A program made the translations under genes and the position numbers. Positions 1-64,000 of a stretch of 64,000 nucleotides of DNA are shown here, piece after piece. The number at the start of each line of letters is the position of its first letter. Positions within the stretch are counted from its first letter, which is position 1. A model generated the notes under the pieces. That model was not told the origin of the DNA. It ran no database searches and saw nothing but the letters and a program-made list of their open reading frames with translations. The stretch comes from Haliotis cracherodii (Eukaryota). Location of the stretch: positions 15,376,001-15,440,000 of the forward strand of contig NW_027266297.1 of the NCBI RefSeq assembly GCF_022045235.1, given 5' to 3'.

Positions 1-81
1 CGCCTCTGCCACTAGCATAGTCACCTTTCGCGGTAAACATGGGTTGCTGAAGACCTATTCTACCCCGGATCTTCACAGGTC
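1..81 (-). mobile_element. SINE family A head (cut by window edge)
   Basis: Reverse complement of GACCTGTGAAGATCCGGGGTAGAATAGGTCTTCAGCAACCC. Confidence 0.85.
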
Positions 82-991
82 AAAGAGACACATACAATGG
101 GTCCAAACCAATCAAACTCATCTACCCACGTCATACAAACCTTTCTTCGTCAGCGGTCGCTTCCTGACACATACACTGATCTGATGGTTCTCTATCGGGT
201 CAGACGATGTGATTGGTCGATACTCAAGGTTACCTCGATAGTTACTGGAATAACAAATATATGTTAGAATGTGAAAAAACATGAATCACTTTGTTTCACA
301 TTTGAACATTCATTTGTATATGTTGTATGGGAAAATTAATTACAATTTAATGAGTTTCTGTAAAATATTCAATTTTAGCGAGTTGGTGACTTGAAATGCA
401 TACAATATCTCCACAAAATGTTAGCTGTGTGGAGTTCCCTGTTAGTTGGTATATATGTGTGCTCTTCGTCTCATCACAACACTGAGTACCAATGAACAAA
501 AAGTTGGCACATTAAATCTGGGTTGGTGGGGTAATCAATACCACATCATATCCCACTTTAGGCCTAATTGGGCCTGGAGCAGGCAAACAGGTGGATGATA
601 GAGTGTGCATCGATGTATACCATCAGCTGTATCAAACCACCTTGTCACCAGTCTGGGTCCCTAGCACATTTGCCAGCAATCATTTGGGCCCAGTTCAAAC
701 AAACCAATCATAAGACCACCTTAACCATGTTAACTCCAATACTTGAACTGAAACAGACTTTATACTCTGCAGGCATAACGACCATCCAATATCCATATAA
801 GAACAGATATCAATGTCACTTTGAACTGAGGTGTCCGTGTCAATGTTGTTAACTATGTGTTAGGAATATCGAGGTATACAACTTGCATCCTGTCATAGCA
901 GGACAGTAATAATATGAACTACTACGGAGTCTTTTTAGGACCTTTTCTGGGGCTATTCTAACAACCCCTTTCTCCACTGCATGTGACCTAC

Positions 992-1139
992 TTGATCATT
1001 GCGTTAAAAGCCCAGTTGGGGTCAGAAGTGTCGTAGTTCTTCTCGTTCACCTCCTTGATTGCCTGCTGTGCTGCTCGTCTGTCTTCTCGACGCTTCTGAA
1101 TCATTTCCACCTCCTTCACACAATTCGACTTCCGCCGTC
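992..1139 (-). CDS. KIF2A: KIF2A-like neck exon: GRRKSNCVKEVEMIQKRREDRRAAQQAIKEVNEKNYDTSDPNWAFNAMI; gene continues off the window start
   Basis: Diagnostic kinesin-13 neck RRKSNCVKEVE...RE.RR..Q...NW.F..MI; gacag acceptor, gtaggt donor. Confidence 0.97.
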
Positions 1140-1401
1140 CTGTCACAAAACATCGTGGCTTGAAACAAGTTCAGTTAAAATCTTGCAATTTTGTTGACAT
1201 GCCTGTTGAATCCACGATTGTCCTCAGTGTGCAGCATTCCCAATTACACTAATGATGGCTGTCACAGACTGAACCACTATTTTGAACAAGAAAACTTGGT
1301 TCTATAGGCTACATGGTATACACATCAACTGTGTCCTTCCTACTTGACAAAGGTTAGATGCAAGATGTTGACAATGGGTGAGGGGTACTGAACACTAACT
1401 A

Positions 1402-1755
1402 CCGTATTCGACGGAATAAGTGCCCCGTTCTCAGAAGTGCTAATATATTGGCTAGTGAACAATCCCAATTATCATCCCTTCCAATTGATCAATGTACACA
1501 AGATTTATTTATTTGTGTATAATACGCACTCGTGTGTTCTATGCGCCCTTAATTATGGGCAATTAAATTCTGGAAAATATATCTGTCGTGCATAATACGC
1601 ACAGACTTTTCTTCTGTATCATTTCAGGCTGTCAGCATAACCCACGAAATTTACGATCTTTCAGCTCTCTTTTTTCTCACCAAAATTATATTCAAATAAG
1701 AGCCCCCTATTTCTAAATTTGAGAGCGCCCTGGGCGCTTATTACGTCGAATATGG
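1402..1755. mobile_element. Tc1/mariner-pogo-type MITE
   Basis: TA flanks; imperfect TIR CCGTATTCGACGGAATAAGTGCCC / GGGCGCTTATTACGTCGAATATGG. Confidence 0.8.
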
Positions 1756-2191
1756 TAAGTCACAAGATGATCATGGGCAATTGAGGGACTGACTCAGGTG
1801 ACATCAAAGGTGTCTGAAAACATGGAGGTGCAAACCCCTGCACAACCCATTTCTCCCCCTGGATACCCCAATGTGAAAGAGTAAGAATTATGAGGTCAGA
1901 CATCAAAATTTGGAATAAGAAACCAAGGACAGAGTTTGTATTATGTCCAGAAATTACAACCTAAGAAGTCTTCTGAACTTATCACATAAAACATACTTTA
2001 CTCCTTGGCATGTATCCAGGGATGAGAATGGATATTTTCCTTTTAAGCTGAAATTCTTTGCAATAGAGTGTGGTCCATAATTTGAGGGTGTTTATGGGGG
2101 GAAGCCATCAGATTTTAACAAATTTGTGGTCGCTTAAATTTGTGGATCCGCAGAAGATTTTCACCCCTGTGTATCACGAAATATTGGAACT

Positions 2192-2470
2192 TTTGTTTGT
2201 TTGTTTGTTTGTTTGTTTGTTTGTTTGTTTGTTTGATGCTTACTGCCGCACTCAGCAATATTCCAGCTATATGACAGTGGCCTGGAAATAATCAGCCTGG
2301 ACCAGACAATCCAGTGATTAACATCATAAGCATCAATCGATGCAATTGGGATTTGATGACATGCATCAACAAAGTAGCTGAGTCTGACCACCTTATCCTG
2401 TTATGTTAGTTGCCTCACACGACCACCATACACTGCTGGGGAGCAATTATAACCCAGCATCCCCAAGGGG
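2192..2470 (-). mobile_element. SINE family A, diverged, long (AAAC)n tail
   Basis: Shared core CTGGACCAGACAATCCAGTGAT...CAGCAATATTCCAGC. Confidence 0.8.
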
Positions 2471-3427
2471 AAACACTGCAAGTGACGAGATTGAGCAGCC
2501 ACCACTGGAACACCATGCTGCAAATCAGGTGGCATCCAGCTTTCCCTGATATCTACTGATATTCAATTTGGATCCCATTTGGTTAAAATATTTCAAAGGG
2601 GTCAGTTTAATCATTAGAGCCCAGAAGTGGTAATTAGAGTTGCTATGGATGCTGTTCATGTGAATATTTAACCATGGTTAATCATGCATCCACGAATTGA
2701 TTTTTAAAATCCCTGGGATGTTGACTGAAAAGATTACTTGACAGTCGTCAGCCAATGGTATTTCTAAAACCACTGCACATAGGCCAAGCATTCTCACTAA
2801 AGATCACGGACCATATCCTAGAGCACACTTAGCACTTTTACAGCTCTAGGAAATCTCCAGGCAAATGCCACTTCCAGTGAAATGGAACTATCAGATTTTC
2901 ACAATTACTTCAATGCAAGCCTACATGAAGGGTGGTTAAGTTTGCTTAAATGTTGCTTCAAAATGGATTTATACTATATCTTGGTATGTCAGCTTAATGC
3001 AGAAGGAAAGAAAACTGACACAGGTCGTTGACGTTAAACACTTTGGTGAACCAAACCTACGAGCACAGGTATGGTGCAGACAGACCAAGGATCATAATCA
3101 GAGCAATTCTCAGATCTGAACACAACCAGCGGATCCTGGTACAGCTAAGGGTGCAAATGCAGTGTCCTCCACCACAAGGCCACCATGCCCTAGAAAGCCT
3201 AAACCCAATGGAAACAAAATCACTCTGACAACATAAGATTATTTCAAATAACCCCTTTCAAATACATTAAGCCTTTGCACAAATACGTGCTGGGTTGAAA
3301 ATTAAAAGAAAGAGGTATCTACTCTACAGTGGGACTACATCAAATTTCAAAACACAGTAGGTTTATCTCCTAAATTTCAGCTAAGCATAAAAATGTGATG
3401 AGTGATGCAGAAGTTTACAGAGTCTAC

Positions 3428-3604
3428 CCATCATGACCACAGGTACAGAGTGTTCACTGTTTGATGACTGCGACACAGGACACTGACCCCCAAGTTTCTT
3501 TCCATCATCCTTGCCATCTGGCACTGGTATGGACTGATCCACCTTCCCATTCTGGGCAGCTGCAGGACGTGCTGCATAGCTGGGCCGAGACCGGGCAGAC
3601 GACA
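3428..3604 (-). CDS. KIF2A: KIF2A-like exon 6: VSSARSRPSYAARPAAAQNGKVDQ...VPVVMM
   Basis: ARSRPS...AQNG resembles the KIF2A pre-neck linker; ttccag acceptor, G/gtagac donor; phase 1-1. Confidence 0.72.
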
Positions 3605-3780
3605 CTGGAACACCATCAACAGACATAGGTCAACTCGTGCTTATAGAGAGAAACATGCTTGTACAATATTAGAACGCATTTTAGAGCTTTTTTCCAGCTC
3701 TCACCCAAATAATATATATGGCCAAATGTTTAGTTTATTTCACAGACTAGATTATATTTTTTTATAAAAGTTTTATTGGA

Positions 3781-3942
3781 GTGAGTGAGTAAGGTTTTAC
3801 ACCACTTTTATCAATATTCCAGCAATATCACGGCAGGGGACACAAGAAACTGGCTTCACACATTGTATCCATGTCGATAATCGAACCCGGGTCTTCTGCA
3901 CGACATGCAAACGCTTTAACCACTTGGCTTACTGACCGCCCC
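3781..3942 (-). mobile_element. SINE family B
   Basis: TSD AAGT(T/C)TTATTGGA. Confidence 0.88.
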
Positions 3943-4212
3943 TAAGTCTTATTGGACAAAAATGCTTTCTTTTGAAAAACATCCAAACTTGCTGATTCAG
4001 CATTAAAATCGACTTCCTCACTGCAATCAAACCTCAATACATTAATTTCCATTGTCTCTTATATAATATCACACATGAGTGGACACAAATTTGCAATATT
4101 GATATGTTTTATGCCTGAATACACACAGAATCTAAACAAAGAAGTTTGGAATTTCCTATCATAGCTCACATTCATAATAAACTATCCAAGGTCTATCTTG
4201 ATGACATCTCAC

Positions 4213-4270
4213 CTTTATTAGATGATCTGGCATTGTCACGGTCGCCAGTTCCACCCAAGGATTTGTTACT
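4213..4270 (-). CDS. KIF2A: KIF2A-like probable exon 5: SNKSLGGTGDRDNARSSNK
   Basis: ttttccag acceptor and G/gtgaga donor; 58 nt supplies the phase 0 to 1 switch needed to join the next exon. Confidence 0.72.
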
Positions 4271-4548
4271 CTGGAAAACCATAATACATGCATATGATAG
4301 GGATGAGCATCAGAGGTTTACAGTGTATTGATCACAATATTTGGCTATGCACAAGACCATACTGGGATACGTATCACGATATATTGTAGAATTCTAAACA
4401 TTTAATTCAGGACAGCACTGCAATAATTGCATCATCAATTTTCTACACCTCGGCTATGCCTTTCACATTTGAAACAATTGACTACACCGACATCTTAGGG
4501 CCTCGGATGTTTATGATGGAAGTGAATGCACATCCACAGAAGGGAGGT

Positions 4549-4784
4549 GAGGTGAGGCACAATGGGGTCTAAGGTCGCCTTTAAGATTAACATGAATATC
4601 CCCCAGACACAGAATACTGACTCTGAGCCAACCAGTCCTTGTTACAGCCCTTTAATCCTGAGCACCAGGCAAGGTAAGAACAAGTACCATCTTTTAACGT
4701 CTTTTGGTATGAAGCGCCCAGGGATCGAACCCCGGACGTTCCGCTCTCCAGGCAAACGCTCTACCACGAGAGTATGGAGGCAGT
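4549..4784 (-). mobile_element. SINE family C, internally deleted
   Basis: TSD CACA(G/T)AAGGGAGGT. Confidence 0.8.
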
Positions 4785-5455
4785 CACATAAGGGAGGTAA
4801 CTTAGAATTAACCTCTATCTTTGCAAACTTGCACTGTGAAATTACGGAAACATTTCAAAGGTATTTGTCAAGTGTATTACATTAATTACATGATAAAAAT
4901 CCCTTGAGATAAATACCCTTGAACCATTCACAGCACAGGCATCCTTCTCATTAATAACACTATCTCCATCTTTTATCTCTAACTTTCAGAATTTCTCCTG
5001 CTCATGAGCTCAATGACCTTGAAGAAAACAATTCCTCTGAACGAGAAATAATAATACTGTTATAAATGAATATTCATATTGGGAGGACAGTTCCTATGTT
5101 GCCTGGTGTTCCAAATTTGTTTCTTTGAGAACTTTGTTGTTTAATAACGATATTCCTGCAACATGATGGCAGTCTGTACATAATCCAGTCTGACAATACA
5201 GCGCTTGACATCACCAGCATCGATCTTAACAACTGGGATACGATGACATGCTGTCTGGTGTTGTTAAGAATAAGATCATACTTATGTATCATGAAGCAAG
5301 TGTCATTATTGATAGATTGTCTATTTGCAGCCTCATGTCAATCGAAGGAAACTCAAAACAGTTTATGGTGGCAAATGGGTCAAGTGTATTTATCAAAACA
5401 GACTGGCGATACAGAACAAGGAATAATTGTGCATCCTGCTAAGTAAACTGCTGGA

Positions 5456-5545
5456 GTGAGTGAGTGAGTGAGGTTTTACGCCGCTTTTAGCAATATTCCA
5501 GCAATATCACGGCGGGGGGACACCAGAAATGGGCTGCACACATTG
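5456..5545 (-). mobile_element. 5'-truncated SINE family B
   Basis: 13-bp TSD GTAAACTGCTGGA around the 3' half, as expected for target-primed reverse transcription. Confidence 0.85.
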
Positions 5546-8365
5546 GTAAACTGCTGGAAGTGAACACAACAGGCAAACAATTCAGCCTCAAAACAAGGAG
5601 ACATATTTCAGTTTTCCATTTTACTGATATCCCTTCCTTTTAACACAAACACATTAAAATGTTGTGGCTCAAACATGGTAACCGATTCCCAATAATTTAC
5701 AGGCCTTTCAATTAAATTCAACAAAAACATAACTTTTCATTCGTAATACATTAAAATGTCAACTATGCAAAACGACAATAATACCTAAAGCCATAATTAT
5801 CAGAACCACAACATATTTCTAAAGCATTATCACAACGATTCAAAAACAACATTATACATTTAAAATATACACCTCTCAATGACATAATGAAATGGCTTTA
5901 AAAACTGGAGAAGATGTGATTATCATAAGCTGGTCAGGACTGTAATTAAAACCTAATAATGCAATGATGTAAAATTCATAATATACTAAGTCAAACCTCG
6001 TGTCGACTTCCTGGCTGTCTGGAAGTCATTTGGGAGTCCCAAATATCCAAAATGTTCCTGATGTCTCAAAACCCAGATAACACAAACTTTTTTTCAGGTA
6101 CCCACAACACAAAGTTCGACTGTATTTAAAAGAAGTTAAGGAACACCCAACTCTTTCAAACAATAATAGTTAATCTGTCATGACATACCATATCAACTAA
6201 AGTTTTTTTAGTCATATGGCAGAATCGAATATTCTGTAACTTCTTTTGAGTAGTATAAAAGCTGAAAGTGAAATTCTACATCTAACAGATTCTATAATAT
6301 ACACACAACGGAACTACGCATGCTGCAAAAAATGACTTAAACACAAACTACATATGACTTTACCACATTGCCCATACCGGGCCCTGGACGTCATCATTCC
6401 GTGCAATCTATTCCCACTACACATATGTATATCCATCACACACCCGTTCCTAAAGCTGCACCTAAAGTCACTCATGATAGTATTGTGGTGTGAGGTGACA
6501 CAACAAAAAGGTGGTGAAACAATCAATACGCTCATGCAAGCACAACCTTTGTTATTGTTTAACTGAAACAACTTGTCCAAACACATTAATTATTCACTCT
6601 ATTATGACTTGGGACGGGTGTTGCCCTTATCATAAACATCGCCTGCGGCCTTGTCGTTATATATGAGACATCTCAAAAACAAAGTTGCACATAGATTTTG
6701 TTGCTTGGGTTTTTTCTTTTCTAACAATGTACATAGAAACATGTGTTTATGGCTTGTGTGATCATGATGATGCCATAGTTTCAACAGGGTCAATAAAAAT
6801 AAACAGCAATCACTACAAACATGATGAAAAGATCACTTCATCCATGAGGATGTTTTAAAAAATAACTTAAAGATTAACCATCTTCTCATTATTAAATTCA
6901 ATAAAAATTAAAATAAATTAAAGAAACATTAAAAATAAAATATCTTCAACTTGTTAAAGTTCTAAACTTTACTATCAAGCAAAGTACGTGTTTCTCACAA
7001 TATACCTATTAGGCCAGACCAATTATTTTAAGATAAATTTTCCCCAAAAGAATTTCGTATTAAATTACATGAAACGTAAAATGCTGTGCATTTTTTGCAA
7101 ATTTTACAATGCAAGAGATCTGAGATCTGTTTTCATGTTTATCGAAATTCAGCTCATATTGCCTGACAAGATTTTCAACAAGGTTCATTATCGTTTTTAT
7201 TCTCTCGCTTGCCTCTTGGCATAGTGACCACAAAAATCTATAAAACAAGAGATTATACTGGTCTGGCCTAACAAAACATACACTCTTATCAATCAATCAG
7301 TCTATGCCTTGAGAGAAGCTATAAGGTCAGGTAAAGAGAAATTCAAAACCATCGATCAATATCAACGCGACATGATACATATTCTCTTATATAGCGGCAT
7401 TCATATGGCCTTCATAGAAGACATCAGGTAACACTTCTTCTGCCAAAAAAAATCAATCTTATTGATGCTATGGTTTACCATGAATCAATCCCATCAATGC
7501 AAGCATGATGGAGATGGCTGGAACATGTGATGAAGACAGTCCATGCAAGACCACATCCACAAAAGAACTGAACTAAACAAAAGGGGATGAACTGGAGATG
7601 GGGAGTGTCTCGGCAAGCAGGGTGACGGGCGATGGGTGATGGGCCGTTGCCATGAATAAACTCCCCCGACACCAACAGCAAGGCTTCATTCCTCATTCAC
7701 TTTCTACTGAACTAGATTCTTGGATGTAGATAATGGAACATTGAATTTTGGAAAATAGTTTCGGATGGCAAAGGGACCTCTTTATTTCTTTGTTCCACTT
7801 GGTAATAGGGCTGTGACGATTCGTAGTGATATACTACTCAAAAGAAGTCATAGAACACCCGATTCAAAATACTATAGATAATTTGGCTTTCAGAATTTGG
7901 TTTTCTTTATTTTCTTTTGAGAAGTATACATATTTTTTAATGATGGTTGAAATACGTGCAAACTACGCTACGACTTCCCTTCCTGCCAAATAACATGCTG
8001 TTCTTATCATGATAATAAAGCCTGCATAATTTTGGATTGATACATGACCATACATGACAATCGTTTCAGCCCTATGTTGTCGTGGAGGTGAGGTCACCAT
8101 TCTTCATTGTCGCTATGACACCAGTGTTTTGGGCAACTTTTAAACTATTCATGATTTCAAAACACTAATCACTGATTTGTCTTTACAAATATACTCTTTA
8201 GATCTTTACTCTTATTAAAAGTGCTTCCATTGTCTGTCAGTATCTCACTTATCCCCTATCTACACCCATGGAGGCATGCACTACCCAGACGTGAGCCAGT
8301 GTAAGACGAACGGAACCAGCCAACCAAGGAGAGACGGCAGGCGTGATGCAGCAGGGCAACGCTAC

Positions 8366-8542
8366 CTTGGCTCCGAGGCGCGAGATCTTACTGGGCTGGG
8401 CTAGGCGGGAGCTAGCAGATGGGGGCAAACCCTGCTGGGCCTGGGGGTCCTGCTCAGCAGGATTGTTATCACTAGTACTAGGTTCATCTTCATCCTCGTC
8501 CTCATCATCAGGATCCAGGTCAGGTTCTTCTTCAGGCTCTTC
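8366..8542 (-). CDS. KIF2A: KIF2A-like probable exon 4 (acidic, low-complexity linker): EEPEEEPDLDPDDEDEDEDEPSTS...SKISRLGAK
   Basis: GC-rich open frame between a cccag acceptor (weak pyrimidine tract) and an AAG/gtagcg donor; 177 nt, phase 0-0, fits the flanking exons; no sequence homology recognised. Confidence 0.65.
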
Positions 8543-8569
8543 CTGGGAGTTACAATTTACATTTAACCT

Positions 8570-8932
8570 TTCTACTTGAAATATGTTCATAAAACCCTTC
8601 TAGTTGAACAGATAACATTAAACTTACTCTTTGAACAATGTTCATGAAATCTTACTCTTTGAACATGTTGAACAATGTTCATGAAACGTTTCTCCTTGAA
8701 CAATGTTCATTAAACTCTTCTACTTGAACAATGTTCAGTAAAACTTTTTCCTTGAAAAACGTTCATGAAACCTTTCTCCTTGAACAATGGTCATTAAAAC
8801 TTTCTCCTTGAACAATGGTCATTAACACTGTCTCCTTGAACAATGGTTATTAAAACTTTTTCCTTGAACAATCGTCATTAAAACTTTCTCCTTGAACAAT
8901 GTTCATTAATCCTTTCTCCTTGAACAATCGTC
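8570..8932. repeat. 28-bp minisatellite (TTGAACAATGTTCATTAAACCTTTCTCC-like), about 13 units
   Basis: TTGAA recurs at 8696, 8724, 8752 and onward. Confidence 0.9.
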
Positions 8933-9647
8933 AACATCTGAAAATCTTAAGTACTGAAAGACCACTCCATTATCAGCTGCGTGGGAAACATGAAAGGTTT
9001 GGCTAAAAGGAGACGTTACCCCCACACCTTGAATGTAACCTAAACCAAATACCAGAGCTCAGAAATCCTGTATCTAATGCAACTCCCTCACAGTGAAGAC
9101 AAATCACACTGTAGCCTGTGAAATGTGATTAAACTTAACAAGACATACATGCAAACTATCAAACTATCACAGTTCAGTGGATCCTCAGTACATTCATACT
9201 TGTCAGCCATTGTGACCATTCAATACCAATAAAGCTGATTTTAACAAGCAATGGCCATTGGCCTCAGTCCACAAAGTGATCTCAGCGTCACGATGACAGT
9301 AAGCCTACTAAAGTATGGGACTTGCGTGCACCTTAGCAGTAAGATTGCTTTGTTAAACAGATACCTGGGGACTACGCTATCCCAAACATTAAGCTACTCC
9401 TCTTCCATACTGAAGACACACAATTAGGGAATGATGCATTTCATGATACAATCCTCTGATCATGTCAGTTCACACAGCCTCAGAGTCAGTTAAATACATT
9501 CAGTATTGATTACGTCCCTCATAATTCACTTTGGACTTGTCCTATGTATCATACATACTCTTGGTGAGTAAAACATGATCGTCCGGAATCAAACATAACA
9601 AAGAACATTGTACCATGACCAGACATAACTACATCCCTTAGTTTCTA

Positions 9648-12000
9648 TATTAATCAGCCCTGTATTCTCAATGTTAATCAGCCCCTTTTTCCTAACTCTC
9701 TGTGTTAATCAGCCCCTTATTTCTTAATTCTCCACGTTAAACAGCCCTTTTTTCCCTAATTTCCCATGTTAATCAGCCCCTCATTCCCTAACTCTCCATG
9801 TTAATCAGCCCCTTATTTCCTAACTCCCTGTGTTAACTCTTTCAACACCAGTCAACCAGAAGTGTTTACTGCTGGGACACCGAGTTCCCCGAGACTCGTG
9901 TGATAGATGAAGCCAACATTTATCAAAGAAAATATCTGCTTGTAAAATATATTTGCTACTACATGTTATACACCATTTGAAAGGTCTAATCCTATGGTTT
10001 ATAAATATGAAAGTTATGTTTTTCACATTTTTTAAAATAATGCATTTACAACTTAATTAAATTCGTTGTTAATAAAAAATGTATGCTAACACGTTATTAA
10101 CATCCAGATTAAGGACCAAGGAAGCGAAAACTTGACGATTTTCGGCAAATATATGATTTCATAATATCCACGTACCTATTTCTGTTTTATTTTCATTGTT
10201 TACGTAAATGGAAAATCATTTTAAAAAGAATTATAAATAGTTTCTGTCATCACCCATTTCCCGATAACAGCGACTGTCCGCTCAGTAAAATTAAGAAATA
10301 CCCCCGTTTTCGAGGTTTCGTATGAATAACACGTTCGTCAAAGAATGGCATATGAAACATCGCTGGAAAGCTTATTCCTTCATCTACACGCTCGTAACAT
10401 CGCCTGTTTTTTTTCGTATTTATAACAAGCGATTTTATTGAATTAAAATTGGTTTCTAACGACGCTTTAGTGCCGAAATCTGCCACAAGTTTTGTGTTTG
10501 TTCAATTTTGAGCACGTGACCTAAGGCAGCCAATCAAATTACAGCTGTGATACCAAGCTCATGTTCGATAAATTACAGAAGTTGGCGAAATATTTTTGTT
10601 AAATCGTGTTATTCTGAATGTTTTGATCAGGAAATCACGATATATATTAAAAATATGGAACTTGAATGTATTGTACTAGGTTACGAGCTGTGACAAAGAT
10701 TTTTCATGCATATATTTTTGCATTAAACATCGTGTCCGAGCCGAGAATTCAAGGCGACGAAAGCCGAGATGGCATTTGACTTACATTACACGCGATCGCA
10801 CGAAAAGATGGAAATGATAACTTAGATGTAAGTTTGATTACTTTTAGATATATTTTTGTTGATTTTATTTATTACTTTGCATAATATATTTAAAGATTTG
10901 TTTAAAACGTCTTTATTTTCCTCTTTGACATGTTCGATGTGGACCCGTTGTCGAAATGTGTGTCCGAGAATTTTATTTTCAATAATATCGCGGGAAATAG
11001 TGAATAATTTTTTAATTTATCGATAAAAAATGATAAATTGAAATGGAATATGTATTTCAGACATTGTGAAATGTGATAGATTTAATAAATGAATGGTATT
11101 ACAGGTAGGTCCATAAAAATATATAATATTTTGACGTTACTACGGCTTGGCCGGATAACCGGCCTACGGTGTCTGGGGACTCGATGCTTCTTGGCCGGAT
11201 AACAGGCCTACGGTGTTGAAAGAGTTAATCAGCCCCTTATTCCCTAATTTCCCATGTTAATCAGCTCTTATTCCCTAATTCTCCATGTTAATCAGCCCCT
11301 CATTCCCTAACTCTCCATGTTAATCAGCCCCTTATTCCCTAACTCCCTGTGTTAATCAGCCCCTTATTCCCTAATTCTCAATGTTAATCAGCCCCTTATT
11401 CCCTAATTTCCCATGTTAAGCAGCCCCTTATTCCCTAATTCTCCATTTTAATCAGCCCCTTATTCCCTAATTTCCCATGTTAATCAGCCCCTTATTCCCT
11501 AATTCTCAATGTTAATCAGCCCTTTATTCCCTAATTCTCCATGTTAATCAGCCATTTTTTCCGTAACTCCGTGTTAATCAGCCCCTTATTCCCTAATTCT
11601 CAATGTTAATCAGCCCCTTATTCCCTAATTCTCAATGTTAATCAGCCCCTTATTCCCTAATTCTCAATGTTAATCAGCCCCATATTCCCTAATTCTCAAT
11701 GTTAATCAGCCCCTTATTCCCTAAATCTCAATGTTAATCAGCCCCTTATTCCCTAATTCTCCATGTTAATCAGCCATTTTTTCCCTAACTCCCTGTGTTA
11801 ATCAGCCCCTTATTCCCTAATTCCCCACATTAATCAGCCCTTTATTCCCTAAATCTCCATGTTTATCAGCCCCTTATTCCCTAACTCTCCATGTTAATCA
11901 GCCCCTTATTCCCTTATTCTCCATGTTAATGAGCCCCTTATTCCCTTATTCTCAATGTTAATCAGTCCCTAATTCTCCATGTTAATCAGCCCCTTATTCT
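9648..12000. repeat. 32-bp minisatellite (GTTAATCAGCCCCTTATTCCCTAATTCTCCAT)n, about 30 units, split by the piggyBac element
   Basis: 32-bp period read directly (e.g. 11287 to 11319); about 6 units left and about 24 right of the insertion. Confidence 0.95.
9837..11224. mobile_element. piggyBac-type non-autonomous element, 1388 bp
   Basis: TTAA TSDs at 9833-9836 and 11225-11228; 13-bp perfect TIR CTCTTTCAACACC; duplicated subterminal motif CTTGGCCGGATAAC(C/A)GGCCTACGGTGT near the right end; no transposase ORF. Confidence 0.9.
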
Positions 12001-12137
12001 TGTTTCTAAGCAGAATCATCAGCAGCCCCTTATTTGCTGTTGATAGTGTACAACAACCTCTGAATAAAACTACAAAACACAGCAATACTATCAAATTACT
12101 AACAGTACTACTACTGTTTAATTCATACAGACAACTA

Positions 12138-12291
12138 CAGCGTTAGAATGGGCACTAGTCCTATAGTCCTTGCCAAACTGACCAATAGTTAAGGTGTCAT
12201 TAAGACTCGTAGACATTAGCCATTTTTAAGGCATCGCAATATTTTATCATCATAAGGACAAGTAGACTTAAAGTGTTAGTTTCCATAGCTG
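12138..12291 (+). mobile_element. About 155-bp MITE with CAG...CTG termini and 5-bp TSD (hAT5-like)
   Basis: TSD AACTA on both sides; same family at 43330-43484, 44172-44326, 51572-51727, 55085-55240. Confidence 0.85.
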
Positions 12292-13107
12292 AACTATTGA
12301 CAATTACAGTGGATAGCCTTGGTCTTGAACAGCTATACAGTCTATTTCCAAGTTTTCACATCTTCCACAACTATTTAGTCCTTGCTAATCATGCTAACAG
12401 CAGCATCGATATGATGGTGGTCTGTAAATCATCTGGACCAGACAAACTAGAGATTGATATTATGTGCAAAGTTCCACACCATTGTCAAGGTATTGTGACA
12501 CACAATTTGCCAAGTGAAACAGTAGATCATGAGTCGTATAGTGCCACAGTTAGTGTGAAGTCCAACGATAGGAAACATAGATTTACAGTGCATACAACAG
12601 AAAAACAGAATGCCTTCATCAAGAAAGACAGCATTAGAATTCAACTTTATTACAAGTATGACCATTAGTGTTGTGAAACGGTTAGGATTTTATCATTAAT
12701 CATTGGTCATAAATGGTTTGTTTCGACCGATCAATTAATTATCAGTACATCACTAACCACCAAAGATAGTCATTACCATCAACATTGCAAAGATAAAAAC
12801 TACACAGTAAGGAGGAAGAAGAAAACAAATAGTTCTTGTTCAAACTCAGGCAATGACTTTTGAAAAATGGGTGCAAATGGGTTGGGTGTTTTTCAAAAAG
12901 AGTGAAAAATTGTCTTACCCAGGTGCCACAATTTAGGTCTTTCTGTTTCAAAACAAACAAGATACTGATATGTGGGAGAATTGATTCAGTCAAGCTCAGA
13001 ACCAACCCTATTATTATCTAGCCATTTTGGGACACTTCTTATTTTCTGTCTTTCGTAAATGAAGAGACCAATATGAGATGGTGCGATAGTCATGATAGTG
13101 CTTAATC

Positions 13108-13630
13108 TTCATCTTCCCGAGGCAAGGGAGTTAACAGACTTTAAAAGTCCAGTTTCCACCCTTGCCCAGGTAGGCTGGTATTTCGGAAAAATGTTTTGGC
13201 TGGACTAAAGAGTCTAAGCATAGTCCAATAAAAATCGCGTAACGAAATCGGCATCCTGTTTCTAAACAACATAGCATGTGTATCGTCAACTGGGCGTCAA
13301 CAGATATTTTCAAAATTTTTTCATGTTTTCAATCACCATACTCCAGTGATGTGCTTTAATCCACATGCACTGGGTGTCTCAGACTGGGAATGTGAAACTT
13401 TTCTTGGATTAACTTGACCAGATCGTCTTGACAGGGCACCGCCATTTTGTTTAAAACAAATGCCAGTGATACGGGAGGTGGAATCTGATAGGGAGGGACA
13501 CAGAAGGGACATAACTCATAATAGCCACTGGTGGCGCTACGACCAAGCCAAGAAGCGAAATTCCAGCCTAGTTCGGCGAAGGTGGAAACTGGACTTTAAT
13601 AATCAGTTAACACCCTTGCCTCGGGAAGAC
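13108..13630. mobile_element. About 520-bp TIR MITE, unclassified; second copy near 34337-34865
   Basis: TIR TCTTCCCGAGGCAAGGGAGTTAAC / GTTAACACCCTTGCCTCGGGAAGA; internal sequence shared with 34337-34865 (GGGACACAGAAGGGACATAACTC...). Confidence 0.75.
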
Positions 13631-14063
13631 ATTAATCTGAGAATCATACGGAAAAAATCACTACCTACAGGAGAAATAAACTGAAAGTGTATTACATGAA
13701 GTTATCTACACAAAACATGAAGTATTTACAAAACAGCAAAGTATTTGCCATTAGGTTTTTGCTACCTCAAAAATCAGATTTTATTACCATAATTCAAATT
13801 TCCAAAATTCCTCTTGCATGCTTCCATGCATTGCCATGGTTACCATTGTTATGTCTTCATCAATACAGAAGATTTATCAACATGACTAAAAGTCTTCGGC
13901 CATAAATGTTTTTATTCTGACAAAAATCCTTACAATACAAACACAGAGGTCCTTGTTTCAATGCATAACATGACCTGTAGAAAGATCCATTACTGCAAGA
14001 AAATAAGATCAAATATGGCAAGATAATTGATATGTATATGTTCTTGATGTGATGTAAACTTAC

Positions 14064-14144
14064 TTTGACTGACTGAGATTCCCTCGGCTTTTGTGCACTT
14101 GTAATAACATGCGGATTTAAGGCAAAGATTGCTTCCACTTCGAT
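14064..14144 (-). CDS. KIF2A: KIF2A-like exon 3: IEVEAIFALNPHVITSAQKPRESQSVK
   Basis: Continues the conserved 'I.l..If.LNP' motif; tttcag acceptor, gtaagt donor; 81 nt, phase 0-0. Confidence 0.93.
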
Positions 14145-14851
14145 CTGAAACAAACAGCAAATATCAGTTCCTTTGATAACTAAATCGTTAATTGTATATG
14201 TTCTCAACATGCTCATGTCACAGATTATACCAACTTCACCTGTTCAGAAATAATCAAGGGTGGGAACTGCTTACTTCCTTTAATCAGCAACATTTAAGAG
14301 TGAAGTTTACAAAGCAGGTAGGCAGGCTGGGCAGTATGAATTGATAAGAAAGTAGACCTTCCCACAAAGCAATTGTAGCGCTACCTTGTAAGCCAATGTT
14401 AAAGTATGGGGAATATGGTCGGCTTAGTGCTTAGTGCTAAGATCGTTTTGAGGAATGGAACACTAGCCTATGAAAGGTTCAAGGCTAGAAATATTTCAGA
14501 ACAGGTTAAAATTGAAAAGCTAGCTTTAGACATGTTCGAAGCGCTATGATCTTGAAACCCTAATTACAACACATTTTGTGATATTTAACTGACAAAAATG
14601 CTGCATGTCATTAAACGAGTAGTAAGTAATTTCTTTAGTTTTAGCAAGTGTATCGTCTTGTATTGATGCATAAAAAAATGTATCATGTATCGTATCGTCA
14701 CATGAAAACTCACGATGCACCAGTACCGATGCATCGTTTCACCCCTAGTACATACAAAAGTAATTGTAATTATGGTATGCCTTCAATGTTAACTAGATGA
14801 GCACACAATTTGTCTGAATATGGTAAACATGTTAAAGACATTTTCACGTAC

Positions 14852-14946
14852 CTCCTTCCCTTTTGTTTCCCCTTTCTCAAACCATTCAACAGTCACACTG
14901 CGGGACTCGAGATTCACACCGCTTATCACTGCAGAGTGAATACGCC
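14852..14946 (-). CDS. KIF2A: KIF2A-like exon 2: GRIHSAVISGVNLESRSVTVEWFEKGETKGKE
   Basis: Diagnostic kinesin-13 N-terminal motif VTVEWFE.GETKGKE; ctacag acceptor and gtacgt donor; 95 nt, phase 1 to 0. Confidence 0.97.
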
Positions 14947-17344
14947 CTGTAGAGAACAACAGCATTATATCAGGAAGCATAAAGGTTCGTTGTATGAAAC
15001 TATACCAACACAGTGAACAAGGTAACAAAAATACACAATGACAACTGAAAGTTGAAAACTTCAATAAATATGAACAAGGTACAAGGTATGAACCTCGAAA
15101 ATATACATCATACCATCAGCAATGACAAATTGACAGATTAACAATTTATTTGTATGCTGATATCTTAAGCTCACTTTATTTTTTGTTGATTAATGCTACA
15201 TGCCCAGAAATGGGCTTCATGCATTGTACCCATGCAGGGACTCAAACCCAGGCCTTCAACATGGCGAGTGAATGCCTTAACCATAAGGCTACCCAACTAT
15301 CTCTTGTGTGCTTTGTATCATATGTATAATATGTATATGGTCCTGTTAATACTTGTATTGTATCGTTTAGGTAGTATCAGCATGATCAGTGATACTTGTT
15401 ATACATTTGATTAAAGAGTCAACAACACTTGAGTTACAGGGATTTGACACTTAAGTCAAGCTGACATTTACTGGGTACTGTCTTCCCTGGTATCCAGCTA
15501 CTAGAACTCTGCCCAGCAGTGTTTGCATACTGTCATTCACTGTAGGGTATTGGGCAGCTTGATCCTCTGTTAGTCAATTTAGCCCTTGTTCTGGTATTGT
15601 ACCTCAATGGTATTTAGGTCACATAGCCCCAGCTGTTGCAGTCTTAGAAGAAAATGAAGGATTTATATATCATCGATGATAGATTATTAGTTAATGGACT
15701 GACATTTCAGAAGAAGCAATAATGAATCTTGAACCTAAGAAATATCCAACATGAATTAGATCATTGCAGCTTAATTTGAAAAGTAGCTTTTCAGTAGACA
15801 TAGAGCAAAATTTACCCCAATTAACCTTTAGCCTTCTAACAAGTCTATGGCATATGGCATATAAGAACTTGATCAAACATATAATAAAAAGCAGTGGTAT
15901 CTGTAGCACACCCATCCTTGATATTAAGTGTTTTATATCTACCTGTTGTACAATTGTGGCACATGCCAAATTGATCAAAGCTCTGGACCCATTCAGAACC
16001 ATAGCTTTGTCTTGAGTCAAGTTACACAGTTCTTTGGTGATTAAAACAAGCAGCGACACTCATCTAGTACTCGACTCATGGTGTGTTCCCTGTTTGAGTT
16101 TAAGTTGAGTTCTGGGATCCTCAAGGATTGCCCCTGTAGTATTGGAATCTTGCTACCCCTTAATCACTAACTGTTAATATCAGGACAAGGACCTCTTGAC
16201 TTTTTTACCTAATTTCGAAAACACTTGAAATGCCTGCAAGCATGATTATTCACTACCTGTAATATACTCAAGAAACTTCTCTTTTAGATAAAAGTCTTCT
16301 GGTTGGTTATAAACTTTGTTTCAAACTTGACTGAGGGTTTGGTCATACAAGGCCATTATTATGAATGCAGATCTATGATGAAATCTCATTTATGAAAGTC
16401 ATTCTGATTAGAAGCTAATATCAAAGTTATGACCGAGAGACATTCAAGCCTAAGTTAATGCAAACATGGTAAAGAGGGACGGCAATGGTGATGACGGGTC
16501 CAGGTCGTTTATAATAAAAGAATGGAAATACAGGAATTTACTAGACAGAAAATCCTGCATCCTATACCCATGAAAATGACCATCTGCAATGCAGAAAATG
16601 TGCATGTATGTTTAGAAATGAATACTGCTATTTCATAATTTGGTGCCACTTAAAACATATTTAAAAAACAATAAGTCAAATTTGCTTCACAATCTTCAAG
16701 CATTGACTCATGTAGATTTGTTTCATTTCAGGAACTCAATACCAATCATAACTAATGGCCTCCGAGCATGCCCAATCTTACATCCATTGTGGTAGTCCTG
16801 CACCATGACCGTGGAATATATTTATTTTATGAAAAAATAATAATCTAGAAATGCATACAAAAGCAAATCTAGGCAGCTCAAGCTAGCTCTATTCCACATA
16901 GGGAAAAAAAAAAATTTTTAGAGTCAAGAAGGATATTGTGTAATATAAGATTTCAGAGACTAAATGTTAGTCTACCATTGTGGTAGAGTACTGTGTTGTC
17001 AAATTTTACATTTCTCTTGACCTCAATTTTGTAACTTGAGACCCCAATTTTTTTAACCTAGGCCCCTCGCAGTAAAGGCTTTGAGTTCCCTGGACCCTCA
17101 AAATAAATATCTCATATAAATCCCTGGACATAGAATACACTTGATGATCGAGGACGTAGCTCACTTGACTCTCATTGAATTTCGATTTTGAGGAACAAAA
17201 CAGGAACAAATTAATATGTAAGCCATGAAAATCTGCACATGAAAAAAGGTAACCTAAAATATATGTCTAACTGCAAGTCTTGAATCTGACTTGACAGTTT
17301 GGACATGTCACTCCCAAACACTCACTGGCCAACAGGCACAACAG

Positions 17345-17443
17345 GGCCCACTTGCACAAAGTGATCTTAGACTATCGTAAGTCTATGTTAAAATATGGGC
17401 GTTACGATCATCTTAGCGATAAGATCGCTTTATGCAAATGGGC
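17345..17443. mobile_element. About 100-bp palindromic PIF/Harbinger-like MITE (further copies near 9258-9367, 14355-14462, 50777-50884, 60640-60748)
   Basis: GG termini, CWG flanks, internal CTTAGCGCTAAG-type palindromes. Confidence 0.65.
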
Positions 17444-18792
17444 CCTGGTCCACATAAACAAACAAATATATCTCCTTGTGTTGTGTGTCCACTGTGGAAT
17501 GCCAGATCTGTATGAATATCAATCATCATCATGATCATTTGAGTGCAGCGATTGAACTATCGATGCATAGGGACTGTCTATGGTTAGATGGCAATACATC
17601 AATGACAAATTGAAAAATTGACATTAATTCCATGACCAGATTGATTGTTTTTATTGATATAAAATAATGACAACATGAATAATCCCCAAAATGAAAATAT
17701 GTTACCATTTTCAATTATTTTTTTTAATTTTTAAGTTTAAATCTACACCAGACTCAAGTAAGAGCTACTGCCATTAAATATCCTACTAGTATATGGTCTC
17801 TGAGCTAGGACATACTTAGATTGACACCATACAGAATCAAACTTGAAATGCTACATGGTTGGAAGGTAAGATGTTCAGAATACAATTACAATATTATTGC
17901 AATAGTTCTATTACTCTTGCAACTGTATTGAAAAAGAACTTCTAACTATCACAGCCAACATGTAAATGTCGTCAGTAGTCACCCCTGACTATATCACTAA
18001 ACCCTTACATTGAACATGCATCGATATTAGTATGCCATACATGTTTGAGAATAGGCTATTCATTGATGGCCGTTCCTCTGCTGTTCTGCTGGACATGGGC
18101 CAAATAGCAGTTAAAGATTTAGTAGATCTTTCTACAGTGATTCAGCAAGTTCAGATTGGTTTAACTTGTGGGGACAGTGTTATTTAACATGTCCTGCAGA
18201 TTCTTTTCAAATTTGGTAAAGATCTGAAAGAATGACTTATCAAAAACTGAGTGAAGAGTGAGTGAGTTTGGTGTAACCTTGTTAACACCACCTTGAACAA
18301 TATTACAGTTACATCATGGTATGTCAGCTTGATGTAGAAGTAAAGCCCAAAGCAATGCAGGTCTAAGACATTACCACTATGGAGAAACCCATGAGCACAG
18401 GAATAGTGCTGACAAACCGAGAAACATTGAAGCAACAATCATAGATTTCTGGCATGCTCAGGGGGCGCAATTCTGCACAGCGACTTGTGCCCACTAACAT
18501 CATTTGTCTGTAGCATAATAACTCCAAAGTGTTCTAAATCAAGGATTTGGAAGGGGCAGGGAGGGGCCTTTCGGTCCTTTTCTATAGTGCTAACATCTAG
18601 GATAACGACAAGGACCCTTTGATTTTCATGCTTAATTTCAAACACAGCACCTATCATGCCTATCATCATGTTACAAATAAAAATGAGGAAACAACATGAC
18701 AAATAGCCAAAGCAAAAGTCATTAATTTCAATGACAAAAGCTCTGCAAATCTCAAGTGAAAAATGTCATCCCTGTTATAATCACATGCATTC

Positions 18793-19028
18793 AACCTGTC
18801 AAGATCCGGGGTAAAACAGCAACCAATGCTTGTCGTAAGAGATGACTAACAGGATCAGGTGGTCAGACTCACTGACTTGGTTGAAGCATGTCATTGTATC
18901 CAAACTGCGTGGATCGATGCTCAAGATGTCAATCACTGGATCATCTGGTCCAGACTTGATTATTTACAGACGCTGTCACATATCTGGAATTTTGCTGAGT
19001 GCAGCGTTGAACAACAAACAAACAAACA
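18793..19028 (+). mobile_element. SINE family A, head partly deleted
   Basis: Same body and (AAAC)n tail. Confidence 0.8.
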
Positions 19029-20551
19029 GTCATTAACTTCATCGTTCTATTAACTTCTACCAACAGCATGTGAACATTGAATTTCATCATACACTGTTCG
19101 CCACCACAACCACAGGAATGGTGCAGGACTAGGTAGGCCTATGCCACCAGAGATTTATCTTGGATTTCACATTTCATGCCTTTAGCAGGCAAATTGAGAA
19201 AAATTGTTAATTAGTTCAAAATTGTTTTGTTGATTAAAGTTCTTATCTTCTTAATTTCAGATGTAAAACATCATGACCATGATAACATTGCATTCAGCGC
19301 AATAACATTCTTCTCCATTGGTCCTGTTATCAGTGAAATACAAGTCACCTTGACCAAGCCATCACTTTAGTTTGAACTCTATTAACATGAAGTGGGATTT
19401 TTTACTGATATTTGCTGCCGACTCGAGGCTGAATATCAGCCTTTGAGCAGGTATAGAAAGATCCATGTCATCATGCTGTTTCCAGTCGGAGCAATAAGGC
19501 TTCCGGTTCTAGTTTTTAATACATAAATGCACATATCAAAATTATCCAGAATTAATACACTCAACAAATGCTTTATCTTTCAACATGAGTTGTAAACCTA
19601 ATTAGTTATCCCCTCTCCTAATGAATCAAAAGGCTGGACTCAGAAAATTGCATGATCAATAGGATCTGGGCAATCCATTGGGACCCACTCTGCAAACTGC
19701 TGCATCATAGGCTAGGCCAACTACCAAAGCAAACAGGGAGGTTTTACATTCTAAACATGCCCAAGCAACAGGTTCCAAAAGAACTCTAATGTAACCTGTT
19801 GATAGCATTACATTTTCTTGTATGTTTTTCCTAAAGTTTGTCTGTGAATGAAGCTTTTTCTACATTTCACCATATAAACTGTTTAATGACAGTTATTATT
19901 TTCTACCTTTAGCCCCTAATATGAATATAAGTCATATGGGCCTAGTGGCATAACGCACCACAGGTGCGTAAGATCTTGACAGAAACAGATTTTGCTGTAG
20001 ACAAAAAGCAAATGGTCATTATAGGACAAAGTGATAATTTACCATTTCATGAAGATTTTTTCATTATCAATAACAATCTTCTTTTTCAAATTAGGCATAT
20101 TCAAAACATTTTTAAACACTGTTTGACAATGGCCTAAAACCATAATATTATAATATGAAGCCATTGACTCACAAAATACGTCAGTGCGCCTTACATGCCA
20201 TTTACACCATGAAATGGACATATGGCGAACTAATAAGGCTACGCGTTAGAACTCATTTGAATTCAATTCAAGGTCCATGTATGAATCAGCACTGGCAATG
20301 AGGCTAAATGTTTATGTCATGACTGGGTCATACGTTTGACACAACAGTTCTAACATTTTACTTATAAATCCATTTTATGGACCATATATCATGATATTTC
20401 ACGGTGACATGCACCAAAGTTTGACAATAATGCATACTCTTCGGTTTATTCTTTCAAATTTTGGGTTAATAATCATCATATTTATGTTAGCAACCCGGTA
20501 TCATGCGATTGTATTGACATAGAAATGCGACTTCACGCGACTGATTCTCAC

Positions 20552-20606
20552 CGTCAGTGCGCTGAATATCCACATTAACACCAACTTTTAGACCTCCAAG
20601 ATCCAT
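20552..20606 (-). CDS. KIF2A: Kinesin-13 (KIF2A-like) coding exon 1: MDLGGLKVGVNVDIQRTD-G
   Basis: ATG at 20606-20604; the peptide matches the kinesin-13 N-terminal 'G.nVdIqRtDGRIHsA' motif; GTGAG donor at 20551; phase 1 matches the next exon. Confidence 0.93.
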
Positions 20607-20713
20607 GTTTTGAAGTCAGGGTAAACCAGTTAATTAACACGATGATTAACACAGATATAAGGTTATTTTTCAGTTGATATATTGTCCATCCCGTGTGTTC
20701 ATCCGTTGGGATT

Positions 20714-20740
20714 TTCAAATCAAGTCACTGCGCATGCGTA
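20714..20740 (-). promoter_or_regulatory. Putative KIF2A proximal promoter: NRF1-like TGCGCATGCG plus CHR-like TTTGAA
   Basis: TGCGCATGCGTA at 20729-20740; minus-strand TTTGAA at 20719-20714, about 110-130 bp upstream of the ATG. Confidence 0.5.
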
Positions 20741-21206
20741 AGACATATTTCATTGTGGTATTCGTCGATAGACTACTTTATGTTCGTTTGAGGGTCGGCT
20801 TCAAAATATACTGATGACTTCATAAATATCTTTGTTTACTGCCTAAATAGAACACAGCCGCTTATGCCACGATTCGCATATAAACGTCATAACTTTATGA
20901 TAATATAGCATTAACTGGACATAAAGTAACGTGCCTGGGCGTGAAGGGAGCGGTAATGACGCTCAACAGTGTTCAAATGGTATCATGTGGCCGTTTATTA
21001 CTGCTGCAGATTTTACCTCTCTTTCAATGAAAATATAACGTCATTTTAACTACTACGAGATTGATACTTGCATCAGCAGTGTGTGTATTTCTACACACGG
21101 AGCTTACATTATTTTAAAATAAATTACTGTACTAAACATCGCATTGCTAACGTTTGAAATGATAACAAATATAATCAGATAATCATTGAAAATACTGTTT
21201 CTAATA

Positions 21207-21475
21207 ATTGGTTGGTTGGTTTGTTGTTGAACACCGCACTCGGCAATATTCCAGCTATATGACGGCGGTCTGTAAATAATCGAGTCTGGACCAGACAATC
21301 CAGTGATTAATATCATGAGCATCGATCCACGCAATTGGGATCAATGACATGCATCAACCAAGTCAGCGAGCCTGACCACCCGATCCCGTTAGTCGCCTTT
21401 TACGACAAGCATAATCGCCTTTTACGGCAAGCATGGGTTGCTGAAGACCTATTCTACCCCGGATCTTCACGGGTC
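21207..21475 (-). mobile_element. SINE family A, full length
   Basis: TSD GTTTCTAATA at 21197-21206 and 21476-21485. Confidence 0.9.
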
Positions 21476-21928
21476 GTTTCTAATATAACGATTACTGATG
21501 CAATGTATACTTTTGAATGCGAGAGAAGTTGACCCTTAATTGTTACTCTATCTTGTAATTACTTATCGCATATTTTCTCCGTTGATCTATTCCTAATATA
21601 ACCGCAAATGCAAACTCGGAATGTATAAACTACCAATCATATTAAAATCAACCCTTTTACTCTGATACGATACCTCTCTATGCTTAACCCAGTTACAGGT
21701 CGGATTGTAATGGGATTGATAAACCATAAAAAATCATCCGGTTTTTTCTTACTCTCACTACAAATAATAAATATTTTACATTTGGAATCGGAAGATGATA
21801 CTGTACTTTAACATTATTTATTTGTATGCAGTCTGAAGTCAGTTTTGATATTTAACATGTATTACTTTAGAAATTCGTATTCGTTTTAAATTAAAATTAC
21901 ATATGTTCGTCTGATCATGTTAATAGTC

Positions 21929-22087
21929 GGGCGATCGGGTAGCCTAGCGGTTAAAGCGTTCGCTCTTCACGCCGAAGACCCGGGTTTGATTCTCGACACG
22001 GGTACAATGTGTGAAGCCAATTTCTGGTGTCCCCCGCCGTGATAATGCTGGAAATTGCTATAAGTGGCGTAAATAAAACTCACTCAC
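21929..22087 (+). mobile_element. SINE family B
   Basis: TSD TCATGT(T/G)AATAGTC. Confidence 0.88.
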
Positions 22088-23802
22088 TCATGTGAATAGT
22101 CCATGGAATATACCTGTGCATAGTCTCCACTGTTGGTCGAACATTTACACACGCTCGCAGTGAAGATTAGTGGCTCAGTTAAATAATTAACGAATCAAAC
22201 GAGCACAGTGTAAGGAACCATTCTTGGCGTCACAAGTCTTCATTATGCTGGAATACTACAGAAACGGATAACCCACACGAGATGCGTGTTTTACCGTAAA
22301 AGCGTTAGAAGCGGACGTACAATTACCATTGATGTCGTCATTGAAATGCCCGGTCTAGATTTGTAGCCTTGTATTGCTTCAAGGCGCCACTGAAGGAAAG
22401 AACCTTGTCTGTCATACAGACCCTAAAACAAATATTTGCAATACAGCCCTTGCAAGTCTAAAATGTTTGGCAAGTCTAGATTACTGCAGTATCAGGACAA
22501 ATGAAGAAAGTGGGGAGGAGATCTGGACTTGGTTGAAGCATGCGATCCAAATTGCGTGTATAGATGCTCATGATATCAATCACTGGATCGTCTGTCCGAA
22601 CCCGATTATTTACAGACCGCCGTCATATGGCTGAAATATTGGAGTGCGGCGTAAAACAACAAACCAAGCCTTTAACTATATCATTTGCAAAAAATGCCTA
22701 CTCATTTTTTTTATTACCGTGGAATATTTAACTTACAAATGTGGACCTGCACCTTTAACAAATTACATGAATTCACTTCATATATAAAACAATGGGACAA
22801 AACACAACCTTTGCCTCGGAATTTCATTATTTCATGACCTGTACTTCACAACTGCCATTGAGGTTGTGAGTCATGATCGCCACTAGACTCATCATGGCTA
22901 TATAGTATGACAAATGGAATATGTTGCAATAACCATAATTGGTTAATATCGAGAAATGAGCGCGATTATACAGCGCCATTTCTTCGTGTCTGTCTTAAAA
23001 CTGAGAGCTTGGTTTTCAGCTTTAGTTTAAAGTTTGTAAGCGATTATACAAATGATAACGCGACAGCATTCACATGGCGCATTAGCCGTGTTTGTTTCTC
23101 TGGGTATTGGTTGTGATTCGCTGTGCGGGTGACATAGAGGTTATCACGCGAGTGTGTTTGGGGATGGTAAATATCCTGCATTAGGAATAAACATTGTATT
23201 TAGCGAGCCTTGGCGAGCTAAATACATAGTGTTTATTCCTAATACAGGATATTTACCATCCCCAAACACACAAGTGTGATAACCTCTTTATCATATAATG
23301 TCATTCTTTAATTCTGTGCTTCAAAATCGCTTTCCCTCTCTCACAAGCATTACCGAAACATTGCGAGTTTTCCTGGAATGCGCGCATTAATGTTTATTAC
23401 GTCACAGGGTAAGTGATGTGTCAGTCGGACAGTGACAGTAGCCAATATAGTTCCAACTGAAGTCTGTTTCTTATACTGTGGCGAAGCAACATATACGCAA
23501 AACAACAACTGTTTTTAATTGCTTTTCGCGGCAATCCATCGGTCTGTCCGCTAGAGTAACTGCCCTTTGTCAAAGGGAAGCTACTCTAACCCTAGTCTAT
23601 GAGACGTCACGGCCACGGTCAGACGTTGTTGACAGTCGGTCTGTCCTGTCATAACGATAAGAAGTGTAGTCAGATGTACACACAGCGACAAAACGAAACA
23701 AGGTAACAATTCAAACATATTTCTGCCAAATACAACTATTTTAATTTGTGGAGGAGGTTTCAAGGCGCAGAGGCCTACAAGCACAGGTATGGCTACTGAT
23801 CC

Positions 23803-25126
23803 CACAGGGCCACGTATAGCCATACTATACTGACTGTGCAGACATTTACGACTTTATTGTGTATGAAGTGTCACATGACAATGAGGTAACCTCCAAATGG
23901 TTTCAGAGTTTTGTCACTGATGAGGTAGTCAGAGATTCCCAATCTGAAGAACGGAAAACAAGCAGACAGGAACTTTTGGAGGAAGTAATCCGAAAATACA
24001 CATGTATGTCTTCCGCCCAGTTCCGGAAGGAATTTAAAAGAAAAATGAAAGCCAAGAAAGAGGAAGCACACCGAAAGCAAATAAGAATGAGAACTGAGAA
24101 GACCAGTGATTCCAAAGCATCCAACGAAATTGGAAAACTAAAATTCAGTGAGGACAAGAGTTCTGGACACATTGCGACACACAGACGTTTGCAAAGTGAA
24201 CTACAGTTAAATTCATCATACTTTGAATCTTGTAATTTTCGAAAACTCAAGTTAGAAATGCTATGTAAGGCCTATGGTCTTTCTGTTTCAAAAAAATCAA
24301 CAAAGAAAGACTTGGCAGCTAAACTTGCCGCAGAAATTTCTACCGTGGATAGCATACCCAATACAGAATATCTAGACCTTAAAGACACAGACTCAACTAA
24401 AATTACACCAACAGCACCATGTTCAACAGCATCATGTTCAAAAGCATCATGTTCATTTCAAGCACCTGATGAAGATCTCCCGCGTGCAAAAAGGCAGAAA
24501 ACCACCAAATCAATTGGAAAGGGAAAAGGAAAAGGAAAATCTAGGCAGGAGATAACTGTATTGAATCCATGCACAAAATGCAAAGAAGAGTGTTCTTTTG
24601 ATTATATCATTTGTGACTTGTGTGGCAATGTATACCATTTCAAATGTCTATCCCTTCAAGACAATGAAGAAGAGTTACAGTCAGATGAATGGTATTGTAC
24701 TGACTGTCAGAGTACAATTTACTGACAAAAGTTTACATGTGACTCGCAGTGTTGTATTATAATTAGACCAATGGTTATTATGTTTACTTGTTCATAAATC
24801 TATTTTTATCATGTGTCATGTGAGAAATATTATCTGATCAATATGCACATTAGTGGTGACAATGCTCTGTTTCTTTGTTGATGAATCTATTTTGGTCTTG
24901 TATGATGTCGGACAATGACAGACTGTCAGTTGTTGATCTCAGTATTCCAGTATGTTTCATGGACATTATTACCAGAAAAATTACATTATGATATTTGTTC
25001 TTGTGAAGATAGTAAAAATTATAATTACTATCACATGTTGAACTATGCTTGTACAGGTTTGAATCTTGCATGTGAATTATCTTCAGATATTTTTGTCAGT
25101 ACAGTATGGCTATACGTGGCCCTGTG
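23803..25126 (+). mobile_element. Non-autonomous TIR DNA transposon, 1324 bp (P-element-like termini CACAGG; hAT not excluded)
   Basis: 32-bp TIRs at 23803-23834 and 25095-25126 (31/32 identical); perfect 8-bp TSD ACTGATCC at 23795-23802 and 25127-25134. Confidence 0.92.
23859..24725 (+). CDS. Transposon-borne ORF, 5'-truncated: helical/basic region, SAP/HeH-like motif, GK repeat, C-terminal PHD finger
   Basis: 288 stop-free codons, and the frame stays open back into the left TIR; C4HC3 PHD CTKC..CDLC-GNVY-HFKC..WYCTDC at 24570-24707; KLKLEMLCKAYGL..KKSTKKDLAAKL SAP-like at about 24237-24327; first in-frame ATG at 24006. Confidence 0.75.
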   Translation: MYEVSHDNEVTSKWFQSFVTDEVVRDSQSEERKTSRQELLEEVIRKYTCMSSAQFRKEFKRKMKAKKEEAHRKQIRMRTEKTSDSKASNEIGKLKFSEDKSSGHIATHRRLQSELQLNSSYFESCNFRKLKLEMLCKAYGLSVSKKSTKKDLAAKLAAEISTVDSIPNTEYLDLKDTDSTKITPTAPCSTASCSKASCSFQAPDEDLPRAKRQKTTKSIGKGKGKGKSRQEITVLNPCTKCKEECSFDYIICDLCGNVYHFKCLSLQDNEEELQSDEWYCTDCQSTIY

Positions 25127-25873
25127 ACTGATCCCGCTTGGCTAGGCCTCGTGCCCTCGCCAAATTGTTTCGAAATTTATATCTCCAAAGTTGCCAAAAC
25201 TTATAAAATGCCTTAGCTACGTCACAGTTAGACACAGATTTTCAGTATATTAGACTGTTCTTTTGATAATGATAGCAATTATCCCTGTAGTTTATCCAGA
25301 TTCCCGATGGTTAATTCTGACTCGATTTACATGGGCGACGCCATGTTTTTTATAAACAGTGAAAGTAGTCCCTACTTGACCTTTGATATTTGCATCTCTA
25401 TCCGCATATAACCCCAACGGATATCGTTTTTATTCGTTGGCCTTATCCTGCCGAGAAACCTACCCATTATATGATAAATGTCAGGATCCGCAGGTCATTG
25501 GTTCGAATCCCAGTTCCGCCTTGATTATGATGCTGGGTTTGCAGCACAACATCCATCGTGGGTGTTTTCACGCACAGAGGTAAAGGTACGCGACCTGCGT
25601 CATTATACGCGCTTTCCTTTTTCAATGCATTTAATGCTTTTATTCAAAATTTTCACAAAACGGCAAGCACATAACGCGCTCGGTTGTCAATGGGGGCAAA
25701 CCCTGCAATTTATAAATTTCTATCGGAGCCTTTCTATCTTGTCTTGCACAACACAACATCCACGTACAGTGAGAAGTGTCGTAAAGTCATTTAGCTACCG
25801 CCCCGACCCAAGCCAACATAACTCCCTGACATGTCACCCGCACAGCGAATACAGGAGTTATCTCCCCTTTAAC

Positions 25874-26149
25874 TATGGAATACCAAGCTCCTCACAGCGA
25901 TAGTACGTTCCCGGAGCTCTCTATACTATATTACCGAGAGTGTAACGAAGGTGTCACGCGCTGGGAAGGAGCTTGTATGGAATACCAAGCTCCTCACAGC
26001 GATAACACGTTCCCACTCGAGAGTGTAACGAAGGTGTCACGCGCTGGGAAGGAGCTTGTATGGAATCCCAAGTTCCTTCCCAGCGCGACACCTTCGTCAC
26101 ACTTTCGGAGAGCTCTGCGAACGTGATATCGCTGTGAGGAGCTTGTATT
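25874..26149. repeat. Foldback repeat: three 80-100-bp units arranged forward-forward-reverse
   Basis: Units start at 25874 and 25976, with an inverted unit at 26069-26149; each is bounded by CAAGCTCCT/AGGAGCTTG. Confidence 0.85.
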
Positions 26150-27074
26150 AAATCCTAGAAGGGCTCGCCCTTACATTATAACACATTTTGCTTCTTTCGT
26201 AAGCGCGACTGTGTCCTTCTAGGATTCCGGATTTCTGTCTACGAGTCGGTTATTGTCATTAAGTATCGAACCCTATTCAGTCACAAAGATGAGATCATCC
26301 GTAATCCCATATGGATTGTCGTTAAACCAAATATTTCAGTATTCTGGTTTTATATGGGTTTTACGCAGACAAAAGGTGCACTAGGCATTTAAAAGCTGTA
26401 GTGTCAGGAAAAATAGACATGCATTTCATCTTCTTGTATTCTTCCAATTTGTTTTGGTATTGTTACTAATATCCTGTCTTCCTTCGTGGTAAAAGCTACA
26501 ACTGAATGTTGAAATCACTTGTCAACGCTCGCCCATGTCCGTAAGCGGCTTGTCCCGGAATAATACGAGTTATCACGAGTGATGCTGGTCTGAGACGCGT
26601 AGCGAATAAACCATTTTCCCGTTGTGAGTTATCTGTCCCTGATAACACATGACCATGGACGACTCCCGTCACCCGTAGGCCCCGACTGGTCGCAAATGTG
26701 TTGGGATTTAATTTAAAGCTTCAAAATGACATACTGACGTTAAAAACAAAACAAAATTACACACTCATATCTTGTTTAAGTAACTGGGTGATGTAATATA
26801 CACATGTTCATTCACATTGCTAATGGCCAGTGATTTATTCAAGATGGTTACCTGAACAACCTTATTGTCTAATCAGCGGGGAGGCGTAATAAACACTAGA
26901 TATATAGGCAGCGTACAAGTGAATCGATAGTTATGGCATTACGTAGGTAGATGCTTGGGATTTTATATGTACAAAAACATAAAACAGACTGAACTCTGAA
27001 GAAATGGTGGTTCAGTCGTCTTAGGCACAGTAATTCGCTATACATGCTATGGACATGCTCGAAACCTAAAATCG

Positions 27075-27270
27075 TGGTTCAAATCTCGTGTGTTTCACCA
27101 AAGTGGTAAAAGTCTTACAAATGCTACTTTGGGGATAACACTTTCTTAGTAACGTAGAGATTCTCGTATTTTGGGGGGTTGTGTCCCGTCCGGGATTCGA
27201 ATCCACACTGCCAGGGGAAGACACCTCATCGCCGGCAAAGTCAGCGAGCCAACCACTCAGCCAGGTGAGA
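27075..27270 (-). mobile_element. Possible further tRNA-headed SINE relic
   Basis: Minus-strand TGGCTGAGTGG (A box-like) and GATTCGAATCC (B box-like); the segment TTCACCAAAGTGGTAAA recurs near 46110. Confidence 0.4.
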
Positions 27271-29119
27271 CTTCCGCAAAAATGAAAATCCGACAACTAC
27301 ATCAAAGTCTAGATCGCGTACTTTGTGTACCCTTCTGACAAGTGTAAATTGGCGTCTAATACATGCATCACTTTAATACCTGCTTTACCAACACCTCACG
27401 TCAAGAAGACGCACCCTGATTCGACTGAAATACTGTATAAAGCGGCGTTAAAAATCCTTCACTCCATACGCCATGTGCAACAACTGCAACCCAAATCCTT
27501 TTTTCATTCCGGTTGACTAATCTGTCAATCAATCTTAAATGTTAATATAATTGACATGTATTTCTTGAACATTAACCCGTTAACACTTTAACACGCTCTT
27601 CTTCTTTTTTTGATTGAACATCGTCAATATCGATCGATTTAAGACGTTGAGGGCGCAGTGCAATGACGTAATTATTGATTATGGCCTTATTATTTTTCTT
27701 TAAACATGCTTGATATTTACATAAACTCGATAATTCTGAGTAGTTTGCGGTCATCTATAATATAAAATTGTGTTTACCATTTAATGCTTTGAAATGTCGC
27801 CATCAGCCTTACACGTCTAATAAAAACGACCTTGTCAAGACACTAATTTGTTTATATAGAGGATTGCGGCTCCGTTTCATGTGTCTGCAAACAAAAGCTC
27901 AACTCGTCTGTTTTTTTACAACGGTCATTGATTATTCCCAGGTGCAGTAGCACTCAGCCCGATGTCACAGTGTACTAATTGACATTAAACAAGATAATCC
28001 TATTATAAATGTTAAACCGTAATTAATATACGCTTGTTGTCAATGTATTGTTGTTTCTATTGTTCATACACTGGGGAACCGTGGCATGAGATGTTAATTC
28101 CAATGTCTAAGTAATTAAACAGTCCGTATACCCAGTGAAGCATGACAATGTCCCGCTTCGTGAAGCATGCTGATAGACAATGGGCAGGAGTGAAAGATAT
28201 CTGCAGGGTTTGTAAGACAATGAATGATTAGAGAGCTGGATCTTAAGGTTTGTATGTTAACGTCGCAGTCTGCAATATCCTAGCTACATTGCCGGCAGCC
28301 TGTAAATAATTGAGTCTGGACCAGTCGTCATGGCTGATTCAGCATTAGCTTGAAGCGCTCGTTAAATCTTCAACAGTCAGAAAAGTGTTGTTGTACGCCA
28401 ATCAACAATTTTAATGAAAATAACGAGTGCTTGCAAATAATTGAGCCTCGGTCTTTAAACAAGTAGTTGATATTATGAGCAAAACACACTTGATATCTGT
28501 ATACCATGACACGTATTGAGTCGGAACACGTATGGTGATCATGAGAATCTCATCTGAGCCGGTTCTTACGAAACACATGGGATGCAACGGATCTATTCTG
28601 TCACCGCACTCTTAAGAGGTCCGGTGCATCGCAAGGTCCAGAGAAATAAGTGGGATGATTATTTTTCTATATTTCAGGGATGCCTTTCGGTATTTACCGA
28701 CGGTACTGAAACTACAAATATAAACTACATTCATCTATCAAGGTTCGTTTAGTGTAATAGACAGATGAATGGTTATATAAATGGATCTGTACATATGGTA
28801 CCAGGGAGAGCTAGTCCGATTCCAACAACAAAATATGATACACATGTAAGAAATGATATACTTAATTTCGTAAATTATCAATAAAGAGAGAGGAATGTTG
28901 GAGATTTTAAGCGCGCTTCCAACACAGCTAATGTCTTACCAGGCATGTAAACTCGTGCAAAAGAAAGTATACACACGTTTGATTGTGCTAAAAGTGAAAC
29001 AAACAAGAAATGGTTATTAGATGTTGCTTTATATTACATCATAGTTGTGTTTTAGACCTTAAGTTTGCAGCGTTTCAACTGTATGCTTTCTTCAGTTTTT
29101 ACCAGTGTCAATCGCTTTA

Positions 29120-29380
29120 GACCCGTGAAGATCCGAGGTAGAATAGGTCTTCAGCAACCCATGCTTTCCGTAAAAGGCGACTATGCTTGTCGTAAAAGGC
29201 GACTAACGGGATCGGTTGGTCAGGCTCGCTGACTTGGTTGATGCATGTCATCGATCTCAATTGCGTGGATCGATGCTCATGATATCAATCACTGGATTGT
29301 CTGGTCCAGACTCGATTATTTATAGACCGCCGTCATGTAGCTGGAATATTGCTGAGTGTTAAACAACAAACCAACCAACC
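29120..29380 (+). mobile_element. SINE family A, full length
   Basis: TSD AATCGC(T/C)TTA; (AACC)n tail. Confidence 0.9.
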
Positions 29381-29764
29381 AATCGCCTTATCTTCAAACC
29401 AAGACTCGGGGGCACGTTGGGCACGGGTGGCTCGACAAACAGACACCAGAAAGACACAGGTTTTAAGCTGCGCGCGTTGTACTTTCAGAGACTGGTAATT
29501 CCAAACCCCGTTCACTTATTAAGTAAGCTTGGTGTTAGAGTATATACGACGCGGTCACAGTGTAGATACCACACCCGAGTATGTTTTCACACTTAAACAC
29601 TGGTAATGACAGTCTTATCAGGGGCCAATTAACACCGATTCTACAGGTAACAGCTAGGTTAACGCGGAACGCAAACATATCGATTCACAGACAAGAACGC
29701 ACCACTAACCCGTAGGTTTACACAATGAAGAGTTCACAGACATGCAGATGTAGGAGAGGACATG

Positions 29765-30280
29765 CACATGACAAAATATTGTATCAAAATAGGTTGGTTC
29801 AATGCCAAATTTACAATATAAAATAGTTACTACTGCTATATCCATAGGAGTGTAAGACTGACGTCGATTTAGTCGAATACTTTCATGTAAGTAACTTCGT
29901 CATATCCAGTGATGAATAATGTGTAAACGGAGTACGTTACTATGGTTACAGATACATGACAACGTATTTTAACAAAATATGTTGGTTACATGAGAAATTC
30001 ACAATTTGTGTACAAAATATTTTCTACCATTCCTATACTTAGCAGTGTAAGGTTGACATCGGTATAGACGATTACTTTCATGTAATTGACTTTGTCATAT
30101 CCAGTCATAAATACTAATGCGTCACGGAGTACGTTGCTGTGGTTACAGGTACGACAAGGTAATTTATCCAAATAGGTTCGTTATGCACATAAACGGCATT
30201 TACTACCACTACTGTATGTGAGTTAAATGATGGATATCATCAGCTTCGACCACTTTGTGTAAATGACTTCGTCATATCCG
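29765..30280. repeat. Degenerate tandem repeat, about 190-bp period, about 3 copies
   Basis: GACAA...AAATAGGTTGGTT and ACTT(C/T)GTCATATCC motifs recur at about 190-bp spacing. Confidence 0.6.
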
Positions 30281-30359
30281 TTTATTGACCACACTGTTCC
30301 AAGAACCTGTTCATGAATGGTTTGTCAAACCAACATGTAAACGGTAACTTAATGCAATT

Positions 30360-30660
30360 TCCACGTGAACATTACATATTTACATCATGTGAAACTAACA
30401 AGTGAACTACATACTACATGTACAAGTGAACATGATATATTTACATCATGTCACACTTGCATGTACACGTGAATATAACATATTTACATCATGTCACATT
30501 TGCATGTACACGTGAACATAACATTTTTACATCTTGCGAAACTGACATGTACACGTGAACATAACATATTTACATCATGTGAAACTAACATGTACACGGA
30601 AAATATATTTATATCGTGACAAAACCACTTTTACAAGTGAACCTAACACATTTACATAAT
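30360..30660. repeat. About 43-bp minisatellite (CACGTGAACATAACATATTTACATCATGT...)
   Basis: Recurring GTGAACAT..CATATTTACATC units. Confidence 0.8.
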
Positions 30661-32461
30661 GTCAAGTGTTTTAAACAATATTTTAATTTTTTTTAAATTT
30701 GAAATTGGATTGGTCAAAGGTCACATTATTGTAGGTTTTCTATTATTATGGAGAGGTTTCAACATAGGTACAGTGTGTTTGTTCCAATTTCATGTAAACT
30801 GTGTCAATAAAATATGTTTTAAACACATACAAATGTTTGCATCAAAAGTCTTTTGAAACTAATTAAATTATTCGGTCTGTTACACTATTAGAATGAATTT
30901 GTTAGTTATTTTTATCCGATTTTCAGTAAACACGATTACAAAATTTGTCTTCGTGAAGCTCTGTGAAGACGTAATTCGCAAGTTCGTTGAATGTCATGGT
31001 ACAGCATGGCCACTGTAGTTTAAATTATAAGATTTACATAACAAACGGACAAGTATGTCTACATCACTAATCATTATCAACAATATTATTCATTTTTGTG
31101 GATGATTTAAATTCCTGAAAATATACATCAACATATATGTACCAAAAATACTTATTGTAAACACACCGCCCAGTGTTATGTAAAACTGTGTCATATATTG
31201 TTTATAGGCGTAGACACGTTTTGAAATAGTTTTCATTTCTCTTCTTTGTCCAAACTGGAAATAACCTGGTTGCGAAATAGATTGAGATCATCATTGAACA
31301 CGCAAACACCATGCAACAGAGGCGCGCCTCTGTGATCGACCGTGTGTCACTTTAACTCTCCCCCCAAATGTTCACGAAGTTAGCCCGGTGGTGAATCATT
31401 ACTGTACTTTTAACATAGGAAGCAAGCGACGTAGCTATTGAGAGGATTGTGAAGTATGTCTGTGCGTGGTTCCTGTATCTGCGTCATAAGATTTGCGATA
31501 TGACCTCTGACCTAGAAAACCACATGACGATTACGCATCGCCAGATTTAGACAAACACGTGGGTATTGTGTGTGCGAGTGCTCGACAAGGTAACCGCTGA
31601 AACCATTTAACTTAAAAAGGATGCTTTTAAGATGTCTTATTCTTTCTTTGTTGTATCATTTAATGGAAAGCAACAACGGGTTCATAAATTCTCTTGTTAA
31701 TATTTAAATAATTAATAATATGATAAATATGATATTAAATTTGATATGTTGTGTGGCGAATTGAATAGATAGACGTGGTAATATTTCTCAGTAAAGCGTT
31801 AAATCCGAAATCGCCAATAGATGCTATATATTTTGTCTACACTATATATGATTTGGGTTTCACATAGTTATAGTTGAGAGAGATGTATAATCAAGTGATT
31901 GAAGCAGGATATATCATCGGAACTCACGCCTGTCAAAGTACGTGCGTATAACCATGTTGCGTGTAGGGCCATGCGTTTATTTTTCTAAAACAATACTAAA
32001 ATAAACATAAAGAGAACGTAATGTAATTGATGCTTTTAACGACCGGTATATGGTCCCTGGTCTGAGAAAGAAGAAATGTCAGCAGTTCTCATAGCAAAAT
32101 AATGAAAAGAAGGCGATATAACGTAGTCTGAAAACGTCATACATGAAAATTGGATTCTTCAAATTGTATAAAAAATTAAAAAATATATCATTTTCCTCAC
32201 GAACAGGAAATCAAACCAGCAAATGTCCGGAGACACCGACAGGATAAGATAAAAACACGTTTCACATGTTGCGGCATTTGTTTTCATGTTCCGCATCCGC
32301 AACATATTTTGCAAGGGATGAAGCATATTTGTTTTTACTTTAATCACACAAATGATATTGTTTAACAGACATGCTGAGGTTCGTTGCTGTTGGCGATAAT
32401 TCAAATTGGTTGACCGTTGCTACAAACAACCTGCGACTTAGCTGAAATAGGTCAGGGGTCA

Positions 32462-32536
32462 GGCGGAAGTTATCTCATCCTCCTCAGCGAGAGCATTGTG
32501 GGAAAGCGCGGCTGCTCCATTTGGAGTAAAATGGCA
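32462..32536 (+). promoter_or_regulatory. Putative UGCG proximal promoter/5'UTR with ETS-like GCGGAAGT and YY1-like AAAATGGC overlapping the start
   Basis: Motifs read directly in a locally CpG-richer patch. Confidence 0.35.
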
Positions 32537-32628
32537 CCGGTAGACTACACGATATGTGGATTAGCTGTAGTTATTTTCGCTAGTTGGTGCATAAATTGGC
32601 TTCTACATATATTTGCAATCGTATATGG
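32531..32628 (+). CDS. UGCG: Ceramide glucosyltransferase exon 1: MAPVDYTICGLAVVIFASWCINWLLHIFAIVYG (N-terminal TM anchor)
   Basis: ATG in aaaATGG context; hydrophobic helix ending in WLLH..AI.Y typical of UGCG; GG/gtaagt donor; 98 nt, phase 2. Confidence 0.93.
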
Positions 32629-35600
32629 GTAAGTTTTCAACATTTATTTCATTTCCCTTTTGTGATCGCCTTTATTTAACGATTTAACTGACCGAATACA
32701 CGTTTGACAGTTGCAAATAACTTCACTCACGCCTTTTGCTCGCATTGCTGACGAGTTCGTATGTTTGTCGAACGATCTTGTCTTTTCTGTGGAATCTCAT
32801 CATACTATAGTCTTTTGAATAAGTTTTAAAGATAATTTTCATTCATTTTCTGTCGTTTACAATTTGTGTTAATGTGTTTGGTTGTTTTCTCCATTAAATC
32901 ATCATACTGATTATGTTGACACGGAAAGTGGGCAGGGCAGGGTTTGGCACGCCGGTAGAGCCAAGTTACTACGAGTTGTTTTCATCGGTTGATTTAGGTG
33001 GATTTACGCTAAGCGCCTCAGAAAGTACTAGCAGCTTGTTCGAAAAAATCGCATTAGGGGATTAACTTGTTCTTGACTACAGTACAACGTATCCCGTCAT
33101 TATTATCACTATAGTAACTAAAACAAGGAATGAATTTGTATTGATTTATCAATAAATTTAAAAATATGTTGTACATTTTTTATCTAGGCTGGTTAAATAA
33201 ATCTTCATCATTATCATTATATTAATGAGGACTTGCACCTCGTTTAAAGAGGGTAATGCTGATATGGATTTCTTAATTAATTAATTATTTAATTAGTGAT
33301 AGATTAATTGTTTCAGAGTTCATTTTTTGTTTGAAACATAAATACATGTTACTTATGTATGGATGTAGATTGGCACAAGTGTAGAAATTAACTGTACTTG
33401 AAAAGTAAAACTGTTAACTGTGCTAGAATGTAAGATCAATATGTTATTTTGGATATTAAAAACACACACCACAAACACACTCACAACGTTATGGTAAATA
33501 ATGTATTTTAATTTTGTTGATGTTACAAAGTAGCAATAACTAATCATGGTTATTAGCTTTCAGTTTTTAAAAAATAATTAAATATCATAATATAATAATA
33601 AATAAAACAATAGTTTAAAAGAAACATAATTATTCTCAATTGAACAAGTGACTAAGTGTCATAAAAGATTTAATTAATCATTTCCCTATTTTCAGTAAGC
33701 ATGGTAAGCTCAGCATGACAAAGATTTTTCACGCTATGTTTTATGTACAAGTTTTATTTAGAATCCATACATTGCTTTTGAAGAACTGTTTGTTGCAGAG
33801 ATACTCTTGTGTTTGTTAGTTTAAGCTGAGGAGTGTCACATGTGGTTATCCCAGCATGGAACGCCCTTGAAATGTACACAGATAACTTGTTAGATTGACA
33901 TAACCCCAGGAACTTCAGCTATTTTATCATCATGGATATTTTAATCTACTTACTAACACTACCCAGCTGTTCAACATGAAATAGCATAGGCCAGATATTA
34001 CCATAACTACTTCTAGTTTGTGTAAGGCAATACTTTTATTTTTTGTTTTTGCGCTGAAATGTGGTTTAAAGATTGTGTATAACTATCGATGAAAAGAAAT
34101 ATTTCTTCAATATGATTTGTAATTCAGGAGTACATGTTGTCATTGTAGTTGTCATTACCTGTTTTGTATTTGGTAGCTATTTCCTAACTCAGCATATTTT
34201 GTCAGATTAGTTGGGTCAGGGAGTCCAGGTGACAGGGGAATAAAATATAAAAATTGGAATATTAGAAGTCAATGATGTGTAACCATATTAACAGCAAAAT
34301 AATAGCATCAAAAATACTTATTTTGTGAAATAAACACTCATCTTCCCGAGTCAAGGCAGTTAACTGACTATAAAAGTCCAGTTTCCACCCTTGTAGAACT
34401 GGGCTGGAATTCCGGAGTTACAGTTTGGCTGGACTAATGAGTCTTTGCATAGTCCAATCAAAATCATGTTATGAACTAGACATCCGGTTCATAAACAAAA
34501 TGGGTTTGTGTGTGCAGATGTCTGTCGACTGAAGGATTTGCAAAGTATGTGTACCGTCAACTGGGTGTCAACAGACATTTTCCAAATCTTTTCATGTTTT
34601 AAATCAAGGTGCTCAAGTGATTAGATGCGCTTCATAGGGTAAGATCGGTTTTGTTACAGTGTAGGTCTTAATTATCGATTAGATCTTGCCTTGGCACTGC
34701 CATTTTGTTTGAAGCAAATGCAAGCCTTAAGAGCGATGGAATCTTATTGGTCAATATAGGAGGGACACAGAAGGGACATAACTCGTAATAGCCACTGCTG
34801 GCGCTGCGTTCGAGTCTGGAAATTCCAGCCTTGTTAGGCAAGGGTGGAAATTGGACTTTCATAGTATCTAGCATTCGAAAGTAGAGATAAAAAGCAATGT
34901 GTAGTTGTAAAAGTGTAAACTTGGGTGGCCTTTTTAGTAGCCCAAGCAAAGAACATTATTACAATGTATTATTATGTTTATAATTATAAATGTATATAGT
35001 GTTCAAAATTAAACTTAAATGTCCAGGTGTCTTTGTCATGGCTCCAATGTGAAAAGGTAAAGATTAAAGGGGTCCCAAGATCAAATAAGTGAAACTCAAA
35101 GACCCCAGGATTCCCCTTAATTTTGATCACTGTGTATCATTGCACGTAGTATCGTGATGCACCAATGCTTCAGTGAATTGTTAAAGGCAAACTGATCAAG
35201 GGCGATGCTGCTTAATTTCATTGTCTGTGTTGATGGTGTGTGTATGTTCAATAGCCCATAATGACTAGTGCCGTACTATTAGAGTGCAGTGATCCCCGTT
35301 ATTACCTGTCTCGCTCTTGATTACAGAGCACACTTCCTGATGGAAACTCATTTACCAATGGAATTTATAGATTTTCACATCTGCAGAGTAGAGAAACATT
35401 GCTGATAAATACAGACAATTCCATTCTTCAACTTCTCAGATAAATAGAAACGATTTCATTATCTAGGTCGCTGCTCTCGAAGACGGACATGTGAAAATGG
35501 TTTCATTGTAATTGACAGGATTAAGAAGCTAAAGGCAACTTAAGTATTATTCTTGTTTGTGAGTTGTGTTAATCCAGCTCAATTTTCATAATTGTATTTT

Positions 35601-36864
35601 GAAGAAACCTTTGCTTTTGGGCAATAGCCTCATAGATTAAACTACTCAAAAAGAAGTTAAGAACACTCAATCTTTCATATGACTGTCATTTATCTGTTCC
35701 ATATAAATAGCAGTAGTCTACAGAATTGTTTTCTGTCAAAGTTGCAAAATAAACAGACTTCGGGTATATGTAGAGCATACTTGCAGTGGTTACAACTTGT
35801 TTAAACTAGTATTGATGTTTACCTGCTTGCACGATCAACCTCAATTAAGTTTGTAAGTAAATCACATTAAGTGTATAAAGTTTGACCGGCCTTGAGGTTT
35901 ACTTGGGTATAATGAGCATTGAATAATTCTGCTAGAGGCATGTATCAGCTGATTAAGATCTATGGCTATCTGGTGCTAGTAGTAATACTAGTATACGAGG
36001 TGATTGATCACTGATCAGATTTTGTGAGGCTCTTATTGTCCCATGCAAATCCTAAAGTCATTGCCTGTAGATCTAGGGTACAATGACCAAACTGTTAGCT
36101 ATGCCATAGCCTGATACTATGTCTAGTTTAGGTTGGTTGACATTTTCCTGCAGTAATTATGTCATGTCATGTCATGTCATATCAATAGAAGGAATGAGAC
36201 TGCTGTGGGGCGTAACACCTCCTATGTTTACGTTTCATGGTTTTGCACTTTTGTATAACAAAAGACACTGTTAGAAAATATATCCAAAAACATAATGCGT
36301 GTTTTTTCTGTTGTTCTGACTGAATTAAGTCATAGCTGTATCATAAGTATGTTAATTTGATAGTCGTACTGTGTTTATTTTTCAAAGAAAACAAAGTAAG
36401 AAGAAAAACGACCTACCTACCCTATTGTTTGTTTGTTTGTTTTTATGTTTGTTTGTTGTTGAACGCCAAACTCAACATTATTCCTTCAATATGATACAAG
36501 ATACACATGGACCTGTATCACCATACATGACGATACAAAATACTCTCTTTTACATACTTAATAAAAGAATAACCTGAAACGTGAACTTGAAAGGTGTCTG
36601 ACAAATCAGCTGATTGGGATCATTTGGGTTACTTTTTGAGTACATAGAAAAAATGGAGTCTAATGCTGTTGTTTCTCTCATCTGACATCCACAAGTATTT
36701 CAGTTCATAATTTTTGTGTTGAAATTCTGATGTACTGAGATATGTGTTGTATCATATCTAGTGTGTTGTGATCTTTATCATATCGTGATCTTCCGTATCG
36801 GAAGGCCATAATACATGATCAGTATGTATCATGTTGTCACACTGTAGCAACTTCAGAATTGCAT

Positions 36865-37030
36865 GGGCTGTCGGGTAGACAAGCAGTTAAAGCATTCGCT
36901 CGTCACGCCAAAGACCTAGGTTTGATTCCCGACATTGGTACAATGTGTGATGTCAATTTCTGGTGTCCCGCCATGATATTGCTGGAATATTACCAAACCA
37001 CAAAACGGTGTAAAAAACATACTCACTCAT
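36865..37030 (+). mobile_element. SINE family B, diverged
   Basis: Same head, body and tail; flanked by TTCAGAATTGCAT repeats. Confidence 0.8.
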
Positions 37031-37532
37031 TCAGAATTGCATTGTTACAGCTCAATGATATGTCTCAGACATACTTCACTGGTTCAGACCGATAATGTTT
37101 AGGACACGTTTTTTTATTTCGCACTCAAAATACATGTACAGAAAACTATGTGGAAACATGTGTAGAGGTTTGTTAACCTTGAGAAAAGTTTAACTATTGA
37201 GCATTATGGCTGAGTATTGTGCCTATACTTTGCACTGGTCAGATAACGGTTCAATGCCCTTTGTGTGTGATCAAGCCTAGATCAGTCCGTACCTTCATGA
37301 GAGGTTTATGAATACAAGTCCTGTGTTTTTGACCTTGGGGCATAACATAATCCATCTATATTCTGTAACGTTACATCGGATTATTACATGTGAACATTGT
37401 AGCCATCATTTTGTTTTCATCTCGTTTCATCAATGAAAACTATACCCTGCAGCATATGATAATGTGTGATTGTAAAGTTGGAGTTTCTTTATTATGAAGT
37501 GTATGAATGACCCTTTTTCTTTTGTATTTCAG

Positions 37533-37671
37533 AAAATGGAGGTTATCTCACAAGCTTCCCCCGTATGTAGCAGAAGAGCTTCCAGCAGTATCAATTTTAA
37601 AACCTTTAGTTGGAGTAGATCCACATTTATATGAAAATCTAGAAACATTTTTCAAGATGAAATATCCCCAG
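37533..37671 (+). CDS. UGCG: UGCG exon 2: [46 protein letters not shown]
   Basis: Hallmark LP.VSILKPL.GVDP.L..NLETFF...YP motif of GT21 glucosylceramide synthases; tttcag acceptor, gtaagt donor; phase fits exon 1. Confidence 0.97.
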
Positions 37672-40600
37672 GTAAGTTATTTGTGAACAGTTACACTAAT
37701 CATGCTTATGGAGCTTTTTGAGTCAGATGTATATAATGGCTGTATGTTTTGTAACCTTAGGACATTTCAGCATCAAATCAATATGCTACATGACAGTTAT
37801 GCTGGTTCCTGAATGTTTACTAGTACTTTCAAAGGTATATATGACATTCATTGATTCATGTGTGTTGCTATACAGTATGCAAGAAAAGGGTGGACATCTG
37901 GTTAACATGTTTTTCTGGTAGAGCTATACCAGGGATTTTCATCTAAGTTCCTGGCTAAATAATTTGTGAAAAAGTGTTTCGTGCAAAAGGGTAGTCTGTC
38001 ATAGTCTATCATACAAATATATCCAATACAGCCAATGCAAGTCTATAATGTTTAGCAATCTGGATTACTGCGGTGTCTGGGCTCCTTTTTATTATATTTT
38101 TATTGAGATAATTTAACAACTTTTTTTTCATGTAAGATATGTTCATTTTAGAGATTAGATGTTAGTCTAGCAAAAGGGTTGCTGATCAGGTATTTCATGG
38201 CTTTCAAAGTTATAAAGTATTAATTCCTTTGTGCAAGACATGCCATCTTTGTAAAGTTAAAGCATAAGAATGTCATTTGCATTAACTGAACATGCTGAAG
38301 TCAAGTGGACATTTTTGCTGACATTTGCTGTAGTCTCGGAATCGAATATCAACTCGAGTACACCTAGAAATAGGCCTGTGTTACCATTATTGTAATAATC
38401 AATATTCATCATAACCTGCTTTCACTAAAGGTATGTATTTAGATATCCAACACTGAAATCACTGTAACTTGGTTGTGATCAAAACCGTCATGGAAGGCAC
38501 TGGTAGTCTACATCAGGGAGACATGGAACTACTGGTCCATTGGTCCGAGACTTGTGAAAATTTGGAGGGACTTGTTGTTTATCCACAAACCTAGTTATGT
38601 TACATAAGATACTTGTCAGAAATAACCTGCATACTACTTTGAAATGACCAATGGTTCCTACACCGGCTATGTCATAAAAATATATAGGCTGGAAGAATAT
38701 ATATCTCTGGGTTTTTTTCTGTTATCAGCAGTAACAGAATGATCAAGGCAGTTTTTCTGGTCATAGCAGCCTTTTTGTGATGTACTAGTACTGGTTACAC
38801 ATCTGATTAATGATGTCAATTTCATTGATCCATGTCTCGATCATTAGATCCTTGATGGATTGAATCACAGAGAAATCAGTTTACCCTTTCTCGTTAATAC
38901 CTTGATAGGAGCCTTTGGGTCATCCATTATGTGTATTTTATGTAATGAAAACCCTGTATGAATCTACCCATCATGCTGCAAGCAGAATGATGTAGATTTC
39001 GAATCATATGTCGAATATATATACATATTATGCACCTGTCATTGATGACTTAGACTGTGAGATGCACTGAAATTGACACAGGCGTTTTGCTATGTATTTC
39101 ATGGTTTTATATTCATTGGTGTCTCGTGTGATAAAGATTCCGATTATTCTTCTAGTTATTAATTATTCTGTGGAGTATAATGAATCATATTTCATAGAAA
39201 TGGATGGTGATGGTAGACATATGATCTGACTTCTCTCTTGTATTGATTGCAGATTTTGCCACTGTTGTACACAGCTGTAAGGAACGTGTCTGTAGACGTT
39301 CCATCAATTCTATTTTGTAAAATGAATTGGACTTTGTGCTGTAAAAACGTTGTCAAATGGGATTTGAAAAGTGGAAATCTTCCAGCCTTTATACTGTGCA
39401 TGAATTTTTTCTATATTTCGAATTTGAAATATGTTGCCCATGGATATGGATACTGCATGTTTTGTTTACGAATTGTGATAAATATTTATGAGAACAAGTT
39501 CTATGTAGCTGTTCGTGCTCTGCATTCAACTGATGAAGCAGGCTCAGTTGTCACAGAGACATATGACCTTGATGACGTCATCCATTGTATCATGATGTAG
39601 CATTCCAGAGTAACGTCATGTCTGTCTCACACATGTGACAGCTGAGGTAGGAGAGTGCAACAGAAAATTTAGATTCTGAACCAATTTTCGTAATTCTATT
39701 CGAACGTCAGAACACCAACAATCAAAATGATTAGATCAGAAAATCGCTACAAACCTATCACTGACTTGTATTGTCCATTTGGAAATATGGGTTTGATGAG
39801 TCTGTGGTACTGTTTGCCAGCTTGCAGGAATTTCCTTTTCTGACAAAGTTCTCCACTTCCCCAATGTATTGAAACAGGTCTATGCTGCCTGGAACTTGAA
39901 TCAAGTCCAGTTTTTCTTTATCTTGTAGGCCACCTGACATTCAGATTCCTCTGACGTGACCTTCTTGTAATGGATGTTTTCTATAAAGCTGTTTTATAGG
40001 GCACCAGGAATGTCTCAATGAACAAAGCTCTATGATAGGGCTCATGCAGCTAGAATTCCCAGTAAGCATAGCAAAATTTTCAGGAAAAATTCTTTGAATG
40101 TGTTTAAAAGATACCTGTGATTTTCTTGTGATGATACTGGGAAATGTTTGGCAGTGTGCTAGAACTGCTGTTAATGCCGGGTTGAAGTTCTTGTGCAGGA
40201 TTGTATCAATACTTCACCACCTCTTCAGTAACTGCTTTCCGCTTTGTTGGTTGTTTAATGTCACCCTAGGCAATATTCCAGCCATGTGACGGCAGGGCAA
40301 ATGAGCAGTTGTCAATTATTTGATCTTTTGATGAGCCAGCAGTTGCATGTTCTTCATTAAGGCACCTGATGCAGTGGGTGCATGTATATGTAATGACAGT
40401 TATCAACTTATCATTTGGTTGGCAGCTGTTGCATTATCATCAACAGTAACTGAAACTGAAAAAAATTGTGTTTGTGTCAGCAGATTGTGAAAGTTGCTGA
40501 TATGCATATGATCCAGTTGTGATCCAGTTATGATCCTGGGTTTGAAATAAGCGTAAGTCTGCTTGCCCAAGGCTAGTAAAAACCAGGTACCATTTCCTTG

Positions 40601-40710
40601 TAAACTACCACTTTTCCCAGAGGCAGAGTGAAGCCTGTAGCAGAATCTATTTGGGAAATGGTGAAAACTAATTTCTAACACTGAAGTATCATTATGTTAT
40701 GGCCCAAAAA

Positions 40711-41067
40711 TACCGCCTCCGTGGTCTAGTGGTAGAGCGTCCGCCCGGAGAGCGGAAGGTCCGGGGTTCGATCCCCAGCCATGTCATACCAAAAGACGTT
40801 AAAAGATGGTACTTGTTGTTACCCTGTCTGGCGCTCGGAATTAAGGGGCTAAAACCAGGACTGGTTGGCTCGGAGTCAGTATACTGTGTCTGAGTGGGAT
40901 ATTCATGTTAAACTGCGGCATGGTATCTCAGTGAGCTAGCACTATAAATCGGCATCAGTCCTGACTAGTACAAGCAGCCACACAAACACACGCACGTACA
41001 TGCACATCGCTATATAAGTGCAATAATCTTGGACGCGACGTTTAACCCCATTTCACCTCACCTCACC
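40711..41067 (+). mobile_element. SINE family C: tRNA head plus V-domain-like core (V-SINE/RUDI-like), about 355 bp
   Basis: A box TGGTCTAGTGG, B box GGTTCGATCCC; GTCATACCAAAAGAC..AAAAGATGG..CCTG..TGGCGCTCGG resembles the V-SINE domain (recalled); TSD TTATGGCCC(A/C)AAAAT; (TCACC)n tail. Confidence 0.85.
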
Positions 41068-42011
41068 TTATGGCCCCAAAATCTATATTATACCTTTTTG
41101 TATACATGATAAAAGGCACTATAATATCAATATCTCATTTACAAGAAGGGGTGGGTCCTATTCAATAGCCAGTCTGAAATTATGAAATGGTATAGAAATT
41201 GCAAATAACATACGATTAAGCTAAAAAGAAAGAATATCCATAAGTCTCAGGGTAGAATAATGAGTATACAATTACTATCTCGCACAACACAGTTCCTAAG
41301 GCCGTCAGTGGTGAAACATTTCATATGCTGAAACTCATCTTTGAAAGTAAGCATGATAAACAAAATATGTTTATCCTAAATCATATTTTGCGCATACCTT
41401 TATTTTAAAACATACGAGTGAGAAGGGCTGTATGTTTCAAAACATATGTTGCAAGCTACCTACCTATATCATGTCATAATGAGCTATGTGTCGAATTTTG
41501 GTTGTCGATTTTGTAATTAACAAGATGAGCAATGCACACAGTGCGTGTTCTCAAGGTCTGTAAGTGCTGTACGTTGCCTCCCTGCATTGTGTCATAACAA
41601 GAAAATGTTGTTGTAGTTGCCATGGAAACGGACCTGTGTTACTGCAGTAATGAGACTCAGCGCTTCCTCTGCTGTGACAGCAACAAATTTCTTCTGCTCG
41701 GTGTCAGGTTTCGCTTGTGTTATGCCAGTGTGTCCTAGAAACAGCTTTGTTATGTTCGGTGATATGTTTCAGGAAATGTCATTATGCTGGTGTAGTGTCA
41801 TCTATCTTCTTCCATATGGAGTGCTGTGCTTCATTACGTTCTATTAGTCAATTTAACATGTACTGGTTTTAAGCTTTGGAATATGTTTTTCATCAACTAA
41901 ATTGTCAAAGACAAATGATACAGTGAAAAATTTGATGTCATAATGCAAAGTATTGATTACATGCAGAATTAAGTTAATAATGAATACTTTGATATCTTCA
42001 CTTACCTTTGT

Positions 42012-42033
42012 GGGGGGGGGGGGGGGGGGGGGG
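42012..42033 (+). repeat. Poly-G tract (G22)
   Basis: Read directly. Confidence 0.95.
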
Positions 42034-42141
42034 ATGGAAATGTGATGATGTTGTCATTAAGAGTTTCCTGTTAGTTGTTCTCATTCCTCTCTACCCATCA
42101 GGGTTTTAAATTAACAGAAGTGCTCTAGTCCAAGACTAGAA

Positions 42142-42312
42142 ATGAGTGAGTGAGTGAGTATGGTTTTACCGTGCTTTTAGCAATATTCCAGCAATGTCAT
42201 GGCGGGGAACACCAGAAATGGGCTTCACACATTGTACCCATGTCGGGAATCGATCCCAGGCCTTTGGCGTGACGAGCAAACGCTTTAACCGCTAGGCTAC
42301 CTGACCGCCCCC
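42142..42312 (-). mobile_element. SINE family B inserted in a degraded MITE
   Basis: TSD GACTAGAA. Confidence 0.85.
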
Positions 42313-43329
42313 TAGGACTAGAAGTCTGTGCCAAAGACTTTTATGTCTGTTAGGCCAAACAAGGCTTTATTTTTCAGTAGATTTTAGTGTTGCTATAGAG
42401 ATAGGTAGTAGCTAAGCTTACTAGACAATACAGAGTTTCACTTGGACTAGTACTGGACTGAACAGACTGGACTCATGACTAGAAAAGTTCAGGAAGGACT
42501 ACCACTTTTACCATTGTGAAAAGTGCAACTCTGTCGCGGATCTCAGTTATGGTTACTGGTGCAAATAAAAATTAAACAATGCCGATAGTGGCAGTAAGGT
42601 AGCATCCTGGTTAAAACATTTGCTTTCCATGGTGAGAACCCTGGTTTGATCTCTCTCATGCTAGTCATGGTACAATGTACGTAGCCCTGTGTCCCTTGCC
42701 TCCATATTGCTAGAATATTGCTAAAATTGAATCAATATTCTCTGACCATGTTGATCGACCACCTGTATTCTCCGACAACGACTCTGCTACAGGATAAATT
42801 ATGACCCTTTGTTTTAGTTTGAATCGAAATGCAATTCTATATAAATTGCATTTATGACTTGGCAGCCTAAACTCATTTATATTTGTCCTTATGGGAAGAA
42901 CTCGAAGAGACAGTCATTACTGTTAAAAGGTACTTGTTATCCAAAGTATGAATATATCATGGAAATATCCCAATATCCATTACCAAAGCCATAGAAACAA
43001 ATTCAAAGGTCATCATGTCAGATGGAATGTCGTGGTGCTCATGACTGTGATAAAACAATAGGATGGTGATGGGAGATATGCAGGGGCATGGGGCCATTGT
43101 GTTGTGACTAACCCATTAGGATGGAATAGCATGGGACTTGTGGTACAGTGGTAGATGGCAGACTCACTGGCCAGTCCTTGATAGGTGAATTCCCTGTAGA
43201 CACCTCATGTATACAGCCTGAGAGGTCACCAACTGTGAGGGGTGGGGGTGGGGGGTGGTGATTCCTTGGGTCAGGGGTGTAGCAATACGTCAACAGGTGG
43301 CATATGTCCTTAAGTCATGTCACCTTGGA

Positions 43330-43484
43330 CAGTGGTAGAAACTAACATGTTTAGTCCATTAGTCCTTATAATGATAACATAGAGCAAAACCCTTCATAAC
43401 AGCAAATGTCTATGGGTCCTTATGATACCTTACTATTGAGCAGTTTGGCAAGGATTATAGGACTCGCGCCAATTTCTCATGCTG
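43330..43484 (-). mobile_element. 5-bp-TSD MITE copy
   Basis: Reverse-orientation copy; flanks TTGGA/TTGTA. Confidence 0.75.
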
Positions 43485-44171
43485 TTGTATTAGGTAGAGA
43501 AAAACAATGTTTCAATCCGTTTACTTGAAAATCAAACATACCAACATTTGTGACTTAACAAGGACACACGCGATCGCACGCACGCACGCACAAACGCACG
43601 CACAAACGCACGCATGCACATCCCCCCACCCACCATTCACCACCATTTTTGACAATAACACTGGTCTATGAAATCTTTTATTACACAGTACATTATCTGC
43701 TCTAAGTTTCTTTTCTGAATAGATCAAGCAAGCTGCTTTTTCAGAAAATAGATTGATTTTGGTTCCTAATGTATGTATATTCCACAGTCATGGTACAGGC
43801 CTAGCAATTGTCTTTCTGACTTAGCTATCTGACAAGGCCTAGATTCTGTCCATGTTTGCAAGCAAATATCTTCTGCAAAAAATAAGGTGTTATCTCTGAC
43901 TTTTGATAAGAAAACAGGTAGTTTCCAAGGCTCAACTAGTTGTTGTGTTTTTGTGTTACTTGGAATTGGTTTGGATTTTATCATTGATCATTGGTTATTA
44001 TTTGTGATCCAAACAATCAAACACTGGTTAAGTTTGGTTGTGTTGTCTTGCGGCTGAATTTACTTTTTGACAGACATTTAATGTCTAATCAGGATTTGAA
44101 ATTAAGGGGATTCCTTGACGTTTTCTCCTCTATCATTGTATCTATATCTCAAACGTTTTAATATGGGTTAT

Positions 44172-44326
44172 CAGTGTTAGAAATTGGCACTACTCCTGTA
44201 GTCCTTGCCAAACTACCCAATAGTTAAGGTATCATAAGGACTAGTAGAAATTTGCCATTTTAGTGGTTTTGCTATATGTTATCATTATAAGGAATATTGG
44301 ACTGAAACTGTCAGTTTCTAACGCTG
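44172..44326 (+). mobile_element. 5-bp-TSD MITE copy
   Basis: TIR CAGTGTTAGAAA/TTTCTAACGCTG; TSD GTTAT. Confidence 0.85.
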
Positions 44327-47300
44327 GTTATGAGAAGGACCACTTGACTTGATTATTTTTGAATACTGCAAACACGTTTATTTGAAATTTTAAGATTCTT
44401 ATTTGATAAATGAAGATGCTTGATTGGTCGTGCATGGATGAAGATGAATGCCATTGTGGAATTATTTACAGATCTTAGGAAACTTTTTGAATATAATAAA
44501 AAAAAATGATTATATAGATGATGGACTGTTATAATAGGTCCTTGCTGGGTATAGAGTATGTAACCAATTATCGATAATGTATCATTGGGGCATCACTATC
44601 ATCAGCTTCAGTGGAGATAGATGGCTACCTTATGTGTAGATTATGTGTATACAACGTGCTGTGTCTCCTACACTATCATTACGAGTGGGCGTGATACAGC
44701 ACTCTCCGTCATGTTACAGACCCTGTCTAATCCCTGGTTACTCAAGCATGGCGTGTAGGTCATTCTCATTCCTTCTCCACAGGCTCTGTCCTTCATCTTT
44801 GACCTCATTCTCAGGGTGACATTTAAAGTCAACATCATTTGACAGGCATGTCCTAGAATTGATGGGTTGTTTTTTTCATTTTGACTCGTTTATTTGGAAA
44901 GTATTGACTTTTAGGGAACTGTAATGCACTGCTAAGAAATTGGTCATGTCAAAATCTATTCTTATGGTGTTAACAGTTATTAAATTGGAATCTATCAATT
45001 TAAAGTTATAGCTGTGATATTTCATGCTTGTCTAAACCAAAGAAGGTTTTCTGGGAACAAACAATTCAACAGGTGTTTTCATGGTGAGGAACAAATAAGA
45101 AATCAATGATGCTACTTCCATGACAAATTTTAGAATAAAGTTTAAAAAAAGGGAAAATGTTTGGTAATCTGTTTTCATCCTTGTATTGATTGAAAGAGGT
45201 GTTTCATTAACATGGAAAGATGTTGCTATAGCTAACAGCGTAATTCAAGACCATTTCCTGATTTCAAAGGCTTCTTCAGGATGTGTGGGAGTTCCTGTTT
45301 TTTCCCTAAAGATGTCCACAGCTAATTATATATCTCCTTGTAACTCGTTGTACAAGTCGTAGTATGATGTCAATGTACGTAAGTGATTCACATTACATGT
45401 TTATATCTCCTCCTCTGGTATGTGCTTATGAGAGCTGCCCAGATGGTGGAGGTAAGACGTAGGTAATGATGCAGGTATGTGGCCGCTCCCTCTTCCACAA
45501 CCTGAATCACAGTCAGGCCAACATTGTGTGTGTATGTTTTAAGTAGGACGCAGTATCACATCATCCTTTCAAAGAAGATGTATCTGAATTTTCTCATTTC
45601 ACTAAAATGTGTTTTTCTTTTCTTTTCTTTTCTTTTCTTTTTTGGTCAGATGGATTTTTGTTGAACTGAGAAAATAAAACGGTTTGTTTTGTTATACTTG
45701 GAGTGAAAATCGAGTGGACTGATAAAAAACATTTTGATTAAATATGGTACCATTGTGACATTAGTCAGAATGAATAATATTGCAATAGCCTTGCTCCAAG
45801 TCTGTACTGAATGATAAGTACATGGGTGTATAGTTATTCTTATCTTAGAATCGTCAAGTCTGGATAGGCTGACAGTAAGAACGCCAGTTTTTTATAGGGA
45901 CAACTTTTTCTTTTTATTGATATAATCAAGACTTTATGATTTAAACTAATAATCATGTCCTTAGAGACTTTTACAAGTCCGGATACTGGAGATTCAATGG
46001 AACCTGCTGTGCACAGTTGTGTCCCTTAGTAGCCTGGATTCGCTATCGGTGGGTCTAATTCAACCCATTAATTATTCTTTGCTTATCAGCATCTTACATG
46101 TTTGTGGATTTCACCAAAGTGGTAAACGTCTAAGACCTGGTCACTTGGGGCTTTCCTCACACATTAGCTGACACACTGGTATATGATAATAATGTTAGGA
46201 GCCCCAGTCACTAACTCATACAGATGCTAGTGGAGCACTGACAGTTTTCTGATGTGAATTATTCCGAGGATGTTATTTGATATAAGAACTTACTGGAATG
46301 TGACAGGAAATGGCCAAGAGAGGATGTAGACCACACCTTAAAACACAGTTTTTAGGGAAGTGTTAACAATGGATCCTTAAGTAGTTCGATTATTTCTATG
46401 AGCTGTTATCTTTTTTCAGATCCATATCACGAAGCCGATCATATTTCACTTCCTTTCCCTATCTTAATATATTACATTTGTTAGATGCTGACATTTGAAA
46501 TTATTGCTCTTGTTTTTTAGTATACTATGTCCATTAAAAAAAGAGTCTTTTCACTTATTGAACCTTGTTTCAGATCCATGTAATCAGAATCAGTGCATTC
46601 ATTTCTTTTGTCAGTGATTTAAAATGATAAAAACTTATTTTATCAAAAAACTAGTTGGTATGCATGACAATCTACACTCTTCAGCATGAAAGTCAAGGGA
46701 TCCTTGTACAGCTGCCTATAGGGATCGATAATAAGAATTATCGTCGATGGAAATAAATATTAACAATTATCGATATGAAAATGGTGTCATCAATAATATC
46801 TCACATAAACTATTGTGATGATATAACATTTTAATTTACTGAAGCAGACCTGTTTTTGTCCATTGCCGAAGATGGCAAGCAATTGATTTTGTTATATCTA
46901 ATATGTCCACAAAGTAATCCATGCTTAAATGTGTCACCACTCACCAGAGACGTGAAAAATGTTGTTTGTCTCTGAGCCTTTTGCATATTTGTTCAAAGTT
47001 ACTTGTCCATTATTTATCCATAACTGATCGATATTTAGCTAACAATATAGATAGCCAGCCCTTGGTCCTTGTCATGACCCTAATGTTACAAGGTAAAGAT
47101 TCAGGGGTTTCCTAGATTCAGATACCCTAGAAGAACAGGAAGATCGATGGACACCCTTGATTTCGAACACTGTGTTATGTCAGCACTTTTAGGTCATACT
47201 TTCAAAGACATTCATACTCATATTGAGAATAAGTGTAACTGTTTCCTTCTCATTGATTTATGTCCACATCCTTCAAAGCCGTTCACTGATATATGTCCTC

Positions 47301-47877
47301 GGACCATGTAACCATGAACCAATCTGGAGGACGATATCCGCTTCTTTAATCCAAGATAAAGGCCAAGTTACAAGGCAGACATGTAGCCACGTCCACATAG
47401 CCTGGTGTTGTTAACCATGCAGATGGCCAGCATCACCGAAGCCCATTACCCTGTGTTCAGACACTGTTCAGCATGCTGATTGTGCCAAGGCCAACTCTTC
47501 TCTAAGTGTGTTATCAATACTTTATAGGAAGCAATAGAATGTTCAACCTTGTCTGGACTGTATTAGGCCAGGAACCCTACCAACTGAATGATTTATACTT
47601 CGCATTGGGGGGTACGTTCAATGCTTGACTGTTCTTGGCATAGTCCTGATGGTAAAAATATTGGATTTAGGGGTACCATTGATTTAAATACCATAGTCAT
47701 GCCTTATGCAGTTCTTGGAATTAATTATAAGGGTCCTAGTCATGGTCCTAATGTACGGGTAATAAAGTACAGATGTAAGGGGTTCTCCGATTCATGTACA
47801 TGTACTGTTGCAAACAAACCTCAAGGACTCAAGGTCCTCATTAGTTTTGAACACTACAAGGACTCCACTTAACTTCT

Positions 47878-48179
47878 GACCGCCTCCGTGGTCTAGTGGT
47901 AGAGCCTCCGCCCGGAGAGCGGAAGGTCCGGGGTTTGATCCAAGGCCGCGTCATACCAAAAGACGTTAAAAGATGATACTTGTTGTTACCCTGTCTGGTG
48001 CTTGGCATTAAGGGGCTAAAACAAGGACTGGTTGGCTCGGAGTCAGTACACTGAGTGGGGTATTCATGTTAAACTGCGGCGTGGTATCTCAGTGAGCTAG
48101 CATTATAAATCGGCATCAGTCCGGACTAGTACAAGCAGCCACACATACATGTACATGCACGTCGCTATATAAGTGCAAT
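47878..48179 (+). mobile_element. SINE family C, 3' end lost, fused to a family-A 3' fragment
   Basis: Near-identical to 40711-41020. Confidence 0.85.
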
Positions 48180-51100
48180 GAGAATGTGAATCATTGGATT
48201 GTTTGGTCCAGACTCTTTTAATTACAGGTCACTCTCACATAGCTGGAATATCACTGAGTACGACATGAAACAACCAATCATGTTGATTTAAGGAACTCTT
48301 ACATAACTCTGATGCTTTGTTGAAACAATGTAAATCACAATTTCATTGGGAACCATCCCCATGGTGTATCAGTGTGTGACTATAGATACATGTCAAGAAT
48401 CTGTGCACTTACGTTGTCAGTTTCAAAGCAATTTACTCAAACTTATGATAATGACTACAATTAAAAGTAACAAATGCAGTATGATATATGATTAGTTTAT
48501 TGATGTGTTAATTGATAGTAGGGCTTATTTGTTTGCATTCAGTTAGTTTAGTCATGGTTAATGAGTTGTTAATGAAGCTGTAAATAAATCACTGTCGTTT
48601 CAATGACAAGTGTTGATAGTTAGACGGACCGGCATGTGGCCAGTCTGACCACTGGAGAGCCTCAGGGCAGTGATGACGTCACAGCATGTTGTATGACATA
48701 ATCACAGAGAGACATAGATAGGTTGTCACCACCCACACACTTACCTCTGTGATGGAAGATGGCTGTTTAGTTTTACAAACGATGATGACTGATGTTCACA
48801 GTTGAGTCATTCTTCATTCAGCTTAACATGCCCTGAGCAACCTGCTAACATGATGCACTGGGTAATGCTGACCTTGTGTCTGATTGTACACAGAAATACA
48901 TGTGCAGTCCATGATAAGGCCGTCTCCCCACATAACTGGATAGCTTGTTCCTGAAAAGGTCATGCCATGTTAGGGTATCATCACAGTGAACTGGATGTCT
49001 TGTAATACATGTATGGGATACAAGCTTTTTATGCAACATGCCTAATCTAATGAGCCTGCAGCTTTAGCTACAAGTCAGATGCCCGAGTCGAGGAACATTT
49101 TCTCCGTTCGAGTAAAGTCAGATAATATTTGTCCATGAATTATCACAAAAATCTGGTGAGAGACAATTTGGGGCTAGTAGACATGTTTTTGGGCATATAT
49201 GTTGTAAATAACTTATTATTTTCTTTTACATATAGGCTATACCTGTATTAGATTTTCTCGTCATCAGTGTGCAAATTTTGCCATTTGTCCAAAGCCTTTG
49301 CCTTGTAGACACAGCTAATAATTCAGTCAAGACTTAAACAACTGAAAACATTTGTGAAAGTCAAGTTTGGGATAGTTGATGCAAAAGTATTTGGCCCAAA
49401 CCGAAATAAAGGCTGATATTGCCATGGTAACTGTGTTCGAAACTAAGACTGAAATAAAAGGGATACTTGTAGTTGGGATTTGGTGGGTCTCTTGATTCAA
49501 ATACCATAGTTTTCATAAACCACAAGGACCTCTAGACTCCCTTTCGTCTGTTTGGCATATCCATTCATTATCACAATGTTTTTATTCCTGTTGAACTTTC
49601 CAATATTTTAATAAATAATATTTAACCAGATGTAAGAAAGTTTGCACAGCATAATGTTTCAAGATATTTATCACTTGAATATTTTCTCATTAAACAATAT
49701 GAACGAGAAGAGGTAATTTCATCAAATTTAGTCCTTTGAAAGCTGAGAAGGAAACATTAATTTCAATAAAACCGTATGTTGATGTCATGTCTTGTTCCCC
49801 GTAATATGAAACTCTTAGATATGAATATCCATTTCTCTCTGAAAAAGGGACTACAATAAATGAATATTTGAATTTGACCTCTCATGAATGTCAGTTAACT
49901 GGTAACGTCTGGTGTAGAAACATTTGGTTCGCATATTGCCCTCGACAATTTGGTTGTATCCGTTTTACAATGAAACAACTGTGAGTTGCCGATAGTTTCT
50001 GAATGGAAGTTATTCATTCTTGAAGCAGGTTACAGCTTACAAAGTGATAACAGCCACATTTTCCAATGTCCAAAAATGTAGTTTGTTTATCCTCTGTGTT
50101 TGTGGTTGTGGTAATGGATACTGGCTGCTCAAACTGTATTTCAAATTTGAATCTACCGGTAGCTGTTTTTGGTTTGGATTTGAGTGTGTGTCAATTACAC
50201 ACAAAGGTCATAAGCACATCCAGGATGGATTACCCACATGGGTACATGTGATATTGTTCAAAATTGGATTAATTTGGAAACTTTAAATTCAAATTGGGAA
50301 TGTTTACTCTCATCTGCTGCGGACTTCGTCCGAATATCAGCCTCTGAACAGGTCAAGATAAATCCCTATTTATAATGGCCTTATTATTAGCTGATGTTTC
50401 ATTTTGATGATTTGTGCCAGATTGTAGCCACATAATAAAGACCACCAGATTTGGAAATCTCTACTGTATTGTGACTCTACACTCCTGTAGCATTTCAACC
50501 ATACTCGTGCCTCTGTTTTTGTACTTTTGATTTGATGATAAAATATTTAAGACCATGTGCACTCTGATTTAATGCTTGTTATATTTGCCAACTATTAAAT
50601 TGCCAACCCCGTCAGTTATTGATCGTTATGCAATCGTTAATTATAGACCAGGGTAGCACTTGTCTTCAACTCATGAAATCTGTCTGTTGCCTGATTCCGA
50701 GTCATGAAGCTGTACTTAAACATGTTATGTCTTTCTTCAGGAATGTAGAAGTAGTAATCGGTTAGACAAATGTCCTGGGTGCCATTGTACAAAACGATCT
50801 TAGCGCTAAGGTGATCGTAACGCCCATACCTTAACTTAGGCTTACAACAGTCATAGCGCTAAGGTGGTTTTGTACAACGGCACCCTGTTCAAATGTTAAT
50901 GCAAATAACTGCTAGCACTTGAAATCGGTTGAGATGTCCTCGTTGATTGTTGGGATTTCAAACTGATTTTATAATTTATGATTGGTTCCAATGTTTGCTT
51001 TATTTTTCACAATATATCATATATGTCTAATATTTTTTCCTTGATTTGACACATTTGCAATGTTGATACTTTTGTGATTGTCATTTTTGAATGTCGAATG

Positions 51101-51310
51101 TTAAATGTTAAATGATGATTGCCTTTATGTGTAATTATGTGTAAATTTAATGAATGGTTACGCATTTAATCTAAATTTTCAAGGTTAATGTTATTATTAA
51201 ATGATACTTTGCTCATAAAATGAAATAACTGTCATATATGAATGAGACCTGTGAAGATCCCGGTTAGAATAGGTCCCAAACAACCTTTGCTGGTTGTACC
51301 CAAACGTATT

Positions 51311-51822
51311 TGAACGGCCTTGGTGGTCTAGTGGTAGAGCGTCCGCCCGGAAAGCGGAAGGTCCGGGGTTCGATCCCTGTCCGCGTCATACCAAAAGAGG
51401 TTAAAAGATGGTACTTGTTGTTATCCTGTCTGGCGCTTGGCATTAAGGGGCTAAAACAAGGACTGGTCGGCTCGGAGTCAGTATACTGTGTCTGAGTGGG
51501 GTATTCATGTTAAACTGCGGCATGGTATCTCAGTGAGCTAGCACTATAAATCGAGTCCGGACTAGTACACGCAGCGTTAGAAATTGGCACTAGTCCTGTA
51601 GTCCTTACGAAACTGACCAATAGTAAAGGTATCCTAAGGACTTGTAGAAATTGGCCCGTTTTAAGGGTTTTGCTATATGTTATCATTATAAGGACTAGTG
51701 GACAAAAATTGTTAGTTTCAAACCCTGACAAGCAGCCACACAAACACGTACACGTACATCTACGTCGCTATATAAGTGCAATAATCTTGGACGCGACGTT
51801 AAACCCAATTTCACCTCACCTC
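51311..51822 (+). mobile_element. SINE family C nested in family A
   Basis: 13-bp TSD ACCCAAACGTATT at 51298-51310 and 51823-51835. Confidence 0.88.
51572..51727 (+). mobile_element. 5-bp-TSD MITE copy nested in a V-type SINE
   Basis: Flanks ACACG/ACAAG duplicate the SINE consensus ACAAG. Confidence 0.85.
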
Positions 51823-54140
51823 ACCCAAACGTATTGGGTGGCCGGTTCGCTGGCTTTGTTGACAGTATGCCCTCTTACCCCGATGGAGTGAATTGTTGCT
51901 AACGATATCGGTCAATGGATTATCTGGTCCCGCCTTGATTGTTTACAGGAGTATAGCTGGAATATTGCTGAGTGCAGTGTCAAACAACAAACAAACAGTA
52001 TGTTTGTGGCCATGCATTAGTGGATCTAATTATTCTCTAGATTGGAAAAGTGTCATTCCTCCGCCACGAGAATCAACCATAACTGTGACGTGGACATCCT
52101 TCATTTCTCATGGATGTTCCTGTAAAAATGTTCCCTATTGCACCAAAAACCCAAGTCAGGAGTCCTGGGTTAGACGTGCCTACTCCAGTAGTCCGGGACA
52201 AGTGAAAGTCCAGAGGAACTGGTTGTTTTGTACCAAAGCCTAGCTGTTTTACACAAGCCAATAAGCCACTAGTCCGAAATGAGCTGTGGTTTGTTGGATT
52301 TGACCAACAGTGTCTACCTTGTAATATGTCTGTTGTACAAGGATACATTTCATACAAATAATATGTTCATGTTGTTAGATTTAGAGAAATCATAAATGTT
52401 CAGTTGACTTCTTTGCGTATGTTTAGCTTGAAGAGTTTTGAACATGGTGTGTCATTGTTACAGGTACGAGGTATTACCACCATTTGAAATACTAATGAAT
52501 ACTTATACATTTGGAAATACCATAATATTGCGTTTTTCAAAACCATTCATATTTTCATTTTGTTGTAAAGTTAACATAACAGACAGGTCTAAATGAAATT
52601 ATGAAAATCAATAATAAGCAACAGATTTCTGTGATCGAAGAAATGAAACTATACGCAACTAGCTTCCTGTATATAATGTATCAGTTACCCATCAATTACC
52701 ACAATAGAAAAACCAACAAAATGGCGACTCATAATTTGTGAAAAAAAGGTGCATGGAAAGAACGATGTATGAGTAATTTTTATTGAGTTTCATAACAAAT
52801 TGCAGATGTATGCATGCAATATACTATGGTACATATAATTGCAATACATGAAGCATTATTGTAATAGATTGCTATACAAGAGTCAGGCCAAAACCCATCA
52901 ACAGTTATTATTTTAAGAGCAGTTCTACAAGGTGTTATTATTTTAAGAGCTGTTCTACAGGAACAGTTACTATGTTTTGGGGCATATATGTTGTTAAGTA
53001 ACTTATTATTTTCTTTTACATACGGGCTATACACGTATGACAATGCCACAGATGCATGCTGTGTGTAAACTAATGTAACCTGTCACAGTACTGGTATTCC
53101 AGTATAAGTTTAACCAACTCACAAAACGCGTTTGAGCCAAGATGGTAGACTAACATCTCGTCTCTGAAATGAACATATCGTACAGAAAAAACAGTTGTTC
53201 AGTTATCTTAATAAAAATATAATAAAAAGGGAGCCCAGTGATTCTCTTCATTTTCAGATACAGCAGTAATCTAGACTTGCCAAACATTATAGACTTGCAT
53301 GGGCTGTATTTCATATATATTTGTATCAGGGTCTGTAAGACAGACTACCAAGTTGGCGGTGCTCAGTTGGGCAAACATATTTGGTTAGTTACAGGTACAG
53401 CGGGTGTACGCATGTTGTGCACGTGCAGGTCCTAACGATGAAATTGAAATTGTTATCATTATAAGGACTAGTGGACAAAATCTGTTAGTTTCTAAAACTG
53501 CTAAGACTATTAAGAGGTCGGTGTGACAAGAATTCTTTGCTGAGACACGCACATCCATCATACTACTTGTCGCGGACCACCCGCTACCCCTTTCTTCACT
53601 ATGGTACCTGCCAGTGAACAGACCTCAAACATAGTCATACAGGGTGAATTGTCAGGCCACAACTCCACTTAACCTGGCCCACCAGTTGTTATCATGCTGT
53701 TGTGCTTACTGGACAATGAAGTAATAGTGTACTGCCTTTATAACATGCTGATGCCCAGGATGAGGAAAACTCTGATAACTGTATAATCTGTAAATATTTA
53801 TCACATGAATAAGACAACCCAACTTTGAGTGTTGTTGATAAGTAACACTAAAATAGAGTATGGTTATAGTTTCATTACAGCCCTGTATCGATTTTGAAAA
53901 TACATTATTTGTTGTTTGTCAATATTGCCTGTATATGTAACAATGTGTTTTCAATGGTGTATTGAATTTGATTTTTGATGTATATTACATTTCCAGCTGT
54001 CGGTTGTTGTTTATTGATGCCTTGAGTCTGTCCTTTGTTGACAGGATTTTTTTATGTCAAGTTCCGGTCACATGGATGAAATACTGATGTGGCTTTAAAT
54101 TCTCACTCACTTCCTCGCTCGCTCACTCACTCACTCACTC

Positions 54141-54817
54141 GACCTGTGAAAATCAAGGGTACAATAGGTCTTCAGCAATCTATTTTTGTCCTAAAAGGCG
54201 ACTCTGCTTGTCGTAAGAGGCGACTAACAGGATCGGTTGGTCAGGCTTGCTGACTTGGTTGATGCATGTCATTGATCCCAATTGCGTGGATCGATGCTCC
54301 TGATGTCAATCACTGGGATGTCTTGTTCAGACTTGATTATTTACACACCACTCTCATATAGCTGGAATATTGCTGAGTGTGGCGTTAAACAACACTCACT
54401 CACTCACTCACTCCAGGATAGAATAAGTCTTCATGGTTCTCATGGTTGTCACAAGAGGCAACAAATGGGATTGGGTGATCAGGCTCGCTGACTTGGTTGA
54501 TGCATGTCATCATATCCCAATCACTTAGATCGATGCTCATGATATCAATCACTGTATTGCCTGGTCCAGATTCTATTTATATCAGACCACTGTCATATAC
54601 AGTAAACTACGGTTACAACGAACTCAAAGGGGCCACTAATTTTAGTTTGTTATAACCATAGTTTGTTATAAGCATATGATCAGCGTATAACAAATGGTCA
54701 GGACCAAATAATATGTTCATTATACCCGTCAGCTTTTTATAAGTGTGTTCGTTATAAACGTAGTGTACTGTAGTTCGAATGTTGCTGAGTGTGGCATTAA
54801 ACAACAATAAACAAACA
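54141..54817 (+). mobile_element. Two tandem SINE family A copies (54141-54413, 54414-54817), preceded by another (ACTC)n SINE tail
   Basis: Repeated family-A bodies joined at (ACTC)n tails. Confidence 0.8.
54600..54770. mobile_element. Tc1/pogo-type MITE inserted into a family-A SINE
   Basis: TA TSD; TIR CAGTAAACTACGGTTACAACGAAC / GTTCGTTATAAACGTAGTGTACTG; the SINE sequence resumes after 54772. Confidence 0.82.
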
Positions 54818-55084
54818 GTAGCTATATTGAATATTGGCAGTGTGTATATATGGCAGTGTTTATCACACAGTTGTTACTTGTAAGATAGCTTGCCTTTAAC
54901 AATATTACAAGAACGAGTATTGCATTTTCTAGTTTGTCTATCAAATATACCATCAAGACACATTTAAGGTTGAAACATGGATTTTTCATTTGCAGCCCTA
55001 TTGCTGGATGTCTCTCGTAGGATGGGGATGGTTAGTGGGTAACATGGTTAAAGTGCTACAAAAATAAGCTCACTCATTCCTTTA

Positions 55085-55240
55085 CAACATTAGAAATTGG
55101 CACTAGTCCTGTAGTCCTTGCCAAACTGCCCAATAGTTAAGGTATCATGGGGACAAGTAGAAATTTGCCATTTTTAAGGGGTTTGCTATATGTTATCATT
55201 ATAAGGACTAGTGGGCTAAAAATGTTAGTTTCTACCGCTG
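55085..55240 (+). mobile_element. 5-bp-TSD MITE copy
   Basis: TSD CTTTA. Confidence 0.82.
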
Positions 55241-58200
55241 CTTTAGGAGGTATTGCTGCTAAAATTGGTTTAGAGGGTTGTGAGAGGAAAAAATGTGTAT
55301 CAACAATGAAGTAAACTTGTTGCAATGTTGAGTTAAGCAGCCAGTGAAATAGGTGGGAAGTTTGCCTTTGATTCGCTGTTTGATGTAGATGTGTTCAAAT
55401 TGAGGAAAACTGTCAGAAAAACTTTATTTTGTCAGCTTAATGGGTTTGTCCTAACTCTGAAAGGCAATGTTTTGTATGGTTTGCGTTTACAGGTTCATTC
55501 TAATAATTATGAGACGGAAAAAGTTGGATCTCATTGCATTTGTAAATCTCAGTGCGTGATTTTTGAAAGGTTTTCGCAAAACACATGTGACTTTAACTGA
55601 AGAGTGCGACAAAAAATACCAGAAAGGTCTGAATGTGTTTTGTAGGTGTGGTGGACTCGAGAACACTCTTTGAAGAAGCTATAGTTCCAGTCTTCACAAG
55701 GGTACAAGGGTGGTTCTTGTGTTGTTCAAAGGTCAGGGTATCCTAAACAAGACCTGATGACTTGTTATGGAATTTCATAGATAAGGAAAGATGTATGTTT
55801 TGAAAAAAACATTCCATTTTGGAACAGGGCAGCATACACACAGCGTACATAAACATACAGTTATCATTCTGATAATATTTACAAAAGAAATGAAAGAAAC
55901 AAAGACAATATAGACATACAAATACATATTTGAAACCACTGTCGGTTTTATCCATGGAAGACATTTATCTTGACATCTCTTTGGGTACATAGTGATAAAC
56001 TATTTTCATGACAAGGTATAATTTCTAGCTTAGGATTGATTGTATCAGGGTCTTGTTGCCAAGTTCGTTTAATATCAATTTAGATCAAAGCTATGTTTCT
56101 TGGTCCTCTTGAAGCCCGAAGATGTATGAAATTTGATGTCCATACAACTTGTTCTTCAGTTGAAACAAATACAAAGAGAGTAAAATGAGGTTTGACAGTT
56201 TGCAGTACACTTATGTACCATAGCATTTGTCAGTTTGTCACACAATTACATGTTTTCCATTATGTGAGATAACAGTAAAATTCTGTTGTCATGGCAACAG
56301 TTGTATGGTCAGTGTCTTGTTGGCATGTTTTGAAAACAACGGTGTGCAGTTAGTTCATTCGTCTCCATGTCAAATGCAGAGCAGAGGGAGTAAGTTGTGA
56401 AGGCAACACATATTTTTTTTAAATAAAGCATTTGAAAAGTCAAAGGAATCTTGCCATGAACCTAATTTTCGCACATTAATTATTAAGGGAGCGCTAGATT
56501 CAAACACTAGCCAAGTCCAAGGATCCCAGGGCACCCTTTTTTAGGATGCTGTAGGTGTTGAACAATGAGCAGAGCGGAATTCCACCTGTCAGTCTGAATC
56601 AAGTGAATCGGTGTGAATTGTATGGATCACTGCATGCTCCTACTGATGTTGAAATCAAGGCCGACTCCCATGGATGCCTCAAAGGTCATTTCTCCGTGGG
56701 ATCATTGGGGCCACAATTAGGCTTTACTCTCTGTCACAATGAATAGCCTCTGGTCCCTGGAATAGGGGTGCATGAATGGCCTGCTGCCTGTGATAAGGGC
56801 ACACTATCTGCAGGATCTGGTTGAACTATTCTGACAGAGTTCATACTCATAGGCCCTGTGTGCATGTACAATATTTACTGTTATAGTAATCTTGAATTAA
56901 GTCCTGTAGCTTGTTGATGGCTTTGCCATTTCAGAGTTTAGATTTTGTAAAACATTAAGACAGTTGAGAATGTCTGAGGGACAGAGTTTGAAATTAATGT
57001 AAGTCGGTTGGTTAGGGACTAGTAAAATTGAGTGACATTTCCTTGTGGACTACAACTTTTACCGTTAGATAGATGGCAGATGAGTTTTGCAGACTATTGA
57101 AAATATACCCAGAGAGCATATAAAAGTAATCTTTCATTACCAGTCTGTGAGGTTAACTACTAGTTCAAAGCCTGGGGCTTATATTATGTCTTCAGTGTTT
57201 TAGCTTAGTTTATGACTGTCATTATGTAATGAGTAAGATCTGCCAGTAGACTCCAAGGCTTTTAGCTAAGATTGCATTACATTCATCTGAACACTTTGTG
57301 TTGAATTTAAAAAAATGTCTTTTCAATTTGTTAATTTACAAATTTGGGATTGTGTGCTTGTAATCTGATTCGGTGTCCCTTAGCATTTCTACCCAAAACA
57401 GAATATTCTCTGGTGGTATTACGTCCATCTGAATTCAATTAACTTCAGGCTGTGCCAGTCACTCTAACCTTGTCAGTGGGGATCTCAATGGAAGATTCCT
57501 GATATGATATTTCAGGTGTTTCCATCTATAACTGTGAACAGCTTAGAGTCTTGTCTAGTATACAAACCACACACATCACACACCTCACACATCACACTGA
57601 CGCTCTCGTGTCTAGAACTTGCCGGCTGTAGTACCAAGTCACATGACCTGGTAACATCCCCCAATCATGTGAGAAAGGCATTCCTGGAGTGGGGGGAGGG
57701 AGAGAGTGGGGAAGTCTCCCGGGCTGGCATTCCACCGGTAATGTGATGCCCACATGCCTGGGGTCATACACTGCGGTACATGGGAGGGGGAAATACCTCT
57801 CCCAGACAGCCACTTGTACATTGATTCTCAATAAATAATGTACAAGAACATTGTATGGAGCTAGTATGTTCTGTTGTTTTAACATCCTTTGAAGCTCTGC
57901 CGCAGGGTTTAGCCTGCTACATTTTGAACCTCTTCAGGTCCACGGCTGGAAGCTGGTGATGTTAGTGTTGGATAGAGGTGCTCAAGTTGCAGTTTTAAGA
58001 TGTGATTAAAAACCATGTTCTTTGAGTTTTTTGTCCCCAGTTCAAGTCAAACAGTTTTTTTTGCCTGCCTGTTGTACATATTCCAGGTTACTCATCAACA
58101 CGTAGTTGCAGAGACACATCAGCCAACTGATGATATGTGGCCTTGACCTTGGAACTGACAAGATTGGAATGGGAAAAATTCCATCATGCATAGTGAATGA

Positions 58201-61029
58201 GCATGAAGGGAGAATGCTTTCATTCATTCTTTTTAATTGTTGAAAACATTTTTTCTCTCTACGGTATTTAGATCTGTTCAGCTGTATTATTCATATCAAA
58301 ATTTGAAATAATTATTTTATATTTCTCATAAAAAACAACAACATTCTCTAAGAAACAAGAAATGACAAACAAGAGTAGACACATTGCTAGAAAAAAAGAT
58401 GATTGAAAATGTTAGGGTTTTTTCTTTGCTGATTTTTTTTGAGGAAACGGTTGCATTCAGCATGCTATTTGTTCCTTGGTGTTCTGTTGGATTAAACCTC
58501 GACTCAGTGTCTGTGTCATGTAAAGTATAATACAAATTGTCCATGTCTGTTTAAGTCTGTCTATGACTTGACAGCGGGGAATGTTCTTGCGCTTGGTGGC
58601 AGGATACTTGTCAATTTTTTTGTGGTATTTTCTCAGGAAAAAACACCTAAAGCATTCAAATCAAAACCAACTGGCTGCTCTTCTGAATGTTGGCAATTAC
58701 TGATGTGCAGAGTGGACCTTTGTTCTCATAATAATAAGATTTCCTAAACTTAGGGCTCAAGTATTTTTACACGATAAGATTTTGTCAAATCAAACTGTAA
58801 GTTCATTTTTAGAAGATTTAGAAATCCTCAAGAAAATAAACATGGTAAGATAAATAGAGAAGTATAAAATTAACAAGCAGTTGAAAGAAGAACATTGTAT
58901 TTAGAAGTTGACCTTCTTATGTGGAATGTCATAGTGCTGTATGTTCACTGTTCCACACCCAAAGCACATAAAATAGCACCACTGTAAGCTTCTTATTGTA
59001 TTTATCTAATGTGCTTAATCATCAGGGGAAGAATTTTACCATTGACATGCAGTTGAAAGTCAAATTCATGTCCAAATTTGAACGATGAATCAATCACATT
59101 CAGGTTGGGAAAATATCGAATGGAATTTTAAGCTTTTCTCAACAATTTTGTATGAAATTTCATTTAATGTTGATAATACTACGCCTCCCATTAACAAAGA
59201 ATGCCTGTTAGTAATGGTTTATGTCATGATTACTTGAGATTCAAAGACAATGTTACAGTTATCAGAGTGGCAGCTGCGCTCTCTCATTTATTGTTTGACA
59301 TTCCTGACGAAGGCGTTTTTAGTATCTTTGTTGTTTGTTTAGAGGAACATTTTTGGTCCATCTGTGCTTAAAGCGACATCCTGAGCCCTGTTCTATAAAA
59401 ATATTATTGGTTTGAATAACAATGAAATGCACTGTAGAATCCTTATGGATTTTTGTGGCGCCTACCAAGAACCATAAGGGACATATTTGGTAGCCACTGG
59501 TAACACATACACAAACAATTTAATCCATAGGGAAGACACTGAATTCTAGACATTGTTTGCAGGGGGGAAAAAATCCAAATATTTTCACCTTCACGTACAG
59601 GTTCTTCTCCAGTGAGTTATCGACTGTGCTGGTGTGTCTATGTGCAGGTCGGACCCATTAGATTTAAAGCCCTTATTTGAGTGCTTCATAATCAAACATA
59701 TTTGTATTTTGCGTGCGGAGGCGTGTCCGGAGAGAGTTGTGGATCCCAAGAGAGAAGCGAGCATTGATCACAGAGTTTGTTGGTAGCAGATGCACACTGG
59801 CCTGATAAGTACTCCAGTACATCGATGAGATTGTAGTACCCCAATCGTTGATGACGGAACATTGAAATACGCTAGGACCACTGGTTTGAGTCGAGTCTGG
59901 CAGTAATTAAAGACCACGGAAGATTGTCTGGCACAGGCTTACAATGGCGGCCCTGATCACTGGTATTAAACTTTTGCCTCTGCTGGACACTTAGTGCTTA
60001 GCATCAGAGATCGGAGCTGTGTAGCTCTCTAGAATGTCTGATGGGGACATAGAGCATCGGATTTGGTCAATAATAAGAATAATGAGGGAGCGTGGGAGAT
60101 GAGGTTCCGGGTCTTGATAACATAACTGGGATGGTTGTTCAATGCCTGTTCACCAAAGTTCCAGTTACATTGTTAGATTCCGGTGGGCAAACGTGGTGCT
60201 TAGTGTGTATAAGTGTCTTGGTATAAAGGAACATGCACTGGGAAAGTATGGTCGGGTCGGAGAGAAAAAAATCTCAAGGCTCAGTGTGATGGGTGTGAGT
60301 TGGTGGGGTTGGTGAGTTTTCTGTACAAAATAATTGTAATGCTTTTCTGGTCCATCAGCCTCATGATAGTGGTATAGGAAAGAAATATTTTGCGCCTGTA
60401 TTATTATCAGATAAAGATTAGTTCTAAACATCTTTTAGACTTTTAAACTTTTCAAGGAGCAGAATAGGTTTCAATGAACTCCTACATGCAGATTCTGGAT
60501 TCTCCAAGAACTCACTGCAGCCAACTGATATGGGAATCAAATGGGTACGACTGTGTATTTAACCTGGCTAATTATGTGTCATTGTAACTGGGTGGCTTTG
60601 ATTGTTGTTCATGATATCAACCACTTGTTTGCTTGGACATCGGCCATGCTCAACCAAGCAATCTTAGCGCTACGATTGTTATAAGTATATCTTATGGTAT
60701 GGAAGTTCCCATTCCCTTGGGGCTAAGATCGAGGTTGTGGAATGGTGCTAAGATTTAATTTTGTACAGACTACTAGGGTACATCTGGAATATTGCTGACT
60801 GACATAGAACACTAACGTGAAGAACTTGACATCTGTTGCATTGGAAATAAACATCTTAAATAGCAGGATCTATAAACATGATGAATTATGAAAATGCATC
60901 AATTTTTAACTGATTTGATCTAAAGATCCAACTTATTCATTAAATTCTTGATTAAACTCTGATTATGAAGTTTAATTGTCGGAGAAGACCATATATTCCA
61001 TATGACTTGAAAGCCATCCCAGACCTCCA

Positions 61030-61295
61030 GACCCGTGAAGATCCAGGGTAGAATAGGTCTTCAGCAACCCATGCTTGCCATAAAAGGCAACTATGCTTGT
61101 CATAACAGGCGACTAACGGGATCGGGTGGTCAGGCTTGCTGACTAGGTTGATGCATCTCATCGATCCCAATTTTGGATCGATGCTCATGATATTAATCAC
61201 TGGATTGTCTGGTCCAGACTCAATTATTTACAGACCGCCGTCATATAGCTGCAATATTGCTGATTGTGGCATTAAACAACAAACCAACCAACCAA
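61030..61295 (+). mobile_element. SINE family A (non-tRNA structured head GACCCGTGAAGATCC...), full length
   Basis: 12-bp TSD CCCAGACCTCCA; (AACC)n tail; many copies in the window. Confidence 0.9.
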
Positions 61296-61445
61296 CCCAG
61301 ACCTCCACTGGTCATGCTGGTTGGTAATCAGTCCTACTGACCTATACAGGCATAAGAGGCTTACCACATACTCCTCACTGATAAGTAGGAAGGGTGATAT
61401 TAATCATGAGCTCTGCACTTCCTGGAGACTGTTCTTCTGTTATTG

Positions 61446-61611
61446 GGGGCGGTCGGGTAGCCTAGTGGTTAAAGTGTTCGCTGGTCACGCCGAAGACCCC
61501 GGTTTGATTCCCGACATGGGTACAATGTGTGAAGCCCATTTCTGGTGTCCCCCGCCTTGATATTGCTGGAATATTGCTAAAAGTGGCGTAAAACCATACT
61601 CACTCACTCAC
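61446..61611 (+). mobile_element. SINE family B, tRNA(Asp)-like head, about 165 bp
   Basis: A box TAGCCTAGTGG, B box GGTTTGATTCC, GTC anticodon-like loop; 13-bp TSD TCTTCTGTTATTG; (ACTC)n tail. Confidence 0.9.
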
Positions 61612-61774
61612 TCTTCTGTTATTGTATCTATTGTGTTGTTGACATTGTTGACACAGACCATGATATGTGTCTGATATCTGTCTTGTCATATACTTGAGAA
61701 CTTTGACATGAACTTTTTGTTGGTGTTTGATATGTCATGCTGGTCGTGCCGAGTGGTATGTCTTGTTTGAATCT

Positions 61775-62140
61775 TTTATGATTGTATATAACTTGGACTT
61801 TGGACATAATGGATAAAAATGTGTTTTTCAAAATAGATATACATGTGTATTCTGTGGATGAATCATCTTTTACAGAAGTGAATGAATGTTGCTTGATTAA
61901 GGAATCTATTTATAAACGTATATATATAACTTGGACTTTGGGTGTAATGGATGAGATTTATTCTGTGGATGACGCATCTCTAACAGAAGTTAACGAATGT
62001 CACATGATTCAGGGATCTTTTTATGATCATATATGTGACATGGACTTCGGATGTAATGGATGAAGATTTTTCAAGTGAGATTTTTGGTGTGGATGAATCA
62101 TCTATGATAGAAGTGAACACATGGCGCTTGATTCAGGAAG
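61775..62140. repeat. Degenerate tandem repeat, about 110-140-bp period, 3 copies
   Basis: TGGACTT(T/C)GG..TAATGGAT and TGTGGATGA..CATC...GAAGT motifs occur three times. Confidence 0.65.
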
Positions 62141-63109
62141 TGTTGAAATGCATACAAGGGTGAATCAGGAAGACTATCTTGTATGCTAAGCATCATATTC
62201 CTACGTATACTTCCTGTTGGATTTGTTACATACCTCTACTTGAGATAGCTGTTGTGAAACTAGAGCAACGTAATACCAGCCCGAGCAGACATTTCACACA
62301 ACTGTTAAGCCTACTAATGATGATTAAACAATCTGCGACCTGGTTGGTTGTGTGTCATTGTACCTCACTGACATGGACTATAATTATTAGTGTTTTGGGC
62401 GACTTTTCAGCCTAGTCAAATTTTGATAACATTTGTAATTTTTTGGTCAACTCCAATTTTCAAGTGTATTCTTTCTTTGCCCTGCAGTTTAGGTGGAATA
62501 TTGCTGACTTCAGTGGAGAACAACATTCATTTTAGCCATGTCACGCAGTGTTGCCACCTGATCCACAATTTAGTCATTTCTTGCAACAAGCACAAGATAC
62601 AGAGAAAGCTTTTGACCCTTGAAATCCCCATAAATTTGATAGCATGAAGCTTGGGTATTATGGTTACAAATATAACTGCAGTGTTCAAAATTATGTCGGG
62701 TCCTTGAGATTTGCTCCATTTTTATTTGAATGTAGGGACCCGAAAACTCAAACTTAGAGTGTCAGGAAATAAGCTTGAAAGTCAAAGGGTCATTGTTGTA
62801 AACCTAATGTTAAACACCAGGGTTACAGCAATGACCCTTTGACTTTCATGCTCAATTTGTGACCCTGTAACTGTATCTTCTTCACAACACTGCATACGTC
62901 ATGACTGGAGTAACATGGATATGCTGGTATTGTATCAGAGAAGACCACGCCTGCATAGAGTGCATCCTCTCTTGCCTATTTCCTCTTCCTTGTGTTAACA
63001 GAGCATTACAGTTGATCAGAGGAGACCCTCACAAGAGCACATCCCTCCACAATCTGCTTTCTCTTCCTATAACCTAGTGTTCGCTGCTCCATTCTACCGC
63101 TACTATTTA

Positions 63110-63283
63110 GTGCTCAGGTAACCAAGTGGTTAAAGTGTTCTCTTGTTGGGCCGAATATCTGGGTTCGACTCTCCACATGGGTACAATGTGTGCAGCCCAT
63201 TTCTTGTGTCCCCCCAGTCGCTATATGGCTGAAATAATGCTGATGCATGGTATGTTTTAACTCACTCACTCACTCACTCACTC
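63110..63283 (+). mobile_element. SINE family B, diverged
   Basis: GGGTTCGACTC B box, GGTACAATGTGTG core, (ACTC)n tail. Confidence 0.75.
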
Positions 63284-64000
63284 TTGTGCGTTTTTCATGA
63301 TACTCCTGGAATAGTGCTGAAAAAATATAAAACCCAATTCCCTAATAAAAATAGTTGTGGTTCTAATTGCATTCAATTTCAAAATACAAAGCTGAAAGCA
63401 GAGCAGAACCTGACTCCCTTTGTTTTATCACAAGCAGAGGGGGAGATGGGAAATAAGAACCACATTTCTTTTAGGTGTATGTGACATTAGCTGAAAGTTC
63501 TCAGATCTGATATGTGTTCTGAATGCCGATGTCGGTCAGGATAATACATTCAGTTTCTCTACCATGTGAATCCCCTTTTTATTCGAAGTCCAAAACCATT
63601 GAATATTTCTTGACAAAACTTGCTATACAGATCAGTGTGGTGGTGAACTGGTGCCTTTTGATGATTTGGGATTTTGAAAAATACTGAACAGCATTATGTT
63701 TTTCTTCACTAAACTGAAGATATCCAATTGCAATGAACCAACAGTGGGGTATGAGTAGCCAAACTCCATTTTTGAAAATTGCACCTGACCAGGGGGATAT
63801 GTCATCTCGTGGTGTCTCTTGTTTCCTAGGCTGATGATGATAATTGTGTCAGGTGTGTGACAGTGTTGATGTATCATGCAATGAAACGCTGACTGAATAG
63901 AAGTGGCTCAAGTTTTATGGCATGTCTGCATAGATGTATTACTCAAAAAAAGTTAAAGATGACCTGATTATTTTTTTTTATATTAACTGCAGTAATATAA

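Follow-up and report, generated by a model that had tools for sequence, protein, structure and literature searches.

The mobile element in the window (the whole 64,000-nt stretch of the Haliotis cracherodii genome that was analysed, contig NW_027266297.1, positions 15,376,001 to 15,440,000) is very probably one copy of a high-copy, non-autonomous Helitron2/Helentron (HLE2) family, i.e., a HINE, a placement that we make by its terminal layout. The first-pass annotation of this DNA had described a mobile element built around a “split palindrome”. This arrangement is the known asymmetric pair of terminal inverted repeats flanking a 3' hairpin, the hairpin being unusually long here. The element is of the ordinary rolling-circle type, unusual solely in its very long end hairpin and its long target motif, and the data give no hint that a new class of mobile element is involved. 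What had appeared to be an oddity can now be annotated, with high probability, under a named class, as a non-autonomous Helentron-type family with approximately 1,000–1,200 copies, or about 1.1 Mb, in the abalone genome.

The element was read on the minus strand, with its 5' end at 25478 and its 3' end at 23135; on this strand it starts with TTTATC (5' T) and ends with CCTCTA. The features of the window copy are listed in Table 1. The left end, previously placed at 23137, was moved 2 nt further out to 23135 (TAGAGG...), because ATAGAGG is common to all 28 aligned copies and the empty sites assign only the A before TAGAGG to the flank. The boundary retains an ambiguity of 1 nt, positions 23134–25477 being equally possible. 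DNA folding of the hairpin gave −69.5 kcal/mol (z = −18.2), a value equalled by none of 200 shuffled sequences, and confirmed the 152-nt hairpin and its two arms as they had been proposed. The 14-mer next to it, which reads TTTATCATATAATG on the forward strand, was likewise found to have its exact reverse complement at the distal end. The two 14-nt repeats differ in their distance from the termini: the 5' repeat starts at the terminus itself (0 nt), and its inverted copy is set back approximately 165 nt from the 3' end and adjoins the hairpin, which stops 1–2 nt short of the element end. The 5' repeat was nearly invariant among the aligned copies, with a recurrent A/G at one position and single changes in two copies. 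It contains TTAT-CAT-ATAA, which provides a 4-bp A/T stem at best, and the 5' region folded like its shuffles (z = −1.6). No known RNA family or tRNA was found above threshold in 22000–26500. A canonical Helitron (HLE1), which has 5'-TC and 3'-CTRR ends, a short hairpin 10–12 nt before the end, and an A|T target, was tried as an identification and rejected, given the TTTATC start and CCTCTA end of the family and its terminal inverted repeats, which are absent from HLE1.

Table 1. Features of the element and its surroundings in the window (forward-strand coordinates).
Feature	Position	Strand	Evidence
Probable HINE copy, including the foreign nested insertion	23135..25478	-	28-copy family alignment and paralogous empty sites
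5' asymmetric terminal inverted repeat, beginning exactly at the 5' end; element-strand sequence TTTATCATATAATG	25465..25478	-	
3' subterminal inverted repeat, adjoining the terminal hairpin on its upstream side; element-strand sequence CATTATATGATAAA	23287..23300	-	
3'-terminal hairpin, 152 nt, arms ~23136-23204 and 23217-23287	23136..23287	-	DNA fold
Terminal TA at the hairpin foot; the joint A|T (base 25478 then 23135) forms a 2-nt bulge	23135..23136	-	
Unrelated nested cut-and-paste transposon, 1,324 bp, not part of the family	23803..25126	.	32-nt terminal inverted repeats (CACAGGGCCACG...) and 8-bp duplication
288-aa ORF with C-terminal PHD finger, part of the nested transposon and not of the Helentron-type element	23859..24725	+	Pfam PHD, E = 3.2e-7
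Local inverted copy of the target without the insertion, ...GGGTGACA|TGTCAGG	25825..25850	-	26/26 identical to 23116-23134 plus 25479-25485

The distance of 2.2 kb that had been given between the hairpin and the distal 14-mer is true for the window copy, but it is not the spacing of the family, because the nested transposon lies between them. The 8-bp duplication made by this transposon, ACTGATCC, is found at 23795–23802 and 25127–25134, and the other aligned family copies are free of the transposon and carry a single ACTGATCC. A check of open reading frames and protein domains confirmed that the element itself is protein-less and encodes no transposition enzyme.

Genome-wide counts of patterns for the two ends and for a 25-mer covering the 3' repeat and the hairpin foot were nearly the same (952, 967, and 1,031, respectively), as compared with 0 for the control patterns. 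The copies are about 1,020 bp (~1.02 kb) each, with a mean identity of 95.8%. The linkage of the hairpin to the distal 14-mer, on which the first-pass annotation had depended, held in 28 of the 30 loci fetched, where both were present in a unit of ~1.0 kb; in the remaining two, the 1.5 kb that was fetched did not include a distal end. Conservation was 0.99 in the 5' terminal 120 nt versus 0.79–0.97 in the interior, and the hairpin was ~99% conserved among the fetched copies, which had been picked by their similarity to the hairpin. An array of hairpin ends was observed on one contig (C3, ~272–287 kb).

The joined flanks of several copies matched paralogous empty sites with no gap or overlap. 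These comprised locus L018 (55 of 60 nt, ungapped), locus L005 (three repeat units at 100% identity), locus L026, and the inverted target copy of the window itself (26/26). The claim that insertion produces no target-site duplication was thus confirmed at four independent empty sites. This result bears on the possibility that a cut-and-paste (DDE) transposase mobilises the family as a foldback or miniature inverted-repeat element, a reading which would account for short terminal inverted repeats, a long palindrome, a length of ~1 kb, the non-coding interior, and the high copy number. Cut-and-paste elements of this kind end in symmetric terminal inverted repeats and have a target-site duplication on either side. 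The lack of a duplication at the four sites contradicts such an origin, as do the asymmetry of the repeats, one being terminal and the other 165 nt inside, and the exact head-to-tail joints described below, and we regard it as extremely unlikely.

The target of the family differed from that first proposed. Removal of the window copy had been taken to leave TGACATA+TGTCA, a 12-bp palindrome; the site is indeed palindromic, but it reads TGACA|TGTCA and is 10 nt long. Nor is a palindromic target the rule of the family, the other empty sites being GGACA|TCCCA, ATACA|TAGTA, and ATCAA|TAGAA. The target motif is RTAnA|TnnnnnTAY, which is 15 nt long and asymmetric. One flank base is invariant, and no more, and position −2 varies freely. 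The side of the motif that adjoins the hairpin end copies the other end of the element (ATAAA|). On the element strand, the flanks can be read as N|T (with A in 22 of 100 by a hand count of the listed flanks) or as T|N. Insertion into T|T was also considered and was rejected: the empty sites have one T at the insertion point, and a T|T reading therefore requires one T too many.

Joining the two ends of the element gives ...GATAAA|TAGAGG..., which is the reverse complement of the internal sequence with 2 extra nt. When the joined ends were folded (−76.1 kcal/mol), the repeats lengthened the hairpin to a stem of ~90 bp, in which the joint formed a 2-nt A/T bulge. The first-pass annotation had expected an exact, continuous palindrome of ~180 bp at this joint. 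Because the left end lies 2 nt outside the position assumed there, the joined ends form a long bulged hairpin and not a perfect palindrome, the stem being otherwise continuous. An exact-pattern search detected exact head-to-tail joints (...GATAAA|TAGAGG...) at 14 genomic loci, as rolling-circle read-through or multimers derived from circles would produce.

Movement through a circular form had originally been ascribed either to a Crypton-type tyrosine recombinase or to an HUH nuclease. Cryptons encode a tyrosine recombinase or are moved by one, have no terminal repeat or hairpin architecture, and share a short identical core between joint and target. A Crypton-like element, which would integrate by recombination between the joint of a double-stranded circle and a joint-like genomic site, is consistent with the exact head-to-tail joints, with the lack of a duplication, and with the partial likeness of the target to the joined ends (ATAnA| in the former versus ATAAA| in the element, with TATC ~7–10 nt downstream). 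The asymmetric repeats and the terminal hairpin, on the other hand, define Helitron2/Helentron and not Cryptons. There is also no identical crossover core, given a single invariant flank base and a free position −2, and the downstream motif lies one base nearer in the targets than in the element joint. The family has no coding capacity, and the genome contains many intact Helentron RepHel genes. These points make a Crypton-like origin highly improbable. The alternative with an HUH nuclease and a circular or rolling-circle form fits best, because the terminal architecture is that of Helitron2/Helentron, whose RepHel has an HUH nuclease domain (PMC3627910, PMC11417382).

The genome was found to contain 31 matches to Helitron_like_N and 35 matches to DUF6570, a domain that is the marker of HLE2. 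Eighteen of the 31 Helitron_like_N matches were located in open frames of >2,600 aa, and five more frames were 1,498–2,160 aa long; at least 18 intact Helentron RepHel genes are thus present. One RepHel frame carries OTU, DUF6570, Rep, and PIF1 domains. A Haliotis rufescens protein with 99% identity to it has, in addition, an Exo_endo_phos endonuclease domain, which identifies it as a Helentron. The earlier suggestion that the element is mobile with its enzyme supplied in trans is supported, and one of these genes may be the source of the enzyme that mobilises the family. Among the six of the 31 RepHel loci that were compared by coordinates (on contigs C1 and C2), none had a family end within ~200 kb, and thus none of these six is an autonomous copy with the termini of the family. 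A comparison of the family with DNA of RepHel elements (3.6-kb pieces surrounding 30 Rep domains, and 10 kb of the autonomous copy L074) detected no similarity. When positions 1–6400 of L074 were searched against the genome, the homology and a 301-bp tandem repeat reached the start of the piece, so that the 5' boundary of the autonomous family lies further upstream.

We propose the following mechanism. A RepHel transposase, with an HUH nuclease and a PIF1-type helicase and here also with OTU, DUF6570, and endonuclease domains, would act in trans on the family, nicking one strand at the 5' end, unwinding it, and coming to a halt at the 3' hairpin. Once the 3' end encountered a 5' end, either in a single-stranded circle or by read-through, the two 14-nt repeats would pair; such pairing has already been proposed as a mark for the end-point of replication (Bao & Jurka 2013, PMC3627910). 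The pairing would lengthen the hairpin, with the A|T of the joint left over as the 2-nt bulge, which may serve as the cut-and-rejoin point, and the strand would then be inserted without duplication into RTAnA|TnnnnnTAY sites.

A related possibility is that the enzyme acting on the family is not a Helentron RepHel but an HUH transposase with a single domain, as in IS200/IS605 or IS91, which would be in agreement with the end hairpin, the lack of a duplication, and a target resembling the element end. We know, however, of no IS200/IS605- or IS91-type transposase in animals. The family has a strong hairpin at one end only, and its layout matches HLE2 exactly, the T|T target rule apart; a transposase of this type is therefore hardly to be expected here.

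With a Helentron RepHel as the preferred enzyme, the resemblance between target and element end allows two explanations. On the element strand, the bases outside the hairpin end are T-n-T-A-Y and copy the 5' start of the element, T-T-T-A-T; therefore, they could base-pair with the subterminal repeat of the 3' end, with the 2-nt A/T bulge of the joined ends again lying in between. By analogy with bacterial IS608, target choice in this family might thus be templated by the element's own DNA. We consider this rather unlikely, and the evidence is equally well explained if the protein simply reads one sequence, present both at the end and in the target. If targeting were templated, the RepHel nuclease would cut and join at the bulge of a long hairpin at the joint and the target alike.

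Among known systems, the closest are Helitron2, which is defined by short (8–16 nt) asymmetric terminal inverted repeats, the 5' one at 0–2 bp from its end and the 3' one subterminal and preceding a hairpin, and by a 5' T (PMC3627910), and HLE2, defined by repeats of 12–16 nt and a stem-loop after the right repeat (PMC11417382). The family shares with them the 5' repeat and its inverted copy before a 3' stem-loop, the 5' T, the lack of a duplication, and the occurrence of RepHel genes with DUF6570 in the same genome. It differs in the 3' stem-loop of 152 nt, which is ~4–15 times longer than those described, so that the 3' repeat lies ~165 nt from the end as compared with 20–30 nt in Helitron2. 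It also differs in its target, RTAnA|TnnnnnTAY, where the insertion point has one T as opposed to the published T|T, and in having only a marginal 4-bp A/T stem where Helitron2 has a 5' mini-hairpin.

The HINE/DINE-1 elements (Thomas, Vadnagara & Pritham 2014, PMC4067079), which have 12–15-bp subterminal inverted repeats and a 3' palindrome, are likewise non-coding, deletion-type elements of high copy number that leave the target unmodified. Both groups have a near-palindromic subterminal repeat (TTAT-CAT-ATAA in this family) and an association with tandem arrays, represented here by the array on C3. The criterion for membership among the HINEs is a repeat that agrees with that of a Helentron in 11 or more bases (PMC4067079); an autonomous element with the same termini would also be similar in its last 60 bp. 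The palindromes of HINEs are 5–10 bp long and lie 8–35 bp from the end, whereas the hairpin arms of this family are ~70 bp; the T runs at the boundaries and the T-rich targets of HINEs are both lacking in the family.

Helitron2-like termini with asymmetric repeats are also found in FoHeli1/2 of Fusarium oxysporum (Chellapan et al. 2016, PMC5148889), whose target is TNAT|A instead of T|T and whose boundary has the same one-base T ambiguity. Joined ends of FoHeli were detected by PCR, which argues for a circular form (PMC5148889), whereas the joints of this family are known from genomic head-to-tail copies and not from free circles. FoHeli1/2 differ further in their fungal host, in being autonomous elements of 5–11 kb, and in their short hairpins. 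The bacterial HUH elements IS608 and IS91 resemble the family in single-strand transposition without duplication, in end hairpins, in a circular joint intermediate (a putative one in this family), and in insertion beside a short sequence related to the element end. Their enzyme is different and has no helicase fusion; in addition, IS608 has hairpins at both ends, and it selects its target by proven base pairing, which is a hypothesis alone for this family. To our knowledge, the recognition of ends and targets by Helitron2/Helentron enzymes has not been worked out biochemically, and the family therefore supplies direct oligonucleotide designs: with its precise ends, ~1,000 insertion sites, 14 exact joints, and bulged ~90-bp stem, it constitutes a clean natural set of substrates.

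The hairpin, the adjoining 14-mer and the distant reverse complement listed in the first-pass annotation were all present in the window. The hairpin lies within a long imperfect inverted repeat, 23130-23293; folding of this stretch as single-stranded DNA gave -69.5 kcal/mol, compared with -15.2 ± 3.0 kcal/mol for shuffled sequences (z = -18.2), none of 200 of which folded as well. Read on the minus strand, the element consists of a 5'-T plus the 14-nt repeat at its extreme end, an interior of about 830 nt, the same repeat in inverted orientation, a terminal stem-loop and one or two final bases. The coordinates and counts are collected in the table.

Features of the element, its family, its target and a Helentron transposase locus
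Feature	Location	Details
Element boundaries	23135-25478 or 23134-25477	
Hairpin proper	23136-23287	
14-nt repeat TTTATCATATAATG	23287-23300	directly after hairpin in window plus-strand order
Exact reverse complement of TTTATCATATAATG	25465-25478	
Nested cut-and-paste transposon	23803-25126	1,324 bp; unrelated to host family
Open frame, sole sizeable one of region	23859-24725	288 aa; belongs to nested transposon; ends in PHD finger (E = 3e-7)
Internal repeat-hairpin 25-mer		1,031 exact matches genome-wide; control 0
End with 14-nt repeat		967 exact matches genome-wide; one flank position non-G only; control 0
Hairpin end		952 exact matches genome-wide; one flank position non-G only; control 0
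Target position -1		A in 100/100 listed flanks and 26/26 fetched copies
Target positions -4, -3		TA in 629/952
Target position +1		T in ~56% (hand count of 100 listed flanks)
Target positions +7, +8		TA in 671/967
L074, Helentron transposase locus	C1:42836001-42846000	open frame from 3417, extending beyond piece; ~2,640 aa in all

At 28 of 30 fetched loci, the family unit was about 1.0 kb long and corresponded to window 23135-23802 joined straight to 25135-25478; at two, the distal end was absent within the 1.5 kb fetched. All copies shared the start ...A|TAGAGGTTATCAC and the end ...CATTATATGATAAA|. The nested transposon has 32-nt terminal inverted repeats beginning with CACAGGG and is flanked by an 8-bp duplication, ACTGATCC (whole, 23795-25134). 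Its empty sites are provided by the remaining aligned copies of the family, in which the insert is missing and ACTGATCC occurs once.

The empty sites of the element itself were examined by joining the flanks under the proposed boundaries and comparing them with uninterrupted neighbouring units of the local repeats around the copies. The joined flanks reproduced such units with zero gap and zero overlap in the window and at three other family loci: L018, where 55 of 60 nt were identical in an ungapped alignment, L005, where three repeat units matched at 100% identity, and L026. For the window copy, 25825-25850 read in reverse complement (...GGGTGACA|TGTCAGG) matched the joined flanks, 23116-23134 and 25479-25485, at all 26 positions. 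The element is therefore inserted without target-site duplication. Two placements of the boundaries are equivalent, because the preceding base and the last element base are both A. The family boundary falls 2 nt further out than the left end first proposed, so that the joined ends are the reverse complement of the internal sequence plus two extra bases, and the empty site is a 10-nt palindrome, TGACATGTCA, rather than one of 12 nt. The targets of other copies are non-palindromic, and the proposal of a palindromic target was not supported for the family.

With the element removed, the host DNA holds a perfect 26-nt inverted repeat with arms about 340 bp apart, one of which was struck by the insertion. 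To the right of the element, 25495-25600 resembles the 3' half of a tRNA (GGTTCGAATCC) and had about 110 first-look matches in the genome at ~73-87% identity; ARAGORN found no tRNA gene there, and the segment is probably a tRNA-derived SINE. Further on, direct repeats with periods of 83-102 bp cluster at 25870-26150 together with inverted repeats up to 38 nt long; this tandem or foldback structure is unrelated.

First-look candidates for the hairpin region numbered more than 1,400 in the element's own genome (1.18 Gb, 80 contigs), and the 40 of these that were scored were 99-100% identical. The similar counts of the two ends indicated that they are equally frequent and linked, and that the hairpin does not exist as an element in its own right. 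Mean identity among 26 independent copies was 95.8% (range 92-99%). Uniformity was higher in the 120 nt at the repeat end (0.99) than in the interior (0.79-0.97), as expected if source copies must retain their ends; these 120 nt had no role in copy selection. Copies with identical flanks recur every ~12-18 kb at C14:11.04-11.07 Mb (L026, L027 and L028), C2:1.18-1.22 Mb and C1:24.74-24.77 Mb; here the element was multiplied together with its surroundings by local segmental triplication rather than by repeated insertion. On contig C3 (~271,971-286,969), at least 12 family hairpin ends with the common 10-nt flank CA(A/C)TAATACA, spaced 74 to ~7,500 bp apart, look like a satellite-like array that arose by tandem amplification from a hairpin end and its flank.

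When the last 30 nt of the element were placed ahead of its first 181 nt and folded, the two 14-nt repeats paired and lengthened the hairpin (-76.1 kcal/mol); the sole 2-nt bulge left was the A|T dinucleotide at the joint. The "split palindrome" of the first-pass annotation thus exists in substance, but as the already known arrangement of repeat, hairpin and repeat, for which Bao & Jurka proposed that pairing of the repeats marks the replication end point (PMC3627910). The joint ...CATTATATGATAAA|TAGAGGTTATCAC... occurred at 14 genomic loci (8 exact, 6 with one mismatch; control 0), and head-to-tail copies made up about 1% of the total. Such joints would be expected after rolling-circle read-through, or after circle-derived multimers had inserted, and do not in themselves prove free circles; joined ends have been amplified for a Helitron2-like fungal element (PMC5148889).

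The target motif, 5'-RTAnA|TnnnnnTAY-3' on the window plus strand, was derived from whole-genome counts and from the flanks listed for 100 copies on each side; the chance level for either TA dinucleotide is ~10%. The hairpin-side ATAnA| equals the element's own opposite end, ATAAA|, and the downstream TAT(C) recalls the hairpin-foot TTATC, although one base nearer than in the true joint, suggesting that the target is a loose imitation of the joined ends. The empty sites have a single T and hence do not follow the T|T insertion rule as published; other departures from T|T are TNAT|A in Fusarium (PMC5148889) and TTTT|T/C in Chlamydomonas (PMC3627910).

As for the enzyme, the genome contained 31 matches to Helitron_like_N and 35 to DUF6570, a marker of the Helitron2/Helentron group. 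Eighteen of the 31 lay within open frames longer than 2,600 aa (maximum, 3,207 aa), and five further open frames measured 1,498-2,160 aa. The frame at L074 encodes OTU, DUF6570, Rep and PIF1 helicase domains. Among database proteins, those closest to it come from Haliotis rufescens (99% identity) and H. cracherodii (96%), and several of these closest proteins also carry the Exo_endo_phos endonuclease domain, the Helentron hallmark. These matches point to an abalone as the source of the genome. L074 is apparently an intact autonomous Helentron, and the genome supplies this enzyme class. The DNA upstream of the frame holds a 301-bp tandem repeat (3.9 copies, 541-1707) and a short interspersed repeat present in several inverted copies. 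No autonomous copy with family ends was found among 6 of the 31 transposase loci compared by coordinates and in the fetched transposase DNA: no family end lay within ~200 kb of these six loci on C1 and C2, and the fetched DNA had no sequence similarity to the family.

Movement through a circle by an HUH enzyme acting in trans, as first suggested, was supported; the alternative of a Crypton was not. The marks of a canonical Helitron, 5'-TC and 3'-CTRR, are missing. Helitron2/Helentron elements begin with T, have one repeat placed 0-2 bp from the 5' end and carry the 3' repeat ahead of the hairpin (PMC3627910); the order of end repeat, inverted repeat and stem-loop here, together with the 5' T, matches this signature. 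The element is a non-autonomous Helentron-type rolling-circle transposon, representing a new family of an already known kind, distinguished by its hairpin, the joint in a 2-nt bulge and a long asymmetric target motif echoing the element ends. The non-coding derivatives HINE and DINE-1 likewise have subterminal repeats of 12-15 bp and a palindrome at the 3' end, and insert without target modification (PMC4067079); in contrast to the 5-10-bp palindromes described for HINEs (PMC4067079), the 3' hairpin here is 152 nt long.

What the first reader, a model, noticed from the sequence alone, without database searches (positions are those of the whole stretch)
23795..25134. Young TIR transposon that kept only a SAP-like plus PHD-finger chromatin-binding module
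Seen: near-perfect 32-bp TIRs, a perfect 8-bp TSD and about 300 uninterrupted codons that run right up to the left TIR. This means the 5' part of a larger gene was deleted at the TIR edge. The remaining protein has a helical 'ELLEEVIRKY..MS..QFRKEFKRK' segment (reminiscent of P-type transposase C-termini; inference), a SAP/HeH-like motif, a GKGKGKGK basic patch and a canonical C4HC3 PHD finger. Established: P elements have CA termini, about 31-bp TIRs and 8-bp TSDs; PHD fingers usually read histone H3 tails. Inference: the parent is a P-like transposase with a chromatin reader that could steer insertion. This deletion derivative might express a catalytically dead reader from ATG 24006 that acts as a dominant-negative regulator, the mirror image of Drosophila KP repressors, which keep the N-terminus.
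Basis: partly seen in the sequence, partly recalled or inferred. Interest (0 to 1): 0.78.

Follow-up and report, generated by a model that had tools for sequence, protein, structure and literature searches.

The report
Broken-off piece of a helicase-carrying P transposon
This is a young, single-copy, non-autonomous fragment of a 9.4-kb P-type jumping gene, and the reading frame it kept is the tail of a helicase gene that this transposon family carries beside its transposase, not part of the transposase.

Summary
There are 32-nt TIRs (31/32 complementary), an exact 8-bp target duplication, 296 open codons starting at the TIR edge, and a PHD finger (Pfam E 2.9e-7).

The parent, found at G000:C8:23969845-23979272 (9,428 bp, same TIRs, 8-bp TSD), is a P-superfamily element. 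A profile of its transposase hits only the Drosophila P element transposase in the PDB, and D230, D303 and E531 align.

The retained ORF is not transposase. It is the last 296 aa of a second gene on the opposite strand: a Pif1-like helicase with a long tail (helical domain, basic helix, helix-loop-helix, Gly-Lys patch, PHD). The same gene pair occurs in diverged elements of this genome and, intact, on an unrelated 8-kb contig.

The window copy is not a simple deletion. It has two junctions at the TIR edges, and its insert is inverted relative to the family's asymmetric ends.

It is single-copy. One RNA-labelled run of the species shows no depth inside it. The only sister derivative carries frame-breaking indels. 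The dominant-negative idea is therefore unsupported.

The tail's helical domain gave P transposase's C-terminal domain as top fold match (Z 8.4), an untested lead. I found no paper describing a P-type element with a Pif1 helicase.

The parts
23795..23802 (.). left copy of the 8-bp target-site duplication
   Evidence: identical to 25127-25134; empty-site joints in paralogous repeat copies in 4 of 4 runs
23803..23834 (+). left TIR (32 nt). It is of the family's 'A' end type, and identity to that end type runs on to nt 35
23835..24725 (+). open frame of 296 codons plus TGA. It equals residues 343-638 of the 638-aa tail ORF of the parent's Pif1-like helicase gene (99.8% nt identity, 2 differences, both non-synonymous)
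23835..24056 (+). remnant (last roughly 74 residues) of the tail's helical domain, which in the parent (residues 228-416) best matches the C-terminal domain of Drosophila P transposase. The remnant runs into the conserved basic helix
   Evidence: the truncated form no longer finds 6p5a
24006..24008 (+). first in-frame ATG (would give 239 aa); no evidence that it is used
24243..24344 (+). helix-loop-helix ('SAP-like' by shape only), conserved across the family
   Evidence: AF2 helices 137-146 and 157-170; family alignment; no Pfam SAP hit
24390..24530 (+). predicted disordered linker. It holds three 15-bp tandem units (24409-24453), and the Gly-Lys patch (24516-24539) follows at its end
   Evidence: unit number varies between copies
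24570..24707 (+). C4HC3 PHD finger. The family's nearly invariant Trp before the His is Val in this lineage
   Evidence: Pfam; folds; PDB profile; column count 26 W of 29
24726..25094 (+). non-coding 3' stretch colinear with the parent, downstream of the tail ORF
25095..25126 (-). right TIR (32 nt), of the family's 'G' end type, which in the parent lies upstream of the helicase gene
25127..25134 (.). right copy of the 8-bp target-site duplication
23300..23794 (.). context: left part of the very high-copy host repeat into which the element inserted (the right part is 25135-25486)
   Evidence: summed contig depth of about 1e5 in DNA runs against about 25-40 inside the element

Best explanation
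The element at 23803-25126 is a young, single-copy, non-autonomous derivative of a 9.4-kb P-superfamily DNA transposon.

The parent carries two genes:
- a P-type DDE transposase;
- on the other strand, a Pif1-like helicase with a long C-terminal tail (helical domain, basic helix, helix-loop-helix, Gly-Lys patch, PHD finger). In this subfamily the transposase sits antisense in the helicase gene's intron.

The window copy keeps only the two 32-nt ends and 1.26 kb of the parent: the last 296 codons of the helicase tail plus its 3' flank. The insert lies inverted relative to the family's two distinguishable ends. The most likely origin (inferred) is interrupted gap repair with a template switch into the parent's interior after an excision. 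The product either then transposed or formed at this site, and it lies inside a high-copy repeat.

Its ORF is open because the copy is young, not because it is maintained. It has no promoter of its own that I could show. It most likely does nothing except remain mobilisable in trans by a matching transposase.

For the parent's helicase-tail protein I infer, but did not show, an accessory role in transposition: tethering the transposition complex to chromatin through the PHD and the basic/helix-loop-helix parts, with Pif1-type activity at the ends or in long-tract gap repair of the donor site.
For: - Parent found by DNA search. C8:23969845-23979272 is 9,428 bp with the same TIRs and an exact 8-bp TSD, and holds the window's nt 34-1292 at 99.84% identity.
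- Gene content. PIF1 PF05970 E 2.6e-27 and Pif1_2B for the flanking ORFs; PF21787 for the antisense ORF.
- P-type transposase. 24 of 25 homologues carry PF21787, and two are named 'Transposable element P trans...' by their source. A 16-sequence profile hits one PDB sequence only, 6p5a P element transposase, E 1.1e-6, with D230, D303 and E531 on conserved D, D and E.
- Tail belongs to the helicase. Homologues run straight from the helicase C-terminus into the tail. Of 9 long members, 7 have PIF1, 8 have Pif1_2B and 5 have PHD. The family has 538 clusters at E<=1e-3.
- Linkage is conserved. The C18 element (335-bp TIRs, exact 8-bp TSD) has the same genes at 27-34% identity, and so do C67 and C5. 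Contig L056 has the same nested arrangement, fully intact.
- Family behaviour. There are 301 TIR ends. Of 13 short TIR pairs, 10 have exact 8-bp TSDs. Three longer copies are simple internal deletions.
- Inversion and junctions.
- No sign of use. It is single-copy. The C6 copy has frame-breaking indels. RNA-labelled run X22 of the species has zero depth inside the element.
Against: - The only full-length copy of this subfamily in the assembly is itself defective. It has a TAA where homologues read through in the helicase-tail gene, and a frameshift before the catalytic-E motif of the transposase. The source of the recent activity is therefore not identified; these defects could be recent or could be assembly errors.
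- Absence of RNA rests on one small run stored as contigs and is weak.
- The inversion claim rests on two markers: one SNP, and the 3 bases after nt 32.
- The gap-repair origin and every proposed function of the helicase-tail protein are inference.
- THAP and GTP-binding domains were not detected by Pfam in the transposase.
Confidence: 0.82

Rival explanations
1. The ORF is the C-terminal part of a P-like transposase that carries its own chromatin reader. The derivative expresses a catalytically dead reader from ATG 24006, which acts as a dominant-negative regulator.
For: - The parent is P-like.
- The ORF is intact with an in-frame ATG.
- The helical region upstream of the window's breakpoint best matches the P transposase C-terminal domain (Z 8.4, rmsd 3.6, 117 of 118 residues). 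A fragment could therefore in principle compete for a docking site.
- A DNA contig in another study's run of the same species (X6) spans the left TIR/ORF junction with 0 differences, so the copy is real.
Against: - The ORF belongs to the helicase gene on the opposite strand from the transposase.
- There is one copy only.
- Both differences from the parent are non-synonymous.
- The C6 sister copy decays.
- RNA-labelled run X22 has zero depth inside the element.
- The docking-domain candidate is truncated to its last roughly 74 residues and no longer finds 6p5a.
- The PHD lacks the family's conserved Trp.
Confidence: 0.05
2. Pack-type capture. A MITE-like element picked up a fragment of an ordinary host gene encoding a PHD protein.
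For: - The structure is TIR + foreign insert + TIR, with both junctions at the TIR edges and the insert inverted.
- The family is dominated by roughly 100-bp MITEs.
Against: - The source sequence lies inside a TIR-bounded, TSD-flanked 9.4-kb element of the same family.
- The same gene is linked to a P-type transposase in four places of this genome and on an unrelated contig.
- Homologues are multi-copy in other species.
Confidence: 0.02
3. The helicase-tail gene is not a functional part of the P-type element. It is a passenger, for example a Helitron-derived or host Pif1 gene into whose intron a transposase unit landed, with the linkage incidental.
For: - Pif1-like helicases are the hallmark of Helitrons (recalled; Helitron papers seen only as listings).
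- Contig L057 holds the helicase-tail ORF without a transposase within 6.2 kb.
- More distant P-like transposases in this genome show no helicase within their 3.5-4.3-kb loci.
Against: - The pair is kept at 27-45% protein identity in two different arrangements: nested antisense in C8 and L056, convergent in C18, C67 and C5. Both genes always lie inside the TIRs where the ends are seen.
- Both ORFs are intact in L056.
- No Rep endonuclease domain was reported by Pfam in any ORF scanned.
Confidence: 0.1

Closest known systems
Drosophila P element and its internally deleted derivatives (KP and others)
   Same: - 8-bp TSD and roughly 31-32-nt TIRs.
- A transposase whose RNase H core and D/D/E triad align to 6p5a.
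- The family produces many internally deleted non-autonomous copies, as expected from interrupted gap repair after excision. Passages of bioRxiv 10.1101/554550 say that synthesis often terminates prematurely.
   Different: - KP keeps the N-terminal DNA-binding part of the transposase and represses. This copy keeps the C-terminal tail of a different protein.
- The insert is inverted, with two junctions.
- The parent has a second gene (Pif1-like helicase with a PHD tail).
- No THAP domain was detected.
- The transposase ends about 65-70 residues after the catalytic E, without the Drosophila-type C-terminal domain.
Kolobok lineages with accessory genes (KolobokH with RecQ helicase, KolobokE/D/P with nucleases)
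   Same: A DDE cut-and-paste transposon that carries a DNA-repair-type accessory enzyme, sometimes on the complementary strand (passages of PMC9587614).
   Different: - A different superfamily. Kolobok's TTAA target is recalled; here the TSD is 8 bp of no fixed sequence.
- The helicase is Pif1-family (SF1), not RecQ.
- It is fused to a chromatin-reader tail.
Helitron / Helentron Rep-Hel proteins
   Same: A transposon-borne Pif1-like helicase.
   Different: - No Rep (HUH) domain.
- TIRs and TSDs are present.
- The helicase is paired with a DDE transposase and is not fused to a nuclease.
RAG1/RAG2 (Transib-derived recombinase with a PHD-bearing partner)
   Same: By analogy only: a DDE enzyme working with a separate subunit whose C-terminal PHD finger reads histone H3. 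This is recalled; PMC4411706 was seen only as a listing and the start of its abstract.
   Different: No sequence relationship was tested. RAG2 is a kelch-repeat protein without a helicase. The PHD function here is untested.

Membership tests
P superfamily of DNA transposons (parent element) | DDE transposase homologous to P element/THAP9 transposase (RNase H core) | tested here: met
   PF21787 E 3.4e-7 (C8) and 8.3e-14 (C18). 24 of 25 homologues carry PF21787. The profile's only PDB hit is 6p5a, E 1.1e-6, with D230/D303/E531 aligned to conserved D/D/E. A single-sequence phmmer against PDB found nothing.
P superfamily of DNA transposons (parent element) | 8-bp target-site duplication | tested here: met
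   Exact in the window copy, C8, L033, L034 and C18; 7 of 8 bases in C6. Of 13 MITEs, 10 are exact, 2 match 7 of 8, and 1 has none.
P superfamily of DNA transposons (parent element) | short TIRs of about 31 bp | tested here: met
   32 nt in the window copy. In fuller copies the inverted similarity extends to about 100 nt, and the C18 sister family has 335-bp TIRs.
P superfamily of DNA transposons (parent element) | [quoted passage not shown] | tested here: inconclusive
   No THAP hit in the 743-aa or 772-aa ORFs at E<=0.01 or 0.001. The precomputed Pfam of 25 homologues lists none. A separate upstream exon is not excluded.
P superfamily of DNA transposons (parent element) | GTP-binding insertion domain in the RNase H fold | tested here: inconclusive
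   Pfam reported no GTP-binding-domain family. The second aligned stretch to 6p5a spans chain 283-536, which includes that region, at a weak score.
P superfamily of DNA transposons (parent element) | all-helical C-terminal domain after the catalytic E on the transposase | tested here: not met
   The transposases end about 65-70 residues after the E motif. PF12596 was not found in the genome, but the control rang nowhere, so that search is uninformative. A domain of similar fold sits in the helicase tail (Z 8.4).
KP-type repressor derivative | retains the transposase's N-terminal DNA-binding and dimerisation part | tested here: not met
   No part of the transposase gene is present; the ORF comes from the helicase-tail gene.
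Simple internal-deletion derivative | one deletion, with the remaining sequence colinear with the parent and in the same orientation relative to the ends | tested here: not met
   There are two junctions (nt 33/34 and 1292/1293). End types are swapped relative to the insert. C6, L033 and L034 do meet this test.
Pack-type element (captured host gene fragment) | insert derives from a non-transposon host gene | tested here: not met
   The insert derives from the family's own autonomous-type element, and that gene is linked to P-type transposases elsewhere.
PHD finger (PF00628) | C4HC3 zinc ligands and PHD fold | tested here: met
   Pfam E 2.9e-7. Ligand columns are at least 90% conserved. The best Foldseek and VIA matches are PHD fingers. 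PDB profile hits run from 1e-13 to 1e-6.
PHD finger, methyl-lysine reading subtype | aromatic cage including the Trp two residues before the His (feature recalled) | tested here: not met
   Val in the window and C8 copies; Trp in 26 of 29 rows. Binding specificity was not testable here.
SAP domain (PF02037) | match to the SAP profile / helix-extended loop-helix fold | tested here: inconclusive
   No Pfam SAP hit for the window ORF at E up to 10. The helix-loop-helix is predicted with high confidence. No SAP protein is in the top 60 or top 50 lists, and that part of the model was barely tested.
Pif1-family helicase (parent gene) | PIF1 ATPase core plus 2B domain | tested here: met
   PF05970 E 2.6e-27 and PF21530 E 6.9e-8 in C8. 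The family profile hits the C-termini of PDB PIF1 entries. None of this is retained in the window copy.

The most novel reading that the evidence does not exclude
This P-type lineage, found in bivalves, a hemichordate and probably other marine invertebrates, would be a two-protein transposition system.

The transposase has no C-terminal DNA-contacting domain. A domain of that fold sits instead on a Pif1 helicase that also carries a basic helix, a helix-loop-helix and a PHD finger.

The helicase-tail protein would dock into the transposition complex in trans. It would steer the complex to chromatin marks and use Pif1 activity at the unusual single-stranded ends, or to drive full-length gap repair of the 9-kb donor, making cut-and-paste effectively replicative.

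The window copy, which keeps the last helices of the docking domain plus the chromatin-binding parts but no ATPase, would then be a natural candidate poison subunit.
Probability: 0.2. Interest if true: 0.8.

Novelty: new variant of a known kind. Interest (0 to 1): 0.55.

Why it matters
The window element alone is an ordinary dead-end derivative. It matters because it led to its parent: a conserved P-superfamily lineage that carries a Pif1-like helicase fused to a chromatin-reader tail. I could not find this combination described (searches; Repbase and Dfam could not be searched, and supplements were closed).

P elements multiply through gap repair of the donor site. Drosophila PIF1 has been tied to long-tract synthesis in exactly that assay (passages of bioRxiv 10.1101/554550). 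A transposon that brings its own Pif1 therefore makes a concrete question testable: do cut-and-paste elements encode factors that bias repair in their own favour, or that choose targets by histone marks? An intact natural example (contig L056) is available for experiments.

Tried and rejected
- A single-sequence search of the C8 transposase against PDB gave only noise. A 16-sequence profile was needed.
- Foldseek on the 638-aa tail model gave no meaningful match apart from PHD fingers, and did not list 6p5a. The resemblance to the P transposase C-terminal domain therefore rests on VIA-align alone. Its Z of 8.4 is within the range that helical models reach by chance according to the tool's own note. 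I weight it mainly because an unrelated top hit would be unlikely to be the very enzyme of this transposon superfamily.
- Pfam at E up to 10 over 30 family members showed no P transposase C-terminal family and no SAP among the 25 commonest families.
- PF12596 gave nothing in the genome, but the control rang nowhere, so this is uninformative.
- The protein atlas returned no usable hit.
- dN/dS was not meaningful. There are only 2 differences to the parent, the C6 copy is frame-broken, and C18 is saturated at 27% identity.
- I considered hAT (also 8-bp TSD) and KDZ/Zisupton. I rejected them because the transposase profile's only PDB hit is P transposase and Pfam gives PF21787.
- I considered that the inner TIR-like word in the parent marks a nested insertion. 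It is present in all four longer copies, so it belongs to the family consensus. Its role is unexplained.
One metagenome scan gave two contigs instead.
- Paper supplements were closed and may hold transposon libraries that bear on the novelty claim.
Full report
OBSERVATION

The repeat finder gives inverted arms 23803-23834 and 25095-25126, 32 nt, 97% complementary. The 23-nt terminal word occurs only at these two sites in the window, against 0.00 expected in 100 shuffles. In the whole 1.18-Gb assembly it occurs 301 times with up to 2 mismatches (150 forward, 151 reverse), against 0 for the reversed control.

The eight bases 23795-23802 are repeated exactly at 25127-25134. window:23835-24722 is open for 296 codons from the first base after the TIR to TGA 24723-24725. 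The first in-frame ATG is at 24006. Pfam finds a PHD finger at aa 246-291, E 2.9e-7.

The flanks (about 23300-23794 and 25135-25486) are a very high-copy repeat. Summed contig depth there is about 1e5 in two DNA runs, against 25-40 inside the element. Contigs from other copies of that repeat join 23794 to 25127, skipping 1332 bases (the 1324-bp element plus one 8-bp copy), in 4 of 4 runs laid. This is an independent empty-site confirmation of the insertion and its TSD.

THE PARENT

A DNA search of the genome with the element found its nt 34-1292 at 99.84% identity on contig C8, without adjacent TIRs. The same TIRs lie further out and bound a 9,428-bp element, C8:23969845-23979272, with an exact 8-bp TSD.

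Read in the orientation of the window's ORF (positions in the 9,467-nt script extract, in which the element runs 20-9447), it contains:
- an ORF with the Pif1 ATPase core (PF05970, E 2.6e-27) at 249-1094;
- on the opposite strand, a 743-aa ORF (1638-3866) matching PF21787, the RNase H N-terminal domain of P-type transposases (E 3.4e-7), followed in another frame by 82 codons that carry the catalytic-E motif;
- then, again on the first strand, the Pif1 2B/C-terminal part (3968-4477);
- after one in-frame TAA, a 638-aa ORF (4481-6394), whose last 296 residues are the window's ORF.

Only two bases differ between the window copy and C8 over 1259 nt, and both are non-synonymous.

IT IS A P-TYPE ELEMENT

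The transposase has 25 database relatives at E<=1e-3 among 4858 candidates. Of these, 24 carry PF21787. Two are named 'Transposable element P trans...' by their source (Holothuria leucospilota, Sinanodonta woodiana), and a third named hit, left uncharacterized by its source, is from Priapulus caudatus.

The single sequence finds nothing in the PDB. A 16-sequence profile finds exactly one PDB sequence at E<=1: the Drosophila P element transposase 6p5a, E 1.1e-6. The match is in two colinear stretches in which chain residues D230, D303 and E531 fall on the family's conserved D, D and E.

The 8-bp TSD is exact in the window copy, C8, L033, L034 and the C18 element, and matches 7 of 8 bases in C6. 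Among 13 short TIR pairs (84-118 bp) found in the 35 loci then held, 10 have exact 8-bp TSDs, 2 match 7 of 8, and 1 has none.

No THAP or GTP-binding family was reported by Pfam. Those two features remain open.

THE ORF BELONGS TO A HELICASE GENE, NOT TO THE TRANSPOSASE

Relatives of the 638-aa ORF were found by two searches. The word-indexed search gave 4. The exhaustive HMMER search gave 538 clusters at E<=1e-3, 243 at 1e-10 and 46 at 1e-30.

These relatives run without interruption from the Pif1 C-terminus into the tail. The TAA in C8 is therefore a nonsense codon in one long gene. Nine long members were scanned:
- 7 have PIF1;
- 8 have Pif1_2B;
- 5 have a C-terminal PHD at E<=0.001.

Full-length proteins are about 1050-1160 aa. 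Named sources are scallops (Pecten maximus, Argopecten irradians), an oyster (Saccostrea cucullata) and a hemichordate (Glandiceps talaboti).

PHD is detected in 28 of 30 aligned members.

THE TWO GENES TRAVEL TOGETHER

A diverged element on C18 has 335-bp TIRs at 99.7% and an exact 8-bp TSD, and its TIR starts with the same six bases. It carries a 772-aa transposase (34% identity; PF21787 E 8.3e-14), a 627-aa tail ORF with Gly-Lys patch and PHD (27% identity), and two Pif1 exons. Here the transposase lies downstream of the tail in convergent orientation.

Two further places (C67, C5) show the convergent pair. Eight other places with more distant P-like transposases show no helicase or tail, but their loci span only 3.5-4.3 kb.

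Outside this genome, one metagenome scan returned two contigs.
- L056 (8,004 bp) has exactly the C8 arrangement at 30-45% protein identity, with every ORF intact: helicase exon 1 (82-705), a 773-aa transposase antisense (2075-4396), and a single 791-aa ORF with helicase C-terminus, tail and PHD (4769-7144).
- L057 (6,225 bp) has the 786-aa helicase-C/tail/PHD ORF but no transposase on the contig.

A tail protein and a transposase relative also sit on ENA contigs of identical length, 397,642 bp.

HOW THE WINDOW COPY AROSE

Three longer family members (C6 3.8 kb, L033 and L034 2.6 kb) are plain internal deletions of the 9.4-kb unit. The window copy is different. It is TIR + one odd base + parent 5508-6766 + TIR, with a 2-base overlap at the left junction. 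The right junction lies exactly at TIR nt 32.

The C8 subfamily's two ends can be told apart by one substitution and a 10-bp deletion next to one end, and three MITEs carry the same pair of end types. In the parent, the 'G' end lies upstream of the helicase gene and the 'A' end downstream of the tail. In the window copy the 'A' end precedes the ORF and the 'G' end follows it. The insert is therefore inverted relative to the ends.

I infer aborted repair synthesis after an excision, with a template switch into the interior of a full-length copy. That repair after P excision 'often terminates prematurely' is stated in passages of bioRxiv 10.1101/554550. The template-switch step is my inference.

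IS IT USED?

- It is the only copy with these junctions.
- A DNA contig from another study's run of the same species label (X6) spans the left TIR/ORF junction (23808-24221) with no difference. The copy is therefore not an assembly artefact.
- The RNA-labelled run of the same species (X22; the label is a guess by the tool) has depth on the flanking repeat but zero in all bins from 23867 to 25081.
- A run of another organism code (X15, RNA by guess) has low-depth contigs about 3% diverged. These continue past 25094 into sequence unlike the window, so they do not carry the window copy's right junction. They say nothing about the derivative.
- The other derivative that keeps the ORF's 3' part (C6, 94%) has a 2-bp deletion, other indels and a stop.
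- The open frame here is what 0.16% divergence predicts.

The RNA evidence is thin.

STRUCTURE LEADS

AlphaFold2 on the 296-aa ORF with 30 aligned sequences gives mean pLDDT 78.5:
- long helices at the N-terminus;
- a confident helix-loop-helix (137-146, 157-170);
- a disordered stretch (186-232);
- a PHD fold whose best matches are H3-tail-binding PHD fingers (Foldseek prob about 1, TM to target 0.6-0.76, E about 0.1; VIA Z 5.5-6.9).

The family profile hits PHD fingers in the PDB at 1e-13 to 1e-6, and the PIF1 C-terminus. SAP is not supported beyond shape. The Trp that precedes the zinc-binding His is present in 26 of 29 rows. It is Val in the window and C8 copies; the third Val is a misaligned row. 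Its role in methyl-lysine cages is recalled, not tested.

The 638-aa tail model (pLDDT 70.4) was searched against 48,161 PDB representatives. The top match was chain B of 6p5a, residues 617-734, the all-helical C-terminal domain of Drosophila P transposase: Z 8.4, rmsd 3.6 A, 117 of 118 residues, model range 228-416. The next row was at Z 6.9.

Passages of PMC7776569 describe that domain as tethered by a disordered linker. [quoted passage not shown]

The transposases of this lineage end about 65-70 residues after the catalytic E and have no such domain. So do the more distant P-like transposases in this genome, which weakens a simple 'moved domain' argument. Foldseek did not reproduce the match, Pfam gives no sequence signal, and the tool warns that Z about 8 is common for helical models. 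I treat it as a lead. It is strengthened mainly by the coincidence that the top hit among 48,161 chains is the enzyme of this very superfamily. The window ORF starts inside this domain (residue 343 of 228-416).

STATE OF THE FAMILY

The sole full-length copy of this subfamily in the assembly has a nonsense codon in the helicase-tail gene and a frameshift in a short AT run just before the transposase's catalytic-E motif. Yet the MITEs and the window copy are nearly identical to it. Either the active source is absent from this assembly or polymorphic, or the defects are very recent or sequencing errors. The C18-type element looks intact in its long ORFs, but its ends share only the first six bases with this family.

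COMPARISON AND NOVELTY

The window element is a member of a known kind: a non-autonomous derivative of a P-superfamily transposon. It is of neither the KP type nor the Pack type (see the membership tests).

The parent lineage is a variant I could not find described. Six full-text searches combining P element/THAP9/P superfamily with Pif1/helicase/PHD/bivalve returned no paper on such an element. A survey of bivalve transposons contains none of the words helicase, P element, THAP or Pif1 in its main text (PMC10294476).

The nearest precedent is Kolobok lineages with RecQ helicase or nuclease accessory genes (PMC9587614 passages). Repbase, Dfam and paper supplements could not be searched, so prior description there is possible.

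VERDICT

- The element itself is ordinary. The two-gene P lineage behind it is the interesting part.

Noticed in passing
window 23100-23794 and 25135-25486: The element sits inside a very high-copy repeat: summed contig depth is about 1e5 in DNA runs, and many contigs show the uninterrupted form. The left flank holds an internal inverted repeat (about 23130-23287 against 23136-23293, 87.5%). The repeat was not classified.
   Followed up: partly
G000:C8, about 23972327-23972354 (L035:328-355), and the same place in L036, L033, L034: A 28-nt right-TIR-like word (89-93% identity to the TIR) lies about 170 bp after the tail gene's 3' flank, followed by 1.2-2.5 kb of ORF-free sequence before the real right TIR. 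It is conserved in all four longer copies. Its role is unknown (an old end, or a subterminal binding site).
   Followed up: partly
G000:C18:7004049-7011904 (L054+L055): A sister P-type element of 7.86 kb has 335-bp TIRs at 99.7%, an exact 8-bp TSD and long intact ORFs for transposase, tail/PHD and Pif1 exons. It is possibly an active autonomous element.
   Followed up: partly
window 24409-24453: A 15-bp unit is repeated three times in frame in the disordered linker. Unit number differs between copies: one unit fewer in a contig of run X6, and fewer in the C6 copy.
   Followed up: no
runs X10-X14 (organism B) and X15 (organism C), laid on window 23836-25094: Other organism codes hold the parent-type sequence at about 97-98% identity. 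The family is therefore shared between species labels, by close relatives or by horizontal transfer. This was not resolved because names are coded.
   Followed up: no
G000:C67:15674886-15677528 (L045:472-3114), L048, L050-L052: Several other P-like transposase families are present (745-881-aa open frames, 23-28% identity to the C8 transposase). At least four loci are near-identical in score, which suggests recent activity. No helicase or tail was seen within the short loci.
   Followed up: partly
proteins P0006 and P0164: A tail/PHD protein and a P-type transposase relative are both recorded on ENA contigs of exactly 397,642 bp, probably the same contig in another organism. This could not be checked.
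   Followed up: no
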